The notes under the pieces: model-generated
Databases searched by the model: none
What the model was told of the DNA's origin: nothing
What the model saw: the letters and a program-made list of their open reading frames with translations, nothing else
Origin: Desulfobulbales bacterium
GTDB lineage: Bacteria > Desulfobacterota > Desulfobulbia > Desulfobulbales > BM004
Assembly (NCBI GenBank): GCA_041598875.1
Contig: JBFHXP010000002.1
Span: forward strand, 13,716-77,715
Length of the DNA stretch: 64,000 nt
Reading direction: 5' to 3'
Position numbers and translations under genes: made by a program
Part shown: one piece after another, positions 1 to 64,000 of the stretch
Position numbering within the stretch: the stretch's first letter is position 1
Layout of the letters: each line of letters starts with the position of its first letter

Positions 1-526
1 CCAGGGCCCCGTCAAGCTTAAGTTGAATCAAGCGAATCGGTCCACCGAACAGGGCTGTTGTCGCAACAACCGGGTCCAGATCACAGATTTCTCCCCGGTC
101 TATGCCCATCTGCACCATCTCGCGCATCATCTCAAAAGGACGGGAAGAACAGACCGGCTTTTCACAGGGAAGAAATTCTCGATGTTTGGCGCAGAGGAGA
201 AAACGCACTGCATCAGGTTCTGAATCAGCCATTTGAAAGAGCGCGGCAACAACCGCGCGGATGCGGTCATGCGCTGTGCCGTACTCTGCCAGCACATCCT
301 GAATCAGCGCCTCCATCCTCTGCACAAGATCAGTATAGAGTGATCCAGCCAACTCTTCCTTTGAGTTGAAATGGTGGTAAATCGACCCGATACTGACATT
401 GGCCTCTTTCCGGATATCCTGCATTGAGGTATTGAAATACCCCTTGGCAGTAAACAAGCGGAGAGCTGTTTCCAGGGTCAGGGACCGGGTGTCAGAAAAC
501 GTATCTTTTACCTGTGCGTTACCCAC
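1..526 (-). CDS. TetR/AcrR-family transcriptional regulator (C-terminus cut by window edge)
   Basis: Absent from the ORF track because it runs off the window. Manual reverse translation from GTG at 524-526 (GGAGGA RBS at 531-536) gives VGNAQVKDTFSDTRSLTLETALRLFTAKGYFNTSMQDIRKEANVSIGSIYHHF, a typical TetR N-terminal HTH. Confidence 0.8.
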   Translation of the reverse strand, partial: MGNAQVKDTFSDTRSLTLETALRLFTAKGYFNTSMQDIRKEANVSIGSIYHHFNSKEELAGSLYTDLVQRMEALIQDVLAEYGTAHDRIRAVVAALFQMADSEPDAVRFLLCAKHREFLPCEKPVCSSRPFEMMREMVQMGIDRGEICDLDPVVATTALFGGPIRLIQLKLDGAL

Positions 527-720
527 GATTTCCTCCAATCAATTTCATGCATATAGTAATAGAACGAACATTCGTTCTTGTCAAGTCATTACTATATTAT
601 TTCCCCTGTCCGAGGATTAAATTTGGGACGCGGCCTACTATCGAGCCCCCTGAACAGAACTCGCAGGCCAGGCACAAAGATGATATTGAAAAACTTTCTC
701 GAAAGGACCCTGGACCAGCA

Positions 721-1617
721 TCAGCAAAGGCTCCGCCTTTGAACCAGAACGGTGTCTCCGACCTGGAAACACCTCTTGTCGCTCGTGACACATTGATCAA
801 GATGAGCTGCCACAACAGCGCATTTGACAGTGAGCAGAAAATAGATCGGCCCGGCCACATGCGACAGGGTCTCGAAATTTCCCTGCCCTTTGCTGATGAT
901 CAGGTCGGCTGCGGAAAAATATTTTTGAAACTCAGGACTGCACGAGCCAACGGGGGTGCCGGGGCAGGAGGTTCCATTGCTGACCAACTGGCAATACCGG
1001 TCAAGGCCGCACGCCCTGGCATCGGCAATCTGGGCATCGTTGATTATCGGCCCGCCCCGCAACCCGAGAATCACCCGCTTGCCCATTTCCGCCAGAAGTT
1101 CAATAACCAGTCCATCAAAAACCAGTTCGCCGCAGTTATCCGCAAGATAAAGAATAAACCCGTTCCGGGGAACATTCTCAATGGCTGCGGCAAGACAGGC
1201 GTACTGATCATGGACGATTCCCCTCTCCAGAATCGCGCTGACAAAAGCCTTGAGCTCGAAATCATGGATCGATCCATAGTCAATGACATTGCCGGCAATC
1301 GCCAGCGAGAGCGCCAGCCTGAGAGGATCCTCAGCCCCGCTGATCACCCCGGCAAGATCCCTCCGCATCAACTGGGCCGCACCACTGCTCTCTTTTTTTA
1401 TGGCAAGGAAGGGGTCACTGCATCCGGAGACCTGAGCGATCCCGGCGTACAACAAAACCGCATTTTCCGGGGGTGAAACCTCCATGTTCAGGTCGGCAAG
1501 AAGGGGCAGCACCTGGTTGACAACCGCCGTCTCATCACCCCGCTCACCCGCGGCAAGGCGGGCGGCATAGCGCACCTGCCTCTCCAGGCAGGGAATACAT
1601 GCAGGAGAGGTTTTCAT
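721..1617 (-). CDS. DUF89 / ARMT1-like damage-control phosphatase family protein
   Basis: 298-aa ORF. Motifs LADNCGELVFD and IISKGQGNFETL are typical of DUF89. Its start overlaps the stop of the upstream gene by 4 nt. Confidence 0.7.
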   Translation of the reverse strand: MKTSPACIPCLERQVRYAARLAAGERGDETAVVNQVLPLLADLNMEVSPPENAVLLYAGIAQVSGCSDPFLAIKKESSGAAQLMRRDLAGVISGAEDPLRLALSLAIAGNVIDYGSIHDFELKAFVSAILERGIVHDQYACLAAAIENVPRNGFILYLADNCGELVFDGLVIELLAEMGKRVILGLRGGPIINDAQIADARACGLDRYCQLVSNGTSCPGTPVGSCSPEFQKYFSAADLIISKGQGNFETLSHVAGPIYFLLTVKCAVVAAHLDQCVTSDKRCFQVGDTVLVQRRSLC

Positions 1618-2360
1618 CTGGATTGGAGATGTCCGGTGCCGGCAGGAAGATAGTCGTGCCGGACATTCCGAAGGGCATTAAACATGTTAGACTTGACCCG
1701 GGAGTCAAGGGATGCGGCATGGGCAAGAATCCGGCGGGCATCCTGCCGCCGTGAGTCGGAATCATGGGCACAGGGGTTCTTGACCGGAAAAACACCAAGG
1801 GTAGACGCCAAGTCAACGATGTCATCTTTCTCAATAAACGCCAAGGGCCTGATGATCGCCAGCCGCCCGGAAAAGAGGTCCTGTCGCGGCATCATGGTGC
1901 TTATGTTGCCGCCGAACATCACATTTATCAAAAAAGTCTCAAGCAGGTCATCCCGGTGGTGACCAAAGGCAATCTTGTTCATGCCAAGCTCCTTGGCCAG
2001 GGAAAACAAACGGGTACGTCGTTGCCTGGAGCAATGATAACAGACGCTCCGTCCATCCTCGGCCGCCTCGGCGCGGGGCCCGAAATCGGTCTGCTCTATT
2101 CGGCAGGGAACACCCAGCCTTTCAAGCTGGGCCGCGACCCTGTCGCCTGTGGGCTCGGCAAACCCATTATCTATATGGACAGCAAGAATCTCGTAGTCAA
2201 TCGGGGCCTTCTTGCGCCAATAAGGAAGAAGCCAGGCAAGAACCAGGCTGTCAACCCCGCCGGAGACGGCAACCATCACCCGGTCCCCGTGGGACAGCAT
2301 GGAAAATTCATGTAGAGCGCGGCCGATCTTTTGATTGACCGGACTGGATAGATGGATCAT
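1614..2360 (-). CDS. ttcA: PP-loop ATPase, TtcA-like tRNA 2-thiolation protein
   Basis: 248 aa. Has the SGGVDS PP-loop, a CYHCSRQRR Cys pair and IAFGHHRDD. The start overlaps the upstream lipoprotein gene by 4 nt. Confidence 0.7.
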   Translation of the reverse strand: MIHLSSPVNQKIGRALHEFSMLSHGDRVMVAVSGGVDSLVLAWLLPYWRKKAPIDYEILAVHIDNGFAEPTGDRVAAQLERLGVPCRIEQTDFGPRAEAAEDGRSVCYHCSRQRRTRLFSLAKELGMNKIAFGHHRDDLLETFLINVMFGGNISTMMPRQDLFSGRLAIIRPLAFIEKDDIVDLASTLGVFPVKNPCAHDSDSRRQDARRILAHAASLDSRVKSNMFNALRNVRHDYLPAGTGHLQSR

Positions 2361-2980
2361 TGGCCCCTGGCAATGTTCCCCTGAAAATAGGGGGTACCGC
2401 CGAGCTTGCTCGCAACCCCCTCGCGGGCCAATTCAGCTGCTGTGACGAATTTGAACCCCCGCCCTGCCGCACGCCCCAGGAGAAATATATTCTCCATCAC
2501 GGTTTTCTGTGTTTCATCATGGGCGCCGAACCACAAGGTTTGGCCGCTGGCAACATCAACCAGCCGGAAATCAAAGGCCACCGAGGCAGTTCTTTCAGCG
2601 GAATAGCGGGACCCGACCCGTTCGACAAACCGGTTGACGGTAGTCATCAGCACCGCATCGGTTCCCAGTTCACGGCCAACGGCCCGGGCCTGGACCAGAA
2701 CATTTCCGGAGGAAAGACGGAGGCCGTCCTGGAGGTCATGATCCACAAGCTTTATCTCCGGCCGGTCCTGGAAATATTCAGCGAGCAGGGAAGAGAGAAC
2801 CTCTGCTCCGGCGGTTAATTCAGGATTCGGCCCACTGCCCTCGGGTGGCAATACCGCTATGGTCTTGATCCGGGAATAGTCCTCACCCTCTCCCTGAACG
2901 GTATTCCTGGAGGCGCAGGCGGAGACAAAAAAAAGCAGGGCAATGGCAATAAACAGACTATTCAGACGATTTTGTTTCAC
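2357..2980 (-). CDS. Putative lipoprotein, family unknown
   Basis: 207 aa. N-terminal signal with a lipobox (LLFFVSAC). Family not recognised from sequence alone. Confidence 0.6.
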   Translation of the reverse strand: MKQNRLNSLFIAIALLFFVSACASRNTVQGEGEDYSRIKTIAVLPPEGSGPNPELTAGAEVLSSLLAEYFQDRPEIKLVDHDLQDGLRLSSGNVLVQARAVGRELGTDAVLMTTVNRFVERVGSRYSAERTASVAFDFRLVDVASGQTLWFGAHDETQKTVMENIFLLGRAAGRGFKFVTAAELAREGVASKLGGTPYFQGNIARGQ

Positions 2981-3102
2981 TTTGACGACCTCCTGTCGGC
3001 TTGATCAAACCAACGTTTCGTTGGGCTCGCTTCTCTACCTCTGTATCTACCCGCACCGTATCAATATATTATCCATCCCGGCTGAAGCCAGGCCCGCCGG
3101 GA

Positions 3103-3702
3103 CTATAGCGTTCCCTTGGACGAAAGCACCCCTGAACCGCGATGGTCAAACTCCACCGCCTGACCCAACGCCCTCCCGAGGGCCTTGAAGACCGACTCGA
3201 TTATATGATGGGCATTTTCCCCATGGAGAAGTTCGACGTGAAGGGCAAGCCCACCGTGAAGCGCCAGGGCACGCAGGAACTCCTTGACCAGGGCAGTGTC
3301 AAAATTCCCGACCTTCTGATCGGGGATGGCGACATCATAATACAAAAAAGGACGGTTGGCGATATCGACCACGACCCTGGCCAGGGCCTCATCCATGGGA
3401 ACGAGACTGGAACCGTACCTTTTAATGCCGGAGAAATCCCCCAGGCTGCCTTTCAGGGCCTGGCCCAGGCAGATTCCCAGATCTTCCACGCTGTGGTGAT
3501 CATCCACATCGGTGTCACCGGTGCATGAAACGGTCAAATCGAAAAACCCGTGCACCGCCAGCAGGGTAAGCATGTGATCCATAAATGGAACACCGGTGGC
3601 AATGCGGTGGACTCCCTGACCAGCCAAATCCAGGGTCAGGGAAATGTCAGTTTCTTTTGTTTTGCGGCGCACCTCTCCGATGCGCGCCGACACTTTTTCC
3701 AT
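3103..3702 (-). CDS. hisB: Imidazoleglycerol-phosphate dehydratase
   Basis: 199 aa. Contains RKTKETDISL, FMDHML, DDHHSVEDLGI and GENAHHIIES, the IGPD signature motifs. Confidence 0.95.
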   Translation of the reverse strand: MEKVSARIGEVRRKTKETDISLTLDLAGQGVHRIATGVPFMDHMLTLLAVHGFFDLTVSCTGDTDVDDHHSVEDLGICLGQALKGSLGDFSGIKRYGSSLVPMDEALARVVVDIANRPFLYYDVAIPDQKVGNFDTALVKEFLRALALHGGLALHVELLHGENAHHIIESVFKALGRALGQAVEFDHRGSGVLSSKGTL

Positions 3703-3988
3703 AGGATCACTCTCCTCGAATTCGTATATGAACAGCGTGTGTCCGCCGGGATCACCTTATTATTCCAGCAAGATCAACCACCAAGACGCACCAAACATTG
3801 TATACTTCCCGCTGTTCAACCACCGGGATTATTCCCTGGTGGGGTTACCGGATGAATCCGGTTATGTTTCCGCACATGATTTGTATCTATACAAGCTGTC
3901 ATATTCAGAGGCAATACCCTTTTGAGGATCTTCTGAAAAAAATCGGCGCACTCCAGGCGCATGAGGTATCGATCGGCAATGTTTTTTG

Positions 3989-4017
3989 TTGACAACCGCC
4001 ACACCCCCCGGTATAGT
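3989..4017 (+). promoter_or_regulatory. Sigma-70-type promoter for tRNA-Gly
   Basis: TTGACA (3989-3994), 17-nt spacer, TATAGT (4012-4017), about 30 nt upstream of the tRNA. Confidence 0.6.
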
Positions 4018-4046
4018 CGCCTCGATTTGGAGCTCAGTATAAATGG

Positions 4047-4121
<75 letters not shown>

Positions 4122-4134
4122 TCTTTAGCGCCCC

Positions 4135-4164
4135 AAAAGGTTCGACTTGGTCGAACCTTTTTTT
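4135..4164 (+). terminator. Rho-independent terminator after tRNA-Gly
   Basis: 12-bp stem aaaaggttcgac/gtcgaacctttt, 3-nt loop, running into a T-tract. Confidence 0.75.
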
Positions 4165-4165
4165 G

Positions 4166-4194
4166 TTGACTCTGCGGCTATTTCAATTTATAAA
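4166..4194 (+). promoter_or_regulatory. Sigma-70-type promoter for rplM-rpsI
   Basis: TTGACT (4166-4171), 17-nt spacer, TATAAA (4189-4194). Confidence 0.5.
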
Positions 4195-4271
4195 GACTCT
4201 TTTGCGATCAAAATGCCCCAAGCAGGGCTCTCTGTTACCTGTTTTTGACTGAATTATTGAGGATATTGACC

Positions 4272-4700
4272 ATGAAGACCCACCTGACTCCGGTCGCTGA
4301 CATTGAAAAAAACTGGTTTATTGTTGATGCTGAAGGCAAGATCCTCGGCCGTCTTGCTTCTGAAATCGCCACCCGGTTGCGGGGCAAGCACAAAGCCAAC
4401 TATTCACCGTTCATGGATGTAGGTGACTTTATTGTTGTGGTCAATGCCGACAAGGTAAAGCTGACAGGGAAAAAACTCACCGACAAGAAATACTATCACC
4501 ATACAGGGTACATGGGCGGCCTGAAAACCCAGAGCGCTCAGGAAGTGCTGGACAGCAAACCGGAAGAACTGATCCGGACGGCTGTAAAGGGCATGCTCCC
4601 CAAGAACACCCTGGGCCGCGCCCAACTGAAAAAACTCAAAGTTTATGCTGGCAGCGCCCATCCCCACGAAGCGCAGCAACCCGTCCAGCTTGACATTTAA
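4272..4700 (+). CDS. rplM: 50S ribosomal protein L13
   Basis: ORF 4245-4700. The conserved L13 N-terminus begins at [30 protein letters not shown] (ATG 4272). Confidence 0.95.
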
Positions 4701-4745
4701 TTATTATCGATGCCCACAGGCAAAAGTATATTGGGAGACACGAGA

Positions 4746-5138
4746 ATGGCTGATCAGAGGCACTACGCGACAGGCAAAAGAAAAACAGCAGTTGCCCGAG
4801 TCTGGGTAAAACCAGGAAAAGGGGAAATTGTTGTCAACAAAAAGTCTGTTGAGGACTACTTCGGTGCAATCTTTGTACGCAACAAGGTGGAAAGCCCGTT
4901 TGTCACCACCGAGACGTCTTCCCAGTTTGACGTAATAGCTACCCTCAGCGGCGGTGGGAAATGCGCCCAGGCCGAGGCCCTGCGCCATGGCATATCCAAG
5001 GCCCTCCTGGAGGTAAACCCCGAATATCGTCTGACCCTGAAAAGAGCAGGTCTGCTGACCCGGGATCCCCGCGCCAAGGAACGGAAAAAATATGGCCAGC
5101 GCAGCGCCAGGGCAAAATTTCAGTTTTCCAAGCGTTAA
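4746..5138 (+). CDS. rpsI: 30S ribosomal protein S9
   Basis: ORF 4710-5138. S9 begins at MADQRHYATGKRKTAVARV (ATG 4746) and ends with the typical ...ARAKFQFSKR. Confidence 0.95.
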   Translation: MADQRHYATGKRKTAVARVWVKPGKGEIVVNKKSVEDYFGAIFVRNKVESPFVTTETSSQFDVIATLSGGGKCAQAEALRHGISKALLEVNPEYRLTLKRAGLLTRDPRAKERKKYGQRSARAKFQFSKR

Positions 5139-5184
5139 CGGGGAAATACGCCATATCCTTTGCTTTGCATGTCCACGAAGCGTT

Positions 5185-5229
5185 CAGGGGAAGACACGGT
5201 ACTCATGTGTCTTCCCCTGTTTTATTTTT
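5185..5229 (+). terminator. Rho-independent terminator after rpsI
   Basis: 13-bp stem caggggaagacac/gtgtcttcccctg, 9-nt loop, then TTTTATTTTT. Confidence 0.8.
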
Positions 5230-5298
5230 AACTGGAGCAACCAGAAAGTAAAGCGGTTTCATGAGAGCCTTTGCCCCAACACCTAAGGAGCGGATACC

Positions 5299-6336
5299 AT
5301 GATAAAAGTCGGAATAATAGGAGCATCCGGCTACACCGGAGTTGAGCTTGCACGCATTCTTGCCAACCATCCAGGGGTGGAAATTACCGTTGTCACATCG
5401 CGCCGCCATCAGGGCCTGCCCCTGAGCGCCCTCTATCCCAGCCTCAAGGGAATCGTCGATCTGGCCTGTGTTGACGCTGAAGCGGGTGCCGTGGCCGGGG
5501 CAGCGGATCTTTTTTTTACAGCAGTACCCCACCAGACGGCCATGGCCATTGTCCCAACCCTGCTTGACGCCGGACGCAAGGTGATTGACCTGAGCGCCGA
5601 TTTTCGAATTCACGACAGTTCGGTCTACGAACAGTGGTATCAGCCCCACACCGCTCCTGAACTTCTCGGCGAAGCGGTTTACGGTCTTCCGGAGCTGCAC
5701 CGCGCGGAAATCAGAAAGGCCCGGCTGATTGCCAACCCGGGATGCTACCCGACCAGCATTATTCTCGGCCTGGCACCTCTGCTCAAGGCAGGAGCGATTG
5801 ATCCCGACACCGTAATCGCCGACTCCAAATCAGGTACTTCCGGCGCCGGCCGGACCGTGCAGCAGTCCACCCTTTTCTGTGAAGTTGCTGACGGATTCAA
5901 GGCATACAAGGTCGCGTCGCACCGGCACACGCCTGAAATTGAGCAGGAACTTGGAAAACTGTGCGGCCGCCCGGTAGCCATCTCGTTTACCCCGCACCTT
6001 GTCCCCATGTCCCGCGGTATCTTCAGCACCATATACGCCTCGCTGAAGAGTTCCCTTTCCAGCGAAGAGGCCACCGCCCTTTTTCTGGAATACTATAAGG
6101 ATGAGCCGTTCGTCAGGATCTGCGATCCCGGTACATTACCCGCCACCCCGCATGTCCGGGGCGGCAATTTCTGTGATCTTGCCTGCAGAGTTGACCACAG
6201 AACGGGAAGAATCATTGTCCTCGCCGCCATTGACAATCTGGTCAAGGGTGCAGCCGGCCAGGCAGTCCAGAACATGAATCTTCTTCTCGGATTACCGGAA
6301 AACCAGGGACTGGGCATTGTCCCGCTTTTTCCGTGA
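5299..6336 (+). CDS. argC: N-acetyl-gamma-glutamyl-phosphate reductase
   Basis: 345 aa. Contains IGASGYTGVELARIL and NPGCYPTS (active-site Cys). Confidence 0.93.
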   Translation: MIKVGIIGASGYTGVELARILANHPGVEITVVTSRRHQGLPLSALYPSLKGIVDLACVDAEAGAVAGAADLFFTAVPHQTAMAIVPTLLDAGRKVIDLSADFRIHDSSVYEQWYQPHTAPELLGEAVYGLPELHRAEIRKARLIANPGCYPTSIILGLAPLLKAGAIDPDTVIADSKSGTSGAGRTVQQSTLFCEVADGFKAYKVASHRHTPEIEQELGKLCGRPVAISFTPHLVPMSRGIFSTIYASLKSSLSSEEATALFLEYYKDEPFVRICDPGTLPATPHVRGGNFCDLACRVDHRTGRIIVLAAIDNLVKGAAGQAVQNMNLLLGLPENQGLGIVPLFP

Positions 6337-7097
6337 GCGGATACCGCAATATCCGGTGTGTCATTGCCTTTGACGGCACCCGCTTTGCCGGATGGCAGAA
6401 GCAGCGCACCGGGCTGACCATCCAGGGGCTTCTTGAGGATGCCGTGGCAACCATGACCGGCGAACAGACCGTGGTCCATGGAGCCGGTCGCACCGATGCC
6501 GGGGTTCACGCCCTGGCAATGACCGCCAACTTCCAGACAGCTTCAAATATCCCTTGCACCGGCTTTATGAAGGGTTTAAACAGCATATTACCCGATGACA
6601 TCCGGGTGCTGGAAACATGCGAGGCGCGGGCGGATTTCCATGCCCGCCGCAGCGCCCGGGCAAAGACATATATCTATACGATTAACACCAGCCCGGTGCA
6701 GATGCCGACCAGCCGGCTCTATGCGGCCCACTTTCCCCGAAAACTTGACGCGCTGGCCATGAAGAATGCGGCGGATCTCCTGGTCGGGGTCCACGATTTT
6801 TCAAGTTTCGAGGCAACCGGCTCCAGGGATCGCACGCAAAAAAAGGGCCGGGGCGCAGTTCGGGAAATCCTCGGTGTTGCCATCAACGTAAGCGAAGATG
6901 GCCACCTCCATTTTGAAATCACCGGCAATGGTTTTCTCCGGCACATGGTTCGCAACATTGTCGGAACCCTGCTTGAAGTGGGCGAACTAAAAAAAACAAA
7001 AAATGATTTTGCGCAGATACTCGCTGCGCAGAATCGTGCCAGGGCAGGTCCCACCGCCCCGGCCTGCGGCCTTTTTCTGAAAGAAGTGCTTTACTGA
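6333..7097 (+). CDS. truA: tRNA pseudouridine(38-40) synthase
   Basis: 254 aa. Has GAGRTDAGVHA (catalytic Asp) and FLRHMVRNIVG. GTG start overlaps the argC stop. Confidence 0.92.
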   Translation: MSGYRNIRCVIAFDGTRFAGWQKQRTGLTIQGLLEDAVATMTGEQTVVHGAGRTDAGVHALAMTANFQTASNIPCTGFMKGLNSILPDDIRVLETCEARADFHARRSARAKTYIYTINTSPVQMPTSRLYAAHFPRKLDALAMKNAADLLVGVHDFSSFEATGSRDRTQKKGRGAVREILGVAINVSEDGHLHFEITGNGFLRHMVRNIVGTLLEVGELKKTKNDFAQILAAQNRARAGPTAPACGLFLKEVLY

Positions 7098-7159
7098 CGG
7101 GCGCCCCGGCGCCCCCGGTAAAGCGAAACTAATAGAATACGATATTCAGGTGAAACCAG

Positions 7160-8368
7160 ATGACCTCTTTTTCTCTCAAAATGGCGCAAAGGGTTGCCCA
7201 GATCAAACCTTCACCCACCCTGGCGGTCAATGCCAAGGCCAAGGCCCTGAAGGCTGCTGGAGCTGATATTCTCAATTTCAGTGTTGGCGAGCCGGACTTT
7301 GACACTCCGCCCCATGTCTGTGAAGCCGGCAAGGCGTCCATTGACGCGGGATTTACCCGATACACCGCTGTCCCAGGCATCCCGGAGCTTCGTCAGGCAG
7401 TTGTCGACCGTCTTGCCGCCGATCGCGGCTGGAGCTACGAGCCCGACCAGGTCCAGGTGTGCTGCGGCGGCAAACATGGCCTCTACAACATGGCCCAGGC
7501 TCTGATCAACCCGGGCGATGAGGTTCTCATTCCCACCCCGTACTGGGTCTCTTACCCGCCCATTGTTCAGCTGGCAGGGGGAATTCCCGTACTGGTACCG
7601 CTGAGCGAGGAGAATAATTTTGACCTTGACCCGCGGGTGCTTGAGCAGCATGCGAGCCCAAAAACCAAGGCCATTATTCTCAACAGTCCCTCCAACCCCA
7701 TTGGATCGGTTTTTTCGGCTTCCGCGCTGGCGGCGGTGGGAAAAATGGCCCTGGAGCGGGGATGGATCATAATCAGCGATGATATCTACGACACCATTGT
7801 CTATTCCGACAATCCACTGCCCCACATTCTTGACGTAGACCCGCGCCTGAAAGATCAGACCCTCATCTTGAACGGGGTTTCGAAATCCTTTGCCATGACC
7901 GGGTGGCGCATCGGCTACACCATCGGCCCCCAGGTGATCATTTCCACCATGAACAGAATCCAGAGTCAGTCAACATCCAACGCGACATCAGTGGCCCAGA
8001 AGGCCGCCCTTGCCGCACTGACCGGCCCTCAGGACTTTCCGGTCATGATGCGGGACGCATTTCTTCCCCGCCGTGATTATTTTGTCCGCGAACTTTCCTC
8101 GATTCCCGGCGTGACCTGTGTCAACCCCCAGGGCGCATTTTATGTCTTCCCCAACATCTCCTCCTATTTTGGCAAAGAATTCAACGGCCGGTCGATCACC
8201 GGGTCACTTGACCTGGCCGACTATCTTCTTGATGAGGCCCTGATCGCCACGGTACCCGGCATCGCCTTTGGCGCCGACCCCTTTATCCGTTTCTCCTTTG
8301 CCACCTCCATGGAAACCATTGAGGAAGGGGTCAGGCGCCTGAAAACCGCCCTGGCCAACCTCAAGTAA
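7160..8368 (+). CDS. Class I PLP-dependent (aspartate-type) aminotransferase
   Basis: 402 aa. Contains SPSNPIGSV and the PLP-lysine motif GVSKSFAMTGWRIGY. Confidence 0.88.
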   Translation: MTSFSLKMAQRVAQIKPSPTLAVNAKAKALKAAGADILNFSVGEPDFDTPPHVCEAGKASIDAGFTRYTAVPGIPELRQAVVDRLAADRGWSYEPDQVQVCCGGKHGLYNMAQALINPGDEVLIPTPYWVSYPPIVQLAGGIPVLVPLSEENNFDLDPRVLEQHASPKTKAIILNSPSNPIGSVFSASALAAVGKMALERGWIIISDDIYDTIVYSDNPLPHILDVDPRLKDQTLILNGVSKSFAMTGWRIGYTIGPQVIISTMNRIQSQSTSNATSVAQKAALAALTGPQDFPVMMRDAFLPRRDYFVRELSSIPGVTCVNPQGAFYVFPNISSYFGKEFNGRSITGSLDLADYLLDEALIATVPGIAFGADPFIRFSFATSMETIEEGVRRLKTALANLK

Positions 8369-8416
8369 TCTTACCCGGGCACATTTTCACAGAAAATCCA
8401 TCACCACCACACATCC

Positions 8417-8462
8417 GGATCTTTCAGTGCGGCACACGCAAACACGCCGCACTGAAAGATCC
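8417..8462 (+). terminator. 17-bp perfect stem-loop after the aminotransferase gene (weak T-tract)
   Basis: ggatctttcagtgcggc (8417-8433) pairs with gccgcactgaaagatcc (8446-8462). Only CCTTTTC follows. Confidence 0.5.
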
Positions 8463-8679
8463 GCGCCTTTTCGCTCCCTCTCTTCTTTTCCTGACAGTGC
8501 CTTGCCAGATCCTGCTATCGAAAAAAGCAGATTTTACCGGCCTTTTTTTCACTGAACTGCCATTCATTTTTTTCATGAATACCCATTCAGTATTTGCTTG
8601 ACATCACTGGACGATTGCAGTAAGACTCACCGCGAATGCTATTTGTTCTCCTGCTACCTTTACCGTAAGGAGCCTGACT

Positions 8680-9096
8680 GTGGAACAACAACCGCTCTTG
8701 GACCACCTCTATGTCGCCGTCTTTTTCCTGGCCGGCCTGGGTTTTGCTATCGGCCCATTCATTATCTCCTTCTTCCTGGCACCCCGCTCCACCCGCAATG
8801 TCAGTAACAGAACCACCCAACTCATCGAGTGCGGTATCGAACCCATCGGAACGGCCTGGGTGCGTTTCGGCATAGTCTATTACCTTTATGCCCTGATGTT
8901 TCTCGCCTTTGATGTTGACGTTCTCTTTCTGTTTCCGGTAGCCGTCGCCTACACCCAGATCGACCCAAGCGTCATCTCGGACACACGCGCCTTTGTCGAG
9001 ATACTGATCTTTGTCGGAATCCTGTCTCTGGCAGTAATTTATGCATGGATTAAGGGAGTGTTTAAGTGGGAAAGGAAAACGTACAACCAGCAATAG
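8680..9096 (+). CDS. nuoA: NADH-quinone oxidoreductase subunit A
   Basis: 138 aa, GTG start. Contains ECGIEPIG...[19 protein letters not shown]. Confidence 0.9.
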
Positions 9097-9563
9097 TCTC
9101 ATTCGCCCTGCTCGATAAACTGCTTGCCCTGGGCAGGGCAAATTCCCTGTGGCCAATGACCTTTGGCCTGGCCTGCTGCGCCATCGAAATGATGGCAGCC
9201 GGCGCCTCACGGTTCGACCTTGCCCGCTTCGGGGCCGAGGTATTTCGCCCATCTCCCCGTCAATGCGACGTGATGATCGTGGCAGGGACCATTTCGCACA
9301 AAATGGCGCCAGCGGTCAAAACCCTCTACGACCAGATGCCGGAACCCAAGTGGGTTATTGCCATGGGCAACTGCGCCATCTCCGGCGGGCCGTTCAAATT
9401 CGAAGGACAGTATGGCATCGTTGAAGGCGCGGACCAGTTTCTCCCGGTTGATGTCTATATACCTGGATGTCCGCCGCGACCAGAGGCCCTGATAGAAGGA
9501 ATCCTGGAACTGGAAGAAAAGATTACCGGGCACCGAAGGTGGCCGAGGGTGGAGGCCGTCTGA
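9066..9563 (+). CDS. nuoB: NADH-quinone oxidoreductase subunit B
   Basis: 165 aa, GTG start. Contains [16 protein letters not shown] and [14 protein letters not shown] (N2 cluster ligands). Confidence 0.92.
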
Positions 9564-9564
9564 G

Positions 9565-10098
9565 ATGATCCTGGAACGAACCAAATCCGCCCTGGCCGCC
9601 ATTGAGACCAACTCCATCACAACCACGGATTTTGCTGCCCGGGGATTTCATCTCGAAATCCAGGTTACTCCGGAGCACCTTGCAGGTGCTGTTGACGTTC
9701 TTGACCGTGAAGGCTTTTTTATAGAGGCGATCACCGGCGTCGACCTCCTCACCTTTGCCCCGCCTCCAAAGCCTGCGCCCAAAAAACCGGCAGCCGAAGG
9801 CGAAGAGAGCCCGCCCGTCGCCCCACCACCCCCGCCCGAGCCTGTGGCGCCGCAGATGGAAGCTGTCTATGACTTCAATCATTTTGACGAGTTGTGCCGG
9901 GTAACGATCCGCGTCCGCGTCCCCCGGGACACACCGGAAATTCCCACCATAAGCTCCATCTTTCCCGGCGCGGACTGGCATGAGCGCGAGACCCATGACT
10001 TCTTTGGGATACAGTTCATCGGCCATCCCTATCTCGAACCGCTGCTGCTTCCTGAAGACGCTGATTTCCATCCTCTACTGAAGGATTTCAAAGCATGA
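9565..10098 (+). CDS. nuoC: NADH-quinone oxidoreductase subunit C, with a Pro/Ala-rich insertion
   Basis: 177 aa. Has the C-terminal NuoC motif ADWHERETHDFFGIQFIGHP. About 30 aa of PPPKPAPKKPAAEGEESPPVAPPPPPEP are inserted. Confidence 0.88.
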   Translation: MILERTKSALAAIETNSITTTDFAARGFHLEIQVTPEHLAGAVDVLDREGFFIEAITGVDLLTFAPPPKPAPKKPAAEGEESPPVAPPPPPEPVAPQMEAVYDFNHFDELCRVTIRVRVPRDTPEIPTISSIFPGADWHERETHDFFGIQFIGHPYLEPLLLPEDADFHPLLKDFKA

Positions 10099-11213
10099 GC
10101 ACCTCAGTCATCAACACCTCCATGGAGACCTTTGAGCTGAACCTCGGCCCGCAGCACCCTGCGACCCACGGCGTGCTCCGGGTGGTGCTCACCATGGACG
10201 GCGAGTATATCGTCAAGGCCGTGCCGGTATTGGGCTACATCCACCGCATGCATGAAAAGATGGGAGAAAACCGCACCTGGGTTCAGTTCTTTCCCAATAC
10301 CGGACGCCTCGACTACCTGGGCGCCCTGTCCTACAACCACGGATACGCCCTTACCGTGGAGCGGGCCGCAGGGATCGAGGTGCCAGAACGCGCTGAGTAT
10401 ATCCGTGTCATCACGGTGGAAATGAACAGGATTGCCAGCCATCTCCTCTGGTTCGGGGCCTTTGTTCTCGACCTGGGCGGCTTTACCCCGCTGCTGTTTG
10501 CCTTTGACGATCGCGAGCAGATCCTTGATCTTCTTGAATCGGTAACCGGCGCCCGGCTTACCTTCTGCTATTTCCGTTTCGGCGGTGTCTATAATGATGT
10601 GGATGACAGCTTTCTCACCGGATGCACTGACTTCATAAAACGGTTGCGATCGCGGATGCCGATGTACCACGATCTGGTCACCGGCAACATCATCCTCCGC
10701 AAACGGCTTGAAGGCATTGGCGTTCTCTCCAAGGAGATGTGCCGAAAATACGGGGCAACCGGCCCGGTACTGCGCGGATCCGGAGTTAACTTTGATGTGC
10801 GCCGGCATGAGCCCTATTCGATCTACCCTGAACTTGATTTCGACATTCCCGTATATCACGAATGCGATTCCATGGCCCGGTACATGGTGCGGATGGATGA
10901 GATGGAGCAGAGCATGCGCATTGTCGAGCAGGCAATTGCCAAAATCCCGGATGGGCCGTTTATGGCAGAAAAGGTGCCGAAAATCATAAAACCGGAACGG
11001 GGGGACTACTACGGTAATGTTGAGGCTGCCCGGGGCTCCTTTGGCATCCGGGTGGTCAGCGATGGAACAAACACCCCCTACCGGCTGAAACTGCGATCGC
11101 CAACATTTTCCAACCTGAGCCTGTTCGGCGAGGCGGCGGAGGGAATGATACTGGCCGATGCCCTCGCCCTGATGGGCAGCCTTGATCTGGTTATCCCTGA
11201 GATTGATCGGTAA
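10095..11213 (+). CDS. nuoD: NADH-quinone oxidoreductase subunit D
   Basis: 372 aa. Contains LNLGPQHPATHGVLR, GFTPLLFAFDDRE and DLVIPEIDR. Confidence 0.93.
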   Translation: MSTSVINTSMETFELNLGPQHPATHGVLRVVLTMDGEYIVKAVPVLGYIHRMHEKMGENRTWVQFFPNTGRLDYLGALSYNHGYALTVERAAGIEVPERAEYIRVITVEMNRIASHLLWFGAFVLDLGGFTPLLFAFDDREQILDLLESVTGARLTFCYFRFGGVYNDVDDSFLTGCTDFIKRLRSRMPMYHDLVTGNIILRKRLEGIGVLSKEMCRKYGATGPVLRGSGVNFDVRRHEPYSIYPELDFDIPVYHECDSMARYMVRMDEMEQSMRIVEQAIAKIPDGPFMAEKVPKIIKPERGDYYGNVEAARGSFGIRVVSDGTNTPYRLKLRSPTFSNLSLFGEAAEGMILADALALMGSLDLVIPEIDR

Positions 11214-11224
11214 GGAGTTTCCAT

Positions 11225-12226
11225 ATGACTGCAAACCCACTCATACACCTGCTCATATCCCTGGCTCTGGTTGTCGGCTTCATTGCCTTCAACGCCGCCT
11301 TTCTTGTCTGGCTCGAGCGCAAAGGGGCGGGTCACTTCCAGCGGCGTATCGGTCCCAAGGAAGTAGGGCCATACGGCCTCCTGCAGACCGTAGTGGACGG
11401 TATCAAACTGATGAGCAAACAGCTCTTTGTCCCGGACCACATCGACCCGATTCTTTTCCGGATGGCGCCGCTGCTCATCCTGATCCCGGCGGTGATGAGC
11501 TTTGTGACCATTCCCTTCAGCGATGTGCTGGTTGCCAGGGAGATCAACACCGGCCTGCTCATGGTCTTTGCCTTTGCCTCGGTCAACGTACTCGGGCTTC
11601 TCATCGGCGGTTGGGGGTCAGCCAATAAATACGCGGTGATCTCCGCGGCCAGGGCCGTGTCCCAGAACGTGGCCTACGAGATCCCGATGCTGATCACGAC
11701 CATCACCATCGTCATGATCACCGGCACCCTGAACCTCAACGAAATAGTGGCCCAGCAGGCAGGTGGCTTCTGGAACTGGAATATCTTTCCGGCAGGAAGA
11801 AATTTCCTCCTGATTTTCATCATGCCGATATCGTTCCTGATCTTCTTTATCTGTTCTCTGGCCGAAACCAATCGCGCGCCCTTTGACATGGCTGAGGCGG
11901 AAAGCGAGCTCATTGCCGGCGCCTATACCGAGTACCCGGGCATGGGCTTCGGGGTCTTCTTCATGGGCGAATACGCCAATATCATTATTGGTTGCGCCCT
12001 GGCCACCATCCTTTTCCTGGGCGGCTGGCATTGCCCGTTCGGGATATTCCCCGGGGTGCACTGGTTCCTGCTTAAACTCTATCTTCTCATCTTCACCGTG
12101 ATCTGGATCCGCTGGACCTACCCGCGGACCACCATTTACGGCCTGTTGAACCTTTCATGGAAGGTGTTGATACCCTTCTCCCTGACAATTTTGCTGCTCA
12201 CCGCCGCATTTATCAAGGTGATGTAA
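11225..12226 (+). CDS. nuoH: NADH-quinone oxidoreductase subunit H
   Basis: 333 aa. Contains ERKGAGHFQRRIGP and LAETNRAPFDMAEAESEL. Starts only 11 nt after the nuoD stop. Confidence 0.93.
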   Translation: MTANPLIHLLISLALVVGFIAFNAAFLVWLERKGAGHFQRRIGPKEVGPYGLLQTVVDGIKLMSKQLFVPDHIDPILFRMAPLLILIPAVMSFVTIPFSDVLVAREINTGLLMVFAFASVNVLGLLIGGWGSANKYAVISAARAVSQNVAYEIPMLITTITIVMITGTLNLNEIVAQQAGGFWNWNIFPAGRNFLLIFIMPISFLIFFICSLAETNRAPFDMAEAESELIAGAYTEYPGMGFGVFFMGEYANIIIGCALATILFLGGWHCPFGIFPGVHWFLLKLYLLIFTVIWIRWTYPRTTIYGLLNLSWKVLIPFSLTILLLTAAFIKVM

Positions 12227-12228
12227 TT

Positions 12229-12669
12229 ATGAGCAAATACTGGAGCGACGTACTTGGCGGGACAAAAAGTCTGGCCGTGGGCATGGGAATTACCATTAAG
12301 GCCTTTTTTCAGCCGGTGGTGACCATGCAGTACCCCCATGAGCACATCCCCATGACCCCGCGATTCCGCGGCCACATTGATCTGGTGGCTGATGAGGAAA
12401 CCGGAGAGCCCAAATGTATTGTCTGCGGCATGTGCCAGAAGGCCTGCCCCTCGGGATGCATCTCCCTTGAAGGGGAAAAGCCGGAAGGCTCCAAGAAAAA
12501 AATACTTACCTCATACGTTCTTGATTTTACAAAGTGCAGTCTCTGCGGGCTCTGTGTCGAAAGCTGCAAGCCGGCCGCCATTGATTTCTCAAGGGAGTAT
12601 AATCTGGCCGGCACCAGCCGCGAAGCCTATGTGTTCGATCTTCTCAAAAGATTAAAGGAAAAAAGCTGA
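12229..12669 (+). CDS. nuoI: NADH-quinone oxidoreductase subunit I (2x[4Fe-4S])
   Basis: ORF 12157-12669. The likely start is MSKYW at 12229, just after the nuoH stop. Has CIVCGMCQKACP and CSLCGLCVESCK. Confidence 0.9.
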   Translation: MSKYWSDVLGGTKSLAVGMGITIKAFFQPVVTMQYPHEHIPMTPRFRGHIDLVADEETGEPKCIVCGMCQKACPSGCISLEGEKPEGSKKKILTSYVLDFTKCSLCGLCVESCKPAAIDFSREYNLAGTSREAYVFDLLKRLKEKS

Positions 12670-13211
12670 TGGTGTCTTTGTATACAGCAGAAGGGCTATC
12701 GGAATTGGTGTTCCTGGTGGTTATAGCGACCACGGTACTCGGCGCGGTAATCGCCACCAACTCGGCGCGATTGATCCGGGCGGTCATGGGGCTAGCCCTC
12801 TGTTTCATCGGAGTGGCCGGACTGTACTATTACCTGAACAGCCCCTTTGTCGCCATGATGGAGATACTCATTTATGTCGGCGCTGTCTGCGTGACCATCG
12901 CCTTTGCCATCATGCTCGCCGACCCGGAAACATCCAGTAAAAGAAACCGCGTCAGCATTCTGACCGGCGGGCTGAGCATGGTGGTCGGCATAGCCTTCTT
13001 CTGGGGACTTTCGACCCTTGGGGCAAAGACCCTGTGGAAGGCGGCACCCGCCAAAATAAACAACGGCTCGGTGCTCGAAATCGGCAAATCGCTGCTCACC
13101 ACCTACAGCATGGTGTTCGAGCTTATCTCCGTGGTTCTGCTGGTGGCGATTATCGGCGCCCTGGTACTGGCGCGCAGCGGCCGCGGTCTGGAGGGGAGGA
13201 AGATACAATGA
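12669..13211 (+). CDS. nuoJ: NADH-quinone oxidoreductase subunit J
   Basis: 180 aa polytopic membrane protein (MEILIYVGAVCVT) at the expected operon position. Confidence 0.85.
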   Translation: MVSLYTAEGLSELVFLVVIATTVLGAVIATNSARLIRAVMGLALCFIGVAGLYYYLNSPFVAMMEILIYVGAVCVTIAFAIMLADPETSSKRNRVSILTGGLSMVVGIAFFWGLSTLGAKTLWKAAPAKINNGSVLEIGKSLLTTYSMVFELISVVLLVAIIGALVLARSGRGLEGRKIQ

Positions 13212-13531
13212 TACTCTCATTAAGCACTTCACTGGATATCTATCTGCTTTTAGGCGCCCTGCTTTTCGCAATCGGGGTCTACGGCCTGGTTCAGCGCCAG
13301 ACCCTGATCGGTATGCTGATCTCAGCGGAGCTCATCATGAGCGGCGCCTCGGTGAACTTCATGGCCTTTAACAAATTTCTGGCCCCGGACCCCACGGTGG
13401 GCCAGATATTCACCCTGTTCATCATGGGTATCGCCGCGGCCGAGGCCGCCATAGCCCTCAGTATCATCATCGCTGTTTACCGCAACTACCGGTCCGTCAA
13501 CGCCGAGGACATGGTGGAACTTAACGGATAG
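13208..13531 (+). CDS. nuoK: NADH-quinone oxidoreductase subunit K
   Basis: Begins at the internal ATG 13208 (ATGA overlap with the nuoJ stop): MILSLSTSLDIYLLLGALLFAIGVYGL...ISAELIMSGASVNF..AAAEAAIALSI. Confidence 0.88.
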   Translation: MILSLSTSLDIYLLLGALLFAIGVYGLVQRQTLIGMLISAELIMSGASVNFMAFNKFLAPDPTVGQIFTLFIMGIAAAEAAIALSIIIAVYRNYRSVNAEDMVELNG

Positions 13532-13550
13532 GCTTGGAAGGATAGGTGAC

Positions 13551-15029
13551 ATGGAAATCGTATCCAGCAAACTAGTGCTCGCCATGCTCATGCCGCTTGC
13601 CGGCGCCATACTCGTGATGTTCTCGGGAAAAAAACCCAATGTGCGCGAGTCCTGGTCGGTAATCGCCGCAGTGCTCATGTTTGGGATCATCGCTTCACTG
13701 GTGCCGGATGTCCTGGCCGGCCATAAAATCAGCTACACCCTGTTTGAGATCCTCCCCGGAGTAACCGTCCGTCTGCGCGCCGATGCCTTTGCGATGATCT
13801 TTGCCCTGGTGGCGTCTTCCCTCTGGATACTTGCAGCCTTCTATTCAATGGGCTATATGCGCGGGCTGCATGAGCATGCCCAGACCCGGTTCAACGCCTG
13901 CTTTGCCCTTGCCCTTTTTGGTGCGGTCGGCGTTGCCTTTGCCGACAATCTTTTCACCCTCTACCTCTTCTACGAGGTGGTCAGCGTCTGCACCTATCCC
14001 CTGGTCGCCCACCACCAGGACGAAGAGGGGTACGAAGGGGCCAAGAAGTACATCATCTATCTGACCACCACGGCCAAAGGCCTGATCCTGCCGGCAATGA
14101 TCCTGATCTATGTCCTGACCGGCACCCTGGATTTTGCCGACAATATCACCACCGGCATCTTTCCCCAGGGAGTCAACTCAACCCTGGTGACCATTCTCTA
14201 CTTCTGCTGCCTCTTCGGTTTTGCCAAGAACGGCGTGATGCCGTTTCATAACTGGCTTCCCGGCGCCATGGTCGCACCGACCCCGGTCAGTGCGCTCCTC
14301 CATGCCGTGGCAGTGGTCAAGGTCGGTGTCTTTTCCACCACCAGGGTAATGCTCTATGTGTTCGGCACCGACACCATGAGCGCCCTCAACCTGGGCATTC
14401 CCACTGCCTACATTGTATCCTTTACCATACTTGCGGCCTCGATTATCGCGCTCTCCAAAGATAACCTCAAGGCCCGGCTCGCCTATTCCACGGTAAGCCA
14501 GCTCTCCTATATCATCCTGGGCGTGGCCCTGCTCACCACCAGCGGCATGCAGGGCGGGATAATCCATATCGCCAACCATGCCTTTTCCAAAATCACCCTG
14601 TTCTTCTGTGCCGGCGCAATCTATGTTGCGACCCACAAGAAGAACATCTCGGAGATGGGCGGACTGGGCAAGACCATGCCCTTCACCTTTGCCGCCTTTG
14701 GTATTGCCTCTCTCTCAATGATCGGCGCGCCGCCGGTGGCGGGTTTTGTCACCAAATGGAAGCTGCTGATCGGCGCCATGGAGATGAACACCCATTATAT
14801 CGGTATCCTGCTGGTGCTTCTGGCCAGCACCCTGTTAAACGTCGGTTATTTCGCCCCAGTGACCTTCAAGGCCTTTTTCGGCAAACGGCCCGAGGGAGAG
14901 GTGTACGAAGGTGTAAGAGAGGCGCCGCTCTCCATGGTTATTCCGCTGACCATTGCCGCGCTGATCTCCATATTCATCGGCATCTTTCCCGACTTCATGA
15001 TGAACTTTGTAAGGATGGTGACAGGATGA
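13551..15029 (+). CDS. Extra NuoL/MrpA/MrpD-type antiporter-like subunit (no lateral helix)
   Basis: 492 aa. Contains FHNWLPGAMVAPTPVSALLHAVAVVKVG and LAYSTVSQLSYI. Sits between nuoK and the helix-bearing NuoL-like gene. Confidence 0.8.
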   Translation: MEIVSSKLVLAMLMPLAGAILVMFSGKKPNVRESWSVIAAVLMFGIIASLVPDVLAGHKISYTLFEILPGVTVRLRADAFAMIFALVASSLWILAAFYSMGYMRGLHEHAQTRFNACFALALFGAVGVAFADNLFTLYLFYEVVSVCTYPLVAHHQDEEGYEGAKKYIIYLTTTAKGLILPAMILIYVLTGTLDFADNITTGIFPQGVNSTLVTILYFCCLFGFAKNGVMPFHNWLPGAMVAPTPVSALLHAVAVVKVGVFSTTRVMLYVFGTDTMSALNLGIPTAYIVSFTILAASIIALSKDNLKARLAYSTVSQLSYIILGVALLTTSGMQGGIIHIANHAFSKITLFFCAGAIYVATHKKNISEMGGLGKTMPFTFAAFGIASLSMIGAPPVAGFVTKWKLLIGAMEMNTHYIGILLVLLASTLLNVGYFAPVTFKAFFGKRPEGEVYEGVREAPLSMVIPLTIAALISIFIGIFPDFMMNFVRMVTG

Positions 15030-15283
15030 TCATAGTAAAACTCATCGACTATCTTCGTGATCGGCTCCCCATGGTCATCAAGATCTGCTACGGGGTGCTT
15101 GGATTCCTGATTCTTCTGGATGCGCTGCCATTTGTCGTGGACAAGCACCACGCCCATACCTGGCCGGAAAAACTCCCCGGTTTCTGGTCGGTTTTCGGAT
15201 TTATCGCCTGCGTACTGATAATCATTGTCTCCAAATGGTTCGGACATCTCGGCATTATGACCCGCGAGGACTACTATGACTAA
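15026..15283 (+). CDS. Small (85-aa) two-TM membrane protein inside the nuo operon
   Basis: ATG 15026 overlaps the upstream stop (ATGA). Sequence MIIVKLIDYLRDRLPMVIKICYGVLGFLILLDALPF...FWSVFGFIACVLIIIVSKWF. Its end overlaps the next gene by 8 nt, which suggests translational coupling. Confidence 0.55.
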   Translation: MIIVKLIDYLRDRLPMVIKICYGVLGFLILLDALPFVVDKHHAHTWPEKLPGFWSVFGFIACVLIIIVSKWFGHLGIMTREDYYD

Positions 15284-17066
15284 CTTCATCCATCCAGCCG
15301 CGATCATGATCATCGGCGCCCTGCTCCTCCCCATGTTCCGGGGGGTGCTCAGGAAGCCGTATCTCATCCTGGTCCCGATTCTGGCATTTCTGTCCGTCCT
15401 CTCCATGGAGCACGGCACATACGGCATTTTCCAGTTCATGGACTGGAAACTGACCTTTGGCCGAGTGGATGCCCTGGCCCAGGTCTTCGGCTACATCATG
15501 ACCCTGATGTGTATCATCGGTTCAATCTATGGCCTCCATGTTGAGGAAGACGCCCAGCACATGGCTGCCTGGCTCTATGTGGCAGGCTCACTCGGGGTTA
15601 TCTACTGCGGAGATTATATTGTCCTTTTCCTCTTCTGGGAGCTGATGGCCTTCGCCTCGGTCTTTCTGGTCTGGTTCAGGAGAAGCGCGCAGTCCCTGTG
15701 GACCGGGTACCGCTATCTTCTGGTCCATACCGCGGGAGGACTGTTACTCCTGGCCGGGCTGGTGCTCCGCTATAAGGCAACCGGCGGGGCCATTGACTTC
15801 AACCTTCTTGACGTCCAGAATCCCGAGCTCTATACCTACCTGATCATGCTCGGGTTCATCCTGAACGCCGCGGTACCGCCGCTCCATGCCTGGCTTCCCG
15901 ATGCCTATGGCGAGGCCACGGTCACCGGCGCGGTCTTCATGTGTGCGTTTACCACCAAAACCGCAGTCTATGCCCTGGCCCGCGGATGCGCCGGCATGGA
16001 TATCCTCATCCCACTTGGGGTGGCCATGGCCCTCTACGGTGTTGTCTATGCCGTACTTGAAAATGACTGCCGCCGACTCCTGGCCTATCATATTATCAGT
16101 CAGGTCGGCTACATGGTCACCGGCGTGGGCATCGGGACTGAAATGGCGATAAACGGGGCCTGCGCCCACGCCTTTGCCCACATCCTTTACAAGGGCCTTC
16201 TCTTCATGGGGTGCGGTTCCGTACTCTACATGACCGGTAAAAGTAAATTTTCCGAACTCGGCGGGTTGTATAAAAAAATGCCCTGGGCCTTTGTCTACAC
16301 CCTGATCGGCGGCCTGTCGATCTCCGCCTTCCCGCTCTTTTCCGGGTTTGTCTCCAAATCAATGATCGTGGCCGCCGGTTTCCAGGAGCATATGCTCTGG
16401 CCGGCATTTCTCCTGACCCTGGCCTCGGCCGGAACCTTTCTCCACACCGGCCTCAAGGTGCCGTATTTCATCTGGTTCGGCAAAAACAACTGCAGTGAGG
16501 AGACCTGGAACAAGGCCGCCGATCCGCCAGTAAACATGCACGTGGCCATGGGTATCGCCTCTTTTCTCTGCATTTTCATCGGCTGCTACACCCCGTATCT
16601 CTATAAGATGCTTCCTTATCAGGACGCGGCCAACCAGTACGCCCAGGTGGTCTACGGCTCCTACCATCTTTCCGAGGCCATGCAGATTCTGCTCTTTACT
16701 GCCCTGGGATTCTTCCTCCTGATCAAGAAACTGGCGCCCGAGCCCACCATCAGCATTGATCTTGACTGGTTCTACCGGATGGGTGGACGGGGTTTCCTCT
16801 GGCTTGCCAAAAAACCGATCCAGGCGGTGGATAACGGCGTGAGCGAGGCGTACAGCACCATCGGACTCTCATCCCTCATGACCACGGCACGGTTCTGGTC
16901 ATGGTTCGACTGGCACGGCATTGACGGGGTGGTTGACGGCATCGCCCGCTCGGTCCGTAATCTCGGCGGCCATGTTCGCCAGCTGCAGAGTGGACAGATA
17001 CAGCATAACATCTATTACGCGGTATCGATCATTGCCGTTGTTTTGGCGGCGTACATACTCGCTTAA
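15276..17066 (+). CDS. nuoL: NuoL-like antiporter subunit with a C-terminal lateral-helix region
   Basis: 596 aa. Contains LHAWLPDAYGEATVTGAVFM and LLAYHIISQVGYM. The C-terminal DWHGIDGVVDGIARSVRNLGGHVRQLQSGQIQHNIYY plus a final TM resemble the NuoL HL helix. Confidence 0.75.
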   Translation: MTNFIHPAAIMIIGALLLPMFRGVLRKPYLILVPILAFLSVLSMEHGTYGIFQFMDWKLTFGRVDALAQVFGYIMTLMCIIGSIYGLHVEEDAQHMAAWLYVAGSLGVIYCGDYIVLFLFWELMAFASVFLVWFRRSAQSLWTGYRYLLVHTAGGLLLLAGLVLRYKATGGAIDFNLLDVQNPELYTYLIMLGFILNAAVPPLHAWLPDAYGEATVTGAVFMCAFTTKTAVYALARGCAGMDILIPLGVAMALYGVVYAVLENDCRRLLAYHIISQVGYMVTGVGIGTEMAINGACAHAFAHILYKGLLFMGCGSVLYMTGKSKFSELGGLYKKMPWAFVYTLIGGLSISAFPLFSGFVSKSMIVAAGFQEHMLWPAFLLTLASAGTFLHTGLKVPYFIWFGKNNCSEETWNKAADPPVNMHVAMGIASFLCIFIGCYTPYLYKMLPYQDAANQYAQVVYGSYHLSEAMQILLFTALGFFLLIKKLAPEPTISIDLDWFYRMGGRGFLWLAKKPIQAVDNGVSEAYSTIGLSSLMTTARFWSWFDWHGIDGVVDGIARSVRNLGGHVRQLQSGQIQHNIYYAVSIIAVVLAAYILA

Positions 17067-17090
17067 ATCATTATTCTAAGGATAAAGGGA

Positions 17091-18620
17091 ATGCACGATT
17101 TTCTGATCTTGAACAGTTTGGGGTTCCCCATTCTCAGTGTGCTGATTTTTCTTCCGCTTGCCGGGAGCCTGCTCCTTCTCGTCCTTCCCAACGACGAAAT
17201 CGCCAAATACTGGACCCTGGCGGTTACACTGGTCACCGCAGGGATCTCGATGATCCTCTATCGTGATTTTGACCTGAGCACGCCTCTCTACCAGTTCGGT
17301 GAGAGCCACCCCTGGATTCCAACCCTGAATATAAACTATCTCCTGGGGGTGGACGGGATCAGCCTGCTCCTCATTCTGATGACCACCCTGCTCATGCCCC
17401 TGTGCGTGCTCGGCTCATGGAAGTATATCACAACCAGGGTCCGGCCATTCATGTTCTGCCTGCTGATCATGGAGACCTCCATGCTCGGCGTTTTCATGGC
17501 CCTTGACTTTGTCCTCTTCTATATCCTCTGGGAGGCAATGCTGATCCCCATGTATCTGCTGATCGCAATATGGGGCGGACCGCGCAAGATCTATGCGTCA
17601 ATCAAGTTCTTCCTCTATACCCTGGCCGGTTCGGTGATGCTGCTTGTTGCAATCATCGCCCTGTATCTCAAGACCGGCTCCTTCATCATCCCGGAGATGA
17701 TGGGGCAATCCTATACATTTACCTTTCAGATCTGGGTATTTCTCGCCTTTTTTCTTGCCTTTGCCATCAAGGTGCCGATGTTTCCATTTCATACATGGCT
17801 TCCGGCTGCCCATGTCGAGGCGCCCACCGCCGGCTCTGTTATCCTGGCCAGCGTACTCCTGAAAATGGGAACCTACGGCATGCTCAGGTTCTGCCTGCCA
17901 ATCACGCCCGAGGCGACGTTTGCCGCCATGCCCTATGTGCTCTGGCTCTCCATCGCCGGTATCATCTACGGAGGGTTCACCGCGCTGTCGCAACAGGATA
18001 TGAAGAAGCTGATTGCCTACTCCAGTGTCGGCCATATGGGCTTTGTGACCCTTGGCATCTTTGTCCTGAACACCCAGGGCATTGAGGGTGCCATCCTCCA
18101 GATGATAAACCACGGCATAACCACCGGGGCGCTCTTCCTCTGTGTCGGCATGATCTACGAACGAACACACACCAGGGATCTGGCACTGTCCGCAGGAGTA
18201 GGCCAGTACATGCCTGTGTATGTCACATTTCTCGGGTTCTTCTCCCTTTCCTCCCTGGCCTTTCCCGGGACCAACAGTTTTGTCGGCGAATTCCTCATCC
18301 TGGCCGGGACCTTTGAACATGAAATAATCATCGCTGCCTGTGCCATACCCGGCGCCATACTGGCTGCGGCATATATGTTCCGGATGCTGCAAAGGGTCGT
18401 CTGGGGGGGGACCAACAACCCGGACCAGAGCTATCTCACCGATCTGAGCGTACGGGAAATACTTACCCTTGCCCCCCTGCTGATCTTTGTCCTGTGGATC
18501 GGGCTCGCTCCTGCGCCATTCATGGAAATCATGCACACCAGTGTCAGCCACCTGCTGTCACAGGTGCATGTGGCTGAAGTCCCGCAAAAAGCATCGCTGA
18601 TGGCGCTATTGATTCCATGA
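17091..18620 (+). CDS. nuoM: NADH-quinone oxidoreductase subunit M
   Basis: 509 aa. Contains FHTWLPAAHVEAPTAGSVILASVLLKMGTYG and LIAYSSVGHMGFV. Confidence 0.9.
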   Translation: MHDFLILNSLGFPILSVLIFLPLAGSLLLLVLPNDEIAKYWTLAVTLVTAGISMILYRDFDLSTPLYQFGESHPWIPTLNINYLLGVDGISLLLILMTTLLMPLCVLGSWKYITTRVRPFMFCLLIMETSMLGVFMALDFVLFYILWEAMLIPMYLLIAIWGGPRKIYASIKFFLYTLAGSVMLLVAIIALYLKTGSFIIPEMMGQSYTFTFQIWVFLAFFLAFAIKVPMFPFHTWLPAAHVEAPTAGSVILASVLLKMGTYGMLRFCLPITPEATFAAMPYVLWLSIAGIIYGGFTALSQQDMKKLIAYSSVGHMGFVTLGIFVLNTQGIEGAILQMINHGITTGALFLCVGMIYERTHTRDLALSAGVGQYMPVYVTFLGFFSLSSLAFPGTNSFVGEFLILAGTFEHEIIIAACAIPGAILAAAYMFRMLQRVVWGGTNNPDQSYLTDLSVREILTLAPLLIFVLWIGLAPAPFMEIMHTSVSHLLSQVHVAEVPQKASLMALLIP

Positions 18621-18682
18621 TACTCTTCTGCTGTCTAAGAGTGAAACAACAACACACTGGAAGGATAAACTAAGGAAAAACA

Positions 18683-20107
18683 ATGAAAACGGCACTGTTC
18701 CTCCCCGAATTATTCCTCCTTTTGAGCGCACTTGTGCTCTTTGTCCTTTCCCTGGGAAAAACCGCGCCCCGGACAGCGCGCTCTATCACCACCAGCCTGG
18801 CGGTGATCAATGCTCTCCTCTGTTTTCTTTCCCTGGGAAATCAGGGAGAACTCTTTTTTGCAGCATACCGGATCGATCAGTTCTCTCAACTTTTCAAACT
18901 CTTGATCATGTCCGCGTTCGCCTTTCTGCTTCTCTTTACCACAGAACTCAAGGGAATCCGGGAAGATGTAAAGACAGAGTATTATCTCTTCATGCAGTTA
19001 AGCGTCCTCGGCCTGGTCATGCTGGTCAGTTCTGTTGAGCTGCTTTCCATTGTTGTTGCCCTCGAACTCTCCTCCTTTGCCCTCTATGTGCTGGTCCCGA
19101 TGCGGACGGAACGGGCAGGGCTGCACATCCAGATGGAAGCGGGGATAAAATACATTCTGTTCGGCGTGGTCGCCACAGGGATCATGCTTTTTGGCATGAG
19201 CTATCTTTTCGGACTCACCGGGACGACCTACCTCCACGAACTTATCCCCTCAATCGCGGCAATCGGAGCAACCCCGGCAGTGATTGTCGGCGTGCTGATG
19301 GTCATGGGTGGCTTCTTTTTCAAACTCGGAATCTTTCCCTTTCACTTCTGGCTCCCCGACGTGTACCAGGGCGCATCCAATGAAACCACCACCTTCATCG
19401 CCTCGGTGCCAAAACTTGGAGCGGTGGCACTCCTTATCCGGGTGGCGATGCTGGCCCCGGCTGACAACGGGCTGAGCACCTTGCTGGCAATACTTGCGAT
19501 ATGTTCGATGTTTTACGGTAACCTCTCCGCCCTGGTCCAGAAAGACATCAAGCGGATGCTCGGATTCTCCGGTATCGCCCACGCCGGTTTTGTTCTGCTC
19601 GGTATCCTGACTCTCCAGGAAACAGGGTATGCCTTTGCCATGTACTACATCACCGGGTATGTGATAATGAACCTGGCCTGTTTCATGGTGATATGCACCG
19701 TCTCTTCTGATGGGGAAAACGTTGAGATCAATGACCTGACCGGGCTCTACAAAAGATCACCGCTTCTTGCAATTACCCTGACCGTGAGCATGTTCGCCCT
19801 GGCCGGGATCCCGCCTTTTGTCGGCTTCATGGGCAAATTCATGCTCCTGACCAATGCCCTGGAAAACGGCTACCTCCCGTTTGTCATTATGGCGGCGCTC
19901 AACACCGCCATCGCCATCTATTACTACCTGTCGGTCGTGCGGATCGCCTACTGCACCCCGGCTGATGACGACACCCGATCCGGGCTCGATGTTTCCCTCT
20001 CAACCAGCATGGCGGGCATAGCCCTGATGGTCCTGATCGTCATGCTCGGGGTGATCCCGGAGCAGATAGTTGATATCGCCCGAACCGCGGTACAGAGCAT
20101 CATGTAG
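18683..20107 (+). CDS. nuoN: NADH-quinone oxidoreductase subunit N
   Basis: 474 aa. Contains FPFHFWLPDVYQGASNETTTFIASVPKLGA and MLGFSGIAHAGF. Confidence 0.9.
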   Translation: MKTALFLPELFLLLSALVLFVLSLGKTAPRTARSITTSLAVINALLCFLSLGNQGELFFAAYRIDQFSQLFKLLIMSAFAFLLLFTTELKGIREDVKTEYYLFMQLSVLGLVMLVSSVELLSIVVALELSSFALYVLVPMRTERAGLHIQMEAGIKYILFGVVATGIMLFGMSYLFGLTGTTYLHELIPSIAAIGATPAVIVGVLMVMGGFFFKLGIFPFHFWLPDVYQGASNETTTFIASVPKLGAVALLIRVAMLAPADNGLSTLLAILAICSMFYGNLSALVQKDIKRMLGFSGIAHAGFVLLGILTLQETGYAFAMYYITGYVIMNLACFMVICTVSSDGENVEINDLTGLYKRSPLLAITLTVSMFALAGIPPFVGFMGKFMLLTNALENGYLPFVIMAALNTAIAIYYYLSVVRIAYCTPADDDTRSGLDVSLSTSMAGIALMVLIVMLGVIPEQIVDIARTAVQSIM

Positions 20108-20566
20108 ATTCCCGGCATCCGGTTTCACTATTCTCCCGCCGGTAACAGCCTTTTTTTCCTAATCGCGGAAAAAAGCCATGTCCTGTGCCCGTGCGAAGGG
20201 GTAGACGAACGCCTGGTGTCGCCACAGCGAGTACCTATAATGTCAAAAATTCCTCCTCCACCAATTTAATGGACCTCTGCCCATCCCGGAAAAAATTTCC
20301 CGGGATGATGCCTGATAATATCACCGACCGTGGTTCCACGGTTTTCTTTGCTACACCCCCACCACCCCCTGCCGAACCGCAAAAAAACGAACACAACAAT
20401 GGAGCTAATACATCAAATTGTAACGACAATTCAGTACTACTGACAGATTCCAGCTACCATTTTCCTATCATTCTTCTAGCATTGATTTTTCCTTCCTCCC
20501 ATAGAACACTATCCGGTAAAAGGCCTTGAAGCCGCACACCTGAAAATTCCACAAAAGGAGGAAACC

Positions 20567-20890
20567 ATGAAAACAGCCCAAACAATTATCACGCTCTGCG
20601 CCGGAATTTCTCTTCTGTTCACCGGTGTTGCCATGGCGAAAAAATCATCAGCGGAATTGGGCGAGACATTGTTCAATGACCATACCCTTGCCGGTTCCAC
20701 CAACGACTCATCGTGCAACTCATGTCACGAAAAAGGGAAAGGACTGGAAAAGGCGGCGGAAAATCCCGAACTGGTCAAGGCGATCAATCGGTGTATTACC
20801 GACCCGCTGGGTGGAGAAAAAATTGACGGCCGCTCCGCCCAGATGCGTTCACTTAAGATGTATGTCCTCTCGCTGCACCCTGAATCATAG
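20567..20890 (+). CDS. Small secreted monoheme c-type cytochrome
   Basis: 107 aa. Signal peptide (…FTGVAMA) and a single CNSCH heme-binding motif. AAGGAGG RBS. Confidence 0.7.
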   Translation: MKTAQTIITLCAGISLLFTGVAMAKKSSAELGETLFNDHTLAGSTNDSSCNSCHEKGKGLEKAAENPELVKAINRCITDPLGGEKIDGRSAQMRSLKMYVLSLHPES

Positions 20891-20896
20891 CCGTAC

Positions 20897-20932
20897 GACT
20901 GGAAGCAGGGCGGCTCTTCTCTGCTTCCAGTC
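20897..20932 (+). terminator. 12-bp stem-loop after the cytochrome gene
   Basis: gactggaagcag (20897-20908) pairs with ctgcttccagtc (20921-20932). The T-run lies about 15 nt downstream. Confidence 0.5.
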
Positions 20933-21350
20933 ATCGTACAGCATCAAAATTTTTTTTCATTCTGCGCCCCGTGCATGCACCCCGGCTGCACCGGAACCAA
21001 GACCTTCCGGAAAATCATACTCGTAACGGATAATTGCAGATTTATGGGATGCAATTATGCCTCGAATATGGTACATCCCTCTCCTCATGATTATTTCTTA
21101 GTGGTTGATAACTCATTCCTTCCGTGGTACAACAAGGCAATTTTTTCGGCTCATTGTCGAAACTATCTGTAATAAGGATCCGAATATGGCCTTGTTCTTG
21201 GTGAAGTTTTGCGGGTGGACGAACGGTTGAGCAAGGAAGGGCCACCACCAAGAAAATTTACAATGTCCATACCCCAGTCCTGATCCTGATCTTAAAGCAC
21301 AACACGGCCCAACAACTTATTTTTACTGAATTTATGAAGGAGTCGCAGTC

Positions 21351-22487
21351 ATGAAAATTGCTGCAATGAAGGAAACCCACCCGGGAGAGAATCGAGTTGC
21401 ACTCATTCCGGCATCAGTTGAGAAACTGGTCTCCATGGGCGCTGAGGTTGAAATCGAAGCCGGCCTGGGCGAGACCTGCAGGTACAGCGATGCGGACTAT
21501 GAAAAGGCCGGCGCCACTGTTAATGGCGACCGTGCAGTTCTGCTCGCTTCCGCTGACATTGTTCTGAGGCTGCGCAAACCACCCGCTGATGAGATCAAAC
21601 TCATGAAGAAAGGGTGCCTCCATGTCAGCTATCTGGACCCGTTTAATGAAAAAGAACTGGTGGCCATGCTTCGGGAGTCCGGTATTTCAGCCGTAAGCCT
21701 TGAAATGCTCCCCCGGACAACCATTGCCCAGAAAATGGATGTTCTCAGTTCCCAGGCCAACCTGGGCGGCTATGTGGCCGTGCTGCTTGCCGCTGAGAAA
21801 CTGGACAAGATCCTGCCGATGATGACCACGCCTGCGGGCACCATAAAACCGTCCCGGGTATTCATCATCGGTGTCGGAGTTGCCGGGCTCCAGGCCATTG
21901 CCACTGCCCGCCGCCTTGGAGCGCGGGTCGAGGCCTTTGATACCCGGCCGGTGGTTGAAGAACAGGTCAAATCACTGGGTGCGAAATTCGTCAAAATCGA
22001 CCTTGGTGAAACCGGTCAGACCAAGGATGGCTATGCCAACGCCCTCACCCCGGAGCAGATCAAAAAACAGAAAGAGGGCATGGCCAAGGCCTGCGTCCAG
22101 GCGGATATCGTCATAACAACGGCCCAGCTCTTTGGTCGTCCGGCTCCGCGGATTGTTGATCGTGCCATGATCGCGCGGATGCAACCCGGCAGCGTCATTG
22201 TTGACATGGCAGTGGAAACCGGAGGCAATGTAGAGGGTTCCGAGGTTGATAAAATCACCGAGGTCGAAGGGGTTTACATCATCGGCCTGGGCAATTTGCC
22301 CGGTCGGGTTGCCGCGACTGCAAGCCAGATGTACTCTTCAAACCTTGCAAATTTTATCGGCCACTTCTGGGACAAGGAGGGTAAAACCTTTAATCTCAAT
22401 CTTGCAGATGACATTATGAAAGGATCGCTGATCACCCATAACGGTGAGATATTCAGTGAAACCTACAAAAGCATCATGAAAATATGA
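21351..22487 (+). CDS. pntAA: NAD(P) transhydrogenase subunit alpha, part 1
   Basis: 378 aa. Has an alanine-dehydrogenase-like fold motif (VFIIGVGVAGLQAIATARRLGA). Confidence 0.9.
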   Translation: MKIAAMKETHPGENRVALIPASVEKLVSMGAEVEIEAGLGETCRYSDADYEKAGATVNGDRAVLLASADIVLRLRKPPADEIKLMKKGCLHVSYLDPFNEKELVAMLRESGISAVSLEMLPRTTIAQKMDVLSSQANLGGYVAVLLAAEKLDKILPMMTTPAGTIKPSRVFIIGVGVAGLQAIATARRLGARVEAFDTRPVVEEQVKSLGAKFVKIDLGETGQTKDGYANALTPEQIKKQKEGMAKACVQADIVITTAQLFGRPAPRIVDRAMIARMQPGSVIVDMAVETGGNVEGSEVDKITEVEGVYIIGLGNLPGRVAATASQMYSSNLANFIGHFWDKEGKTFNLNLADDIMKGSLITHNGEIFSETYKSIMKI

Positions 22488-22497
22488 GGGTACATCC

Positions 22498-22791
22498 ATG
22501 GAAGCCGTTTTTCTGACTTTTGTGTTCGCACTGGCAATTTTTCTCGGGTTTGAGCTCATCTCAAAGGTGCCCTCGACCCTGCACACGCCGCTCATGTCTG
22601 GCTCCAACGCCATTTCCGGCATAACACTCATCGGCGCCATTGCAACGATGATGGCCGATTACGGGACACTCTCCTCCATATTCGGCACGCTTGCCGTGGC
22701 CTTTGCCACCATAAACGTGGTGGGCGGCTACGCGGTGACAGACAGAATGCTTGAGATGTTCAAGAAAAAGGATGCAGGGAGCGCCAAGTAA
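22498..22791 (+). CDS. pntAB: NAD(P) transhydrogenase subunit alpha, part 2 (membrane)
   Basis: 97 aa. Contains HTPLMSGSNAISGI and sits between pntAA and pntB. Confidence 0.88.
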   Translation: MEAVFLTFVFALAIFLGFELISKVPSTLHTPLMSGSNAISGITLIGAIATMMADYGTLSSIFGTLAVAFATINVVGGYAVTDRMLEMFKKKDAGSAK

Positions 22792-24176
22792 TGAATGCCA
22801 CAACAATAGTAATAAATTTTGTTTACGTCATTTCAGCGTCCTTTTTCATCTTTGGCCTGAAGATGCTGAGTTCTCCGGCAACTGCCCGGCGCGGCAACCT
22901 CATCAGCGGGCTCGGCATGCTGCTGGCAATTGTCGCGACCTTGTTCACCAATGGCCTTGATTACAAATGGATCGCCGTGGGCATCGCCGTGGGCACAGTA
23001 ATCGGAATGGTGGCCGCCTATCGGGTCCAGATGACCTCCATGCCGGAAATGGTTGCCGTTTTTAACGGTTTCGGCGGTATCGCCAGCCTGCTGCTGGCCT
23101 GGAGCGAATACCACCAGCATCTCGAGCTTTCCACCTTCATCGCGGTGGTCACCTGCCTTACCGCCTTTGTCGGTGGAGTCACATTCTCCGGCTCCATGAT
23201 CGCCTTCGGCAAACTCAGTGAAACCATTTCCGGCAAGGCAATAGTTTTTGCCGGCCAGCATATTATCAATGGAGCGATTCTCCTTGCCGCTGTTGTTTCA
23301 GGGGTACTCTTCACCATCAATCCCATGGACGGCTACACCTTCTTTCTGGTGGTGATCGTTGTTTCCCTGCTCTTTGGCATCACATCGGTCATCCCCATTG
23401 GTGGGGCTGACATGCCGGTGGTAATATCCCTGTTAAACAGCTACTCCGGCCTTGCTGCCTGCGCCGCCGGCTTTGTTATCCACAACAATATTCTCATTGT
23501 CGCCGGAGCCCTGGTCGGCGCCAGCGGCATTATCCTCACCAAAATCATGTGCAAGGCCATGAACCGCTCACTGGCCAATGTCCTGTTTTCCGGGTTCGGC
23601 TCCTCCACCAGTGCTGCGAGCGCAGGCGCCGCGGATCAGGGCGAAATCCGCCCCGCAACCGCCGAGGATGTGTACTACATCCTTGAGGCAGCAGACTCCG
23701 TTGCCTTTGTCCCTGGATACGGCCTTGCCGTGGCCCAGGCCCAGCATGTCGTCCGCGAACTTGGCGAGCTGCTCGAGGCCAATGGCACCGAAGTCCGTTA
23801 TGCTATTCATCCGGTGGCTGGACGCATGCCCGGCCACATGAACGTGCTTCTGGCCGAGGCCAATGTCTCCTACGATCAGCTGGTGGAAATGGATGAAATA
23901 AATCCGACCATGGATACCGTGGACGTGGCCGTAATCATCGGTGCAAACGACGTGGTCAACCCGGCTGCGCTGGACGACCAGTCAAGCCCGATCTACGGCA
24001 TGCCGATCATCGAGACCCATCGAGCCAAGACGGTTATCGTGCTCAAGCGTTCCATGGCTGCCGGGTTCGCCGGAATCCAGAACGCGCTTTTCTTCTATCC
24101 CAACACCAGAATGTACTTCGGTGATGCCAAGGCCTCCATTCAGGCCCTGGTAGCAGAATTCAAAAGCGCAGAATAA
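22791..24176 (+). CDS. pntB: NAD(P) transhydrogenase subunit beta
   Basis: 461 aa. Contains GGADMPVVISLLNSYSG, HPVAGRMPGHMNVLLAEA and IGANDVVNPAA. Confidence 0.92.
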   Translation: MNATTIVINFVYVISASFFIFGLKMLSSPATARRGNLISGLGMLLAIVATLFTNGLDYKWIAVGIAVGTVIGMVAAYRVQMTSMPEMVAVFNGFGGIASLLLAWSEYHQHLELSTFIAVVTCLTAFVGGVTFSGSMIAFGKLSETISGKAIVFAGQHIINGAILLAAVVSGVLFTINPMDGYTFFLVVIVVSLLFGITSVIPIGGADMPVVISLLNSYSGLAACAAGFVIHNNILIVAGALVGASGIILTKIMCKAMNRSLANVLFSGFGSSTSAASAGAADQGEIRPATAEDVYYILEAADSVAFVPGYGLAVAQAQHVVRELGELLEANGTEVRYAIHPVAGRMPGHMNVLLAEANVSYDQLVEMDEINPTMDTVDVAVIIGANDVVNPAALDDQSSPIYGMPIIETHRAKTVIVLKRSMAAGFAGIQNALFFYPNTRMYFGDAKASIQALVAEFKSAE

Positions 24177-24194
24177 CCCCCCCTTTATATCCCC

Positions 24195-24228
24195 AAAAAC
24201 CGCCGGCAACTCCCGGCGGTTTTTTTTT
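24195..24228 (+). terminator. Rho-independent terminator after pntB
   Basis: aaaaaccgccgg / ccggcggttttt stem with a 6-nt loop and a T9 tract. Confidence 0.8.
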
Positions 24229-24409
24229 GCCTCTTCCCGTCGGGCGGTTCTCTGGATCTTGAGACCATCTTTCCTCAGCTTTTCCAGTATGATATCCCGC
24301 CTTTCCGGCCAATACAATTCTCATCAAAACAACCGGACCCCCATCTTTTCCCGATATCGGAAAAAAAATTCCTTGACTGACCAGGGAAAGTGCCGTACAT
24401 TCCCCTTTA

Positions 24410-24431
24410 ATTGAAAATGAATTTCAATTTC
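24410..24431 (+). promoter_or_regulatory. Fur box 1 (upstream of the diheme cytochrome c gene)
   Basis: ATTGAAAATGAATTTCAATTTC is a palindromic AT-rich operator. It lies just downstream of a candidate TTGACT-17-TACATT promoter (24373-24401). The same 22-mer occurs at 25868. Confidence 0.7.
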
Positions 24432-24481
24432 ACAAAAAGAGACCACAAAAACAGATGCAACCCATACTAAAAGGAACGACC

Positions 24482-25243
24482 ATGAACAAACTGCACCTGC
24501 CCTCTAAAATCCACTCGTTCGTTGCTGCCGCGATCATAACTGCGGCATCGGCATCCATACTCTACCAAACAGGAAGCGCACACGCGGAAACAGATACCGT
24601 GACCGGCATCAAACGCGGCGCTCAACTCTATGACAACTGGACCAAATTCGTCAAAAACGCACCTGAAACAAACCACCCCCTCTACCCGGAAACCTCATCC
24701 AAGAAGGGAATTGCCACCCAACGCTGCAAGGAATGCCATGGATGGGATTATCAGGGCAGAGAAGGGCGCTACAAGTCAGGTTCCCATTACACCGGAATCA
24801 AGGGAATTCTTGACCAGAAAGACCGAAAGGAAAACGACATCGCCGCGACCCTCAACGGGGGGCTGAAGGGTCATGATTTCAGCCCCTACCTCACAGCTGC
24901 TGATCAGGATGCGCTGGTCAGCTTCATCCGGTTCGGGATCTCCCCCTTTGTGGCGCTTTCTGAAAAAGAGTCCAGCGATACAGAGATGCGCGACCTCGGG
25001 AAAAAGGAGTATGCAACCCACTGTGCCTCCTGCCATGGAGATGATGGCCTGGCCATCGACTTTAAACCCAAAGCGGAAGGGGTGCAGGGCATCGGGTATC
25101 TGGCCAGGGAAAACCCTCAGGAATCAATCCACAAAATCCGCTGGGGGCATCCTGGTTCCTCCATGCCGTCAATGGTTGTCGATGCCGGACTCGACGAAGT
25201 GCGGATTCGCTCCCTGCTGATCTACAGCACGACTCTTGAATAG
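24482..25243 (+). CDS. Secreted diheme c-type cytochrome
   Basis: ORF 24455-25243. ATG 24482 is the likely start, preceded by AAGGA. Signal peptide ends ...GSAHA/E. Two heme motifs, CKECH and CASCH. Confidence 0.75.
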   Translation: MNKLHLPSKIHSFVAAAIITAASASILYQTGSAHAETDTVTGIKRGAQLYDNWTKFVKNAPETNHPLYPETSSKKGIATQRCKECHGWDYQGREGRYKSGSHYTGIKGILDQKDRKENDIAATLNGGLKGHDFSPYLTAADQDALVSFIRFGISPFVALSEKESSDTEMRDLGKKEYATHCASCHGDDGLAIDFKPKAEGVQGIGYLARENPQESIHKIRWGHPGSSMPSMVVDAGLDEVRIRSLLIYSTTLE

Positions 25244-25308
25244 TTTTCCACGTGAACAAAGAAACTCGGCCGGTAATCGACTTTTTACACTACCAACAAC
25301 CTTTGGTG

Positions 25309-25325
25309 TTGAAAATGATTTTCAA
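25309..25325 (+). promoter_or_regulatory. Fur box 2 (in front of / overlapping the 5' end of fur)
   Basis: TTGAAAATGATTTTCAA is a perfect 17-bp palindrome. Confidence 0.65.
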
Positions 25326-25332
25326 ACTCAGT

Positions 25333-25836
25333 ATGCTGTCATCTCATGCACGGGAATGCAGTACGGCTGCAAATCGATCCGCCGGGAACACGATATTGAG
25401 TCAGCTCCTCACACAGTTTGAAAACTACCTTGCCGGTCGGGGGCTCCGCCTCACCGGACAGCGCCAGCTCATTGCCGCAACTTTTTTCACGATTACCGAC
25501 CACGTCAGTACAGAGGAGCTTTACCGCTCGGTACAGGCAAAGATGCCCTCCATAGGCTACGTTACGGTCTATCGGACATTAAAACTCCTTGCCGAGGCCG
25601 GTCTTGCCTCGGAGAAAAATTTCAAGGACGGGTTTGCCCGTTTTGAAAAAGCAGGCCGGAAAAATGACCACCACGACCACCTGATATGTACTGCCTGCAA
25701 CCGGATTATTGAATTCAGAAACCCTCGAATCGAGTCCTTGCAGGACGAGGTTGCCCAGGAGCACGGTTTTCTGGTTGCTGACCACAACCTTGAGATCTAT
25801 GGGCTCTGTTCTCACTGCCGGAAAAGCATCAACTAA
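25333..25836 (+). CDS. fur: Fur-family metalloregulator (start ambiguous: 25315, 25333 or TTG 25396)
   Basis: Contains GLRLTGQRQLI...VSTEELY...GYVTVYRTLKLLAEAGL, HHDHLICTACNRIIEF and a C-terminal CSHC. The start at 25252 is unlikely because Fur box 2 would then lie inside the CDS. Confidence 0.85.
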   Translation: MLSSHARECSTAANRSAGNTILSQLLTQFENYLAGRGLRLTGQRQLIAATFFTITDHVSTEELYRSVQAKMPSIGYVTVYRTLKLLAEAGLASEKNFKDGFARFEKAGRKNDHHDHLICTACNRIIEFRNPRIESLQDEVAQEHGFLVADHNLEIYGLCSHCRKSIN

Positions 25837-25867
25837 CTGACACAGGAACAATTTTTTTTACCAACTT

Positions 25868-25889
25868 ATTGAAAATGAATTTCAATTTC
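25868..25889 (+). promoter_or_regulatory. Fur box 3 (upstream of feoAB)
   Basis: ATTGAAAATGAATTTCAATTTC is identical to box 1 and lies 22 nt upstream of the feoA ATG. Confidence 0.75.
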
Positions 25890-25910
25890 TTTTAGCAGAC
25901 GAGGTGCCCC

Positions 25911-26138
25911 ATGTGTCTTTCTGAGATTAAAAAAGGACAGAGCGTTCATATTCTCCGGATTGCTGATCAGGAAATCCGTACCCAGTTTGTCCGTTTCGGA
26001 ATCAGCGAAGGAAGCAGGATTACCTGTCTGGAAAAAATTCCCTTCGGCCCCTTTATGCTCCGTCACAACCGCCAGGAGATCGCCATCGGCCGCGAGGTTG
26101 CCGATAAAATTCAGGTTGAGCAGAGGATGGACACATGA
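25911..26138 (+). CDS. feoA: Ferrous iron transport protein A
   Basis: 75 aa. SH3-like FeoA pattern (LSEIKKGQSVHILRI...RFGISEGSRI). Overlaps the feoB start. Confidence 0.85.
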   Translation: MCLSEIKKGQSVHILRIADQEIRTQFVRFGISEGSRITCLEKIPFGPFMLRHNRQEIAIGREVADKIQVEQRMDT

Positions 26139-27997
26139 ATGGAAATAACTGCCCTCATCATCACCCGCCGCACAGTGATGAACCGATTGCAACCGATGCC
26201 ATGAAGATAGTGCTCGTCGGCAACCCCAATGTCGGCAAGTCGGTTTTCTTCGGCTTTCTTACCGGGATCTATACCGATGTATCCAACTATCCCGGCACCA
26301 CGATTGAAATCTCCAGTGGTTCATGGCAGGGCCACCAGATCATCGATACCCCGGGAATCTATGGCGTCTCCTCTTTTAACGATGAGGAAATAGTGGCCAG
26401 GGATATCATTCTCGGCGCTGATATCATACTGAATGTTGTTGATGCGACCCATCTCGAGAGAGATCTTTTTCTCTCCCGCCAACTCATCGATATGGGTAAG
26501 CCGGTGGTAATTGCCCTGAATTTCTGCGATGAACTCTCCGGGGCAAAGATGGCGGTTGAGACAGATCTTCTTGCCGACCTTCTCGGGGTTCCGGTGATCC
26601 CGACAACTGCTGTTAATGGAGAGGGAATGGACCAGATCGCCGACTCCCTTCTTCTTGCCCGGGCAGGCCTTCAGGATCCGGAACTGCATGGCCGCCTGCA
26701 CGAAATGCTCAAGGTGGTTGGCTCCCAGGCAGAGGCATTGCTCGTCCTGGAAGGGGACCCTCATGTTGCGTCCCGGCACGGCATCGTTCCGGGAGAGGAA
26801 AGGGAGGAGATCTATATCAATCGCCGCAACCGGGTCAATGACATCGTACGGCACGTGCTCACGGTTTCAAGCACCACGGAAAGCCTGCGTGACCGTCTTG
26901 GACGGGCCGTAATCAATCCGGTTACCGGGGTGCCGATTCTCGGCCTGGTTCTCTATGTAATTTATACGGCTATCGGGGTCTGGGTGGCGGGAGACATCGT
27001 CGGGATCACCGAAGAGGTCATCATGCAGGGCCACTATGAACCGTGGATCAGGGGGCTGGCAACACGATTCATCTCCCCGGACTCCATCCCCGGCCTTCTT
27101 CTCATCGGCGAATTCGGCCTGCTGACCATGACCATCACCTATCTTCTCGGGCTTCTCCTTCCCCTGGTGATCGGTTTCTATACCGTGCTTTCAATCATGG
27201 AGGACACGGGATACCTGCCCCGACTTGCCACCCTGGTGGACCGGATGATGACCACTGTGGGCCTGAACGGCAGGGCGGTGATCCCCATCATCCTCGGCTT
27301 CGGCTGCGTCCAGCTGGGCACCATAACCACAAGGCTGCTGGCAACCTCCCGGGAGAAAACCATTGCCACCGTGCTTCTCAACTTTGCGGTGCCCTGTTCC
27401 GCCCAGATCGGGGTAATTGCGGGAATGCTTGCCGCGGTGGGCGGCTCGCTCACCCTTCTTTACGTGGCGGTTATCTTCACTGTTCTTGCCATGGTGGGCA
27501 CCGTTCTCAACCGAACCCTGCCAGGAAAATCTTCAGCCCTGCTCATTGATCTGCCGCCCATGCGCCTGCCCCGGCTGGAAAATGTGGTCCGCAAGACCGC
27601 AACCCGCTCATTTTTCTTTATGAAGGAGGCATACCCCTGGTTCTTTCTCGGATCATTTATCGTTGCCGTGCTGCAGATTTCAGGTGGTCTTGTTCTCTGG
27701 CAGCAACTGCTTGCGCCGGTGACCGAGGGGTGGCTTCAGATCCCGAGGGAAGCGGCCACCGCCTTTGTCATGGGCCTGGTCCGTCGCGATTTCGGCGCCG
27801 CCGGGTTGACCGAACTTGCCATGTCGCCGATGCAGGTGGTGACATCACTCATAGTCATCACCCTTTTCGTGCCCTGTATCGCCTCGCTGATGATCCTGTT
27901 CAAGGAGCGGGGCAGCAGGGAGGCAATGCTGGTCTGGGTCGGTTCCTGGGCAGTGGCTTTTCTTGTCGGCGGAATTTTCTCCCAGGTTCTCATTTAG
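26135..27997 (+). CDS. feoB: Ferrous iron transporter B
   Basis: 620 aa. G-domain motifs GNPNVGKS, DTPG and NFCD, followed by a polytopic membrane domain. Confidence 0.93.
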   Translation: MNGNNCPHHHPPHSDEPIATDAMKIVLVGNPNVGKSVFFGFLTGIYTDVSNYPGTTIEISSGSWQGHQIIDTPGIYGVSSFNDEEIVARDIILGADIILNVVDATHLERDLFLSRQLIDMGKPVVIALNFCDELSGAKMAVETDLLADLLGVPVIPTTAVNGEGMDQIADSLLLARAGLQDPELHGRLHEMLKVVGSQAEALLVLEGDPHVASRHGIVPGEEREEIYINRRNRVNDIVRHVLTVSSTTESLRDRLGRAVINPVTGVPILGLVLYVIYTAIGVWVAGDIVGITEEVIMQGHYEPWIRGLATRFISPDSIPGLLLIGEFGLLTMTITYLLGLLLPLVIGFYTVLSIMEDTGYLPRLATLVDRMMTTVGLNGRAVIPIILGFGCVQLGTITTRLLATSREKTIATVLLNFAVPCSAQIGVIAGMLAAVGGSLTLLYVAVIFTVLAMVGTVLNRTLPGKSSALLIDLPPMRLPRLENVVRKTATRSFFFMKEAYPWFFLGSFIVAVLQISGGLVLWQQLLAPVTEGWLQIPREAATAFVMGLVRRDFGAAGLTELAMSPMQVVTSLIVITLFVPCIASLMILFKERGSREAMLVWVGSWAVAFLVGGIFSQVLI

Positions 27998-28009
27998 GCA
28001 GGTGACAAA

Positions 28010-28189
28010 ATGTTCGCAAAAATATTTACAGGGCAAAGACCTGATCCCAAAAACACAGAAAAAAAAACCCGCTGCCCCAACTGCCACTGCATCCTTGATC
28101 GGCCCCATGTCCTTCACTGCACCCGTTGCATGGCGGAGATCCCCCGGGCCAGAGGGTGCAGCGGCTGCGGCAAGTGCCGGAACTCCTGA
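28010..28189 (+). CDS. Candidate 59-aa Cys-rich small protein downstream of feoB (below the ORF-track size cutoff)
   Basis: Manual translation: MFAKIFTGQRPDPKNTEKKTRCPNCHCILDRPHVLHCTRCMAEIPRARGCSGCGKCRNS. It has 8 Cys in CxxC-type pairs. Starts 13 nt after the feoB stop and is followed by a T-run. Confidence 0.45.
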   Translation: MFAKIFTGQRPDPKNTEKKTRCPNCHCILDRPHVLHCTRCMAEIPRARGCSGCGKCRNS

Positions 28190-28206
28190 TTTTTTTTCTT
28201 CTGTTC

Positions 28207-28243
28207 CCAAAAAAGGGCAGGAGGCGCCCCAGTCTCCTGCCCA
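28207..28243 (-). terminator. Rho-independent terminator for the minus-strand sulfur-carrier operon
   Basis: On the minus strand gggcaggag-N10-ctcctgccc is followed by TTTTTTGGG. Located 110 nt after the tusA-like stop. Confidence 0.65.
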
Positions 28244-28352
28244 CCTTCGTTGTCTGAAAACAGGGGGACGTACACAAGACAGACGACGGCTTTGGGGTAT
28301 CATGACCGGAGGGGGGATCCGGGCCACAATCTCTCGTACATTATGAATTTCC

Positions 28353-28598
28353 TTAAGCCTTGCGGATAAATACCGACCATGCTCCATCTGCAAGCTGCTC
28401 CCTGGCAAGTACCTCGTGACCCTCACGGGCAGCCGAAGGGGGAACATTATTAATGGGCGGCCCGTTATCCAGTATCAGATGCAGAATCTGGCCGGAATCC
28501 ATTTTTGAAAAAGCCACCTTTGTCTTGACCAGGTTCATCGGGCATCCCACCCCGTGCAGATCAAGCGACACATCGGCCTTTATTTCAGCGACCATCAC
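28353..28598 (-). CDS. TusA/SirA-family sulfur-carrier protein
   Basis: 81 aa. Contains LDLHGVGCPMNLVKTK (active-site Cys motif). Confidence 0.8.
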   Translation of the reverse strand: MMVAEIKADVSLDLHGVGCPMNLVKTKVAFSKMDSGQILHLILDNGPPINNVPPSAAREGHEVLAREQLADGAWSVFIRKA

Positions 28599-28606
28599 GC
28601 TTCTCC

Positions 28607-29011
28607 TTATTTTTCTCTAACAATTTCAATCTCCTCTTTCTTGGCAGCTCTTTTCCGGATCACAAAGGACTGGACATCCACTTCATGAGCGGCAAAGGAG
28701 ACAATCACATAACTCAGACTGGGGTCAACCGCCAGACGCAGGTCTTCCTCAGAAGGCCTTGCCGGGGTATGGGGATGGCTGTGATACACGGCCCGGATGG
28801 TATACCCATCGCTTCTGCATTTCCTGTGCGCTGCAAACTGCTCTTCCGGGTCCATGGTGAAATGCTCGGCCGAATGGTCAGTATTGGTCAATGGCAGACA
28901 CAGATCCACGACTCCACCCTTCTCCGCGAGATACCCGCAGCCTTCCGCCGGCAGTTCGTCACGGCAATGGTCAATCATCTGGTCCAGCACCTTCTGCGTA
29001 ATGGCAATCAC
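28607..29011 (-). CDS. JAMM/MPN+ metalloprotease (Mec/HcyD-like)
   Basis: 134 aa. Contains EGCGYL and the JAMM motif HSHPHTPARPSEED. ATGA overlap with the E1 gene. Confidence 0.85.
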   Translation of the reverse strand: MIAITQKVLDQMIDHCRDELPAEGCGYLAEKGGVVDLCLPLTNTDHSAEHFTMDPEEQFAAHRKCRSDGYTIRAVYHSHPHTPARPSEEDLRLAVDPSLSYVIVSFAAHEVDVQSFVIRKRAAKKEEIEIVREK

Positions 29012-29832
29012 AGGGCCGACTCTCTTGCGGCAAGATCACACACGCCCTGCTCAAGGTCATGAAGATCGGTGATAACGGGTGATTCTCCACATAAAGGGCA
29101 GTCGGGCTGGCGCTTCAGGGGAATCTTGCGAAACACCATCTCCTTTGCCTCAAAAGAAAGCAGACAGTTGACAAGCAAGGTGCCGGCCCTGGTAAAATAT
29201 TTCAGGGTTTCCGCGGCCTGGATGGTGCCGAGCATGCCGGCAATGGCCCCAAGCACCCCGGCCTGGGAGCAGGTGGGGACCGCGTCGGGCGGAGGAGGTT
29301 CCCGGAAGGAGCAGCGATAGCAGGCGCTTTCACCGGGCATCACGGTCATGGTCTGGCCGGTGAACCGCAAAATACCGCCATGGGAAAAGGGGATTTTTTC
29401 CAGGTAACAGGCATCATTGATCAAAAACTTCGTCGGGAAGTTATCTGTGCCATCGACCACGAAATCATAGTTCCGGATGATATCGCGGATATTTGCGGCG
29501 CAGAGGTAGTCCTGATAGGTATTGACCGTGATCTCAGGATTAATGGCCCGCATCTTCTCCGCGGCCGACTCTACCTTGGCGATTCCGATATCCCTTGTGA
29601 AATGAACCACCTGTCGCTGGAGATTGGAGACCTCAACCACATCGTTATCAATGATTCCCACGGTGTTGATGCCGGCCGCGGCAAGATAGAGAGAAACCGG
29701 CGCCCCAAGTCCGCCCGCGCCGATGATCAGCACCCTGGCCCCGAACAATCGTTCCTGGCCCTCCACACCCACCTCCTGGAGCAGGATATGCCTGCTGTAG
29801 CGCTCCAGCTGCTCTTCGGTAAAATCATGCAT
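29008..29832 (-). CDS. ThiF/MoeB-family E1-like adenylyltransferase
   Basis: 274 aa. Contains IIGAGGLGAP plus two Cys pairs, CYRC and CPLC. No rhodanese domain. Confidence 0.88.
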   Translation of the reverse strand: MHDFTEEQLERYSRHILLQEVGVEGQERLFGARVLIIGAGGLGAPVSLYLAAAGINTVGIIDNDVVEVSNLQRQVVHFTRDIGIAKVESAAEKMRAINPEITVNTYQDYLCAANIRDIIRNYDFVVDGTDNFPTKFLINDACYLEKIPFSHGGILRFTGQTMTVMPGESACYRCSFREPPPPDAVPTCSQAGVLGAIAGMLGTIQAAETLKYFTRAGTLLVNCLLSFEAKEMVFRKIPLKRQPDCPLCGESPVITDLHDLEQGVCDLAARESAL

Positions 29833-29871
29833 CGTTGTAATTCCTCTTGAATGTACGCACAGTTATTCCAC

Positions 29872-31104
29872 TCATGATCGTGCCAATGATTGAACGAGGT
29901 CATCCTCGATGTCTTCATAATCCTCAATGCCCACCGAAAGACGAAGCATTGCCTCCCCCACTCCCATCCTGCGCCGGTCCTCCTCTGCATACTCTTCAAA
30001 TATGGTGGATGCCGGGTGAAGGACCAGGGTTTTGTTGTCATTAACGTTGGTCGCGCGCCGGATGAGCCTAAAGGCATCCATGACCGCAAAGCACTGGCCG
30101 CGGCTTACCAGCTCAAAAGTCAATATCCCGCCGAATCTCTGTGAGAATTGCCGGGATGCAATGGGATGAAAAGGTGAGTCGGACAGCCCGGGATAGCTTA
30201 CCGACACCACTGCTTCATGTTTTTTGAGAAACCGCGCCAGTTTGAGAGCGTTGTCACAACTTTTTTCAATCCGAAGCCCCATGCTCTCCAGCCCCAGGCT
30301 GTGGAGATAGGCATGGTGCGGGGCCATACAGGCGCCGACATTCCTGAAGACCTCCCGCCGCAGGAAACCGATCAGGGCATGGGGCCCCATCCTGGCGGCC
30401 CACGGCGCAAGGCGCGGGGATTTCCGCCAATCGAAGGTACCAAGGTCAATAATTGCGCCGCCCAGGCAGGGAGCGCCCCCGGAGATATATTTGGTAGTGG
30501 AGAGAACCTCCACCGCAACCCCGAAATCCTTTGCCGGAAAGAGATAGGGGGTGGTCACCGTATTATCGAGTATGACCGGCACCCCGCAGGCTTCAGCAAC
30601 GCGGGCAATCGCTTTGATGTCAGCCACTTCAAGCTGGGGATTGGTAATGCTCTCCAGAAAAACGGCCCTGGTATTCTCATCTATCAGTTGCGCGAGAGTA
30701 TCGGGCGACGTCATGTCGGCCAGCCGGACCTCAAGACCCCAGGGGCCCAGGGTCCGCTCGAAAAGCGACAGGGTGTTGCCAAAGAGGTGACGGGTGGTAA
30801 TGATATTGGTCCCGGCGCCGGCGAGAGAAAGGATAAGGGTGCTGATCGCCGCCATTCCGGAAGAAACAGCCACCACCCCCGCACCGTTGGAGATGAGCTG
30901 CAGCTTCTGCTCAAAATCAGTCACCGTGGGATTGGTGATTCGGGAATAGATATGGGCCGGCCTGCGCCCGGCAAATGCCTGGTGGAGGTCCTCGCTGGTC
31001 TCCTGGGCAAAGGCCACGGAGTCATAGACCGGCACCCGCAAGGAACCGTGGGCGTTCTGAGCGGGGTATGCGCCATGGATAGCGTTGCTGGTGAAGCCGT
31101 TCAT
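29872..31104 (-). CDS. metY: O-acetylhomoserine sulfhydrylase-type PLP enzyme
   Basis: 410 aa. Cys/Met-metabolism PLP family: YSRITNPT, and LSTTKYISGG (PLP lysine). Confidence 0.85.
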   Translation of the reverse strand: MNGFTSNAIHGAYPAQNAHGSLRVPVYDSVAFAQETSEDLHQAFAGRRPAHIYSRITNPTVTDFEQKLQLISNGAGVVAVSSGMAAISTLILSLAGAGTNIITTRHLFGNTLSLFERTLGPWGLEVRLADMTSPDTLAQLIDENTRAVFLESITNPQLEVADIKAIARVAEACGVPVILDNTVTTPYLFPAKDFGVAVEVLSTTKYISGGAPCLGGAIIDLGTFDWRKSPRLAPWAARMGPHALIGFLRREVFRNVGACMAPHHAYLHSLGLESMGLRIEKSCDNALKLARFLKKHEAVVSVSYPGLSDSPFHPIASRQFSQRFGGILTFELVSRGQCFAVMDAFRLIRRATNVNDNKTLVLHPASTIFEEYAEEDRRRMGVGEAMLRLSVGIEDYEDIEDDLVQSLARS

Positions 31105-31319
31105 CTGCCTCCACCCATGAAAAAGAGAAACTCCACATCATCACCCGCAACAAGTGTCGTGGAATCATAGGCATCCCTGGCGACAAAGGTTCCGTTACAC
31201 TGCACCGCCACCATCTCCGGAGACTCCACCTGACACAACTCCAGAAGCCGGGAGATGGTGGTGTCCGCACCATCTACCTCATAATTTTTTCCATTAACCG
31301 TAATTATTATACCATTCAT
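31101..31319 (-). CDS. ThiS/MoaD-like sulfur-carrier protein with C-terminal ...MGGGR
   Basis: 72 aa with a beta-grasp-like pattern (ITVNGKNYEV...GDDVEFLFFMGGGR). The Gly-Gly is followed by extra residues. ATGA overlap with metY. Confidence 0.8.
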   Translation of the reverse strand: MNGIIITVNGKNYEVDGADTTISRLLELCQVESPEMVAVQCNGTFVARDAYDSTTLVAGDDVEFLFFMGGGR

Positions 31320-31378
31320 CTTCCTGCCCTCAAAAAGTGACGCGCCTTAATCTTGACCATTCAGATCAGTTTTATCAA

Positions 31379-31407
31379 GATATAAACGGAAAAGAAAAAC
31401 CCGTCAA
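31379..31407 (-). promoter_or_regulatory. Candidate sigma-70 promoter for the thiS-like/metY operon
   Basis: Minus strand: TTGACG, 17 nt, TATATC, about 60 nt upstream of the thiS-like ATG. Confidence 0.4.
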
Positions 31408-31610
31408 CAAAAAAATGAAAAAAAAGGAAAACCAGGGCCCGCGACAAGGGCGCGGTGGCGGAAAAATCGCTATGGGGAGACGGGACAACTGCGAGGGAGA
31501 AAAGATCAAGGAGATCAAGGAAGTATGCAGAGGCGTACTGGAGTACGGCGAGCACATACTTCCGCGGATCGACACCGAGATTTTTTAAAAGTGGCGTTTC
31601 CGGATGAAAA

Positions 31611-32030
31611 CTAAATATCAAAGACAAGAGTGTCCTGAATCGCCTGCCGCCTTAAAGCCATATCCGCAAGGGATACGGAAAGATTTTTTTTAAGGCATTC
31701 CTGGGCGCGGGTAAATATCTCGGCAACCACATCGGGCTGCGCGCTTTCACCGGGCGGGAAAAGATCAATACCGCCCTCAAGAACCATGACGATATCAAGA
31801 ACCGTAATCGCCTCCGGGTCAGCCGCTAGCTGATACCCGCCATTCTTGCCGCGGACACTTCGGACCAGCCCCGCCTTGCCCAGGCGGTTGAAAATCTGCT
31901 CCAGGTACTGATGCGGGATATTCCCGGAAGAAGATATCTCCTTCAAGGGAAGATACCCCACGCCATGGTTCTCTGCCAGGGCAAGCATGGCGCTGATTCC
32001 GTAGATACTTTTGCTGCTGATGGAAAGCAT
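31611..32030 (-). CDS. Rrf2-family transcriptional regulator (no obvious Cys cluster ligands; CymR-like)
   Basis: 139 aa. Contains SSKSIYGISAMLALA...LKEISSSGNIPHQYLEQIFNRLGKAGLVRSVRGKNGGYQL. Confidence 0.85.
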   Translation of the reverse strand: MLSISSKSIYGISAMLALAENHGVGYLPLKEISSSGNIPHQYLEQIFNRLGKAGLVRSVRGKNGGYQLAADPEAITVLDIVMVLEGGIDLFPPGESAQPDVVAEIFTRAQECLKKNLSVSLADMALRRQAIQDTLVFDI

Positions 32031-32067
32031 TGATTATATTTATTCTTTCAGGACATTACCCGGGAAT

Positions 32068-33543
32068 TCATCCGGTTTGGGACATGGCGGCGGCAAACAA
32101 GTCCAGCAGCCGGACATGAATATTGTCAAACCCGCCGTTGGAAAGAATGGCGATCACATCTCCTGGACGGGAGGTTTCCCGCAGTAAAACAAGAATGGAA
32201 TCAGTGTTTTCACAATAATGGGCGTCAGCACCGCGCTGCACAAGGTCAGCAACCAGCAGCGCGCTGGAGAAACGTTCCTCGGGAGTCACCTTATGCAGGG
32301 CGGGCGGCTCTCTGACAATCACCCGGTCGGCAGCGTCAAAGCACTCCACATAGCGTTTTTGAAATACATTGCGCATGCTGGTATTGGTGCGGGGCTCAAA
32401 GACCGCCACCAGGCGGCGGCCCTGATACGCCTCGCGGAGCGCAGCCAGGGTTTCGGCAACCGCGGTGGGGTGGTGGGCAAAATCATCAATTACCGTGATT
32501 CCGCCGATCTCGCCGCGCACCTCCTGCCGCCTCTTGACCCCCGGAAAAGCGGCAAGGCCACGGGCAGCGGCATCGGCGCCAATCCCGAGCCGGTGAAGCA
32601 CCGCAATAACCGCAAGGGCATTCAGGCCATTGTGACGGCCGGGCATGGTGCTGACAAACCGGCCATACTCGGCGCCATTATGGGTGACGGTGAATGATGT
32701 GGCCCCTGGCTGGACCGAAAGACCAGCAAGCTGCCAGGCGCTGTTTCCGGACACCCCGTACCCCTGCACTTCACAGGGAGCATCGGCAACAAGTTCACGG
32801 ACAACGGGATCATCGAAACAGGCGACAATCAAGCCGCTGGCAGGCATGATCGCCACCAGCCGGGCAAAGGATTTCTTTACCGCCTCAAGGTCGGCATAGA
32901 TATCAGCGTGATCGAATTCGATTGAGGTGATGATGGCGATATCAGGGCGGTAGTGGAGGAACTTCGGGCCCTTGTCAAAAAAAGCGGTATCGTACTCGTC
33001 GCCCTCAAGGACAAAATAGGGGCCGTCATTGAGATTAAAATTTCTGCCGAACGCCTGGACCAGACCGCCGATCATAAACCCGGGCTCATGGCCTGCCTCT
33101 TTCAAAAGGGTAGCGAGCAGGGAAGATGTCGTGGTCTTGCCATGGGTTCCAGTCACCACCAGAGACATTTTGCCTGGCAGAAAAAACCGGTTAACCGCCT
33201 GGGGAAAGGAGACATAGGGAATGGCCAGCTCCGCCAGGGCGATGGCCTCTGCATTTTTTCTGCCAATGACGTTTCCCACCACTACCAGGTCGGGCCTGGG
33301 CTCAAGATTGCCGCCGCCATACCCGCTTGTCACCGGAATGCCGAGATTCTCGAGAAAAACACTCATCGGAGGATAGACATGCTCGTCGGAACCGGTTACC
33401 CGAAACCCCCTCTCATGAAGCATCCCGGCAAGCGCGCCCATCCCGGTGCCGCAGATGCCCATGAAATGAACATGGCGGACCTGGCCGGGGATATGATTCA
33501 AGGAAGGGTCGAGAAGGGGTGGCGGAAGCGACGGAATATCCAT
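32068..33543 (-). CDS. mpl: Mur-ligase family; most like UDP-MurNAc:L-Ala-D-Glu-mDAP ligase (Mpl)
   Basis: 491 aa. HFMGICGTGMGALAGML is the Mpl-type N-terminus. Also has GTHGKTTTSSL and EGDEYDTAFFDK. Confidence 0.7.
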   Translation of the reverse strand: MDIPSLPPPLLDPSLNHIPGQVRHVHFMGICGTGMGALAGMLHERGFRVTGSDEHVYPPMSVFLENLGIPVTSGYGGGNLEPRPDLVVVGNVIGRKNAEAIALAELAIPYVSFPQAVNRFFLPGKMSLVVTGTHGKTTTSSLLATLLKEAGHEPGFMIGGLVQAFGRNFNLNDGPYFVLEGDEYDTAFFDKGPKFLHYRPDIAIITSIEFDHADIYADLEAVKKSFARLVAIMPASGLIVACFDDPVVRELVADAPCEVQGYGVSGNSAWQLAGLSVQPGATSFTVTHNGAEYGRFVSTMPGRHNGLNALAVIAVLHRLGIGADAAARGLAAFPGVKRRQEVRGEIGGITVIDDFAHHPTAVAETLAALREAYQGRRLVAVFEPRTNTSMRNVFQKRYVECFDAADRVIVREPPALHKVTPEERFSSALLVADLVQRGADAHYCENTDSILVLLRETSRPGDVIAILSNGGFDNIHVRLLDLFAAAMSQTG

Positions 33544-33597
33544 TGTTGGTTCAGCGCCCCATTGAAAAGGATCTGCCGCGGAAAGAAGGGAACACGA

Positions 33598-33783
33598 TCA
33601 GGAACGCACGGTATCGCGAATCGATCGATAGATTTCCTTGAAGGTTTCGTCGAAATTACCGGGTGAAAGCCGCCCCACCTCGATGAACTTGACCACGATC
33701 TCCTTGGCAACCTTGAGAATCGCGTCATCGGAAACCGGGACAGGTTGAATGGTGCCATCTTGATTGCTTTTCTGCGCTGCCAT
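33598..33783 (-). CDS. Hypothetical small protein (61 aa from ATG 33783)
   Basis: ORF 33598-33792. AGGTG lies 6 nt before ATG 33783. Codon usage looks ordinary. No family recognised. Confidence 0.35.
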   Translation of the reverse strand: MAAQKSNQDGTIQPVPVSDDAILKVAKEIVVKFIEVGRLSPGNFDETFKEIYRSIRDTVRS

Positions 33784-33795
33784 TGCTTGCACCTG

Positions 33796-33849
33796 AAAAA
33801 AAACCTCTGCTGCCGGAAGAAGGCCGTTTCTTAACCAGGACAGCAGAGG
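33796..33849 (-). terminator. Rho-independent terminator after tRNA-Ala
   Basis: Minus strand: cctctgctg...cagcagagg (9-bp stem) followed by T8. Confidence 0.7.
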
Positions 33850-33929
33850 ATGTTTGCTAATAGGAAAAACCTGCCAGGCCCTCCCTAAAGAAACCTTGAT
33901 AAAACCTCGAGCGAGGTCTTAAATCTGAT

Positions 33930-34005
<76 letters not shown>

Positions 34006-34194
34006 ATTCCATAAAGTGGGGCAGGCGATGACGCGGGCAAAGCCTGCTCCCTTAAAAACAGGCCTTGGATACCATGATCATCGCCGTAGTGTCAAGTTTT
34101 TTTCTTTTCACGCCGGCCGGAATCATGCCATATCACTTGCCAACACCAGGATACTCTGTTAGAGTAACCCCTCTTTTCCGAAATGTAACAGTAG

Positions 34195-35310
<1,116 letters not shown>

Positions 35311-35410
35311 CGCAGACCACGATCTCCTACGCCGCGCCATGTCCTTGCCCTGTTGACACCTCCGGCAGCATTCCTTTTTCAGCCAGCCCTCCATTGGGAG
35401 GAAAAAAACC

Positions 35411-36250
35411 ATGAGGAACAAAAAGGGCGGAAAGAAACAGCACAATTACGCCCTCATCATTTTCGGTCTTGTGCTCTCTATTCTCTTTATCCTGGTTGTC
35501 TCCACGGTGGGCCGGAAAGAATTCGGCTCATCCCATAAATTCCTGCTGGAAATAATCGGGCCGGCCCAATCCGTTATTGCCCGGGCCACCACGTTTTTCA
35601 GCGCGATGACCGACGATTACACCGCCCTGATCAATGTGCGCGAGGAAAACAGACAGCTCAAGGACGAGCTCCAGAAGGCCTGGAAGCAGAATATCGAATA
35701 CCGCGAGGCAGCCGCGACCAACGAGGGCCTGAAAAGGCTTCTTCAGTTCAAGGAAGCGCTTCCCGTGCCGACTCTGTCCGCACAGATCATCGGCAAGGAC
35801 CCCTCCATCTGGTTTCGCACCGTAATCGTTGATCAGGGGAGCAACGACGGCGTACTGAAGGGCATGCCGGTGGCAACCTCAACCGGGATCGTCGGCCAGG
35901 TTCTCGGCACCTCACCCAGTTACGCAAAGATTCTTCTTGCCACCGATCCCAACAGCGCAATCGACGTAATGCTTCAGCGGACCCGGACCAGGGGCATTCT
36001 CAAGGGCCAGGGCAACGGGCTCTACGAGCTTCATTATGTTCTTAAAAATGAAGACGTGGTCCTCGGCGACCTGGTTGTCACCTCCGAGCAGGGCGGGATT
36101 TTCCCCCAGGGGTTGTCCGTTGGAACGGTCTCCCGGATCTACAAGGACCAGCGCGGGATGTTTCGGGAAATCGACGTTGAGCCGACAACTGATTTCTCCA
36201 AGCTGGAAAATGTGCTCATCATCATGAAGAAAAACACTCTGACCCCATAG
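35411..36250 (+). CDS. mreC: Rod-shape-determining protein MreC
   Basis: 279 aa. N-terminal TM, a coiled coil (ENRQLKDELQK), and GMPV..TGIVGQV. Position follows mreB. Confidence 0.85.
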   Translation: MRNKKGGKKQHNYALIIFGLVLSILFILVVSTVGRKEFGSSHKFLLEIIGPAQSVIARATTFFSAMTDDYTALINVREENRQLKDELQKAWKQNIEYREAAATNEGLKRLLQFKEALPVPTLSAQIIGKDPSIWFRTVIVDQGSNDGVLKGMPVATSTGIVGQVLGTSPSYAKILLATDPNSAIDVMLQRTRTRGILKGQGNGLYELHYVLKNEDVVLGDLVVTSEQGGIFPQGLSVGTVSRIYKDQRGMFREIDVEPTTDFSKLENVLIIMKKNTLTP

Positions 36251-36265
36251 GGACTACCTCCAGCC

Positions 36266-36805
36266 ATGCCAGTTGTTGTCTTTCTCATCATCGGAGCCCT
36301 CCTTCTGGTGCTGCAGACGTCACTCATACCGATGCTGCCGGCCTGGCTCGGCAAACCGGAGTTTCTCTTCCTGCTCATCGTCTTTATCCCCTCGCGAATG
36401 GGCGTTATTCCCGGGGCGTCAGTGGCCTTCCTGCTCGGCATTCTGAGTGATGTCTATTCGGGAATATATCTCGGTCTTTTCCCGATCACCTATCTGCTCA
36501 TCTTCTTTGTCCTCAAAGGGATATACCGGTTTGTCGCGGTTAACGAGACGTTCTACCAGGCGCCGATAGTGGCTGTCGCCTATCTGCTGACCTGTGGGGG
36601 TATTTTCATTGCCGCCATGCTCCTGGGCGATGGCAGTCAACCCCAATGGACATGGGACGCGGTGCTGGTAAGAACCTTGCTGGTCGCCATCCTGACCATG
36701 CCCTTTTTCAGCCTCTTTGACCTCTGCTGGGAAAAATCGGCCGTCCATCAGCCCCGATGGCGGCTGTTCAAAAGAAAAAAAAGGGAGAATCGCTTTCGGA
36801 ACTGA
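36266..36805 (+). CDS. mreD: Rod-shape-determining protein MreD
   Basis: 179-aa polytopic membrane protein at the conserved position after mreC. Confidence 0.75.
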   Translation: MPVVVFLIIGALLLVLQTSLIPMLPAWLGKPEFLFLLIVFIPSRMGVIPGASVAFLLGILSDVYSGIYLGLFPITYLLIFFVLKGIYRFVAVNETFYQAPIVAVAYLLTCGGIFIAAMLLGDGSQPQWTWDAVLVRTLLVAILTMPFFSLFDLCWEKSAVHQPRWRLFKRKKRENRFRN

Positions 36806-36822
36806 CCCGAAAACTCTGCGGC

Positions 36823-38784
36823 ATGAAATCTTTCAAACCACACCGGTTCCTGCCGGCCAACATCCATCACAACTCCGGTAAAAAAAACCCGCGGACCGGA
36901 CCGGAATTCAAGAGAAAGCGTCTTGACGCCCGGATTTACCGGGTCGACGAGGATGAGCTTTCGACCCTGAAACGTCGGACCGACATTGCGGCCATGATCG
37001 TCATCACCTTGCTCGCCCTGATCATTGCCCGCCTCTGGTACCTGCAGATTCACCGTGGCTCGAACTATGAACAGTTATCGGAAACCAACCGGGTCCGGGT
37101 CCTCAATATCCCGGCATCCCGTGGCAATATCCTTGACCGCAAGGGCCAGGTCATGGTCACCAGTCGTCCCTCCTTCAACATCGTCTGGAACAAGGATGAC
37201 ACCCCTGACCCGGACTCCATGCTCAAAAACCTTGCCCGGATAACCGGCGAGGACATCACGGTGCTGCTCGACAGGATCCGCAAGGCATCAGACCTGCCCA
37301 GACATATCCCCATAACCCTGATGGAGGATATCCCCTGGCAGACCCTGGCGGTCACGGAAAACAACCACCTCGAACTTCCCGGCATCCGGATCATGGCCCT
37401 GCCCATCCGCGAGTACCTCCACCAGGACCGCTCCGCCCATGTCATCGGCTACCTTGGCAAGATCAACAAGGAAGAACTCAAGGATAAACAGGACGATAAC
37501 TACGACCAGACCGACGAGATCGGCAAGATGGGGATTGAAAAAATCTTTGAAAGCACGTTGCGCGGGGAAAAGGGAAAGCAGTTCATGGAGGTTGACGCCC
37601 AGGGATTTGAACAACGGCGCCTCAAGGGGATAGGAGCCCTTCCCGGATCAGATATCCAGCTGACCCTTGATCTCGATCTCCAGACCGAGGCGGAAAAGGC
37701 GATGGGGGACAAGGCGGGCGCGGTGGTGGTCATGGAAGTAAACACCGGCCGGATCCTGGCCCTGGCCAGCACCCCGACCATGTCCCTGGAACAGTTCATC
37801 GGCGGAATCTCTCAGGAAAACTGGAAGGCGCTGCTGGAAGATCCCCTGCGTCCGTTGATCAACAAACCGATCATGGGCCAGTACCCGCCGGGATCGACCT
37901 TTAAAATGATCTCCGCCCTGGCCGGGCTTACCGAGGGAATAGTGACCCCGGATACCGCTTTCTACTGCTCCGGGTCCCTCCAGTTCGGCAACCGCCGTTA
38001 CGGGTGCTGGAAGAAAAGCGGCCACGGGACCGTGCAGCTGAACAGGGCCCTGGCAGAGTCATGTGACGTCTATTTTTATCAGATTGCCCAGCGAATCAAT
38101 GTCGATGTACTGGCCAAATATTCCGAAAGTTTCGGCATGGGGCGAATTACCGGCATTGAACTTGAGCATGAAAAAAGCGGCCTGATCCCAACCGCCGAGT
38201 GGAAAAAGAGGGTAAAGAAACAGGCCTGGCAGAAAGGTGAAAACCTCTCCATTATCATCGGCCAGGGATTCACCCTGACAACCCCGCTCCAGGTCACCCT
38301 GATGACCGCGGCCCTGGCCAATGGCGGCACCCTCTACCGCCCGCAGTTGATTGAAAAAATACAGGGAGGACCCGCCGGCGCCGAACGGGTCTTCACCCCG
38401 ATCGCCGAGGGCAGAGTCCACGGCAACAGCCAGACGATCAAACTGATCCGCAAGGGAATGGAGGACGCGGTAAACAAACCGCACGGGACCGGACAGGCGG
38501 CGCGGTTCAATGAAATCACGGTTGCCGGCAAGACCGGCACCGCCCAGGTGGTCCGACTCGCCAAATTCAAGGATGTTGATGAAAAAAACATTCCCTTTAA
38601 ATATCGGGACCATGCATGGTTCACCTGTTATGCGCCAGCGGAAAACCCGGAAATAGCAGTAACCGTTCTCGTGGAACACGGGGGCCATGGCGGCTCCGCT
38701 GCCGCGCCGATCGCCCGCAAGATCCTGGCATGGTATTTCAATATCACCCCCCCGCCCGCCCCGGCGACCGTGGTCACAGATTAA
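36823..38784 (+). CDS. mrdA: Penicillin-binding protein 2 (elongasome transpeptidase)
   Basis: ORF 36757-38784. ATG 36823 avoids overlap with mreD. Has SxxK (GSTFKM), SGH (SxN-like) and KTGTAQ motifs. Confidence 0.9.
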   Translation: MKSFKPHRFLPANIHHNSGKKNPRTGPEFKRKRLDARIYRVDEDELSTLKRRTDIAAMIVITLLALIIARLWYLQIHRGSNYEQLSETNRVRVLNIPASRGNILDRKGQVMVTSRPSFNIVWNKDDTPDPDSMLKNLARITGEDITVLLDRIRKASDLPRHIPITLMEDIPWQTLAVTENNHLELPGIRIMALPIREYLHQDRSAHVIGYLGKINKEELKDKQDDNYDQTDEIGKMGIEKIFESTLRGEKGKQFMEVDAQGFEQRRLKGIGALPGSDIQLTLDLDLQTEAEKAMGDKAGAVVVMEVNTGRILALASTPTMSLEQFIGGISQENWKALLEDPLRPLINKPIMGQYPPGSTFKMISALAGLTEGIVTPDTAFYCSGSLQFGNRRYGCWKKSGHGTVQLNRALAESCDVYFYQIAQRINVDVLAKYSESFGMGRITGIELEHEKSGLIPTAEWKKRVKKQAWQKGENLSIIIGQGFTLTTPLQVTLMTAALANGGTLYRPQLIEKIQGGPAGAERVFTPIAEGRVHGNSQTIKLIRKGMEDAVNKPHGTGQAARFNEITVAGKTGTAQVVRLAKFKDVDEKNIPFKYRDHAWFTCYAPAENPEIAVTVLVEHGGHGGSAAAPIARKILAWYFNITPPPAPATVVTD

Positions 38785-38801
38785 CAAAAAAGAGGCTGCC
38801 G

Positions 38802-39911
38802 ATGTTCCGTTTTGACCGACGACTGCTCTTTAATTTCGACTGGATAATGCTTGGCACGGTGCTGACCGTGTCGGCCATGGCCCTGATAAACCTGTACAGT
38901 TCAAGCTCAACCGGCAGCGGTTCGGCATCGGCCGCCTTCTACAAGCAGCTCTACTTCACCATCTTCGGATTCGGTCTCATCCTGGCGATGATCAGTTTTG
39001 ACTACCGGAAGCTGATCCTCTGGAATTATCCACTCTACTTCATTGCCCTTGCCCTTCTCGTCGCCGCCCTGGTGGTCGGGTCAACCATTTCCGGGAGTCA
39101 GCGCTGGATCAATCTCGGTTTTTTCCGCCTCCAGCCCTCGGAACCTGCCAAGCTGGTGCTGGTCATCACCCTTGCCAGCTACTATTACCGCAAGGATACC
39201 GGCAAGGGATTCACCCTCAAGGAGCTGTTCGTACCGGCCGCGCTGACCTTTTTCCCCTTTCTTCTTATCATGAAGCAGCCGGACCTCGGGACCTCCCTGA
39301 TGCTGGTGGCGATTTTTGTCTCCATGACCATCTTTGTCAAGCTGCGCTGGTCGACCCTTGCCACCCTGATCGGCTTCTGCCTTGCCGCGATTCCCATTGG
39401 CTGGAAATTTTTCCTGAAACCATACCAGCGCCTGCGGATCGAGACCTTTCTCAACCCCGAGGCGGATCCGATGAACAGCGGCTACCATATCATGCAATCA
39501 AAAATCGCGGTGGGCAGTGGCCTGAAACTGGGCAAGGGGTATCTCAAGGGAACCCAGGGCCATCTTCATTTCCTGCCGGAACGGCATACCGATTTCGCCT
39601 TTTCCGTCTGGGCCGAGGAGTGGGGATTCGCAGGCTGCCTCCTCTTTCTTGCCATCTACTTTTTCATGATCCTCTGGGGGTTGAACATCGGCCTCAGTTC
39701 ACGGGACAAATTCGGGGTATTGCTCGCCTTTGGCATAGTCTCACTCATCTTCTGGCAGGCGATTGTCAACCTTCTGATGGTCATGGGACTTCTGCCGGTG
39801 GTCGGCATTCCGTTGCCGCTCTTCAGCTACGGAGGATCTTCACTTCTGACCACAATGCTCGGATTAGGCCTGCTGATGAATATCCGGATGCGTCGATTTC
39901 AAGTAAAATAA
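38802..39911 (+). CDS. rodA: SEDS peptidoglycan glycosyltransferase RodA
   Basis: ORF 38616-39911. The real start is MFRFDRRLLFNFDW at 38802. Contains QPSEPAKL, HTDFAFSVWAEEWGF and PLPLFSYGGSS. Confidence 0.9.
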   Translation: MFRFDRRLLFNFDWIMLGTVLTVSAMALINLYSSSSTGSGSASAAFYKQLYFTIFGFGLILAMISFDYRKLILWNYPLYFIALALLVAALVVGSTISGSQRWINLGFFRLQPSEPAKLVLVITLASYYYRKDTGKGFTLKELFVPAALTFFPFLLIMKQPDLGTSLMLVAIFVSMTIFVKLRWSTLATLIGFCLAAIPIGWKFFLKPYQRLRIETFLNPEADPMNSGYHIMQSKIAVGSGLKLGKGYLKGTQGHLHFLPERHTDFAFSVWAEEWGFAGCLLFLAIYFFMILWGLNIGLSSRDKFGVLLAFGIVSLIFWQAIVNLLMVMGLLPVVGIPLPLFSYGGSSLLTTMLGLGLLMNIRMRRFQVK

Positions 39912-40038
39912 TGAGCATTTTTTTAAAAAAACCATTATCTTTTCAGTTTATTAACCCGTGGATGCCCGGAAAATCGATCTTTTCTCGCAAGGCGGAATAC
40001 CCGCGGGTATCTTGAATAATCCGGAATAGGAGCATGAC

Positions 40039-41256
40039 ATGAAGAATAAATCTCTCTTCATATTCCTGATCATGATCTCGGTCACCGCCGCACTTGCCCA
40101 CGTCACCCGGGCTGCCGACGAAAAGTGCACCCATCAGGTGGTCAAGGGCGACACCCTCTGGCACATCAGCGGCTCCTACCTTCAGGACCCCAGGCAATGG
40201 CCCCGGATATGGAAAAATAACCCGGCCATTGACAACCCCAATCTCATCTACCCCAGACAGCTCATCGCCCTGCCCGGCGACAGCGTTTCCTGCAACGAAA
40301 ACCAGTGCATCCATCATGTGGTCAAGGGCGACACCCTCTGGCACATCAGCACCACCTATCTCCGGGACCCGTTGCTCTGGCCGCGGATTTGGAAAAACAA
40401 TCCTGAAATCAAAAACCCCAATCTGATCTATCCAAAGCAGCAGATACGGGTCCCCTGCGCTGAAAAGCAAACAGTTGCCGCCGCTCCTCCTCCCGCACCT
40501 GCGCCGGTTGAAGAGCCCGCGCCCCAGACACCTGAACCGCCCACAATGGATCTCGGAGAATTGTCCGGTGAGCCCGGAGGGCCTAACCAGGTTCTTTTTG
40601 CCGGCGATGCCGGATCAATGACCATGGGAACACCGGTTGCCCCGGGAATCGGGGCAGTGATAGAGAAACCAGCCTTTTACGGCACGGTAACAGGACGGGA
40701 TAACTGGAAATTTGCCGGGTCAGAAGAGATCCTCACCATTTCGCTTCCCGGGGCTGTTGACGGCCAACGCTATGGAGTGTACCGCGACCTGGGCCGGGTC
40801 CGCCACCCCGATGGAGGCTGGCTCTCCTGGACTTCGTACGGCAACCTGATAATGGAAGTGGGGGTAGTGGAAGTCATCTCCACCGGATCCACTGCCCATA
40901 CCGCCCGGGTAGTGGAGACCTTTCACCACATTCAGGCCAGTGACCACCTCGGCCCGGTTCCGGAACGACCAATGCTGCCGCCGGCCGACCAGGGGACTTT
41001 TCACAGCAACCTGAGCGCAACAATCATTGCAATCCACTCCATGCGCAATGTCGCCGCCGGTCGGGATATCGTCTATATCGACCGCGGGGAAGAGGACGGG
41101 GTTGTTTCCGGCGATGCGCTCTATGTTACCGATCAGAAGAGCCGCCAGGCGGTTGTCCGGGTGATCACCGTTACCCCGACCACGGCAACGGCCCTGGTAA
41201 TGCCGACCACCCCCCAGTATATCTTCCCCGGAGAACGGCTGGCCGCGAATCCCTGA
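40039..41256 (+). CDS. Secreted protein with two LysM domains
   Basis: 405 aa. Signal peptide, then two copies of H.VVKGDTLWHIS..YL.DP..WPRIWKNNP.I.NPNLIYP.Q and a Pro/Ala linker. Confidence 0.8.
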   Translation: MKNKSLFIFLIMISVTAALAHVTRAADEKCTHQVVKGDTLWHISGSYLQDPRQWPRIWKNNPAIDNPNLIYPRQLIALPGDSVSCNENQCIHHVVKGDTLWHISTTYLRDPLLWPRIWKNNPEIKNPNLIYPKQQIRVPCAEKQTVAAAPPPAPAPVEEPAPQTPEPPTMDLGELSGEPGGPNQVLFAGDAGSMTMGTPVAPGIGAVIEKPAFYGTVTGRDNWKFAGSEEILTISLPGAVDGQRYGVYRDLGRVRHPDGGWLSWTSYGNLIMEVGVVEVISTGSTAHTARVVETFHHIQASDHLGPVPERPMLPPADQGTFHSNLSATIIAIHSMRNVAAGRDIVYIDRGEEDGVVSGDALYVTDQKSRQAVVRVITVTPTTATALVMPTTPQYIFPGERLAANP

Positions 41257-41273
41257 TCCTCGCGAAACAGTGG

Positions 41274-42254
41274 TTATTGACCCGACCCCGCAAGCCACCG
41301 TGCCTGACGGGCCCGCTCGACAACCAGTTCTCCCAGTGAACGTATAAAGAGAGGATCGCGGTTCAGTGATTCGGTCCGCGCAAGGCGGATACCGAGCATT
41401 TCCGCCTGCTCCCGGTACATGATATCGATTTCGTACAGGGTCTCGACATGGTCGGAAACAAAACTGACCGGCACCATCAGAATAAAACGGCATCCCTCGC
41501 CCGCGAGCCGCTCCATGACCTCGGGAGTGGAGGGGGACAGCCACTCCACCGGGCCGCTTCTGCTCTGAAAACCGACGACCCCGGGCACCTTGGTCTTCGC
41601 TTCCACGGCGGCAATGGTGGCAAGAATCTGGTCAAGATAGGGGTCTCCCTCATCAATAAACTTCTTCGGCAGGCTATGGGCGCTGTACACCACGGTGGCC
41701 TGTTCCGCTGCCAGCCCATCCAATCCTTTACAGATCTTTGCGGCCAGGCAGTCGATATAGCTCGGCTGGACCGGCCAGGATTCGATCTCGGCCAGCTCAA
41801 AACCAGGAAAAACCCGGGCGGCCTGCCGCAGGTCGTCCAGGGAGGAACCGGTGGTGGCCACGGAATAATGAGGATACAGGGGCAGGGCCACGGCCCGATG
41901 CACCCCCTGGGAGCGGAGTTGTTTGATGGCATCCACGGCAGTCGGCTGCCAGTACCGCATCGCCATCACCACCCGGAAATCACCTTGTCCTGACAGATGC
42001 TCAACCAGATCCATTCCCTGATCCGCCGTTATCCGGGCAAGGGGAGAACCGCCGCCGATCATCCCATAGGCGGCACGACTCTTTGGGGCACGCCGCCTGG
42101 CAATGAGCCGGGCCAAGGGCTTCTGCATGAACCAGGGCCCGAGACGGATGATCTTGCGGTCGGAAAAAAGATTATAGAGAAAAGGCTCAACGTCTTCGGG
42201 CTTTTCCGGACCGCCGAGGTTGAGTAGAATGATTCCAATGGGTTCTGAGGCCAT
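41274..42254 (-). CDS. hemH: Ferrochelatase
   Basis: 326 aa. Contains GIILLNLGGPE..DVEPFLYNLFSD, LPLYPHYS and SAHSLP. Confidence 0.9.
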   Translation of the reverse strand: MASEPIGIILLNLGGPEKPEDVEPFLYNLFSDRKIIRLGPWFMQKPLARLIARRRAPKSRAAYGMIGGGSPLARITADQGMDLVEHLSGQGDFRVVMAMRYWQPTAVDAIKQLRSQGVHRAVALPLYPHYSVATTGSSLDDLRQAARVFPGFELAEIESWPVQPSYIDCLAAKICKGLDGLAAEQATVVYSAHSLPKKFIDEGDPYLDQILATIAAVEAKTKVPGVVGFQSRSGPVEWLSPSTPEVMERLAGEGCRFILMVPVSFVSDHVETLYEIDIMYREQAEMLGIRLARTESLNRDPLFIRSLGELVVERARQARWLAGSGQ

Positions 42255-42448
42255 AACACGCTCCGCATTTTTTTAAGTCACACGCCATAATAATTCCGCA
42301 GGCAGAGCCATCGGCTGCTGCCCGCGCACATGAGCCCAACGCCACAGACCGGAAAGGGCTGGACACCAACCTCGTTCCGGGGATACGATCCAAACCTGTC
42401 ACCCGCGCCCCCGGGTGTCATGAAAATTCTAACAGCAGGGACCACACC

Positions 42449-45121
42449 ATGACCGCAGAGCCAGTCTATCTCATCGACGGCAGCGCCTATATCTACCGGG
42501 CCTATCATGCCATCGCCCCTCTCTCCAACAGCAGCGGGCTGCCGACCCATGCGGTTTTCGGTTTTACCAATATTCTGCTCCGGGTGCTGCGGGACAAATC
42601 ACCCAGGTTTATTGCCGTGGCCTGGGATGCCAAGGGACCGACCTTCCGCCATGAGGCCTATGCCGACTACAAGGCCAACCGCCCGCCAATGCCCGACGAC
42701 CTCATCCCGCAGATCTCATACATTAAAAAGGTGGTCGAGGCCTACAACATCCCCTCCATGGAACAACCAGGCCTTGAGGCCGACGACCTGATCGCCTCCG
42801 CCGCCCTGGCCCTTTCCCGGGCCGGCCATCCGGTGGTTATCGTTTCCGGTGACAAAGACCTCTTCCAGTTGGTATCAGACTCCATCACCCTGTGGGAACC
42901 GATGCGGGACATGCTCTATGACACGGATGCCGTCCATGCCAAGTACAATGTCGGCCCGCAACACCTCCTTGACCTCTTTGCCCTGATCGGCGATTCCAGC
43001 GACAATGTGCCCGGAGTTCCGGGGGTGGGCCCCAAGACCGCGGAAAAACTGATTAACGAATTCGGTTCCCTTGAAGGCATCTTCAACAATCTTGACCAAT
43101 TGGGCAAGAAAAAACTCACTGAAAATCTTGCCGCCAACCGCAATGCGGCCTTTCTCTCACGGGAGCTGATCCGGCTGAAAACAGATGCGCCGGTGCCCCG
43201 GGAATCCTCGGCATACAGCCAGGGGGCTCCGAACACCGAACTGCTCAAATCCCTCTATACCGAACTGGAATTCACCCGGCTGCTCAAGTCCGAGGTGCCG
43301 GCGGAGCCCGTCTCCCAGGCCGGTTTTTCCCTGGTCCGGGACATTGACGAACTGAAAAGGATCACCCGCGAGCTCTCGGCAGAAAACTATCTGGTCATTG
43401 ACACCGAGACCTCCTCCCTTGACCCCCTGACCGCCAGGCTTGTCGGCGTCTCCCTCTGCGCCGGCGCCAAAGCGGCCTGGTACATACCGATCGGCCATTG
43501 CGATGATAACAACACCCTTCTGCCCGGCCAGCTCGACGAGGCACAGGCTCTCGCCCTGCTCAAACCCCTGCTGGAAGCCCCGGATCTGCCCAAGGTCGGG
43601 CATAACCTCAAATTTGACCTGAGCGTCTTTTTATCTAAAAATATCCAGGTCAAAGGACCACTCTGGGACACGATGATCGCCTCCTACCTCCTTGATCCAT
43701 CCCGGCGCTCCCACGGCCTCGATGATCTGAGCCGCGAAAACCTCGATCTTTCCCTGACCACATTCAAGGAGGTGACCAAAGGCGATAAGCGGGAGGACAG
43801 TTTTGTCCGGGTGGCCCCTGAAGCGGCAAAAAATTACTCCTGCGAGGATGTCCACGCAACCTGCCTCCTCTGGGAACTCTTTCAGCCGAAACTGGACCGG
43901 GAAAACCTGCTTGAGCTCTTTCTCGAGCTGGAAATGCCGCTGGTGCCGATACTGACCGGGATGGAGCGGGAAGGTATTCTGATTGATCCGGAAATCCTCC
44001 AGGGCCTGTCCGCGGAGTTTGCCCGAGAACTCACTGAACTGGAAAAGGATATTTACCAGCAGGCAGGGACCACCTTTAATATCAATTCGCCGGGTCAGCT
44101 GGGAGAGATTCTTTTTGCAAAAATGGGCCTGCCCCACGGCCGCAAGACCAAGACCGGCTATTCCACTGACGCCAAGGTCCTGGAAAAACTCGGCCATGTG
44201 GAGATTGTCCGCCTGGTCATGTCCTACCGCAATCTGGCCAAACTGCAGAATACCTATGTCGACAGGCTGGCATCACAGATCCACCCGGAAACCGGCCGGA
44301 TCCACACCTCGTTCAACCAGACGGTCACGGCCACCGGGCGGTTGAGCAGCAGCAATCCCAATCTCCAGAATATCCCGATCCGCACCGCTGAGGGGCAGCG
44401 AATCCGCGAGGCCTTTATCGCCCGGCCCGGCCACCTCTTCCTGGCCGGCGACTATTCCCAGATCGATCTCCGGGTGCTGGCGCATTATTCCCAGGATGCG
44501 GCACTGCTCGAGGCCTTCCGCACCGGCGGCGATATCCATGCCCGGACCGCTGCGGAAATATTCATGGTCTCACCCCTTTTAATCACCCCGGATATGCGGC
44601 GAGTGGCCAAAAGCATCAATTTCGGCATCGTCTACGGCATGAGCAGCTTTGGCCTCGCCGGCCAGTTGAATGTGAGCAGGAACTCGGCCCAGACCTTTAT
44701 TGACCGCTATTTTGCCCATTACAGCGGAGTGGAGAAATTCATGACCGATATCGTTGAAAAGGCGCGGGCGGACGGCTACGTCACCACCCTCCTGAACCGC
44801 CGCCGTTTCCTGCCGGATATCAACAGCAGCAACCGCCAGCGCCGGGAGTTTGCCGAACGCACCGCGATCAACACCCCGATTCAGGGCACTGCCGCAGATA
44901 TCATCAAGCTGGCGATGATCAAGGCGGATCAGGCCTTAAAAGAGGCCGGGCTCACCGCCCGAATGCTCCTTCAGATCCATGATGAGCTGGTATTCGAGGT
45001 GGTTGAGAACGAGGTGGATACAACCAGGGAAGTGGTTAAAACGGCGATGGAATCAGTCATGACTCTGGACGTACCGCTCTGTGTGAACCTGGAAACAGGC
45101 AGAAATCTGGCGCAGATTTGA
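42449..45121 (+). CDS. polA: DNA polymerase I
   Basis: 890 aa. 5'-nuclease N-terminus (LIDGSAYIYRAYHA), the 3'-5' exo motif (VIDTETSSLD) and pol motifs (DYSQIDLRVLAH, QIHDELVFE). Confidence 0.96.
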   Translation: MTAEPVYLIDGSAYIYRAYHAIAPLSNSSGLPTHAVFGFTNILLRVLRDKSPRFIAVAWDAKGPTFRHEAYADYKANRPPMPDDLIPQISYIKKVVEAYNIPSMEQPGLEADDLIASAALALSRAGHPVVIVSGDKDLFQLVSDSITLWEPMRDMLYDTDAVHAKYNVGPQHLLDLFALIGDSSDNVPGVPGVGPKTAEKLINEFGSLEGIFNNLDQLGKKKLTENLAANRNAAFLSRELIRLKTDAPVPRESSAYSQGAPNTELLKSLYTELEFTRLLKSEVPAEPVSQAGFSLVRDIDELKRITRELSAENYLVIDTETSSLDPLTARLVGVSLCAGAKAAWYIPIGHCDDNNTLLPGQLDEAQALALLKPLLEAPDLPKVGHNLKFDLSVFLSKNIQVKGPLWDTMIASYLLDPSRRSHGLDDLSRENLDLSLTTFKEVTKGDKREDSFVRVAPEAAKNYSCEDVHATCLLWELFQPKLDRENLLELFLELEMPLVPILTGMEREGILIDPEILQGLSAEFARELTELEKDIYQQAGTTFNINSPGQLGEILFAKMGLPHGRKTKTGYSTDAKVLEKLGHVEIVRLVMSYRNLAKLQNTYVDRLASQIHPETGRIHTSFNQTVTATGRLSSSNPNLQNIPIRTAEGQRIREAFIARPGHLFLAGDYSQIDLRVLAHYSQDAALLEAFRTGGDIHARTAAEIFMVSPLLITPDMRRVAKSINFGIVYGMSSFGLAGQLNVSRNSAQTFIDRYFAHYSGVEKFMTDIVEKARADGYVTTLLNRRRFLPDINSSNRQRREFAERTAINTPIQGTAADIIKLAMIKADQALKEAGLTARMLLQIHDELVFEVVENEVDTTREVVKTAMESVMTLDVPLCVNLETGRNLAQI

Positions 45122-45252
45122 TATCGCGGGAAACACCTGCGCGAAATCAAACGCACCCTGCACCGAGAGGTCCGGTTCCGTCACCTGCGAAAAGATCTCC
45201 GGCCCGTCCGCTGGTGTCCCGGACGGGCACACGAACCCGTTTCCAGCAAAGA

Positions 45253-47331
45253 TCAGGACAAGAGCTTCTCGCCCCCCGGCGATGAGATAAACACCTTGAG
45301 GGCGCCAACAATCGCCGGATCATACCTGGTGCTGTCTTTTGCCAGGATCTCGATGGCCTCCCTGGGAGCCAGGGCGGAGCGGTAGGAGCGCGGCCGGCTC
45401 ATGGCGCAGAAACTGTTGGCCACGGCAAGGACCTTTGCCGTCACCCGAATCTGATCGCCCTTGAGACCTTGGGGATAACCGCTGCCGTCACTGTTTTCAT
45501 TCATCTGGCAGATGGTTTCCGAGACTGGAAGTTCGAACTCGATGTCCCGGAGGATATCCTCGGTATACTGCACGTGTTTCTGCATTTCCAGCTTCTCGGC
45601 ATCGGTCAGCTGGCCCGGTTTTGACAGGATCGCCTGGTCGACAAAGACCTTGCCGACCTGGGAAAGATAGGCTGCCAGTTCCACCGTGGCCTGCTCCTGC
45701 CCGTCAAGGCCAAGCTCCTTGGCCACGGCCTTTGAGACAACGCTCATCATTCTGGAATGGCCGGCGAGATAGGGATCCTTCATCTCTATGGTCTTGACAA
45801 AGGCGTTGATTGTCTGCCTGATGGTGCGCTCATTTTTCTCCTGGGCCTCCACCAGATGGGTAATATCGGTAAAGACCGAAACAATACCGGTGATCTCGCC
45901 GGCAGAATCGACAAAGGGGATCTTGGTGATCATCAGGTAATGGAGTTTGGAAAGAAGATAGATCTTTTCGCTGACCGTGACCGGCTCCTTCTTCTGCCGG
46001 ACCTGTTCATCGCTTACCTGAAGCCTTTTCGCGGTGTCATAGCCGAAAACGGCGCGGTCATCCGAGCCGATGATACTCTCCATCTCGCTGTCTACCGCCC
46101 GGGCAAAGGCCGGATTGACATACTGGTAATTGCCGGCATGATCCTTAAAGCCGATGTAGTCGGTAATAGTCGAATTGATGCTGTCCAGGAACTGGCGCTG
46201 GTTTTCAATCTGACCGGCAAGCTCCTTGAATGTCACGGCAATCTTTTTGTTCTCCACACCGATCAACCGCCACCAGGCAGCACCCAGAAGAAGAACCAGG
46301 GCCACCAGGCCAAGAACCGCGATGGCCACAAAGCTCCGCCGGTATTGCCTGAGCGGCCCGTTTGCGCTCTCATAGTCGGTTTCCTGGACAACCCACCAGT
46401 CAAGCTCCGGGACCTTCTGGCCCAGGGAATAGACCATGGTATCGCCCTGCACCGACCGGCGGACCCCGTAGGCCATCCGCCCCTGGTCATTGAGCTCAAT
46501 CGCCTCTATCTCCAGGAGGCCGGATGGGGCCCAGGGGACAATCTCATGAAAGACCCCGTCATCAACCTGAACCAACCGGGCGCGCTCTCCCTCCTGAAAA
46601 AGCGGGGAGACCGCGAGAAGCTCGTCCATTTTCTGGGCAACGATCTTTGACAGCATGAGTACGGCCACCGGATCCGAGGGATTGTCGGTGGCGCCATGCG
46701 GCGGCAGGATCGGCAGATAGATATCGAGCACCATCCCCTTGCTGGTCGACCGCAGGGGCGCGAAACGGATCTCGCGGGAGCTGAACACCGATTGGGCCAG
46801 ATCTTTCTGCCGGGCAGAAAGGGCGATGGTGGAGCTGTCGGTGGCAATATAAGACTGGCCGTTGCGATTGATGACCCGGCCATCGAGAAAACCGGAGTAC
46901 TGGACAAACTCGCTGAGCAGGTTGGTCATCATCGGCAGCTGCTCGGCAAGGCCATCGCCCACCCCTTCCGCCATTCGCTGCGGGTACAGATGCTGGTTAA
47001 CGATGATCGAGACGTCTTCCTCGTGGAGATCGATTTCCGCGGCATAGAGGCGGAATATCTCGGACTGGATAATCCGGTCGCCCTGGGCGGCAAGACCGGC
47101 GAGCCAGGTGGAAATGACCTCCGCGCGGCTATTGGCCAGCAACTCAACCCGTTTTTCCGTGGCCTTTTCCAGTTCGCGGGTCCGGTCGGCTATGTTCAGC
47201 CTGACCAGGAAAAATGCCGCGGCAGACAGGATGATGAGTAAAGGTATGCCCACCTGAAAGACTCTGGCCTTAAGGCCGGCAGGTGACTCAATTTCGTGGC
47301 CCAGGGCTGCTTTTATGATCTGCTTGTCCAT
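45253..47331 (-). CDS. Transmembrane Cache-like/PAS protein with a degenerate HD-GYP domain
   Basis: ORF 45253-47382. ATG 47331 (MDKQ) has a GAGGGG RBS and lies 23 nt after the BTLCP stop. Two TM segments flank a periplasmic region of about 285 aa ending LDWWVVQETDYE (Cache-like), followed by a PAS-like segment. The C-terminal domain reads GHSRMM...AAYLSQVGK...QKHVQY...QMNENSDGSGYPQGL...VANSFCAM. Confidence 0.8.
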   Translation of the reverse strand: MDKQIIKAALGHEIESPAGLKARVFQVGIPLLIILSAAAFFLVRLNIADRTRELEKATEKRVELLANSRAEVISTWLAGLAAQGDRIIQSEIFRLYAAEIDLHEEDVSIIVNQHLYPQRMAEGVGDGLAEQLPMMTNLLSEFVQYSGFLDGRVINRNGQSYIATDSSTIALSARQKDLAQSVFSSREIRFAPLRSTSKGMVLDIYLPILPPHGATDNPSDPVAVLMLSKIVAQKMDELLAVSPLFQEGERARLVQVDDGVFHEIVPWAPSGLLEIEAIELNDQGRMAYGVRRSVQGDTMVYSLGQKVPELDWWVVQETDYESANGPLRQYRRSFVAIAVLGLVALVLLLGAAWWRLIGVENKKIAVTFKELAGQIENQRQFLDSINSTITDYIGFKDHAGNYQYVNPAFARAVDSEMESIIGSDDRAVFGYDTAKRLQVSDEQVRQKKEPVTVSEKIYLLSKLHYLMITKIPFVDSAGEITGIVSVFTDITHLVEAQEKNERTIRQTINAFVKTIEMKDPYLAGHSRMMSVVSKAVAKELGLDGQEQATVELAAYLSQVGKVFVDQAILSKPGQLTDAEKLEMQKHVQYTEDILRDIEFELPVSETICQMNENSDGSGYPQGLKGDQIRVTAKVLAVANSFCAMSRPRSYRSALAPREAIEILAKDSTRYDPAIVGALKVFISSPGGEKLLS

Positions 47332-47354
47332 TTTCCCCTCGCTCTGCTCTGTCG

Positions 47355-48107
47355 TTATTTCTTCAATGGAATATGTGCCCAACGGCTCAACTCATCGAAT
47401 GAATACTGTGCAACATAATGTTTGTATCTGGTGTGCTCAAAGACGCCATCAGTCAAATTATCAAGGATATAGATAGTCTCATCGAGGTACACCGCCAGCA
47501 CCGCATGGGCAATATTCCTGATGGTGTCCCGGACAATCACCACCCGCAGCTGGCCGGGGGCAAACCCCAGTTCCCTAAAGACAAAATATTTGGTGATGCT
47601 GTAATCCTCGCAATCCCCCGAGAGTTTGAGAAACTCCTGGGGGGTCGCCCAGTAATCACCAACCCCGTAGACATCCATATCAAGCCGGTAGGGCCATTTA
47701 TTCACATAGCGGCTGACGAATTTCAACTGCTCGAACCCTTTCAGGGAACGCGCCTGGGCGATCAACTCCTGCCAGCTGGCCGCGCCGGGAGGACACCCCC
47801 CAGAGGCCGATCCGCAGCTGTTCAGGGCCCGCACCTGCTCCTTGACGCTGCCGAGTATCCGGAGCCATTGGGTCAGAACCTTGTGCGATCCCTTGAATTC
47901 AATGGTATCAAGCAGCAGGATCCGTTTCTCCCCCGCGCCTGCATCCTGTTCACTGCCCTGACCCGGTCCGGGCATGGCAAGACCCGCCAGCAGCAATGAT
48001 AATAAAACCACCCTGACGATCACCAACCGACTCCAGCGGCTGCCATGCAAGAGAGAGTGAGCAATATGAGGCATAGAAGAAAAAGCCCTGGAATCGTTTA
48101 AGAACAT
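47355..48107 (-). CDS. Bacterial transglutaminase-like cysteine protease (BTLCP, LapG family), periplasmic
   Basis: 250 aa. Signal peptide, then GDCEDYSITKYFVFRELGF (Cys), HAVLAVY (His) and ILDN (Asp), which is the LapG-type triad context. Confidence 0.8.
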   Translation of the reverse strand: MFLNDSRAFSSMPHIAHSLLHGSRWSRLVIVRVVLLSLLLAGLAMPGPGQGSEQDAGAGEKRILLLDTIEFKGSHKVLTQWLRILGSVKEQVRALNSCGSASGGCPPGAASWQELIAQARSLKGFEQLKFVSRYVNKWPYRLDMDVYGVGDYWATPQEFLKLSGDCEDYSITKYFVFRELGFAPGQLRVVIVRDTIRNIAHAVLAVYLDETIYILDNLTDGVFEHTRYKHYVAQYSFDELSRWAHIPLKK

Positions 48108-48188
48108 CTTAAAAAATCACCCTCATTCTTCAAAATATCCTTATTTTTGTGCCCCACGGTAGTCCCGGCAAATGGACACTGCCGGGTC

Positions 48189-49508
48189 TCATCGTTCCCT
48201 GAGGGCATTCTGCCTGGCCTTGATGATCGGTTTCAGCAGGTACTCGAGAACCGTTTTTTTCCCGGTCAGGATATCGACGCTTGCGGTCATCCCCGGAATG
48301 ATGGGCAGTTTTTCCCCCCGGTAATTGATCGCATTGGTTGTGGTTCTCAGCTTGACCATGAAAAATTTTTCCCGCCGGTCATCCTCAATAGTATCGGCGC
48401 TGATCTGCTCGACAAACCCTTCCAGGCCGCCATATATGCCATAATCATAGGCAGTGATTTTGACCATGGATTTCTGTCCCGGGTGGAGAAAAGCAATATC
48501 CGCCGGCCGGATTTTCGCCTCGATGAGCAGGGTTTCATCCAGGGGAATGATTTCCAGAATCGACTCCCCGGGCTTGACCACCCCGCCGAGGGTATTGATG
48601 TAGATCTTCTTGACCGTGCCGCGGACCGGCGACCGGACATCCGTTCTGGTTGCCCGGTCCTGCCCGGCAACATTCGCCTCGAGAAGTGATTTCAACTCGC
48701 CCCGCTTCTTGTTCAGTTCAGCCGCTGCCGTTGATTTAAATTCGGCACGGCGCTGCGCCTGGCGGCGCTTGATCTCCTGGGCCGCCTCAACGGCGCGGGG
48801 GATGTTCAATTCCAGGCTTTGTATCTCACCGGTAATGGAATTGATCTCGCGCTCAAGGGAGAGATACTCAACCTTGGGAAATAATTTTTTCTCCACAAGA
48901 GGGGTGGCGATGGCCACCTGCTCCCTGGCCAGTTCGAGGTTCTTTCCCAACTGATCCTTCTTGCTCTCCATCCCGCCTATCTCCTGCATCTTCTGCTGGT
49001 ACTGGGAGTTGAGGATGTTCAGCTCAAGCTGCAGTTGCTCCTTGCGGGCCGCATAGATCTGTTTCTGATCCATGACGATCTGCGGGTCATGTCGGGCAAT
49101 TTCGGCCGGCAGGGAGAGTTCCTGCTCGTTCACCTCCGCCTCCAGCCTGGCAATGGACGCCCGGTGCTCCATTGACTGGGAAAAAGAATCCCGATAATGG
49201 CTGGCAGCCTGTTCATTGCTCAGGCGGACAAGGATATCACCCGGCTGGACAATCTGGTTTTCCCGAACCATGACCTCCTCGAGAATACCCCCCTCAAGAT
49301 GCTGGATGACCTGAACATGACGGGAGGGGATAACCTGTCCGCTGCCCCGGGTCACCTCGTCAAGAACAGCGTAATGGGCCCAGGCGACAAAACAGATAAC
49401 GAGCAGGCAGACCGCAAACGAGAGGAGATAGGCCGCGGAGTTCCCGTGGCGCTGCAGGGCGCTGCTCACCTCGTCCATAAATTCCGCATCCGTTGTTTTT
49501 CTGCTCAC
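48189..49508 (-). CDS. HlyD-family type I secretion membrane-fusion protein
   Basis: 439 aa. N-terminal TM, long coiled coils, and a C-terminal ...PGMTASVDILTGKKTVLEYLLKP typical of HlyD/LapC. Confidence 0.88.
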   Translation of the reverse strand: MSRKTTDAEFMDEVSSALQRHGNSAAYLLSFAVCLLVICFVAWAHYAVLDEVTRGSGQVIPSRHVQVIQHLEGGILEEVMVRENQIVQPGDILVRLSNEQAASHYRDSFSQSMEHRASIARLEAEVNEQELSLPAEIARHDPQIVMDQKQIYAARKEQLQLELNILNSQYQQKMQEIGGMESKKDQLGKNLELAREQVAIATPLVEKKLFPKVEYLSLEREINSITGEIQSLELNIPRAVEAAQEIKRRQAQRRAEFKSTAAAELNKKRGELKSLLEANVAGQDRATRTDVRSPVRGTVKKIYINTLGGVVKPGESILEIIPLDETLLIEAKIRPADIAFLHPGQKSMVKITAYDYGIYGGLEGFVEQISADTIEDDRREKFFMVKLRTTTNAINYRGEKLPIIPGMTASVDILTGKKTVLEYLLKPIIKARQNALRER

Positions 49509-49579
49509 TCTGCTCTCTTCCCGAAATAGCTGGTTTTCATCCAGAACAAAAACCGTTCCGGACAGACACCCGCCTAAAA

Positions 49580-51853
49580 TTACGCCTGGCCCGGAACATG
49601 CTGCTGCCTCTGTTCTTTCAGGAACTCCAAGACCTTATCCCTGGGACCATCCACCAGAACCCGGCCCTTTTCCATCACAATCAACCGATCGACAAGCGTG
49701 AGCATTGACTGGCGGTGCGAGACAACAACCAGGGTCTTCTGTTTGAGAACAGAGGCCAGGCGGGACTTGAAAAGCGCCTCCATCAGTGTATCCATGCTGC
49801 TGGTCGGCTCGTCGAGAAGCACAATATCAGGATCACGGACCAGGGCCCGGGCAACGGCAACCGCCTGACGCTGGCCGCCGGAAAGGTTCATGCCCCGCTC
49901 GCCGACCTGAAGCCCGAACCCGGCCGGGTGATTTCGTACAAAATCAGTGACCCCGGCAACGGTTGCTGCCCAGAGAATGGCCGCATCATCAGCAAAAGGC
50001 GCGCCAAAGGCGATATTCTCCCTGATGCTGCCATAAAAAAGATATTTGTCCTGCGATGCATAGCCGATTTTCTGCCGCAACTCGGCCACATCGAGCTGCC
50101 TGATATCCAGACCGCCGACCATGACGCTGCCCGAGGCAGGGGTGTAGAGCCCGAGAATCAGGCGGCCCAGGGTACTTTTGCCGGATCCCATCGGCCCGAT
50201 GATCCCAACTTTTTCTCCGGCGCTGATGTGCAGGGTAACGGTATCCAGGGCCTTGAGTTCGGAACTGGGATAGGAAAAAGAGACCCGGTCAAATGTGATG
50301 CTGCTGCCGATTTTACCATGATGCACATACTCCCTGCCATCGGGCCTCTCGCTGGGGATCTCCATGACCATGTTGAGCGATTTGAGGGCCATGCGCGACT
50401 GCTGCAGCCGGGTCAGCATTGCCGCCACCGCACCCAGGGGGGCCATTGCCCGGCCGACCAGGATGGTGCAGGCGATGAGCCCGCCCATGGTCAGAACCCC
50501 TTCCTTGATCCGAAATACTCCCCAGACGATGACCGCCACACTGACCAGCTGGGTGGCAAACTGTGAAAAGGTGATGGAAAAGGTTGCCAGTGATTTTGCC
50601 TGGGCCGAAGAGCGGGCATTCATGCCCACCACGCTCTCCCACCGCCCCTGGACTCTGCTCTCGGCAGTGCTGGTCTTGATCGTTTCAAGCCCGTTGATCG
50701 CCTCGACAAGAATGGCATTTTTCTGGGCCGACTCCCTGAAACCCTTTTCTATCGCCCGCTGAAATGGAAACTGAATCAGCACGCCAACCAGAATGACAAC
50801 CGGCACGGCAATGGCAGGGGCATAGGCAACCGGGCCGCCGATAAAGGAGACCAGGAGAATAAAAAGCACAAGAAAAGGGATATCCACCAGGGAAAGAAGG
50901 GTGGTGGAACTGAAGAACTCACGCAGTGATTCGAATTCGCGCAGGTTGTTGACCATGGAGCCGGTGGAATCGGGTTTATGGTCCATCTTGATTGCCATAA
51001 CGTGCTGCAGGAGACGACTGGCAAGGATAACATCGGATTTTTTCCCTGCCATATCAACGAAATACCCGCGCAGCAGACGAAGGAGAAAATCAAAGACATA
51101 GGCAATGCACACCCCCACCGCCAGGACCCAGAGGGTCTCAAGGGCATTGTTGGGCACCACCCGGTCATAGACATTCATCACAAAAAGCGGCCCGGCAACA
51201 CCCAGTATATTGATAACAATACTCGCGAGAAGGACATGCTTATAGAGAGGATAAAAGTGGCCGATCGTGCCCCAGAACCATCTCTTGCCCTTGAGCAGTT
51301 GCAGTTTACTGGCCCGGTCATCCAGACGGCCCCTGGCCTGGACAAAAAGCGCCTTGCCGGTATAGAGCGGCTGCAGGGTTTCCAGGGGAACGCTCTGACT
51401 GGTGTCCGGGGTCTCGGCAAAGATCACATCGGCCATGTCCGAGTGTATCCCGCCCAGAACGCAGCTGTTGCCATCCTTTAACAGAAGGATGCACGGCAGA
51501 GTCAGAGGGTTGATCCGGGCTATGGCCGGCCGCTTGAGAATTCGGGCATTCATCCCAGCCTGTTCCGCGGCCCGGACACAGAGATGGGGTGAAAAATCCT
51601 GACCGCTGAGGGGCAGCGAGGCAAGCAGCGCGCTGATTGAAACACTCCTGCCCTTGAGCCTGAGGAGTGTCTCGAGACAGGTCAGCAGGGGAGGCCGCGG
51701 GTCGGCGCTCTGACCGGACGACGGGGCAGCAGAGAGATCGACCTGGCCGGCCCGCTGGGTTGCATTTCCCTGAGAGTCAACAGGGCGAGTCCCGTGGTCA
51801 CCCTTTTCCGGGCCCATGGGTTCTGTTTCCTGAACTGAAGAGGAGGTCTGCAT
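49580..51853 (-). CDS. Type I secretion ABC permease/ATPase with an N-terminal C39-like domain (LapB/LssB-like)
   Basis: 757 aa. C39-like region (LLTCLETLLRLKG...), six TM segments, Walker A GPMGSGKST, signature LSGGQRQ and Walker B IVLLDEPTS. Confidence 0.9.
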   Translation of the reverse strand: MQTSSSVQETEPMGPEKGDHGTRPVDSQGNATQRAGQVDLSAAPSSGQSADPRPPLLTCLETLLRLKGRSVSISALLASLPLSGQDFSPHLCVRAAEQAGMNARILKRPAIARINPLTLPCILLLKDGNSCVLGGIHSDMADVIFAETPDTSQSVPLETLQPLYTGKALFVQARGRLDDRASKLQLLKGKRWFWGTIGHFYPLYKHVLLASIVINILGVAGPLFVMNVYDRVVPNNALETLWVLAVGVCIAYVFDFLLRLLRGYFVDMAGKKSDVILASRLLQHVMAIKMDHKPDSTGSMVNNLREFESLREFFSSTTLLSLVDIPFLVLFILLVSFIGGPVAYAPAIAVPVVILVGVLIQFPFQRAIEKGFRESAQKNAILVEAINGLETIKTSTAESRVQGRWESVVGMNARSSAQAKSLATFSITFSQFATQLVSVAVIVWGVFRIKEGVLTMGGLIACTILVGRAMAPLGAVAAMLTRLQQSRMALKSLNMVMEIPSERPDGREYVHHGKIGSSITFDRVSFSYPSSELKALDTVTLHISAGEKVGIIGPMGSGKSTLGRLILGLYTPASGSVMVGGLDIRQLDVAELRQKIGYASQDKYLFYGSIRENIAFGAPFADDAAILWAATVAGVTDFVRNHPAGFGLQVGERGMNLSGGQRQAVAVARALVRDPDIVLLDEPTSSMDTLMEALFKSRLASVLKQKTLVVVSHRQSMLTLVDRLIVMEKGRVLVDGPRDKVLEFLKEQRQQHVPGQA

Positions 51854-52315
51854 GGTTCAGTTATTCATCATAGGTGAGCATTGTTATTCTGACCTGACAC
51901 CTGAAGTGATAAAACCATACCCAGCAGAGACCTGTTCTGGCAACCGATATCACGATAACCCCTAACCCTTCAGAGACCCCTGGATGGATGTTTCCGGAAA
52001 AAAGGAAAACCCGACCCCTGCCACCCCAAAAGGGGTTTCCCTGCACCACGCCGCGGAACAAGTCTTGACAGCTTTCCTGATTACCACGAAACAACAAGAA
52101 CTTAAGGCACCATGGCGCCTCCGCGAACAGGGGGGGGACCCGCCAGGTTTACCCCAGGGCATGTTCACCTCTATCAGCCCACTTCCGACAATCCGGACAC
52201 TTTCCGGAAATCCACTCGAAAAAAACGAAAAAAACAGGTTCCGAAGTGACCGAAAAACCCGGCTCAAAAACTGATAACACTGATATTGCTCGAAAAAAAC
52301 AAACCCGGAAAAAGT

Positions 52316-52331
52316 TGGCCCGGAAATTGCT
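52316..52331 (+). promoter_or_regulatory. Candidate sigma-54 (-24/-12) promoter
   Basis: TGGCCCGGAAATTGCT matches TGGCAC-N5-TTGCW spacing exactly. It lies about 425 nt upstream of the PEP-CTERM gene. A TCCGGA-N5-TCCGGA repeat at 52192-52208 could be an activator site. Confidence 0.4.
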
Positions 52332-52755
52332 TTATTCTTATCAACCCTTCATACTCACTCGCCTGCTGCCAGGTCCCCTGAGGAGTATGTGTGCCCGCGG
52401 AGCGCAGATAAACGGTCTCACAAAAAAGCCAGATATGTATTGCACAAAAACGGAAAAAATGATAGTGATTTCTCCAGTCTCCTGATTCCAGGTGAAAATT
52501 AGTACATGCTTACACAACAAGATCACCAAAGAGCTTCTGCCCGATCCAGAGTTTGCTGTGCAGGAGGGGTAGTGCACCGCTTCGAACACACCGGTGGTTT
52601 TTTTCAGCAGAAACTAAAAGTCTAACCCAGCAGCAGAACCGCACGTTCGCGAGGCCGGATACTCCCCTTATGCCTGGAAATCTCTGGCGGGTGATATGAA
52701 CAGTGGCCCGGTGCTGTCTGTGTAGCGGTCCGAAAACTTATTTAGGGTATTTGCA

Positions 52756-53502
52756 ATGAAAACACGAGCACTCTTCCTGTCAGTTGGGCTGTCGATCCTT
52801 CTCCTCTCTTCCCCGGCATTTGGCTCGGCTTATACGTATAATGTATCGAGTGTGCGCGATACTGTCACCGGGGGAATGATGGATGGGCTGGAGGTGACTG
52901 CATACTATGAAAACGGCACATCTTCGAACGCATTCTGGGGATACCTGGGCGCACAACCAGGCGCGACCTCAGGTCGGGCTTATGTCTCTGACGGGTATCA
53001 ATTGTTTCAGGGTGGCAACACCTATCTTTCCAACTGGACGCTCACCAATAGCAGTACGAGCAAACTTATCTCCCTGACCATCCAGGGCATGGGCATGGAT
53101 TCAAATAATGAAAGACCACGGGCAAACGTTGTATTTGATTCATTTTATGGGACAGGAACCGGTGCTGACAAACGAACCCCCGGCTCCGAGTTGGGCAGGT
53201 TCATTGCAGATCCCCTTGGAACCAACCCGGTACCCGTTACCTTCCTCTTCTCGGATCCGGTCGCCCATAAGGGAACAGTCTATGGTGACCTCTATGCCAC
53301 CCTCACCCTGACATTTGGCGGGGGTGGTCTTGCGAAATATGATCGTACAACTGCACCAAATAATAAAATTGTTTTCACGGCTGACACGGACAGCATAACC
53401 CCGGTACCAGTGCCCGCAACCCTCTGGCTCCTGGGCTGTGGCATCCTCTCCCTGATCGGTTCAAGGAGAAAGACCGGCAGCAGCCCGCGCCTGAACGCAT
53501 AA
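52756..53502 (+). CDS. Secreted protein with a PEP-CTERM-like C-terminal sorting signal (VPVP variant)
   Basis: 248 aa. Signal peptide (…SSPAFG/S). The C-terminus has TPVPVPATLWLLGCGILSLIGSRRK, i.e. a Pro-rich motif, a TM segment and a basic cluster. Confidence 0.7.
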   Translation: MKTRALFLSVGLSILLLSSPAFGSAYTYNVSSVRDTVTGGMMDGLEVTAYYENGTSSNAFWGYLGAQPGATSGRAYVSDGYQLFQGGNTYLSNWTLTNSSTSKLISLTIQGMGMDSNNERPRANVVFDSFYGTGTGADKRTPGSELGRFIADPLGTNPVPVTFLFSDPVAHKGTVYGDLYATLTLTFGGGGLAKYDRTTAPNNKIVFTADTDSITPVPVPATLWLLGCGILSLIGSRRKTGSSPRLNA

Positions 53503-53539
53503 TATCCACAACGACCATATTTACGATTTGGAGACCGCC

Positions 53540-54769
53540 ATGCCAGAATTAAATGCTCCTGCCCAACCATCGACAGCCACCCGTGATAACCTGGTGCGGG
53601 TCGGCAAACCCCAGGCCGGCCAATCCTCGGCACTGGTCCTCGCCCCTGGCGCAGCCATAGCCCTTGACTTTGACATAACCGAGGCCGAGGCGATCCTGCA
53701 AAACGGCGCGTTGATCTTCCGCTTTGCCGATGACAGCGAGATCCAGCTGCAGAACTTTGAGGCCGTGCTTGCCAGCACCGAACTTATCCTTCAGGACGGC
53801 ACTGAAATAAGCGGCGACCAGGTGATGGGGGTTATCCAACCGGGCGGCGACGAACCTGCTGCCGGGCCTGGCTCGACAAGCGGCGGCGCCGGTGAATATG
53901 ACGACTATCTTGGCAGTATAACAGGCCCGATTGAGCGGTTGGGCACCCTTGACCCGCGGCAATTGACCGACCCCCAGACCGATCTCGAAGGGGGCGCGGG
54001 CTTGGTACCACCTGATCCGCCTGAGACACCCCTTGTTCTGGCCGATGACACGGATCTTCTGTATTATGACCGGATCTTGTCTGAACAAGGAGAATTTTCT
54101 GAAGTAGGCAAAATACTACCGATTCTCAAGATATATAATGCCGGGCCAGGCCCGGACGACACCCTCTATGACAGCCACACCCGGGGCAATGTACTGAGCA
54201 ACGACATCGGAGACGGCCTGCGGGTAACCGGCTTTACCCACAACGGTACGACATACGTTGCGGACGGATCGACCGTGACCCTGAGTTCCGGGGCCAGGTT
54301 TTCCCTTGGAGCGGACGGCTCCTACCGCTACGCCTATGATACCACCGAGACGGTTGATAGCACGCAGAGACCAAATTTTAGCACCCTGTCTTTCCCAGGA
54401 CTCAATGCCGGTCACGCTCCTGGACAGGACAAACATGCCATTGCCCGCATTGAGTTATCCGATCTGACCGATGATGACTGGCTCCAATTTGACTGGAGCG
54501 ATACTGCTGGCAACAAACATAATGCCGTATACCCTGAATTCGCCATCCAAAACAACACAGTAGAACTCTATGACCTTGACGGCTTTGCCAGCCTGGACAT
54601 CACGGTCCTTGCTGGGTCTGTCACTTTCGAATCACTCAAGGTGGAATACACCGATTCGACATTGACCAAAGAGACAATCCAGTACCAAGTGACAGACGCC
54701 TACGGCGCCAGCGGTTCGGCCAACCTTATCCTCGACTTTGCCGCAACCAACCCACCGCCCGTGGCGTAA
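53540..54769 (+). CDS. Candidate small LapA-like T1SS substrate/adhesin with a PAAG di-alanine site
   Basis: ORF 53528-54769. ATG 53540 has a GGAG RBS. No Sec signal peptide. The N-terminal LIFRFADDSEIQLQNFEAV region is followed by GGDEPAAGPGSTSGGAG. The C-terminus has a cadherin/VCBS-like YQVTDAYGASGSANLILDF. Confidence 0.5.
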   Translation: MPELNAPAQPSTATRDNLVRVGKPQAGQSSALVLAPGAAIALDFDITEAEAILQNGALIFRFADDSEIQLQNFEAVLASTELILQDGTEISGDQVMGVIQPGGDEPAAGPGSTSGGAGEYDDYLGSITGPIERLGTLDPRQLTDPQTDLEGGAGLVPPDPPETPLVLADDTDLLYYDRILSEQGEFSEVGKILPILKIYNAGPGPDDTLYDSHTRGNVLSNDIGDGLRVTGFTHNGTTYVADGSTVTLSSGARFSLGADGSYRYAYDTTETVDSTQRPNFSTLSFPGLNAGHAPGQDKHAIARIELSDLTDDDWLQFDWSDTAGNKHNAVYPEFAIQNNTVELYDLDGFASLDITVLAGSVTFESLKVEYTDSTLTKETIQYQVTDAYGASGSANLILDFAATNPPPVA

Positions 54770-54790
54770 CATCCGGTTTTATCTAAAAAA

Positions 54791-54822
54791 CCACATCCCA
54801 AAAAAACAGGGGTGTGGTTTTT
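54791..54822 (+). terminator. Rho-independent terminator after the 409-aa gene
   Basis: ccacatccc / ggggtgtgg stem (one G-U pair), 9-nt A-rich loop, then TTTTT. Confidence 0.7.
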
Positions 54823-54949
54823 GCGTGCCAGCGCGCATCACTGAATTGACATTCATTCAGCACGTGCAACTGGCGTTTTTTTTAAAAAAACAACTGATTT
54901 TAGAGGTGTACGCAAATAAAGGAGAACTCTCAATAGGGGAGAAGTTGCT

Positions 54950-56311
54950 ATGCATAAAAAAATCGCTCTATTCACCGCAATTGCCGTGGCCCTCATACAC
55001 CTGCCGCAGGTTTCATCTGCCGGAGAAACCGTGACAGTGCAACAAAGTGTGATAGATACCCTCACAACCAGCCCGCGCCTGGAAATGATGAAACATAATC
55101 GGACCGCGATCAACCATGACATGGCCAAGGCCCGGGGCGGCTATTTCCCGCAACTTGACGTTGTGGCCGGCTATGGTTTCGGCGCCCATAAAAGCCTGAC
55201 CACCCGAAATGCAGCGGCCACCGCCCCCTATGATGACGACTGGATGGCCCGCAGTGACGCCGCCCTGATTCTGCAGCAGCTTGTTTTTGACGGAAACGAG
55301 GTGAAAAGCCAGGTTGATATTGACCGATTCAAGATAGACTCGATCAATTACCGGGTATTTGACAATGCCGAGGCCCTGGCCCTTGATGCCGCCCTTGCCG
55401 CCCTTGAGGTCTATCGCCAGCAGGAACTGCTCAAGGTTGCCGAGGCAAATGTGGCGGCCCACGAAAAAATTCTCGAATCCCTCAAGGTTATAGAACAGGC
55501 CGGCGCCGGCAGCAGCGCCGATGTCATCCAGACCCGGGCCCGCCTTTCACGGACCATGGCCACCCGGATAACGGTGATGAGCGACCTGGAAACCGCCCTG
55601 TCCAATTTTGAGCGGTTGGTCGGGTATCGGCCGGATACCGTGCAGTTTCCCGAAAATGCCGATGCGGTCCTGCCGGCTTCCCAGGATGAAATTATCAATA
55701 TGGTGATAGCCTCCAACCCGAAATTCCTGGCAGCGGCCTCTGATATCAAGGTCGCCGGGGCGGTGGTCAATCTGGAGAAATCTAAATATTCCCCCAAAAT
55801 ATACCTGGAGGGGGTTCTGAAATATGAAGATGGTACCGATGGGGTGGAAAGCTGGATCAGAGACGAGGGAGTCATGGTCCGGATGCGCTGGAACCTGTTC
55901 AACGGCATGGCGGACGACGCCGCGGTCAAGGCGGCCAGGGCACGCAAACTGCAGGAGGAATTAAACCGGGAAGATATCATCAGAACCATTGCCAACGACA
56001 CCAGGGCAACCTGGTCCAGATACACTGCAGCGGTGCAAACGGAAAAGGCCTTTGCAGAAAACGTCAGCTTCAACGAAGAGACCCGGACACTGTACAGCGA
56101 CCAGTTCTCCATCGGCCAGCGAAGCCTTCTTGATCTTCTCGATGCTGAAAACGAGGCATTCCAGTCCCGGGGCCTCTACACCTCGGCCAAGGTTGACCGC
56201 GCGGCCACGGCCTATAAGCTTCTCGCCCTGCCCGGAAAACTCATAGATACGTTGGGCATCGATTCAGCTATCTACAAAGATCCCAAATATGAAAAGAGCA
56301 GGAAAAACTGA
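54950..56311 (+). CDS. TolC-family type I secretion outer-membrane channel (LapE-like)
   Basis: 453 aa. Signal peptide, then two tandem OEP-type repeats (…RGGYFPQLDVVAGYG…, …KYSPKIYLEG…). Confidence 0.85.
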   Translation: MHKKIALFTAIAVALIHLPQVSSAGETVTVQQSVIDTLTTSPRLEMMKHNRTAINHDMAKARGGYFPQLDVVAGYGFGAHKSLTTRNAAATAPYDDDWMARSDAALILQQLVFDGNEVKSQVDIDRFKIDSINYRVFDNAEALALDAALAALEVYRQQELLKVAEANVAAHEKILESLKVIEQAGAGSSADVIQTRARLSRTMATRITVMSDLETALSNFERLVGYRPDTVQFPENADAVLPASQDEIINMVIASNPKFLAAASDIKVAGAVVNLEKSKYSPKIYLEGVLKYEDGTDGVESWIRDEGVMVRMRWNLFNGMADDAAVKAARARKLQEELNREDIIRTIANDTRATWSRYTAAVQTEKAFAENVSFNEETRTLYSDQFSIGQRSLLDLLDAENEAFQSRGLYTSAKVDRAATAYKLLALPGKLIDTLGIDSAIYKDPKYEKSRKN

Positions 56312-56554
56312 TACCAAACGTGAAACTCTCGTAAAAAGTCATGGGATAGCTAAGTCAAAAAAACTTGATAACAGGCAAGCGAACCTGTGAGACTCCGAGG
56401 CGAAGTGATTTTTCAGGTGCGAGGCCATACATATAGAGGTCGTGCCTGAAAAATCACGGCAACGCGGGAGATCGGATTTATACGACGCCATCAGTCGATT
56501 CGTTGACTTCATACTTCAGCGGTTCAGCGTTCGATATACGATATTCAAAATGTA

Positions 56555-57331
56555 TTATCCCCTTTTCTCAGCCGCAAAAAGCGCGCCACCGGTATAGGGC
56601 GATGTCCGGAAAGGCGTTGCCCCGATATGCCGGACCCCGACAAACCCTGCCCGCTCCATCAGCATAAGTTGATCCCCCACGGAGACCGTTCCCCCTACTC
56701 ACTGGGCCCAGGCCTCAAGGCTGCCGACGAGGTGTGGGGGCAGTTCCGTTTCCAGTACAATATCCGCAAACTGCAGCCGTGCCGACGGTTTCAGCACCCG
56801 AAAGATCTCCTGAAATATTTTTTCCTTGTCCGGGACCAGGTTGATCACCCCGTTGGAGATGACCACATCAAAGGTCGAGTCGGCAAAGGGAATCGCGCTG
56901 TCGTTGACATGATGGATACGGGCATTTTCAATCAAGGCCGCGGCAAGATTTTTCCGGGCCCGTGCAACCATCTCCTCGGTCAGGTCAATACCATGGACAA
57001 AGCCATCAGGCCCGGCAAGGCGGGCGGCAACAACCACGTCAAAGCCGGCGCCATTGCCAATATCCAGCACCACGCTTCCCGGAGGGATCGTATTAATTGC
57101 AAAGGGATTGCCCACCCCGCAGAATGATGTCAGCAGCTCCGGCGGCAGCGCATCAAGCAGGGCCTTGTCATAGCCCAGGGCCTCTGCCCCCCGCCTGCCG
57201 GTGGGGTATGTGAACCTGCCGTCGGCAGAGACCGCCACCTCGGCATATTTGGCGCGAATCGCCGCCTGTATCCGGCCGATATCAACGGAAGAGATCGGCC
57301 CGCGACCGGCTTGCATATGAACCACGGGCAA
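56555..57331 (-). CDS. ArsM/UbiE-like SAM-dependent methyltransferase, candidate selenoprotein (in-frame TGA at 56699-56701)
   Basis: The 210-aa ORF has the SAM motif VLDIGNGAGFD, plus FCGVGNP. It ends ...LEAWAQ-TGA. The same frame then continues for 47 sense codons (VGGTVSVGDQLMLMERAGFVGV...) to TAA at 56555. TGA sits at the conserved W..C[IV].G position. Confidence 0.55.
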
Positions 57332-57545
57332 GGGGGATGCCGACCCGGCATCAGACCCCGGAGGTCAGCAGGGTGAGTGTACCTTTTTTTCCACTCGATC
57401 ATTCATGGCAACAACCCCTGGCAGTTCGTATTATCATTTCAGCTCCTCCGCCCCCGGGGGCAAACCGATAAGGTGTCTCTTCCATACCATAAACCAGCTA
57501 CCAAAAGGTGCCGGCTCGTTGATATGCAGCGAGCAGTGTAGCGCA

Positions 57546-58910
57546 TTACACCACGGTATCAAACAGAAAACGCATGGGATTTCGCCAGGTGAGAAGATCG
57601 ATAAGTTCGTTGCGGTCCGGAAGTACCTCCCGCCCGGCCCGGGGCACCTCGCAGGAACCTCTGCCATTTAAGGCGCCAATATCCATGGCTGCAACAAAGC
57701 GCGCGAAATACTGGTCATAGGTGGTAATCAATCCCCCATGTCCTGTGCCGAGAATCATGGGAATATCCGAGCCCCAGAGCAGTTTTTCCTTGAGCGTGCA
57801 GACCGGGTTTTCAATATCGAGCCTGTTGTCAAGCTCCCCGGCCTCATCAAGGGCAAGGAGCCAGCCCAACGCGGCCACCGCCCTGTGATCATTATAGTTG
57901 AACGCCGCCAGATCGGCATAGGTATTTTTGTATGTCTTGAGCAGCCGGATCAGAATGGCGGTCCAGGTGGTTTTTTTCAGCTTTGGCCGCGGAACCATCA
58001 TCGATGTTGCCATGGGAAACGGCGTCTCATCGTACTCCTCCTCCACCTGGTTAAAAAACACGGTCTTTTTCAACTCCTCTTCGCCGCCGAAATGGGCAAA
58101 ATTAATCCTGAAATCATCCGCCCTATCGCCCAGGGCATGCAGGACCGCCCGCCAGTTTGCCGGATGGGTAAAGGCATCTGCCTCCTTTTTTGTGATATCC
58201 TGGGCTGAATAGGAACCAGGCTTGGGCTGGCAATGGGTGGTTACCGGAATATTCCGGTCGCAGAACAGGGTATAGAGGGCCCGGTATTTTCTCGCAATGG
58301 CCGGGGAACCATCAGAGACGCTGTAGGGGTTGAAACCAATGGGCGGGTAGAGCTTGATCCCGATCGGCCTGCCGTTGCCAAGGCCACTGATATCAACCCG
58401 ACCCTGGACAGACCGCAGCACCTCCGCCCCGCACCTCTCTGCAAAGGTGTCAAAATCAGCGGCCAGGGTATCAAGCCGCCATGCCTGGACCTTGCGAAGA
58501 TCAAGACCGACAAAGGGGAGAAAAAGGGCGTCCCCGGCAAACTGAGTATCCCCTATCTCCGAGATCAACCTCTTTGCCTGATAATAGACATGGTCCTTCT
58601 GCGCCCCCTCAATTTCATCAAAGTCCATGATCAGGGGAGTAATGACCGGCCGGCGTCCTGTCAGCGGTGAATGGACGGCCAGCGCCTCGCTGATCTGTTG
58701 CGCCAGGATAACGGCATTATCCCGGGGCCTGCGGTCAAAAAAATTGATATAGCTCTCAAAATTCTTCAACTCCTTTTTATGCAGACCACAGAGAAATGCC
58801 AGGGCAAGAAGTGAGTTGGGCAGAAATCGCACGTTGCCCAGGGTGGGATAGAGGGGAATGTCCTCAATATTGAACAGATGACAATGGGAATCAATAAAAC
58901 AGGCGCTCAT
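57546..58910 (-). CDS. Amidohydrolase-superfamily (TIM-barrel metal hydrolase) protein
   Basis: ORF 57546-59024. ATG 58910 is the likely start (GGAGGGGGG RBS). The N-terminal FIDSHCHLF is an HxH metal motif. Function unknown. Confidence 0.55.
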   Translation of the reverse strand: MSACFIDSHCHLFNIEDIPLYPTLGNVRFLPNSLLALAFLCGLHKKELKNFESYINFFDRRPRDNAVILAQQISEALAVHSPLTGRRPVITPLIMDFDEIEGAQKDHVYYQAKRLISEIGDTQFAGDALFLPFVGLDLRKVQAWRLDTLAADFDTFAERCGAEVLRSVQGRVDISGLGNGRPIGIKLYPPIGFNPYSVSDGSPAIARKYRALYTLFCDRNIPVTTHCQPKPGSYSAQDITKKEADAFTHPANWRAVLHALGDRADDFRINFAHFGGEEELKKTVFFNQVEEEYDETPFPMATSMMVPRPKLKKTTWTAILIRLLKTYKNTYADLAAFNYNDHRAVAALGWLLALDEAGELDNRLDIENPVCTLKEKLLWGSDIPMILGTGHGGLITTYDQYFARFVAAMDIGALNGRGSCEVPRAGREVLPDRNELIDLLTWRNPMRFLFDTVV

Positions 58911-59243
58911 TTCCCCCCTCCTTATTCTCTGTTGCACCTTTCCGCCAACCGCTTTGCGGCCATTTGCGGCCAGTAAGGATCCGGAAATCCCCCCTCGCGG
59001 TATGGTTTCCCCGTCAGCCCACACAAACCTATATCCACGGAACTCTTTTCATTTAGCAGGATTAAAGCCTCTTTTCAAGGGATAAACCCGGACGGAGCAA
59101 GGATATCCCCTTATCGCCAAGGCCCCTTAAATCATCCTCCACGGCACGAAAAATCCTGGCTATTTACCAAGGCCAGGGGATAGTTTATAGAGGGTGTGGA
59201 TGGCGCCCCTTGACCATAATAATCTTCAGCAAAAAAACGAACA

Positions 59244-61496
59244 ATGTCTCCGGAATCAAAACAGAACGGAACGCAGCGCAACCGGTTTGGAACATTTACC
59301 GGTGTGTTCACCCCTTCGATCCTGACCATCCTCGGCGTCATTCTCTTTATGCGCGCCAACTTCGTGGTCGGCCAGGCCGGCTTTCTCCACGCCATCTCCA
59401 TCCTCCTGATCGCCAAGGCGATCACCTTTGCCACCGCCCTCTCCATTTCCGCGGTAAGCACCAATATGCAGGTCCGGGGCGGCGGATTCTATTACATGAT
59501 ATCCCGGGTACTTGGCGCTGATTTCGGCGGCACCATCGGGGTGACCCTTTTTCTTGCCCAGGCCCTTTCGGTTCCCTTTTACATCCTGGGTTTCACCGAG
59601 GCCCTTGTCCTTTCCTTTCCCGCCATGGCCAATTACTTCCAGGCCGTCAGCCTGAGCATGGCCCTTGTTCTTTTCATGGTCACCTATTTCGGCGCCGGCT
59701 GGGCCCTGCGGGTCCAGTTTGTCATCATGGCCTTTCTCGGCCTGGCCATTCTTGCGTTTCTCGGTGGCGCCGCCACCCTCTTCTCTACCACCCGGTTCAT
59801 GGAAAACTTCCTCCCGGCCTATACCTCCCACGTCTCGGAGAATACCCTGGCGCCCTACACCTTCTGGGCGATGTTTGCCCTCTACTTCCCGGCAGTAACC
59901 GGGATCGGCACCGGGGTGAACATGTCCGGAGACCTCAAGGAACCGGCCCGCAGCATCCCCAGGGGAACCCTGGCCGCGGTGGGGGTGGGCTTTCTCATCT
60001 ATGCCGCGCAGATCGTGCTTGCAGCCGGGGCGTACAACCGCGATGAGATGATCGCCCGGCCATACCTCCTGCTCCAGGATAACGCCCTTTTCGGACTTGC
60101 CTTTCTGATCCCCCTGGGCATGGTTGCGGCAAGCCTTTCCAGCGCCCTGGGCAGTTATCTCGGCGCCCCGCGGGTGCTTCAGGCCATTTCCCGCGACCGT
60201 ATCCTCCCCCTGCTGGCCATCTTTGCCATGGGGTCATCAAAGGGTGACGAGCCCAGGCGCGGCCTGATCCTTACCATGGTCATCACCCTCGTTGTTCTTT
60301 TATGGGCTGGAAACGGTGAGGGGGGGGCGGCCTTTAACGCGGTTGCCGTCCTGATCACCATGTTCTTCCTTTACAGTTACGGCATGATCAACCTCGCCGC
60401 CTTTATCGAGGGGATAAGCAACAACCCGTCATTTCGCCCCAGGTTTCGTTATTTTCACTGGACCACCGCCCTGTTCGGGGCCGCGGGCTCCGGCGCGGTC
60501 GCCTTTCTCATCAATCCCCTGGCAGCCTTTGCCGCCCTGTGCATCGCCTCGGGATTGCTCTGGTATATCCGCACCAAGGAGCTGAAAATCGCCTTCGGTA
60601 ATGTCAGACGCGGCTTCCTCTTCCACTCAACCAGAAAAAAACTCCTCCAGTTACAGCAACTTGAGCCAGACCCAAAGAACTGGCGACCGACAATCCTGGT
60701 TTTTTCCGGAAATCCGGACAACCGGGAACTGCTGGTCTCCTACGGGGTCTGGCTGGAGGCGGGCCGCGGCATCGTCTACCTGGCCAACAACCTGGTCGGC
60801 GAGTTCTCCGAGCTTGCCGCCCGCCGCCGGGCCGCCATCCGCCAGTTGAAAAAATACTGCGAGGAAAACAGTGTCCAGGCCTTTCCCATAATCTCCATTG
60901 CCAGGGATCGGGAAGACGGGATCATGATGATCCTGCAGATGGCGGCAAGCGGCCTGGTACGCCCCAACCTTGTCCTGCTCGGCTGGTCTGAGGAGGTAGA
61001 CAGCCTGGCCAGCTACTGCCGGATTTTGCGGGCTGCCTCAATGCTCGAGATGAGCCTTGTTCTCTTAAAATCAACCACCCTGCCGGCATCAAATATCACC
61101 AACAGAATCGATGTCTGGTGGCGCGGCCGCAAGAACGGCAGCCTGATGATGCTGCTCGCCTATCTCCTTACCAAGAACTGGGAGTGGCAGAAGTCATCAA
61201 TTCGCCTGCTCCGGGTCATCGAGGATGAGGCCGGGGAAGAACCGGCGAAAAAGGGGCTGGAAATACTCCTTGAAACCGCCCGGATCAGTGCTCAAAGCAA
61301 AATAATCATCAGCACCAAACCCTTTATGGAAATACTCAAAGAGCACTCTGCCGATGCCTCCTGCCTGCTCCTGGGCTTTGAAATTCCTGATGAGGAGGAA
61401 GAACTCCACTGGAGCGCAAACCTTGAAATGCTTGCCGACTCCATGCCCACCACCCTGTTTGTCACCTCCAGCGGCACCGAAGATATGCTTGCCTGA
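59244..61496 (+). CDS. APC-superfamily transporter, cation:chloride cotransporter (SLC12)-like, with a large cytoplasmic C-terminal domain
   Basis: 750 aa. Contains FGTFTGVFTPSILTILGVILFMR. About 12 TM segments, then about 280 soluble residues. Confidence 0.7.
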   Translation: MSPESKQNGTQRNRFGTFTGVFTPSILTILGVILFMRANFVVGQAGFLHAISILLIAKAITFATALSISAVSTNMQVRGGGFYYMISRVLGADFGGTIGVTLFLAQALSVPFYILGFTEALVLSFPAMANYFQAVSLSMALVLFMVTYFGAGWALRVQFVIMAFLGLAILAFLGGAATLFSTTRFMENFLPAYTSHVSENTLAPYTFWAMFALYFPAVTGIGTGVNMSGDLKEPARSIPRGTLAAVGVGFLIYAAQIVLAAGAYNRDEMIARPYLLLQDNALFGLAFLIPLGMVAASLSSALGSYLGAPRVLQAISRDRILPLLAIFAMGSSKGDEPRRGLILTMVITLVVLLWAGNGEGGAAFNAVAVLITMFFLYSYGMINLAAFIEGISNNPSFRPRFRYFHWTTALFGAAGSGAVAFLINPLAAFAALCIASGLLWYIRTKELKIAFGNVRRGFLFHSTRKKLLQLQQLEPDPKNWRPTILVFSGNPDNRELLVSYGVWLEAGRGIVYLANNLVGEFSELAARRRAAIRQLKKYCEENSVQAFPIISIARDREDGIMMILQMAASGLVRPNLVLLGWSEEVDSLASYCRILRAASMLEMSLVLLKSTTLPASNITNRIDVWWRGRKNGSLMMLLAYLLTKNWEWQKSSIRLLRVIEDEAGEEPAKKGLEILLETARISAQSKIIISTKPFMEILKEHSADASCLLLGFEIPDEEEELHWSANLEMLADSMPTTLFVTSSGTEDMLA

Positions 61497-61649
61497 GTAC
61501 TGAGCAAAAATAATACCCTGTGTGTTCCGGGGGAAGGGGTTGTATAATCAACCTTGATGAAAAACCGGGGATACCCCGAGGTCCCGCTGTACGAAGGAAA
61601 AGGAACTCCTGACAGAACCCGTTTCTGTTACCCCGGATATCACCACGAT

Positions 61650-61816
61650 CTAGTGTCCCGTTCGGTTAATTGTGGCAGTCAATGAGTGAGGTATCGTGGT
61701 TCCTCGCAAGGCGCGCGAAACAGGGCATAGCAGCGCTATGTCTCGTTTTGCGCAACACCGCGAGGGGCCGCGAGAACCACTCATTACAAGACGGAATTAA
61801 CCGAACGGGACACTAG
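61650..61816. repeat. 167-bp palindromic MITE-like element / long hairpin
   Basis: Perfect 22-bp terminal inverted repeats: ctagtgtcccgttcggttaatt (61650-61671) and aattaaccgaacgggacactag (61795-61816). The interior also folds back (aatgagtg/cactcatt, gttcctcgc/gcgagaac, and a central stem of about 19 bp with an AGC loop). Confidence 0.7.
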
Positions 61817-61834
61817 TCCGCAAGGGAACCGGCG

Positions 61835-64000
61835 ATGAACGAGAAACACTTGAAGGCCTATTTTGACCACGCGACGGTCGGTATGGCCAGGGTAGGGCTT
61901 GATGAACGCATATTGCAGGCCAACGACGCCCTCTGCCGGACGCTGGGTTATTCGCGGGAAACTTTACTCACCATGTCCGTTGCCGATATTACCCATCCAG
62001 AGGACAGAGAAAGGGAAAAAGAACACAAGCTGAGGCAGCAGAAGGATGCAGAGACGAATTTCCACGTGGAAAAACGCTATCTGCATGCCGATGGCCACAT
62101 TGTCTGGGGTAAGCTCAGTGTTTCACTCATTGAGGACGATGAGGGCAGCCCCCTCTATTATATTGGGCAACTTCAAGACATAACCTCCATCAAGGAAAAT
62201 GAACAGCGACTGCAACTGGCCCTTGAAGAGGCTGAAAGACAACGGGCCAGGGCGGATGCGATTCTCGCGGCAATCGGCGATCCCCTTACCATTCAGGATA
62301 CAAACTTCCGGGTTATTTATCAGAATGCGATCAATCAGGAAATACTTGGCAACCATCAGGGAGAGTACTGTTATGAGGCATATGAAGGAAATCCCGAGGT
62401 CTGCGAGGGCTGCGGCCTGGCAAAGGCCTTTGCCGACGGCAAGGTCCATAGAGCAGAGAGAAGTGTTGTCCGCAACAACACTACCCTGTATTTCGAGGTC
62501 ACCGCATCTCCCTTGCTGGACACCCACGGCCGACCTGTTGCCGGCATAGAGGTCGCCCGTAACATTACTGACCGCAAACAAAAAGAAAAACTGCTGGCCG
62601 AGCAGGTACAACTTCTCTCATTGAGCTCTGATATCGGCGCCATGCTGACCAAGGCCCGTTCCCAGGAAACCATGCTTGCAGAGTGCTGCGAACTGCTGGT
62701 ACACCATCTGGGCGCCGCCTTGGCCAGAATATGGACCGTGAACCCGGAAGGAAAGCTCTTGATTCTTCAGGCCAGCGCCGGCCTGCATGCCAACATCAAC
62801 GGCTCCAACAGCGATATTCCAATTGATGAAAAAACACAGATCGGCACCATCGCCAGCACCAGAATGCCACACACCACCAACTCGGTGATCGATGATCCAA
62901 CGCTCTCCGACCAGGAGTGGGCAAAAAAAGAGGGCATGGTTTCCTTTGCCGGTCATCCCCTGCTCATCGAAGAACACCTGGTGGGCGTAATCGGCATATT
63001 TTTCCGTCACCCGCTTACCGATACCGCCAGCCGGACCATCGTCTCGATTGCCGATGAAATGGCTCTGGGCATCGAAAGGCTGCGCACAGAAGAAAGGCTG
63101 CGTCGCAGCAACCGGGCACTCCGGATATTGTCCCGCTGCAACGAGGCCCTGATCCATACCCATTCAGAAAAGGAATTGCTGGAAAAAATATGCCGGATAA
63201 TCGTTGAGCCTGAGGGGTACCTGATGGCCTGGGTGGGCTACGCGGAGGCGAATACCGAAAAGACCGTCTTTCCCATGGCCCAGGCCGGTTTTGATGAAGG
63301 GTACCTCCATTCTATACACCTGCGCTGGGATGATTCGGAATTTGGCATGGGCCCCATGGGAACCGCGATCCGCACCGGAAAGACACGTATCATAAAAGAC
63401 ATTGATACGGATCCGGATTTTTTGCCCTGGCGCGCCGACGCGGTGCTGCGCGGGTATTCATCAATCATTGCCCTGCCGCTGACCGATTCCAGCTCAAAGC
63501 CATTTGGCGGGCTCTGCATATACTCCTTGGAAAAAGACGCCTTTGATGCCGAGGAAATAAAACTGCTCCGCGAACTGGCAGGGGATCTGTCCTTTGGTAT
63601 CAATACCCTTCGCATGCAAGAAGAGAGTTGGAAAGAACAGAGAGAGAAAAGAAAACTCCAGAATCAACTGCGCCAGGCGCAGAAGCTTGAGGCCATCGGT
63701 ATCTTGGCTGGTGGCATAGCCCATGATTTTAACAATATACTTTCAGCGATTCTTGGTTTCTCGGAATTGGCCATGGATGAAGTCGGGCCACGAAGCAAAG
63801 CGGGAAAGGATCTGCAGGAGATAATTACAGCCGGCAAACGGGCCGCGGACCTGGTCAGACAGATTCTCACCATCAGCCGCCAAAGTGAACACCACAGGAA
63901 ACCTCTTAAAATTCAGAATATTATCAAGGAAGCGCTCAAACTTCTGCGCCCATCGATATCAACCTCGATCGAGATAAAAACCTCTATTGACCAGAACTGT
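61835..64000 (+). CDS. Multi-sensor (PAS-PAS-GAF-GAF) histidine kinase, 3' end beyond the window
   Basis: Absent from the ORF track because there is no stop in the window. Manual translation from ATG 61835 (AAGGGA RBS): MNEKHLKAYFDHATVGMARVGLDERILQANDALCRTLGYS... The frame stays open to 64000. H-box LEAIGILAGGIAHDFNNIL at about 63.68-63.74 kb. Confidence 0.85.
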   Translation, partial: MNEKHLKAYFDHATVGMARVGLDERILQANDALCRTLGYSRETLLTMSVADITHPEDREREKEHKLRQQKDAETNFHVEKRYLHADGHIVWGKLSVSLIEDDEGSPLYYIGQLQDITSIKENEQRLQLALEEAERQRARADAILAAIGDPLTIQDTNFRVIYQNAINQEILGNHQGEYCYEAYEGNPEVCEGCGLAKAFADGKVHRAERSVVRNNTTLYFEVTASPLLDTHGRPVAGIEVARNITDRKQKEKLLAEQVQLLSLSSDIGAMLTKARSQETMLAECCELLVHHLGAALARIWTVNPEGKLLILQASAGLHANINGSNSDIPIDEKTQIGTIASTRMPHTTNSVIDDPTLSDQEWAKKEGMVSFAGHPLLIEEHLVGVIGIFFRHPLTDTASRTIVSIADEMALGIERLRTEERLRRSNRALRILSRCNEALIHTHSEKELLEKICRIIVEPEGYLMAWVGYAEANTEKTVFPMAQAGFDEGYLHSIHLRWDDSEFGMGPMGTAIRTGKTRIIKDIDTDPDFLPWRADAVLRGYSSIIALPLTDSSSKPFGGLCIYSLEKDAFDAEEIKLLRELAGDLSFGINTLRMQEESWKEQREKRKLQNQLRQAQKLEAIGILAGGIAHDFNNILSAILGFSELAMDEVGPRSKAGKDLQEIITAGKRAADLVRQILTISRQSEHHRKPLKIQNIIKEALKLLRPSISTSIEIKTSIDQNC

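What the first reader, a model, noticed from the sequence alone, without database searches (positions are those of the whole stretch)
45253..47382. A receptor in the LapD position built on a degenerate HD-GYP domain (SQ...MNE...GYP) rather than GGDEF-EAL
Seen in sequence: the gene starts 23 nt downstream of a LapG-type BTLCP protease gene, on the same strand as the T1SS ABC and HlyD genes. It encodes a two-TM protein with a periplasmic domain of about 285 aa, a PAS-like segment and a C-terminal HD-GYP-family domain. I aligned it by eye to the canonical pattern H...HD.GK...H...HHE..DGSGYP...D..DA. The domain reads GHSRMM (H kept), AAYLSQVGK (HD changed to SQ), QKHVQY (H kept), QMNENSDGSGYPQGL (HH changed to QM/MN, GYP kept) and VANSFCAM (D..D changed to N..C). 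Four of the roughly seven metal ligands are therefore gone while the signature GYP loop remains. Established knowledge: in the Pseudomonas Lap system, lapD lies next to lapG. LapD is a catalytically dead GGDEF-EAL protein that binds c-di-GMP and sequesters LapG in the periplasm. Inference: this protein could be a functional LapD analogue that senses c-di-GMP, or another nucleotide, through a dead HD-GYP domain. I do not know of such an architecture being described for inside-out control of a BTLCP protease. Caveat: the periplasmic domain looks Cache-like (…LDWWVVQETDYE), not like the short LapD output domain. It may simply be a ligand sensor that happens to be adjacent.
Basis: partly seen in the sequence, partly recalled or inferred. 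Interest (0 to 1): 0.85.

Follow-up and report, generated by a model that had tools for sequence, protein, structure and literature searches.

The report
DvhD-type c-di-GMP receptor beside LapG protease
This gene encodes a membrane receptor with a catalytically dead HD-GYP domain next to a LapG-like protease, but it is an orthologue of DvhD from Desulfovibrio vulgaris, whose structure and function were published in 2024 and 2026, so it is a new member of a known system, not a new architecture.

Summary
The sequence observation holds. On the minus strand, a 692-aa protein (ATG 47331, stop 45253) starts 23 nt after a 250-aa BTLCP/LapG-like protease gene and lies downstream of T1SS ABC and HlyD genes. 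Its layout is TM, about 290-aa periplasmic domain, TM, PAS, HD-GYP. The HD motif reads SQ, HH reads MN and the D ligand reads N, while GYP is kept.

The architecture is not new. All three soluble parts match the crystal structures of D. vulgaris DvhD (DVU1020): 9rc0 at E 3e-87, 9rbz at 3e-61, 9rc2 at 2e-52. An AF2 model superposes on them with TM 0.81-0.90. DvhD has the same SQ/MN degeneracy and a dCache periplasmic domain. It binds c-di-GMP at nanomolar affinity, does not hydrolyse it, and restrains the protease DvhG (PNAS 2024; Nat Commun 2026).

The ABC-HlyD-BTLCP-receptor order recurs in 73 of 80 related genome loci. The canonical c-di-GMP contacts are conserved. The 'bridging' site is not (P567 is D, R569 is A), and E668 is D.

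Across the divergent intergenic region lie a TolC-like gene and a 409-aa protein. That protein carries a DvhA-type retention module and a PAAG cleavage motif, so it is a likely substrate.

Verdict: new member of a known kind, low interest.

The parts
45253..47331 (-). dvhD orthologue, 692 aa plus stop: a TM-dCache-TM-PAS-degenerate HD-GYP receptor
   Evidence: ATG 47331 with an RBS, 23 nt after the protease stop. PDB matches are 9rc0 at 3e-87, 9rbz at 3e-61 and 9rc2 at 2e-52, all DvhD. The AF2 model has pLDDT 84. The top three Foldseek hits are the DvhD structures.
46333..47205 (-). periplasmic dCache-like domain (aa 43-333) between TM1 (aa 24-42, nt 47206-47262) and TM2 (aa 334-352, nt 46276-46332)
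   Evidence: Hydropathy. It is 39.5% identical to the DvhD periplasmic domain 9rc2, with TM-score 0.90. Helix aa 126-146 (QLPMMxNLLxEF) is among the most conserved periplasmic stretches.
45853..46167 (-). cytoplasmic PAS domain (aa 389-493)
   Evidence: Pfam PAS_4 at 1.6e-9. It aligns with the PAS of 9rc0.
45310..45801 (-). degenerate HD-GYP domain (aa 511-674). S557-Q558 replace HD, M610-N611 replace HH, N639 replaces D, and G618-Y619-P620 are kept.
   Evidence: Pfam HD_5 at 8e-40. Alignments to 9rbz and 5z7c. Residue tables.
47355..48107 (-). BTLCP / LapG-DvhG-like cysteine protease, 250 aa. It has one N-terminal hydrophobic segment (aa 28-46), D165-C166-E167, H201 and D216.
   Evidence: Peptidase_C93 at 1.3e-19. 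NCBIfam LapG model at 92 bits, below the 320-bit cut-off. LapG structures 4u65 and 4fgo at 8e-21 and 6e-14. Motif positions.
48189..49508 (-). T1SS periplasmic adaptor (HlyD family; DvhC/LapC position)
   Evidence: TIGR01843 at 2e-120, above its cut-off.
49580..51853 (-). T1SS ABC permease/ATPase (LssB type; DvhB/LapB position)
   Evidence: TIGR03375 at 4e-285, above its cut-off.
53540..54769 (+). 409-aa candidate protease substrate. It has an N-terminal beta-rich retention-type module, a short helix, GGDEPAAGPG (fits [T/A/P]AAG), a disordered segment and a C-terminal beta domain.
   Evidence: The N-terminus aligns with the N-termini of large neighbouring proteins in related loci, with a conserved E[PT]AAG...SGGxGEY motif. 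Full HMMER gives 233 relatives, with the match always N-terminal and many of 1000-4460 aa. Giant relatives are T1SS-143/RTX/serralysin proteins. The single-sequence AF2 model is weak, but aa 20-90 reach pLDDT 70-83.
54950..56311 (+). TolC-like outer-membrane channel (DvhE/LapE position)
   Evidence: Pfam OEP at 4e-49. A homologue lies next to the ABC gene in many related loci.

Best explanation
The gene encodes an orthologue of DvhD, the c-di-GMP receptor of the Dvh (Lap-like) adhesin-control system of sulfate-reducing bacteria.

Proposed mechanism, by analogy with D. vulgaris DvhD:
1. The protein is a dimeric inner-membrane receptor.
2. Its HD-GYP domain has lost the metal ligands, so it binds c-di-GMP at the former active site without cleaving it.
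3. Binding splays the stalk helices between PAS and HD-GYP.
4. The change passes through the PAS domain and the transmembrane helices to the periplasmic dCache domain.
5. The dCache domain then restrains the adjacent BTLCP protease.
6. At high c-di-GMP, the T1SS-exported surface protein keeps its N-terminal retention module and stays on the cell.
7. At low c-di-GMP, the protease cuts at the di-alanine site and the protein is released.

The likely substrate encoded in this locus is the 409-aa protein at 53540-54769. Other adhesins elsewhere in the genome may also be substrates.

What is shown here: orthology, domain anatomy, ligand loss, conservation of the nucleotide contacts, and conserved synteny. 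What is inferred from the published D. vulgaris work: binding, lack of hydrolysis, the conformational switch and control of the protease.
For: - **Full-length homology.** All three solved DvhD fragments match (9rc0 3e-87, 9rbz 3e-61, 9rc2 2e-52). Identity is 47% in the cytoplasmic part and 39.5% in the periplasmic part.
- **Structure.** The AF2 model (pLDDT 84) has these three entries as its top Foldseek hits, with TM 0.81-0.90.
- **Same degenerate ligands as DvhD.** S-Q, M-N and N...C. The paper reports the SQ and MN substitutions, no metal at the site and no hydrolysis.
- **Canonical c-di-GMP contacts.** Y523, L577, K582, Y621, M646, R650, Y652 and R653 are all identical in the window protein. 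Y523, L577, Y621, R650, Y652 and R653 are at least 96% conserved in 80 loci; K582 and M646 vary more across the family.
- **Gene order.** ABC-HlyD-BTLCP-receptor matches DVU1017-1020 and recurs in 73 of 80 related loci.
- **Protease.** It keeps the C-H-D triad and the D-C-E calcium motif.
- **Complete system.** A TolC gene and a protein with a DvhA-type retention module plus PAAG motif lie in the same locus.
Against: - No experiment exists on this protein. Everything functional is transferred from an orthologue about 45% identical, in a different order of Desulfobacterota.
- Two of the three residues of DvhD's second ('bridging') c-di-GMP site differ: P567 is D and R569 is A. In DvhD, the P567T mutation weakened c-di-GMP stabilisation.
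- The guanine-specifying E668 is D here and varies freely across the family.
- How DvhD restrains DvhG is still unknown even in D. vulgaris. Only an AF3 model exists.
- The protease here is short (250 aa) and probably has a signal peptide. D. vulgaris DvhG is membrane-anchored with a roughly 180-aa linker.
Confidence: 0.85

Rival explanations
1. It is a DvhD-type receptor whose nucleotide handling differs from D. vulgaris DvhD. It may have only the two canonical sites per dimer and no bridging c-di-GMP. It may also have a shifted preference, for example towards 3'3'-cGAMP, which some Desulfobacterota make with Hypr GGDEF enzymes.
For: - The bridging-site residue P567 is D in the window protein and in 44 of 79 family members. 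R569 is conserved in none.
- The specificity residue E668 is D here and highly variable in the family.
- D. vulgaris DvhD itself binds 3'3'-cGAMP only about five-fold more weakly than c-di-GMP.
Against: - The bridging site in DvhD relies mainly on shape and weak contacts, so residue changes need not abolish it. K520 is kept here.
- D is a conservative replacement for E668.
- Nothing in the window shows that this organism makes cGAMP.
Confidence: 0.15
2. It is an active HD-GYP phosphodiesterase whose activity is set by a periplasmic ligand sensed through the dCache domain. It would lower local c-di-GMP and would not act as a receptor.
For: The HD_5 fold, the GYP loop and two His ligands are retained. 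dCache domains usually bind small ligands.
Against: Five of the seven classical metal ligands are replaced by S, Q, M, N and N. The orthologue with identical substitutions has no bound metal and no hydrolytic activity with any ion tested. The substitutions are fixed across the family, which argues for selection for binding without turnover.
Confidence: 0.03
3. The receptor and the protease are neighbours without functional coupling. The protein would be an unrelated Cache-PAS signalling protein.
For: Three related loci with full flanks (L053, L056, L067) carry a homologue with no BTLCP or T1SS genes within 10 kb upstream; a fourth, L076, has only about 900 nt of upstream flank and also lacks one.
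Against: The BTLCP gene lies directly upstream on the same strand in 73 of 80 loci spanning Desulfobacterales, Desulfuromonadales, Desulfovibrionales and some Alphaproteobacteria. The genes are 23 nt apart here. Functional coupling was shown for the D. vulgaris pair.
Confidence: 0.03

Closest known systems
DvhD (DVU1020) of Desulfovibrio (Nitratidesulfovibrio) vulgaris Hildenborough; PDB 9rc0, 9rbz, 9rc2; Karbelkar et al. PNAS 2024 (PMC10990149); Font et al. Nat Commun 2026 (PMC13090378)
   Same: - It has the same architecture: TM, dCache, TM, PAS, stalk, degenerate HD-GYP.
- It has the same SQ / MN / N..C substitutions and a retained GYP.
- The canonical c-di-GMP contact residues are the same.
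- It has the same gene order after the ABC, MFP and BTLCP genes.
- Its size is similar (692 vs 701 aa).
   Different: - It is only about 40-47% identical, and its nearest relatives are Desulfobacteraceae-type MAGs, not Desulfovibrionales.
- Bridging-site P567 and R569 are D and A, and E668 is D.
- The partner protease is a short 250-aa form without the long linker.
- The substrate encoded in the locus is a 409-aa protein, not a 3000-aa adhesin.
LapD of Pseudomonas fluorescens (LapD_MoxY_N-HAMP-GGDEF-EAL receptor of LapG)
   Same: - It occupies the same genomic position next to a BTLCP protease and T1SS genes.
- It follows the same logic: a catalytically dead c-di-GMP-metabolising domain acts as receptor and signals inside-out to control periplasmic proteolysis of an adhesin.
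   Different: - No domain is shared. There is no LapD_MoxY_N, HAMP, GGDEF or EAL hit.
- The LapD Trp that docks into LapG has no counterpart in DvhD.
- LapD's affinity is micromolar, against nanomolar for DvhD.
Active HD-GYP phosphodiesterases (PmGH 4mcw, V-cGAP3 5z7c, PA4781 4r8z, RpfG)
   Same: It has the HD_5 fold, the GYP loop, the nucleotide-binding Y/R residues and dimerisation through N-terminal helices.
   Different: The metal ligands HD, HH and D are replaced, so no di- or tri-metal centre can form. The orthologue is inactive.

Membership tests
DvhD-type c-di-GMP receptor | Two TM helices flanking a periplasmic dCache-fold domain of about 290 aa | tested here: met
   TM segments at aa 24-42 and 334-352. 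The match to the 9rc2 periplasmic domain is 2e-52, with TM-score 0.90 and rmsd 2.2 Å.
DvhD-type c-di-GMP receptor | Cytoplasmic PAS, helical stalk and HD-GYP module | tested here: met
   PAS_4 and HD_5 hits. The match to 9rc0 is 3e-87 over aa 375-691. Predicted stalk helix at aa 491-518.
DvhD-type c-di-GMP receptor | HD changed to SQ and HH changed to MN (loss of metal ligands) with GYP retained | tested here: met
   S557-Q558, M610-N611, N639 and G618-Y619-P620. The same pattern is seen in 66-76 of about 79 family members.
DvhD-type c-di-GMP receptor | Canonical c-di-GMP contact residues (Y523, L577, K582, Y621, M646, R650, Y652, E668) | tested here: met
   Seven of the eight are identical and E668 is D.
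DvhD-type c-di-GMP receptor | Bridging c-di-GMP site (K520, P567, R569) as in the D. vulgaris crystal structure | tested here: not met
   K is kept, but P567 is D and R569 is A. P567 occurs in only 30 of 79 family members and R569 in none. This is therefore a feature of a subclade and does not define the family.
DvhD-type c-di-GMP receptor | Encoded directly after a BTLCP protease gene in a T1SS (ABC-MFP) cluster | tested here: met
   The arrangement is conserved in 73 of 80 loci. It matches the order DVU1017-1020.
DvhD-type c-di-GMP receptor | Binds c-di-GMP with sub-micromolar affinity, does not hydrolyse it, and restrains the protease | not testable with these tools
   This is known only for D. 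vulgaris DvhD.
LapD | Periplasmic LapD_MoxY_N domain and cytoplasmic HAMP-GGDEF-EAL | tested here: not met
   The Pfam scan at E<=0.01 found only HD_5, HD, HDOD and PAS families.
Active HD-GYP phosphodiesterase | Complete H...HD...H...HH...D metal-ligand set | tested here: not met
   The alignment to V-cGAP3 (5z7c) shows HD as SQ, HH as MN and D as N.
LapG/DvhG BTLCP protease (neighbouring gene) | Peptidase_C93 domain with the C-H-D triad and the calcium-binding D-C-E motif | tested here: met
   PF06035 at 1.3e-19, above its cut-off. D165-C166-E167, H201 and D216 align with LapG structures. It scores below the NCBIfam LapG equivalog cut-off (92 vs 320 bits), so it is a family member and not a strict LapG equivalog.
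LapA/DvhA-type T1SS substrate (53540-54769) | N-terminal retention module followed by a helix and a [T/A/P]AAG site; C-terminal T1SS signal; usually more than 1000 aa with repeats | tested here: inconclusive
   The retention-type module and PAAG are present and homologous to the N-termini of giant T1SS-143/RTX proteins. The protein is only 409 aa, has no RTX or repeat hits, and no secretion signal could be tested.

The most novel reading that the evidence does not exclude
This orthologue may represent a mechanistic variant of DvhD found in the Desulfobacterales and Desulfuromonadales. It would lack the bridging c-di-GMP site (D in place of P567) and carry a different residue at the guanine-specifying position. 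It could therefore switch with 1:1 stoichiometry or respond to another dinucleotide such as 3'3'-cGAMP. It would control a family of unusually small (~400 aa) retention-module proteins instead of giant adhesins.
Probability: 0.2. Interest if true: 0.4.

Novelty: new member of a known kind. Interest (0 to 1): 0.2.

Why it matters
The general idea is that a dead HD-GYP domain replaces LapD's dead EAL domain as the c-di-GMP receptor controlling a LapG-type protease. That idea is interesting, but it is already published with genetics, binding data and crystal structures.

What this window adds is modest:
- It shows that the complete Dvh-type module (receptor, protease, ABC, MFP, TolC, candidate substrate) exists in a lineage whose nearest relatives are Desulfobacteraceae MAGs.
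- The family survey made here shows that the receptor-protease pairing and the dead-ligand pattern are conserved well beyond Desulfovibrionales, including some Alphaproteobacteria.
- It also shows that the crystallographic 'bridging' c-di-GMP site is not conserved across the family.
- A family of ~400-aa proteins carries the adhesin retention module and cleavage motif.

These points could guide follow-up work on DvhD. They do not change the picture.

Tried and rejected
- **The look-up of encoding contigs for the window protein.** Nothing is on record, so the source organism could not be named. The cluster look-up gave no names either. Taxonomy is inferred only from the nearest homologues.
- **Word-index homology search with the 409-aa protein.** It found only itself. 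The full HMMER search and the related loci were needed.
- **NCBIfam and Pfam on the 409-aa protein.** No retention-module or T1SS-signal model hit. There was only a weak Big_9 match.
- **Single-sequence AF2 of the 409-aa protein.** Mean pLDDT was 47.8. Only the N-terminal beta domain and a C-terminal beta domain reached 70-83. I did not run a fold search on it.
- **Rfam over the whole window and, permissively, over the 900-nt divergent intergenic region.** No c-di-GMP or cGAMP riboswitch was found; the only hits were two tRNAs elsewhere.
- **Promoter and terminator scan.** Counts were no higher than in shuffles, so nothing is claimed.
- **First mafft --keeplength mapping of DvhD numbering.** It was off by one because an insertion was dropped. 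I redid it.
- **Galperin & Chou 2022 HD-GYP survey.** It is not held in the library.
- **Complex prediction for the dCache domain with the protease.** I considered it, but the structure tool takes single chains only.
Full report
**What is in the sequence**

The finding's coordinates hold a minus-strand gene. The mechanical ORF list gives 45253..47382 (TTG, 709 aa). That start overlaps the upstream gene. The sequence shows an ATG at 47331 preceded by GAGGGGAAAA, 23 nt after the TAA stop of the upstream gene. The product is 692 aa.

Three genes lie upstream on the same strand:
- a 250-aa BTLCP (Pfam Peptidase_C93, 1.3e-19);
- a HlyD-family T1SS adaptor (TIGR01843, 2e-120);
- an LssB-type T1SS ABC exporter (TIGR03375, 4e-285).

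The 692-aa protein has two hydrophobic segments, aa 24-42 and 334-352. It has a PAS_4 domain at aa 389-493 and an HD_5 (HD-GYP) domain at aa 511-674, E 8e-40.

- HD is S557-Q558.
- HH is M610-N611.
- The D of D..D is N639, and the second D is C642.
- The two single His residues (H525, H586) and the GYP loop (618-620) are kept.

So five, not four, of the seven classical ligands are replaced.

**What it is**

A literature search for LapG, LapD and HD-GYP together found two papers that describe this architecture.

- Karbelkar et al., PNAS 2024 (PMC10990149). [quoted passage not shown] It encodes a membrane protein with a large periplasmic region, a PAS domain and a predicted inactive HD-GYP domain. 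Its cytoplasmic part binds c-di-GMP with Kd 322 nM. It lowers DvhG-dependent adhesin release in a reconstituted P. fluorescens strain, in step with c-di-GMP levels.
- Font et al., Nat Commun 2026 (PMC13090378). [quoted passage not shown] It states that the HD motif reads SQ and the double His reads MN. It found no bound metal and no hydrolysis. c-di-GMP splays the stalk helices, which suggests inside-out signalling.

The window protein is an orthologue of this protein, on four lines of evidence.

1. *Sequence.* A search of PDB sequences returns the three DvhD entries as the best hits, and together they cover all its soluble domains. These are 9rc0 (PAS/HD-GYP, 3e-87, aa 375-691), 9rbz (HD-GYP, 3e-61) and 9rc2 (periplasmic domain, 2e-52, aa 60-319). 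Active HD-GYP enzymes follow far behind. Identity is 47% over the cytoplasmic part and 39.5% over the periplasmic part.
2. *Structure.* An AF2 model built on 28 family sequences has mean pLDDT 84. Its top Foldseek hits in the PDB are the same three entries, with target-normalised TM-scores of 0.81, 0.90 and 0.85.
3. *Gene order.* ABC, adaptor, protease, receptor is the order of DVU1017-DVU1020.
4. *No LapD features.* There is no LapD_MoxY_N, HAMP, GGDEF or EAL match.

**Family and neighbourhood survey**

The protein database holds 216 relatives at E<=1e-10. The nearest are 56-64% identical and unnamed. Named ones come from Desulfobacteraceae, Desulfobacterales, Desulfuromonadales, Desulfovibrio, Halodesulfovibrio and Desulfomicrobium.

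A scan of one genome per species returned 80 loci. I searched them with the window's proteins.
- A BTLCP gene lies directly upstream on the same strand in 73 of the 80. Where the contig reaches far enough, it is preceded by the HlyD and ABC genes.
- Of the seven exceptions, three have too little upstream sequence to tell (L032, L044, L079).
- L076 has only about 900 nt upstream and shows no BTLCP.
- Three have full flanks and lack the genes (L053, L056, L067).
- The family also occurs in a few Alphaproteobacteria (Kiloniellaceae, Pelagibius, Rhodospirillaceae).

**Residue-level comparison with DvhD**

DvhD numbering is the window residue number plus 2 in this region.

*Canonical c-di-GMP site.* Y523, L577, K582, Y621, M646, R650, Y652 and R653 are all identical in the window protein. 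Y523, L577, Y621, R650, Y652 and R653 are conserved in at least 96% of the 80 loci; K582 and M646 vary more across the family.

*Degenerate ligand positions.* These are close to fixed: S559 in 74/79, Q560 in 76/79, M612 in 74/78, N613 in 66/78, N641 in 71/78.

*Two differences stand out.*
- E668 gives DvhD a hydrogen bond to the guanine amino group. It is D here, and this position varies freely across the family, with E in only 10 of about 77.
- The second, 'bridging' c-di-GMP site of the D. vulgaris crystal uses K520, P567 and R569. The window protein has K, D and A at these positions.
  - Across the family, P567 is present in 30 of 79 members, mostly Desulfovibrionaceae and the alphaproteobacterial clade. 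D is present in 44, and R569 in none.
  - A P567T mutant of DvhD lost c-di-GMP stabilisation.
  - Whether this orthologue binds a third nucleotide per dimer is therefore open.

**The partner protease**

It is 250 aa, with one N-terminal hydrophobic segment (aa 28-46) followed by A-M-P-G. This looks like a cleavable signal peptide, which is an inference, since no predictor was available.

It carries D165-C166-E167, H201 and D216. These align with the calcium motif and the C-H-D triad of LapG structures 4u65 and 4fgo.

D. vulgaris DvhG differs. It has a transmembrane helix and a disordered linker of about 180 residues. The 2026 paper notes that most DvhG orthologues instead have signal peptides. 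The window protease is of that common type.

**The rest of the system**

No giant adhesin lies in the window. The largest ORF nearby is DNA polymerase I, which is convergent with the receptor gene. Across a 900-nt divergent intergenic region lie three plus-strand genes.

- *A 248-aa protein.* It has a signal peptide and a weak PEP-CTERM tail.
- *A 409-aa protein (53540-54769).* It has no family hit.
- *A TolC-like channel.* Pfam OEP at 4e-49.

The 409-aa protein reads, after about 100 residues, GGDEPAAGPGSTSGGAGEYDDYLG. This fits the [T/A/P]AAG cleavage consensus of LapG and DvhG. The evidence that it is a substrate-type protein is as follows.
- Its first ~150 residues align with the N-termini of proteins encoded next to TolC in 22 related loci, several of them over 900 to over 1800 aa. 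They share a conserved E-[PT]-A-A-G...S-G-G-x-G-E-Y motif, and [TAP]AAG is present in 18 of the 22.
- A full HMMER search with its first 160 residues found 233 cluster representatives. The match is nearly always at the N-terminus, and many are 1000-4460 aa.
- Three of the giants are T1SS-143-repeat proteins. One (3032 aa) also has RTX and serralysin-like C-terminal matches, which is the architecture described for DvhA.
- The four nearest relatives are also short (399-449 aa) and keep the motif.
- A single-sequence AF2 model is poor overall (47.8). It still gives a beta-rich domain at aa 20-90 (pLDDT 70-83), a helix at aa 92-98, then disorder across the PAAG site. This is the layout described for the SRB adhesin N-termini.

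I read this as a probable short substrate of the protease. That is an inference, and secretion could not be tested.

**Mechanism proposed**

By orthology, the receptor is a dimer. It binds c-di-GMP at the dead active site and changes stalk geometry. It transmits this through the PAS domain and the membrane to the dCache domain, and so restrains the protease at high c-di-GMP. At low c-di-GMP the protease cuts the retention module off its substrate.

The 2026 paper's AF3 model places the protease on helix alpha1' of the dCache domain. In the model made here, the matching helix is aa 126-146. Its motif QLPMMxNLLxEF ties for the most conserved 15-residue stretch of the periplasmic domain. This is consistent with the published model but does not prove it.

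Only the anatomy, the conservation and the synteny are shown here. Binding, lack of turnover and protease control are transferred from D. vulgaris.

**Rivals**

- *Active phosphodiesterase.* The ligand losses, and the inactivity of the orthologue with the same substitutions, argue against it.
- *Chance adjacency.* It is excluded by synteny.
- *A nucleotide-handling variant.* This is the most credible variant reading: a DvhD-type receptor with no bridging site, or altered specificity, for example for 3'3'-cGAMP. D. vulgaris DvhD binds cGAMP about five-fold more weakly than c-di-GMP. I give it about 0.15-0.2.

**Other checks**

- No riboswitch or other Rfam family lies in the locus.
- Promoter- and terminator-like sites are no more frequent than in shuffles.
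- The rest of the window carries ordinary chromosomal genes: Mrp/Nuo-type antiporter subunits, PntAB, FeoB, Mpl, PBP2/RodA, ferrochelatase and PolA.
- The source organism could not be named.

**Verdict**

The architecture is already described and structurally solved, so this is a new member of a known kind. Interest is low (0.2). The by-products are modest:
- the non-conserved bridging site;
- the variable specificity residue;
- the wider taxonomic spread of the family;
- the family of ~400-aa retention-module proteins.

Noticed in passing
window 53540-54769 (+): A 409-aa protein has a DvhA-type N-terminal retention module and a GGDEPAAGPG site that fits the LapG/DvhG cleavage consensus. Its closest relatives (P0123-P0126, and the homologue in L004) are also only about 400-450 aa. 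More distant relatives with the same N-terminus are giant T1SS-143/RTX adhesins. This may be a family of unusually small protease substrates.
   Followed up: partly
window 52756-53502 (+): A 248-aa protein has an N-terminal signal peptide and a C-terminal VPVPATLWLLGCGILSLIGSRRK tail (a PEP-CTERM-type sorting signal; weak hits only). It lies between the T1SS operon and the candidate substrate. A homologue sits in the same place in the two closest loci (L004, L068).
   Followed up: partly
L060, L064, L074, L075, L077, L078, L079 (Kiloniellaceae, Pelagibius litoralis, Rhodospirillaceae): An alphaproteobacterial clade of DvhD homologues keeps SQ but has H at position 613 and D at position 641 (DvhD numbering). 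It is less degenerate than the deltaproteobacterial proteins. Wherever the contig reaches far enough upstream (six of the seven loci; L079 has only 240 nt), the homologue is still encoded after a BTLCP gene, and after T1SS genes where the flank extends that far.
   Followed up: no
L053, L056, L067 (uncultured delta proteobacterium MAGs): These DvhD homologues have full 10-kb upstream flanks but no BTLCP, HlyD or ABC gene nearby. L056 and L018 read A-H in place of S-Q at the HD position. They may be orphan or repurposed receptors.
   Followed up: no
window 51854-52755: A 900-nt divergent intergenic region lies between the T1SS ABC gene and the PEP-CTERM gene. It has no Rfam match even at E<=1, and its promoter-like sites are not above chance. 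It is unusually long for a bacterial intergenic region.
   Followed up: partly
window 57546-59024 (-): A 492-aa ORF has no NCBIfam hit and only a sub-threshold Amidohydro_2 match (E 6e-4).
   Followed up: no

Follow-up and report, generated by a model that had tools for sequence, protein, structure and literature searches.

A complete DvhDG-type Lap locus in a Desulfobulbales bacterium, with a 409-residue surface protein as its probable dedicated substrate

Do the seven genes between positions 45253 and 56311 of the window (the whole 64,000-nucleotide stretch of Desulfobulbales DNA analysed here) form a complete Lap-like system, and what would such a system secrete? The preliminary description had claimed a Lap-like secretion and release locus, and all seven genes (7/7) were found where it had placed them and match the families it had named. 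Comparisons at the sequence level make it likely that the locus is a complete DvhDG-type Lap system with a minimal 409-aa surface protein as its dedicated substrate. By homology, the machinery would be the form that the c-di-GMP-gated 'two-step' type I secretion switch takes in Desulfobacterota. The features of the locus are as follows.

45253–47331, minus strand: DvhD-type inner-membrane c-di-GMP receptor (TM, periplasmic dCache, TM, PAS, degenerate HD-GYP), from PDB matches, PAS_4 and HD_5
47355–48107, minus strand: LapG/DvhG-like BTLCP cysteine protease (PF06035) with an N-terminal signal or anchor segment
48189–49508, minus strand: type I secretion periplasmic adaptor (HlyD/LapC-like; TIGR01843)
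49580–51853, minus strand: type I secretion ABC permease/ATPase of the LssB/LapB subclass (TIGR03375), with a degenerate C39-like N-domain
51854–52755, no strand: divergent intergenic region, 902 bp
52316–52331, plus strand: sigma-54 (-24/-12) promoter-like site TGGCCCGGAAATTGCT, 424 nt upstream of the PEP-CTERM-like gene
52756–53502, plus strand: PEP-CTERM-type secreted partner protein, 248 aa (signal peptide, VPVPAT-TM-RRK tail, PF07589 below threshold)
53540–54769, plus strand: 409-aa mini-cargo (family alignment, AF2 model)
53852–53866, plus strand: predicted cleavage motif E105-P-A107/A108-G109 in the cargo gene (invariant in the family, fits the consensus)
54786–54822, plus strand: intrinsic terminator-like hairpin and U-run, 17 nt past the cargo stop codon
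54950–56311, plus strand: TolC/LapE-like outer-membrane channel (PF02321)

Co-conservation of these genes was assessed in a synteny survey of 80 Desulfobacterota loci, with counts taken only over loci with enough flanking sequence. Upstream of the receptor gene lie the protease gene in 72 of 74 loci, the adaptor (MFP) gene in 67 of 69 and the ABC gene in 61 of 63, and the ABC-MFP-protease-DvhD order is syntenic in about 97% of the 80 loci. The entire seven-gene layout recurs in the four small-cargo loci whose contigs are long enough (L002, L004, L005 and L009), and the available parts of three others (L087, L088 and L089) agree with it; the arrangement is therefore not a chance juxtaposition. 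The ABC exporter scores 947.6 bits with the LssB-type model TIGR03375 (cut-off 693.1) and stays far under threshold with the HlyB, PrtD and bacteriocin models. Its N-domain reaches 19.4 bits with Pfam C39, under the cut-off of 22, as expected of a degenerate C39-like domain. The assignment of the exporter to the Lap type, not to a bacteriocin or lipase type, is thus upheld. The adaptor exceeds the TIGR01843 cut-off (402.6 against 208.65 bits). The TolC-family gene matches PF02321 (167 bits, two stretches) and is 55–57% identical to the TolC genes at the same position in relatives; at 223.1 it just misses the TIGR01844 cut-off of 225.15, which counts against the assignment. That the ABC, adaptor and TolC genes belong to a bacteriocin-, lipase- or toxin-type system unrelated to the adjoining protease and receptor, a reading favoured only by the weak C39 match, is scarcely credible: neither a double-glycine leader peptide nor an RTX toxin is encoded nearby, and the ABC subclass scores together with the synteny refute it.

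The protease scores 71 bits with PF06035 against a cut-off of 27, in agreement with its description as BTLCP/LapG-like. It matches the LapG structures 4u65 (E 8e-21) and 4fgo, and its GDCEDY, AHAVL and LDNL segments align with the LapG Cys, His and Asp positions, as does its D-C-E calcium site with that of the same structures. The NCBIfam LapG equivalog model gives a score of 92, under the cut-off of 320.

The receptor matches all three solved fragments of D. vulgaris DvhD, namely 9rc0 (PAS/HD-GYP; E 3e-87), 9rbz (HD-GYP; E 3e-61) and 9rc2 (dCache; E 2e-52), which together cover all DvhD domains. It carries PAS_4 and HD_5 domains in which HD is replaced by SQ and HH by MN, and, judged by these matches, it is a full-length DvhD orthologue (dCache-PAS-degenerate HD-GYP). 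This class of receptor was published in 2024 and 2026 (PMC10990149, PMC13090378), and the same two substitutions make DvhD a non-catalytic binder of c-di-GMP (PMC13090378). The receptor had rightly been called degenerate, but the feature for which it was also called atypical is thus already known. In alignment with the DvhD structure, seven residues of the canonical c-di-GMP site are kept (Y523, L577, K582, Y621, M646, R650 and Y652) and an eighth is changed conservatively (E668 to D). Of the three 'bridging-site' residues of DvhD only one is kept, P567 being replaced by D and R569 by A, which counts against our preferred explanation.

The cargo, described beforehand as a few hundred residues long instead of thousands, is indeed a protein of 409 aa with a retention module and a PAAG site. 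From the family alignment and the AF2 model, it consists of a retention module (residues 17–100, approximately), a helix at 92–99, a disordered linker of about 105 residues (101–215) and a beta-sandwich head of about 190 residues (216–401). The model, of moderate confidence (mean pLDDT 60), shows a beta-rich module, the helix, disorder across 101–215 and a beta head, the anatomy given for DvhA (PMC13090378). The module is accordingly best regarded as a predicted DvhA-like retention module, with 92–99 as the putative targeting helix. EPAAG (residues 105–109) is invariant in 9/9 family members, as are SGGxGEY and IxRLGTLxPR, and the motif fits the [T/A/P]AAG consensus; the scissile pair of DvhA is 106AA107 (PMC10990149, PMC13090378), and cleavage of the cargo is predicted between A107 and A108. 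The first ~150 residues of the cargo have homologues at the N-termini of proteins of 125–2139 aa and of DvhDG-linked adhesins, and the motif block is also found in adhesins of 695–1153 aa adjoining other DvhDG loci. No Sec signal was found in the cargo. Neither RTX repeats nor a recognisable C-terminal secretion signal was found in it, and both results count against the assignment, although type I secretion signals are poorly conserved anyway.

Only eight small-cargo loci were found; together with P0122 they supply a cargo family of nine intact members of 374–449 aa, the window's own included, with frameshifts in none and over a range of 55–62% receptor identity to the window's receptor. Cargo segments 215–285 and 343–409 resemble single copies of domains repeated 5–16 times in long proteins, and its C-terminal end carries a Big_9-like strand motif, like that of adhesins of 842–1153 aa; these features could suggest the decaying remnant of a giant adhesin whose repeats have been lost, in a locus on its way to loss. 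That history is most improbable, and largely refuted, given the intact family, a dN/dS of 0.19 for the cargo (one unsaturated pair) and machinery genes that are all intact and conserved. It is somewhat less unlikely, yet still improbable, that the secretion system and protease mainly serve one or several giant adhesins whose genes lie elsewhere in the genome, comparable to DVU1545 of D. vulgaris or MapA of P. fluorescens. The 409-aa protein would then be a secondary substrate, or would occupy the pore as a plug or placeholder, or would compete for the protease as a decoy. Additional LapG substrates are encoded away from the lap operon in several organisms (PMC13090378), large adhesins adjoin the machinery at most other DvhDG loci, and no giant adhesin is present in the 64-kb window, the only part of the genome visible. 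However, in the small-cargo loci with enough flank the small protein fills the slot beside the type I secretion genes and no large retention-module ORF was seen in the flank available, and purifying selection has preserved the retention-module and cleavage anatomy of the small protein in full. Moreover, a distant giant adhesin is compatible with the small protein as a substrate and questions only its status as the sole one.

The preliminary description arranged these genes as two divergent operons. The divergence stands, but the strong terminator between the cargo and TolC genes suggests three transcription units rather than two. Both the terminator and the non-coding region of '900 bp' that had been noted were recovered, the latter as a 902-bp gap. 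The hairpin has a dG of -20.7 kcal/mol (z -4.57), a stability that none of 200 shuffles reached, and comparable GC-rich hairpins with T-runs are found in L087, L005 and L009. The gap contains no Rfam family even at E<=5, its leader structure is unremarkable (z -0.5), and it aligns poorly to relatives, with the exception of the promoter element. By themselves, the 2 sigma-54 motif matches in the window are not significantly more than the 1.28 expected; TGGYAYN5TTGCT occurs in the correct orientation in the orthologous gap of 8/8 small-cargo loci. The PEP-CTERM-type gene and the cargo gene are thus probably co-transcribed from a sigma-54 promoter.

The partner protein has a signal peptide, a beta domain of about 180 aa and a VPVPAT-TM-RRK tail. 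PF07589 gives 17.7 bits, below its cut-off of 20.7, and several NCBIfam PEP-CTERM families match the tail weakly; some relatives, with a canonical VPEP tail, do attain PF07589. The AF2 model (pLDDT 76, pTM 0.70) has no fold match in the PDB, and its globular domain is without a known relative. The protein shares the signal peptide and the C-terminal VP[EIVL]P-TM-basic tail with PEP-CTERM/exosortase proteins (e.g. the flocculation protein PepA, NF033554), from which it differs in having VPVP and in scoring below the Pfam threshold. No exosortase was seen within the 64-kb window, and the literature searched yielded no PEP-CTERM-type protein linked to a T1SS/LapG locus. A protein of this type (~205–250 residues) lies directly 5' of the cargo in all eight loci, and the cassette of sigma-54 site, PEP-CTERM-type gene and cargo is likewise present in 8/8. 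Between L002 and L005, identity is 84–92% in the machinery and 89% in the retention module, in contrast with 40% in the head and 41% in the partner. The head and partner are thus hypervariable relative to the machinery, and the partner, first noted simply as a PEP-CTERM-like protein, is by these comparisons no bystander but belongs to the cargo cassette, in which it is conserved and co-diverges. Both would be surface-exposed, and they may either act together (e.g. as head and ligand or anchor) or face the same diversifying pressure.

With DvhABCDEG of Desulfovibrio (Nitratidesulfovibrio) vulgaris Hildenborough (DVU1012-DVU1020; PMC10990149, PMC13090378) the window has in common the receptor architecture, SQ and MN included, a BTLCP protease with a D-C-E calcium site, an LssB-type T1SS, the ABC-MFP-protease-receptor order, and a retention module, targeting helix and PAAG site (scissile residues 107/108 here, 106/107 in DvhA). 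In contrast, its cargo has 409 aa against the 3,038 aa of DvhA and is without a repeat array, vWF domain, and RTX or serralysin-like C-terminus; it is preceded by a PEP-CTERM-type gene and a sigma-54 promoter, its gene and that of TolC diverge from the ABC gene, and the protease is short, with an N-terminus resembling a signal or anchor. LapABCDEG of Pseudomonas fluorescens Pf0-1 has the same ABC subclass (TIGR03375), an N-terminal plug that holds the T1SS substrate in a TolC-like pore, and a periplasmic BTLCP protease that releases it under inside-out c-di-GMP control. The window's receptor is unrelated to LapD, however, being without LapD_MoxY_N, HAMP, GGDEF and EAL, and the cargo falls outside the published search criteria for LapA-like proteins (>1000 aa and RTX motifs; bioRxiv 10.1101/198937).

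Judged by its homology to LapA and DvhA, the 409-aa protein would leave the cell C-terminus first through the ABC exporter, adaptor and TolC-like channel, and the folded N-terminal retention module, unable to pass the channel, would keep it threaded in TolC, with the ~105-residue linker in the pore and the ~190-residue head outside. High c-di-GMP, bound by the degenerate HD-GYP of the receptor, would restrain the periplasmic protease; at low c-di-GMP the protease would cut at A107/A108 and release the head. Given the sigma-54 promoter, an enhancer-binding protein would set cargo production, and c-di-GMP its retention. There is a precedent in engineered small LapA scaffolds, for which a retention module, short cargo and C-terminal end suffice for c-di-GMP-controlled display and release by the Lap system (bioRxiv 10.1101/358705). 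The cargo in the window seems to be a natural equivalent of these synthetic proteins, which keep the LapA C-terminal secretion domain with RTX repeats, whereas the cargo has none. This kind of system has already been described recently in sulfate reducers; unusual here are the 409-residue cargo, its constant, fast-evolving PEP-CTERM partner and the putative sigma-54 promoter upstream.

Every gene that the preliminary description had recognised in this locus was recovered, at the coordinates given there, in the ORF table and by profile searches. The features lie in the window as follows.

Predicted features of the locus (coordinates, strand, description)
45253-47331, minus: receptor, 692 aa; two transmembrane segments around a periplasmic domain, followed by PAS and degenerate HD-GYP domains
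47355-48107, minus: BTLCP protease, 250 aa; PF06035, 71 bits
48189-49508, minus: adaptor, 439 aa; TIGR01843, 402.6 bits (cut-off 208.65)
49580-51853, minus: ABC exporter, 757 aa; TIGR03375, 947.6 bits (cut-off 693.1)
52316-52331, plus: sigma-54-type -24/-12 element, TGGYAYN5TTGCT, 424 nt upstream of the partner gene
52756-53502, plus: partner protein, 248 aa; signal peptide and VPVP-TM-RRK tail
53540-54769, plus: cargo, 409 aa; EPAAG at residues 105-109
54786-54822, plus: strong hairpin and U-run between the cargo and TolC-family genes; dG -20.7 kcal/mol, z -4.6
54950-56311, plus: TolC-family gene at the end of the locus; PF02321, 167 bits, above cut-off

TIGR03375, TIGR01843 and PF06035 were all matched above cut-off. 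TIGR03375 (LssB/LapB-type) is the only type I secretion (T1SS) ABC model that the exporter passed; the HlyB, PrtD and bacteriocin-type models failed, and the C39 match in its N-terminal domain is sub-threshold, as expected of a degenerate C39-like domain. With TIGR01844 the TolC-family protein scores 223.1 bits, 2 bits under the cut-off of 225.15. The Cys, His, Asp triad and the D-C-E calcium site of the LapG structures 4u65 and 4fgo align with the protease, which reaches 92.1 bits with the LapG equivalog model NF045674 (cut-off 320). The predicted protease is a BTLCP homologue, not a LapG equivalog.

The receptor, initially described as atypical, is so only in comparison with LapD: the Pfam domains LapD_MoxY_N, HAMP, GGDEF and EAL were not found in it, and PAS and HD_5 were found instead. 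Within the class of DvhD, the receptor of D. vulgaris, it is typical. HD is replaced by SQ and HH by MN in its HD-GYP domain (LSQVGK and MNENSDGSGYP in translation), and it is matched by the dCache (PDB 9rc2, E 2e-52), PAS/HD-GYP (9rc0, E 3e-87) and HD-GYP (9rbz, E 3e-61) fragments of DvhD. DvhD itself has the same SQ and MN substitutions, binds c-di-GMP without hydrolysis and controls the protease DvhG (PMC13090378; PMC10990149). Read off a HMMER alignment to DvhD (numbering of PMC13090378), seven of the eight residues of the canonical c-di-GMP site are identical (Y523, L577, K582, Y621, M646, R650 and Y652), and the eighth, E668, is D. Of the three residues of the bridging c-di-GMP site only K520 is shared with DvhD, the window receptor having D for P567 and A for R569. 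The consensus of the 19-sequence family also has D at the P567 position. Because of these differences the third c-di-GMP of the D. vulgaris crystal may not be family-wide, and the bridging site is perhaps specific to D. vulgaris. The predicted receptor belongs to the already published DvhD class.

The dCache-PAS-degenerate HD-GYP receptor with SQ and MN is common to the window and the DvhDG-type Lap system of Desulfobacterota. With Pseudomonas LapABCDEG the window shares a LapB-type ABC exporter (TIGR03375) and a LapC-type adaptor (TIGR01843), but the LapD-type receptor and the LapG equivalog of canonical Lap systems are both missing, which places the machine outside the canonical Lap family. 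Judged by the homology of its predicted proteins, it belongs with the DvhDG systems already published.

When one genome per species was scanned with a DvhD profile, 163 relatives were found, and 80 loci were retained; loci are numbered with the prefix L. Nearly all are from Desulfobacterota, including Desulfobacterales, Desulfuromonadales, Desulfovibrionales, Bilophila and Lawsonia. Where the flank is long enough to judge, the protease gene lies directly upstream of the receptor gene in 72 of 74 loci, the adaptor gene is upstream in 67 of 69, and the ABC gene in 61 of 63. ABC, adaptor, protease and receptor form a conserved four-gene core. Two DvhD relatives (L051 and L054, 43% identity) lack genes for a protease, an ABC exporter or an adaptor in the 10 kb to either side of them, and may be orphan receptors. 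By longest-ORF calls, protease ORFs beside DvhD are often 316-420 aa with long N-terminal extensions (L012, L023, L027, L029, L032, L034, L039, L042, L063, L065, L067, L069 and L075), compared with 250 aa in the window. These long N-termini recall the extra N-terminal transmembrane region reported for DvhG of D. vulgaris.

We rate the cargo, a predicted natural minimal substrate, as new relative to published systems. The substrate expected of a DvhDG-type system is a large adhesin with many repeats that ends in an RTX or serralysin-like region. The 409-aa cargo is unlike it, and neither an RTX (GGxGxD) motif, nor a HemolysinCabind match, nor a Sec signal was found in it. A word-indexed search with the cargo matched nothing except the cargo itself; an exhaustive HMMER search of 1.84 billion cluster representatives yielded four relatives that match over the full length and have 399-449 aa. 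In some 90 more proteins (125-2139 aa) the match is confined to the N-terminal ~150 residues of the cargo, or is to residues 215-285 or 343-409 as repeated domains. All eight small-cargo loci with neighbourhoods recovered (the window, represented by L001, and L002, L004, L005, L009, L087, L088 and L089) encode cargos of 374-449 aa. The early proposal of a cargo of a few hundred residues, not thousands, is thus upheld, and this cargo is conserved and rare. Outside the small-cargo clade, complete cargos at other DvhDG loci have 695-1153 aa and truncated ones >1821 aa. An apparent 333-aa cargo in L019 is really an RTX adhesin of ~1000 aa split by an assembly gap. The possibility that the small cargo is a decaying giant adhesin was rejected by its dN/dS of 0.19, obtained from the only unsaturated pair; dS is saturated in most pairs, and usable dN/dS values come from L002-L087 and a few other pairs only.

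In the cargo family alignment E-P-A-A-G is invariant and is followed by S-G-G-x-G-E-Y and I-x-R-L-G-T-L-x-P-R. The same block is found at the N-termini of the 695-1153-aa adhesins adjoining other DvhDG loci. The dialanine is at residues 107/108 of the cargo and 106/107 of the D. vulgaris adhesin DvhA (PMC10990149). The AF2 model of the cargo (mean pLDDT 60) begins with a beta-rich module at residues 17-100 (pLDDT about 80), in which residues 92-99, immediately ahead of the predicted cleavage site, form a helix. Residues 101-215 are disordered and residues 216-401 make up a beta-sandwich region, an anatomy that is the same as that described for DvhA and DVU1545. The predicted retention domain, targeting helix, [T/A/P]AAG motif and unstructured segment fit those of DvhDG substrates. 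In the definition of Smith et al., a LapA-like protein is longer than 1000 aa, carries RTX motifs at its C-terminus and has [T/A/P]AA[G/V] near its N-terminus (bioRxiv 10.1101/198937). The cargo has only the dialanine motif, and since it fails in size and RTX, their search would miss it.

Directly upstream of the cargo gene, all eight small-cargo loci encode a partner protein of 204-250 aa, in which a signal peptide is followed by some 180 residues of beta domain and by a VP[EIVL]P-TM-basic tail. The tail in the window (VPVPAT...RRK) scores 17.7 bits with PF07589 (cut-off 20.7), and the canonical VPEP tail is present in L089 and in two distant relatives of the partner (P0224 and P0225). A further distant relative, in L086, is solitary, with no T1SS beside it. 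A PDB fold search with the AF2 model of the partner, which is of fair quality (pLDDT 76, pTM 0.70), gave no match, and kinship between cargo and partner was rejected, profile comparison revealing none. The PEP-CTERM-like partner is obligatory to the cargo module and is rated as a new feature of it; PEP-CTERM and LapG are never mentioned together in the literature searched. In a second DvhDG clade (L052, 4759-5388, minus strand; L076, 4726-5427, minus strand) a tail protein of ~210-230 aa lies directly upstream of a retention-module adhesin. These adhesins are RTX-less (1153 and 842 aa), and the gene order of tail protein, cargo and TolC is that of the window. This tail protein is non-homologous to the window partner save for the tail (AVPVPAAVWLLGSGLAGL..RRR).

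The proteins of the small-cargo loci diverge very unevenly, as seen between L002 and L005.

Amino acid identity between L002 and L005
receptor, protease, adaptor, ABC exporter and TolC: 84-92%
cargo retention module: 89%
cargo cleavage region: 82%
cargo linker: 45%
cargo head: 40%
partner protein: 41%

Between L002 and L087 the identity is 96% for TolC, 91% for the cargo and 68% for the partner, with a partner dN/dS of 0.72. Fast evolution thus affects precisely the parts for which a place outside the cell is predicted, and the hypervariability of these putatively exposed parts, head and partner, is rated as a further new feature of the cargo module. Diversifying selection and cassette exchange may both be compatible with this divergence. 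Co-location, predicted co-transcription and co-divergence of the two suggest that the partner either works together with the cargo head or is exposed next to it.

On the plus strand the partner gene is preceded by a gap of 902 bp, which contains the sigma-54-type element. In the window alone this element is not significant (2 found, 1.28 expected). However, an element in the right orientation was found 126-424 nt before the partner start codon in all eight small-cargo loci, the window having the longest leader (424 nt), and it is supported by its recurrence in gaps that are otherwise poorly alignable.

Sigma-54 elements in the other small-cargo loci
L002: 4353-4368
L004: 5293-5308
L005: 4891-4906
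L009: 2582-2597
L087: 2476-2491
L088: 570-585
L089: 2806-2821

This comparison shows production of cargo and partner to be tied to a predicted sigma-54 promoter, and such putative sigma-54 control of the cargo module is also rated as new. Neither a c-di-GMP riboswitch nor any other known RNA was found in the 902-bp gap, even at E<=5, and the 418-nt leader does not fold unusually strongly. A hairpin with T7 inside the leader (52577-52606, plus strand) is weak (dG -5.6 kcal/mol, z +0.7) and probably not meaningful. A simple sigma-70/terminator scan did not outperform shuffled sequence, and it overlooked the real hairpin, the loop of which has 9 nt.

That hairpin, at 54786-54822, bears on the proposed arrangement as two divergent operons. 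The genes are indeed on divergent strands, but because a terminator-like hairpin follows the cargo gene, TolC is probably a separate unit or expressed by read-through. Besides the window, at least three relatives (L087, L005 and L009) have such a hairpin behind the cargo gene. The one in the window is flanked by an A-run and a U-run and could act both ways; in the cargo-TolC gaps of the three relatives a different GC-rich hairpin (CATCCGGGYCCC...GGGCCCGGATG) occupies the same place.

The window locus is flanked by housekeeping genes: polA on one side and, a few genes off on the other, a transporter gene of the SLC12 type, the cation-chloride cotransporter family. Genes at a greater distance include mreBCD and nuo-like genes. 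The scanned ORFs of >=150 aa in the 64-kb window yielded no giant adhesin, no exosortase and no sigma-54 activator. L004 is surrounded by genes for a branched-chain amino-acid ABC transporter and AFOR, and L002 and L005 by sensor kinase and periplasmic binding protein genes. As surroundings differ between lineages, either the seven genes have changed place together or rearrangements have altered the flanks of the locus. Only L002 has a gene for a 109-aa PF05635 protein (23S rRNA intervening-sequence protein) between ABC and adaptor (7273-7602). Just downstream of the receptor gene, where the window has polA, three relatives (L002, 12496-15851; L003, 5146-8501; L005, 12564-15736) carry another sigma-54 promoter together with genes for a 383-aa fn3/Big_13 protein, which is Sec-dependent, and for a GAF-sigma-54 activator, a candidate to regulate the cargo promoter. 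The 383-aa protein (L002, L005) was rejected as a cargo: besides being Sec-dependent, it lacks a retention module, and the window encodes no counterpart of it.

By homology to LapA and DvhA, we infer that the T1SS would export the 409-aa cargo, the N-terminal module of which would plug the TolC-like pore from the periplasm, with the linker spanning the pore and the head displayed. The c-di-GMP-bound receptor would hold the protease off; on a drop in c-di-GMP the protease would cut A107|A108 and release the head. Engineered small LapA scaffolds are displayed and released likewise (bioRxiv 10.1101/358705). The assignment of this retention and release mechanism to the window cargo is by analogy with both adhesins.

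Lap-type systems have been thought of as machines for giant RTX adhesins. A natural, conserved substrate of ~400 residues would mean that the Lap machine also serves minimal cargos, a class to which genome surveys are blind: published substrate searches demanded >1000 residues and RTX motifs (bioRxiv 10.1101/198937). Owing to the small size, cloning and reconstitution of the complete system together with its cargo would be easy, unlike with DvhA and its 9.2-kb gene, and retention, threading and DvhD-DvhG control could become directly testable. The partner, its co-divergence with the head and the predicted sigma-54 promoter point to an undescribed link between exosortase-type surface proteins and c-di-GMP-gated type I secretion; the arrangement in L052 and L076 suggests that the coupling, if true, is a recurrent, undescribed design. 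It is conceivable, if rather unlikely, that the head and the PEP-CTERM-like partner, both hypervariable, co-evolve as a cognate pair and form a polymorphic module for surface recognition, made under sigma-54 control and displayed or shed under c-di-GMP control. If so, the locus would be a switchable device for cell-cell (kin) recognition or matrix docking, and not a general surface adhesin.

Follow-up and report, generated by a model that had tools for sequence, protein, structure and literature searches.

Giant biofilm adhesins are anchored in the type I secretion pore and are cut by a periplasmic protease when the level of c-di-GMP falls (PMC10990149; PMC13090378). In Desulfovibrio vulgaris Hildenborough, such control is exerted by the DvhD/DvhG system, published in 2024 (PMC10990149) and 2026 (PMC13090378), in which the protease DvhG has been shown experimentally to cut DvhA and DVU1545 at a di-alanine (PMC10990149; PMC13090378). 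Ca2+-dependent cleavage at the di-alanine by the cognate BTLCP, blocked by an AA-to-RR exchange, has been described only for DvhA, DVU1545 and LapA (PMC10990149; PMC13090378). The sites in the substrates follow the consensus [T/A/P]AAG (PMC13090378; bioRxiv 10.1101/198937), and the role of a “targeting” helix that precedes the cut site has also been described (PMC13090378). [quoted passage not shown] 2026).

The 64-kb stretch of DNA analysed here, in the following called the window, contains a gene for a 409-aa protein next to genes of this kind. Based on sequence comparisons and structure models, we consider it quite probable that this protein, here called the cargo, is a small cargo dedicated to a two-step type I secretion system (T1SS) of the DvhDG (Lap-like) type.

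The cargo gene, its locus and its homologs

The cargo gene is located at positions 53540-54769 on the plus strand, and its translation reproduces the sequence quoted in an earlier note on this DNA, which had taken ATG 53540 as the start. A ribosome-binding site (GGAG) lies 6 nt 5' of this ATG, Met1 is invariant across the alignment of the small family described below, and a terminator-like hairpin with a U-run is located 3' of the stop codon (54786-54822, plus strand; RNA fold of -25.8 kcal/mol, z = -4.35). The protein is acidic, with 62 Asp and Glu residues versus 19 Lys and Arg residues, and it contains no Cys. Its first 28 residues are polar and lack an N-terminal hydrophobic core, which is why we agree with the earlier note that there is no Sec signal. 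The absence of RTX repeats was likewise confirmed, as a strict pattern (GG.G.D.[hydrophobic]) and a looser one (G[GNSAD].G.[DN]) both failed to match anywhere in the cargo, and a Pfam search gave no match to PF00353 (HemolysinCabind, GGxGxDxUx nonapeptides). The C-terminal tail AATNPPPVA (residues 401-409; 54740-54766, plus strand) is short and not acidic, consistent with the earlier remark that no obvious acidic T1SS signal could be seen. No recognisable T1SS signal could be demonstrated in the cargo, and the RTX beta-roll that serves Ca2+-dependent extracellular folding is also absent. The signal is presumed to be formed jointly by the last Ig-like strands and this tail. The C-termini of T1SS substrates are enriched in [FLI][VAI] (PMC8861453), and the tail ends in [LV]A in six of the 11 small-family members.

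Genes for secretion and its control surround the cargo gene. On the plus strand, a TolC-family outer-membrane channel, equivalent to LapE/DvhE, is encoded at 54950-56311 (OEP, 4e-49; TIGR01844, 223 bits, just under the curated cut-off of 225.15). The minus strand encodes an LssB/LapB-type ABC transporter of the T1SS (49580-51853; TIGR03375, 947.6 bits against a cut-off of 693.1 bits), a HlyD-family T1SS membrane-fusion protein (48189-49508; TIGR01843, 402.6 bits), a BTLCP cysteine protease whose N-terminus carries a hydrophobic anchor or signal (47355-48107; PF06035, 1.3e-19) and a c-di-GMP receptor (45253-47382, with a likely start at ATG 47331; Pfam PAS_4 and HD_5). The protease, fusion protein, transporter and channel genes are all placed within 9 kb. 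The earlier note had described the first three as adjacent to the cargo gene; they are indeed present, together with the TolC gene, but the protease gene is located about 5.4 kb away on the opposite strand and is thus not directly adjacent.

The protease is an ortholog of DvhG, to which its core is 59% identical over 131 aa, with the motifs GDCEDY, HAVLAVY and ILDN aligned and conserved. The alignment to DvhG shows that it contains both the Cys-His-Asp triad and the D-C-E calcium site that serve as a criterion for DvhDG systems. The receptor is an ortholog of DvhD (42% identity over 675 aa, E 3e-164) and is organised as a transmembrane segment, a periplasmic domain of about 290 aa, a second transmembrane segment, a PAS domain and a degenerate HD-GYP domain. 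The HD motif is replaced by LSQVGK while DGSGYP is kept, which is the same degenerate HD-GYP as in DvhD, and the alignment to DvhD suggests that the periplasmic domain has a dCache fold. Judged by these genes, the Lap system encoded here is of the DvhDG type and not of the LapD type. The reading in the earlier note is refined here in that the regulator is a DvhD-type dCache-PAS-HD-GYP protein rather than LapD with its HAMP-GGDEF-EAL domains.

Relatives of the cargo were found by an exhaustive HMMER search, whereas a word-indexed search with the single cargo protein recovered only itself and a single-protein scan of genome contigs with the cargo recovered nothing. The DNA patterns for finding loci were derived from an alignment of 11 sequences, the alignment of 55 sequences being too diverse. 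The search for homologs called for in the earlier note thus yielded a small-cargo family of 11 members (374-449 aa), all from metagenomes or MAGs, with the same end-to-end architecture and operon position; two of the loci are labelled uncultured Desulfobacteraceae. The same seven-gene cassette is present in five loci (the window, L002, L003, L012 and L013), in which the cargo proteins are 35-42% identical, and the T1SS, BTLCP and receptor genes are strictly syntenic with the cargo gene in these five independent loci. The small protein is the sole candidate cargo in each of the five full cassettes and the one gene product there with the N-terminal module; this uniqueness was tested for the window, where no other gene within the 64 kb contains the module. 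Two TTTCCGGAAA palindromes located between the divergent genes were considered as an operator and rejected, as they are absent from the five other loci. No Rfam families were found in the 44-64 kb part of the window.

The N-terminal module and the predicted cleavage site

The N-terminal part of the cargo contains a beta-strand retention domain (residues 18-91; 53591-53812, plus strand), a predicted “targeting” helix before the cut site (residues 92-99; 53813-53836, plus strand), the predicted BTLCP (DvhG/LapG-type) site P106-A107-A108-G109 (53855-53866, plus strand), with a predicted scissile bond between A107 and A108, and a Gly/Pro/Asp-rich tether (residues 110-164; 53867-54031, plus strand). 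The retention domain is of the DvhA type and BapA-prefix-like, and was modelled by AlphaFold with a pLDDT of about 90 or higher. The helix was assigned by DSSP in both AlphaFold models and is directly followed by a stretch of low confidence (pLDDT 50-65 over residues ~100-165), which includes the tether, predicted to be disordered at the same pLDDT of 50-65. Based on the AlphaFold models and the HMM homology to DvhA, the order of retention domain, helix, site and unstructured segment in the DvhG/LapG substrates is present also in the cargo. The tether is proposed to thread the TolC-like channel.

The family HMM of the module matches residues 11-146 of DvhA at 115 bits, and in the profile alignment the scissile A106-A107 of DvhA falls on A107-A108 of the cargo. 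Within the helix, V95 and I99 of the cargo align with F95 and F99 of DvhA. In the retention domain, Gln85 of the cargo aligns with I85 of DvhA, which is important for the docking of DvhG. A direct phmmer match of the cargo (P0055, E 6.5e-6) contains the N-terminus of DVU1545 exactly. The tether motif SGGxGEYxDxxG...IxRLGTLxPR is invariant in the small family and common to DvhA and DVU1545. A pairwise BLASTP comparison of the cargo and DvhA was weak (E 0.003) and covered only the RLGTLDP stretch; the profile comparison was decisive instead. The N-terminus had previously been described as LapA-like, but it is DvhA-like (BapA-prefix-like). The N-terminus of LapA aligned only at TAAGP, and the label was dropped as a statement of sequence homology. 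Pfam and NCBIfam searches with the N-terminal 141 aa of the cargo gave no matches at E-values up to 10. The BapA prefix-like model NF033677 is matched by 17 of the 55 members of the N-terminal family (best E 1.4e-7) but not by the cargo itself at E-values up to 10, which indicates that the relationship between the two is remote. As to the structure prediction and comparison suggested earlier, a beta domain and a helix were predicted. The fold search with the N-terminal model found no solved retention module and only beta-solenoid and RTX-roll matches, the best of them to generic beta-solenoids (TM ~0.55, E 1e-3 or weaker). A sequence search of the PDB with the cargo gave nothing meaningful.

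The di-alanine that the earlier note placed at about residues 107-108 is encoded where expected, and its conservation, proposed there as a check, is high. Among 94 homologous N-termini, A107 is present in 87, A108 in 87 and G109 in 86, and position 106 is P, T or A in 88; one homolog (P0100) contains PASG in place of PAAG. The site in the cargo fits the consensus [T/A/P]AAG and falls inside the 80-150 residue range of the broader criterion [T/A/P]AA[G/V] applied by Smith et al. (bioRxiv 10.1101/198937). A composition-based estimate is that one [TAP]AAG would occur by chance in the 80-150 window of about 1 per 100 proteins, but the conservation across the 94 N-termini rules out such a chance origin of the PAAG.

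It might still be asked whether the cargo is inherited baggage, either the remains of a large adhesin after truncation or a protein that is exported in a single step, if at all, so that the PAAG site is never used. The lack of RTX repeats and of a demonstrable secretion signal could be read in this way, as could the fact that the family has no database name. However, the 11 homologs have retained the same length (374-449 aa), architecture and operon position, and E105-P106-A107, G109 and some 20 residues of the tether do not vary within the small family at an overall identity of roughly 40%. The cargo gene is also flanked by a ribosome-binding site and a terminator hairpin, and we regard such a remnant as highly improbable.

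The putative exported region and the upstream partner gene

The C-terminal region that would be exported (residues 165-400; 54032-54739, plus strand) is a beta-sandwich region with two Big_9/cadherin-like Ig-type segments. AlphaFold predicts 16 strands at a pLDDT of about 90 for residues 210-400, preceded by a disordered loop (residues ~176-209) that is specific to the target cargo. The cadherin/VCBS-like strand pattern reported in the earlier note is real but weak, as residues 345-396 match Big_9 (PF17963) at 17.9-18.1 bits (E 0.005), below the gathering threshold of 23.6 bits. It is supported indirectly in that residues 343-409 match the 98-aa repeats of one protein (P0010) fifteen times, and repeats of multi-Ig proteins are matched by residues 215-285 as well as by residues 343-409. 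We also considered an Ig domain split by the insertion of a ligand-binding domain. This was rejected in favour of the more conservative reading of two tandem Ig-like segments because each of these two stretches matches about 70 aa of ordinary Ig repeats of about 100 aa. With the full model, the fold search retrieved just weak matches of the jelly-roll, CBM and MAM kinds with poor rmsd. Across homologs that are 35-42% identical, the ectodomain contains invariant residues.

These residues are relevant for the suggestion that the cargo is a decoy or plug, which occupies the T1SS channel or the protease and thereby tunes the display of large adhesins whose genes lie elsewhere, while itself lacking any surface function. 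All parts that engage the channel and the protease are kept while the ectodomain is very small, and in D. vulgaris two adhesins, of which one is encoded outside the operon, are served by a single protease (PMC13090378). However, a confidently folded ectodomain (pLDDT ~90) with invariant residues would be needless in a pure plug, no second gene with the module is present in the 64-kb window, and the small protein is the sole candidate in the five full cassettes. A role purely as a decoy thus seems very improbable.

The conservation of [P/T]AAG, the profile homology to DvhA and DVU1545, the AlphaFold architecture and the synteny of the five loci all agree with the proposal in the earlier note of a small, RTX-free T1SS cargo that can be cleaved by the BTLCP. 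Speaking against it are the lack of a recognisable T1SS signal and of an RTX beta-roll, the absence of Pfam and NCBIfam matches to the N-terminus and of a solved retention module among the fold matches, Gln85 in place of the I85 of DvhA, and the PASG of P0100. We infer that the cargo is secreted, retained at the surface and cleaved, with adhesion as the output. In the proposed mechanism, the unfolded, acidic and Cys-free cargo would be exported with its C-terminus first via the LssB-type ABC transporter, the HlyD adaptor and the TolC-like channel, directed by a non-RTX signal within the last Ig-like strands and the tail. The retention domain (residues 18-91) would fold before entering the channel, so that export stalls with the tether of about 55 residues (110-164) in the channel and the Ig-like ectodomain of about 235 residues on the surface. 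At high c-di-GMP, the DvhD-like receptor with its degenerate HD-GYP would restrain the BTLCP. When c-di-GMP drops, the BTLCP would dock on both the retention domain and the helix of residues 92-99 and cut between A107 and A108, thereby releasing the ectodomain.

The gene directly upstream of the cargo gene in all nine of nine loci encodes a 248-aa protein (52756-53502, plus strand) with a Sec signal, a beta-rich body and a PEP-CTERM/VPxP-type C-terminal sorting tail. This conserved PEP-CTERM-like partner was absent from the account in the earlier note. With 7 proteins in 5.8 billion, the close family of the partner equals that of the cargo in rarity. No exosortase gene is present in the 64-kb window, and a distant relative of the partner was found outside any T1SS cassette.

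The partner bears on the function of the cargo. Export and cleavage may proceed as proposed, but the cargo may not be an adhesin; it may instead be a factor released under the control of c-di-GMP, or the cell-bound half of a link with the PEP-CTERM-like partner. Its role would then be to bind that partner or the matrix and not abiotic surfaces. The invariable upstream position of the partner gene and the matching rarity of the two families are consistent with such a role, as is an ectodomain of only two Ig-like segments without a recognisable ligand-binding module. On the other hand, the interaction with the partner is conjectural and the adjacency may reflect co-regulation only, the window lacks an exosortase and the distant relative resides outside T1SS cassettes. 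We consider this reading possible, but tentative. A more specific version, which we regard as doubtful, is that the cargo and the partner constitute a two-part adhesion device that can be released in response to c-di-GMP. The ectodomain of the pore-tethered cargo would bind the exosortase-sorted partner, located either on the matrix or on adjacent cells, and the cut at A107-A108 would unhook the cell. If so, the device would connect T1SS/Lap-type control to the exosortase/PEP-CTERM pathway of floc formation, a connection undescribed so far. The invariable presence of the partner hints at an unexplored link between Lap-type control and matrix proteins that depend on exosortase in sulfate-reducer-related bacteria.

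Comparison with described systems

To our knowledge, every T1SS substrate validated for a LapG/DvhG-type protease is a giant RTX adhesin, with lengths that range from 1,000 to more than 5,000 aa. Some relatives of the cargo N-terminus are similar to BapA/LapF-type T1SS adhesins in that they match the NF033677 prefix-like domain. BapA-type proteins are giant, and we know of none that is a BTLCP substrate. The control system described here is already known from Desulfovibrio, while so small a natural cargo, always partnered by a second surface-protein gene, is undescribed; the cargo adds to a known class of substrates a new variant that is small and free of RTX. The screen for LapG substrates by Smith et al. 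required proteins of more than 1000 aa with at least one RTX motif, and small substrates were thus invisible by construction (bioRxiv 10.1101/198937). The cargo has the cleavage motif and a nearby BTLCP and LapB-type T1SS, but is shorter than 1000 aa and has no RTX motif.

If a 409-aa protein is indeed a substrate, retention and release would require neither RTX repeats nor a long repeat stalk, non-RTX C-termini with a terminal Ig-like domain could serve LapB-type transporters, and the system would also handle cargo other than megadalton adhesins. In practical terms, the cargo would be a tractable natural substrate, small enough to express, mutate and reconstitute, which could open the way to structures of a T1SS whose substrate is arrested within the TolC channel and of the recognition of the substrate by the BTLCP.

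The cargo resembles DvhA (DVU1012) and DVU1545 in its homologous N-terminal retention domain, helix and L/E-P-A-A-G-P site, and in the motif SGGxG[ED]Y..D.G.L...[VI][DE]RLG that follows the site. It differs in size, as DvhA contains 3,038 aa and the cargo 409 aa with two Ig-like segments, and in that DvhA and DVU1545 contain more than 12 beta-rich repeats and a C-terminal RTX/serralysin-like region, whereas the cargo lacks RTX; a vWF-A domain is present in DvhA only, not in DVU1545 (PMC13090378). The protease, the receptor and the LssB-type T1SS are orthologous to those of the DvhDG system, but the target operon contains an additional PEP-CTERM-like gene, and the source organisms of the target type are Desulfobacteraceae-like MAGs. 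No names beginning with “Desulfobacter” were found in the supplementary files of the DvhDG paper.

The giant RTX adhesins controlled by LapG/LapD include LapA and MapA in Pseudomonas fluorescens, FrhA and CraA in Vibrio cholerae, BrtA and RtxA. The cargo shares with the Lap adhesins the logic of an N-terminal retention module, a [T/A/P]AAG site at about residues 100-110, a LapB/LssB-type T1SS and a release, predicted for the cargo, by a BTLCP under the control of c-di-GMP (PMC10990149; PMC13090378; bioRxiv 10.1101/198937). However, beyond the motif, the LapA-type N-terminus has no detectable sequence similarity to the cargo. An engineered LapA of about 510 aa (N272; residues 1-272 plus the C-terminal 235) is displayed on the surface and released by LapG, which suggests that a small size is no obstacle to either step (bioRxiv 10.1101/358705). 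N272 consists of nothing but a retention module, a tether and a secretion domain in about 500 aa, and is similar to the cargo in design and size. It is, however, artificial and keeps the RTX-containing C-terminal domain of LapA, whereas the cargo is natural, conserved and RTX-free.

The proposed cargo gene and its conserved cassette

The gene at positions 53540-54769 on the plus strand encodes a 409-aa protein, here called the cargo, whose translation is the same sequence as quoted in the earlier note. The start at ATG 53540 proposed there is borne out by a GGAG sequence 6 nt upstream and by the family alignment, in which Met1 is in line with the starts of all homologs. Residues 1-28 are polar and the protein therefore lacks a Sec signal, as the note had stated, and the di-alanine that it placed at about residues 107-108 is found in P106-A107-A108-G109, encoded by nt 53855-53866. 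No RTX nonapeptide was identified in the cargo, not even with a loose regular expression, in agreement with the first reading. The protein contains 62 Asp and Glu residues, 19 Lys and Arg residues, and no cysteine. A strong hairpin and U-run is located downstream of the stop codon (-25.8 kcal/mol, z = -4.35).

Upstream of the cargo gene, the minus strand encodes an LssB/LapB-type T1SS ABC transporter (49580-51853; TIGR03375, 947.6 bits vs a cut-off of 693), an HlyD adaptor (MFP; 48189-49508), a BTLCP protease (47355-48107), and a receptor (45253-47382), which is a membrane protein of 692-709 aa with a periplasmic domain of ~290 aa as well as PAS and HD-GYP domains. The receptor gene can start at either of two codons, TTG 47382, in which case it overlaps the BTLCP gene by 28 nt, or ATG 47331, and the alignment to DvhD, the c-di-GMP receptor of Desulfovibrio vulgaris, begins downstream of both. 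The receptor and BTLCP genes lie close together and are probably transcribed as one unit. A divergent intergenic region of 902 bp is followed on the plus strand by a partner gene (52756-53502), whose 248-aa product has a Sec signal and ends in a PEP-CTERM-like tail, the cargo gene, and a gene for a TolC-family channel (54950-56311). The intergenic region contains two exact copies of the palindrome TTTCCGGAAA, 210 bp apart (51991-52000 and 52201-52210); a third is located at 60703, with no further ones in the 64 kb, and in five related loci the corresponding regions lack the palindrome. Just past the TolC gene are ORFs of 166 aa (56627-57127, plus strand) and 492 aa (57546-59024, minus strand), which lie outside the cassette conserved in other loci and have no convincing match in Pfam or NCBIfam, the best being a weak Amidohydro_2 match (E 6e-4) to the 492-aa ORF. 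The remaining genes in the window are housekeeping genes (nuo, pnt, feoB, mreBCD-PBP2-rodA, and polA).

The window shares its seven-gene cassette (receptor, BTLCP, MFP, and ABC on one strand, then partner, cargo, and TolC on the opposite strand) with four further loci, namely L002 (GCA_963986185.1), L003 (L005 is this same contig; GCA_964644375.1, “uncultured Desulfobacteraceae bacterium”), and L012 and L013 (JGI metagenome contigs of 325 and 337 kb), where the cargo homologs show 35-42% identity to the target. Shorter contigs contain partner-cargo or cargo-TolC pairs wherever flanking sequence is present. The partner gene is located directly upstream of the cargo gene in all nine loci with upstream sequence (the window; L002:9256-9948; L003:9247-9954; L004:2707-3324; L009:942-1619; L010:256-1017; L011:178-870; L012:9297-9941; L013:9121-9951). 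Its products (205-276 aa) combine a Sec signal and a beta-rich body with a VPxP-TM-KRR tail similar to PEP-CTERM/VPLPA-CTERM; they can be aligned end to end at 33-38% identity and have the tail VP[IVL]P-TM-[KR]R[KR] in common. A profile search of 5.8 billion proteins recovered only the close family of about seven proteins. A distant relative is found outside any T1SS context. The window contains no exosortase gene.

The best-supported reading is that the protein would be a dedicated small cargo of the T1SS system in the window. The invariable partner gene is the one observation that points instead to a released factor, or to the partner-binding half of a two-protein link, with the same export and cleavage serving a different purpose, which we consider possible but rather unlikely.

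Homologs and conservation of the predicted cleavage site

A word-indexed search with the cargo gave only the self-match. An exhaustive HMMER search identified 95 representatives, four of which are full-length homologs (399-449 aa, 35-40% identity), while about 85, ranging from 125 to 2196 aa, have only cargo residues ~10-160 in common, here called the N-terminal module. The module is present in no other ORF of the 64-kb window. Following a profile search, the full-length family comprised 11 proteins of 374-449 aa, none of which is named in any source. That the cargo is a remnant or an unused module is most improbable, given the eleven length-conserved homologs and the fixed operon position.

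Among 94 N-termini, position 106 is P in 58, T in 23, and A in 7; the alanines 107 and 108 are each conserved in 87 and G109 in 86, and only Gly87, Pro24, and Phe62 are equally conserved. The site is an exact fit to the published LapG/DvhG consensus, [T/A/P]AAG (PMC13090378; bioRxiv 10.1101/198937), and just past it a motif, SGGxGEYxDDxGxLxxGxDRLGxLDP, is conserved in the family. Where the scissile site is predicted, the homolog P0100 (L010:1071-2339) reads EPASG, not EPAAG, and this natural variant may be cut less efficiently or resist cleavage.

The NCBIfam model NF033677 (BapA prefix-like domain) matches 17 of 55 relatives. RTX repeats are missing from four proteins with the module, P0067 (419 aa), P0014 (734 aa), P0012 (1343 aa), and P0028 (1527 aa), whose C-termini consist of a Big_9-like strand and a short tail; this hints that BTLCP-type cargo without RTX repeats forms a wider, recurrent class with a common C-terminal signal. 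P0071 and P0074 have the same module, strand, and short tail without RTX; the set spans 419-1527 aa, with tails such as ...ETMLTSNIEAG and ...MLQQNGFDPV.

Predicted architecture and export

The AlphaFold2 model of the cargo was based on an alignment of 55 sequences (mean pLDDT 78), and a model of the N-terminus only agrees with it. The model contains strands at residues 18-91 (pLDDT > 90), a helix at residues 92-99, a low-confidence segment at residues 100-165, and a short confident strand at residues 169-172, PLVLADD, the typical opening of Big_9-type domains. Residues 176-209 form a disordered loop, a target-specific insertion found in none of the homologs; it includes a stretch of ~20 residues, SEVGKILPILKIYNAGPGPDD (residues ~186-209, positions 54095-54166), absent from all ten homologs and predicted to be disordered. 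Residues 210-400 contain sixteen strands (pLDDT about 90). Ordinary Ig repeats (~100 aa) of multi-repeat proteins match the cargo at residues 215-285 and again at residues 343-409, over ~70 aa in each case, and the ectodomain is therefore read as two putative Ig-like beta-sandwich segments. The cadherin/VCBS-like C-terminus described in the earlier note is reflected in a Big_9 match, although this is below the threshold (17.9 bits vs 23.6). That the cargo acts as a decoy or plug is highly unlikely, since the ectodomain is conserved and confidently folded.

As a dedicated cargo, the protein would be exported C-terminus first by the T1SS until folding of the N-terminal domain stalls export. The tether would then lie within the TolC-like pore, and the Ig-like ectodomain would be outside. 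Loss of c-di-GMP from the receptor would then lead the BTLCP to cut between A107 and A108, releasing the cargo. The tether of ~55 residues, ~190 Å when extended, would be longer than the TolC channel of ~140 Å. The secretion signal is the weak point of this mechanism, as the RTX roll is absent and the AATNPPPVA tail is short. In six of the 11 family members the tail ends in [LV]A, which may loosely resemble the reported enrichment of [FLI][VAI] in the C-termini of T1SS substrates (PMC8861453). Small size is no obstacle, because an engineered LapA of ~510 aa, made of the first 272 and the last 235 residues, is displayed and then set free by LapG (bioRxiv 10.1101/358705).

Comparison with the Dvh system

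The logic of DvhDG regulation and cleavage is already published. What appears to be new is an RTX-free substrate class of 374-449 aa, the invariable presence of a PEP-CTERM-like partner alongside it, and its occurrence in Desulfobacteraceae-like uncultured bacteria. The standard screen requires >1000 aa and RTX repeats (bioRxiv 10.1101/198937), the supplementary files of the 2026 Dvh paper (PMC13090378) do not contain the name Desulfobacteraceae, and the literature searched contained no papers on small LapG/DvhG substrates, an absence that is not proof. To a specialist, the cargo would be plausible rather than shocking, but useful as a minimal natural model.

The N-terminal region had been described as LapA-like, but no relation to a LapA-type N-terminus was detectable, the LapA query being an approximate sequence. 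A Desulfuromonadales MAG (DAOVNV010000018.1; L006:285-11284) has another layout, with BTLCP-MFP-ABC, TolC, a 695-aa Big_9/DUF6923/cadherin/RTX protein, and a module gene truncated at the edge of the contig; the 10 kb of this locus examined contained no DvhD-like receptor.

The Dvh system of Desulfovibrio vulgaris consists of a T1SS, the BTLCP DvhG, and, in place of LapD, the dCache-PAS-HD-GYP c-di-GMP receptor DvhD; it controls the adhesins DvhA (3,038 aa) and DVU1545, which DvhG cuts at a di-alanine past a beta retention domain and a targeting helix, and an AA-to-RR change stops the cleavage (PMC10990149, PMC13090378). Sequences for comparison were taken from Supplementary Data 2 of the Dvh-system paper. 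Residues 11-146 of DvhA match the HMM of the N-terminal family with 115 bits (31 bits for the target alone), and hmmalign places A107/A108 of the target at A106/A107 of DvhA. The docking residues L90, F95, and F99 of DvhA correspond to I90, V95, and I99, whereas I85 is replaced by Q85. The N-terminus of DVU1545 is contained verbatim in P0055, a direct match to the target (E 6.5e-6). The protease in the window shows 59% identity to the catalytic core of DvhG, with GDCEDY, His, and Asp conserved, and the receptor shows 42% identity to DvhD over 675 aa; both receptors have LSQVGK instead of the HD motif and retain DGSGYP. Judged by these similarities, the locus is a DvhDG-type system, and the N-terminus of the cargo is homologous to proven DvhG substrates.
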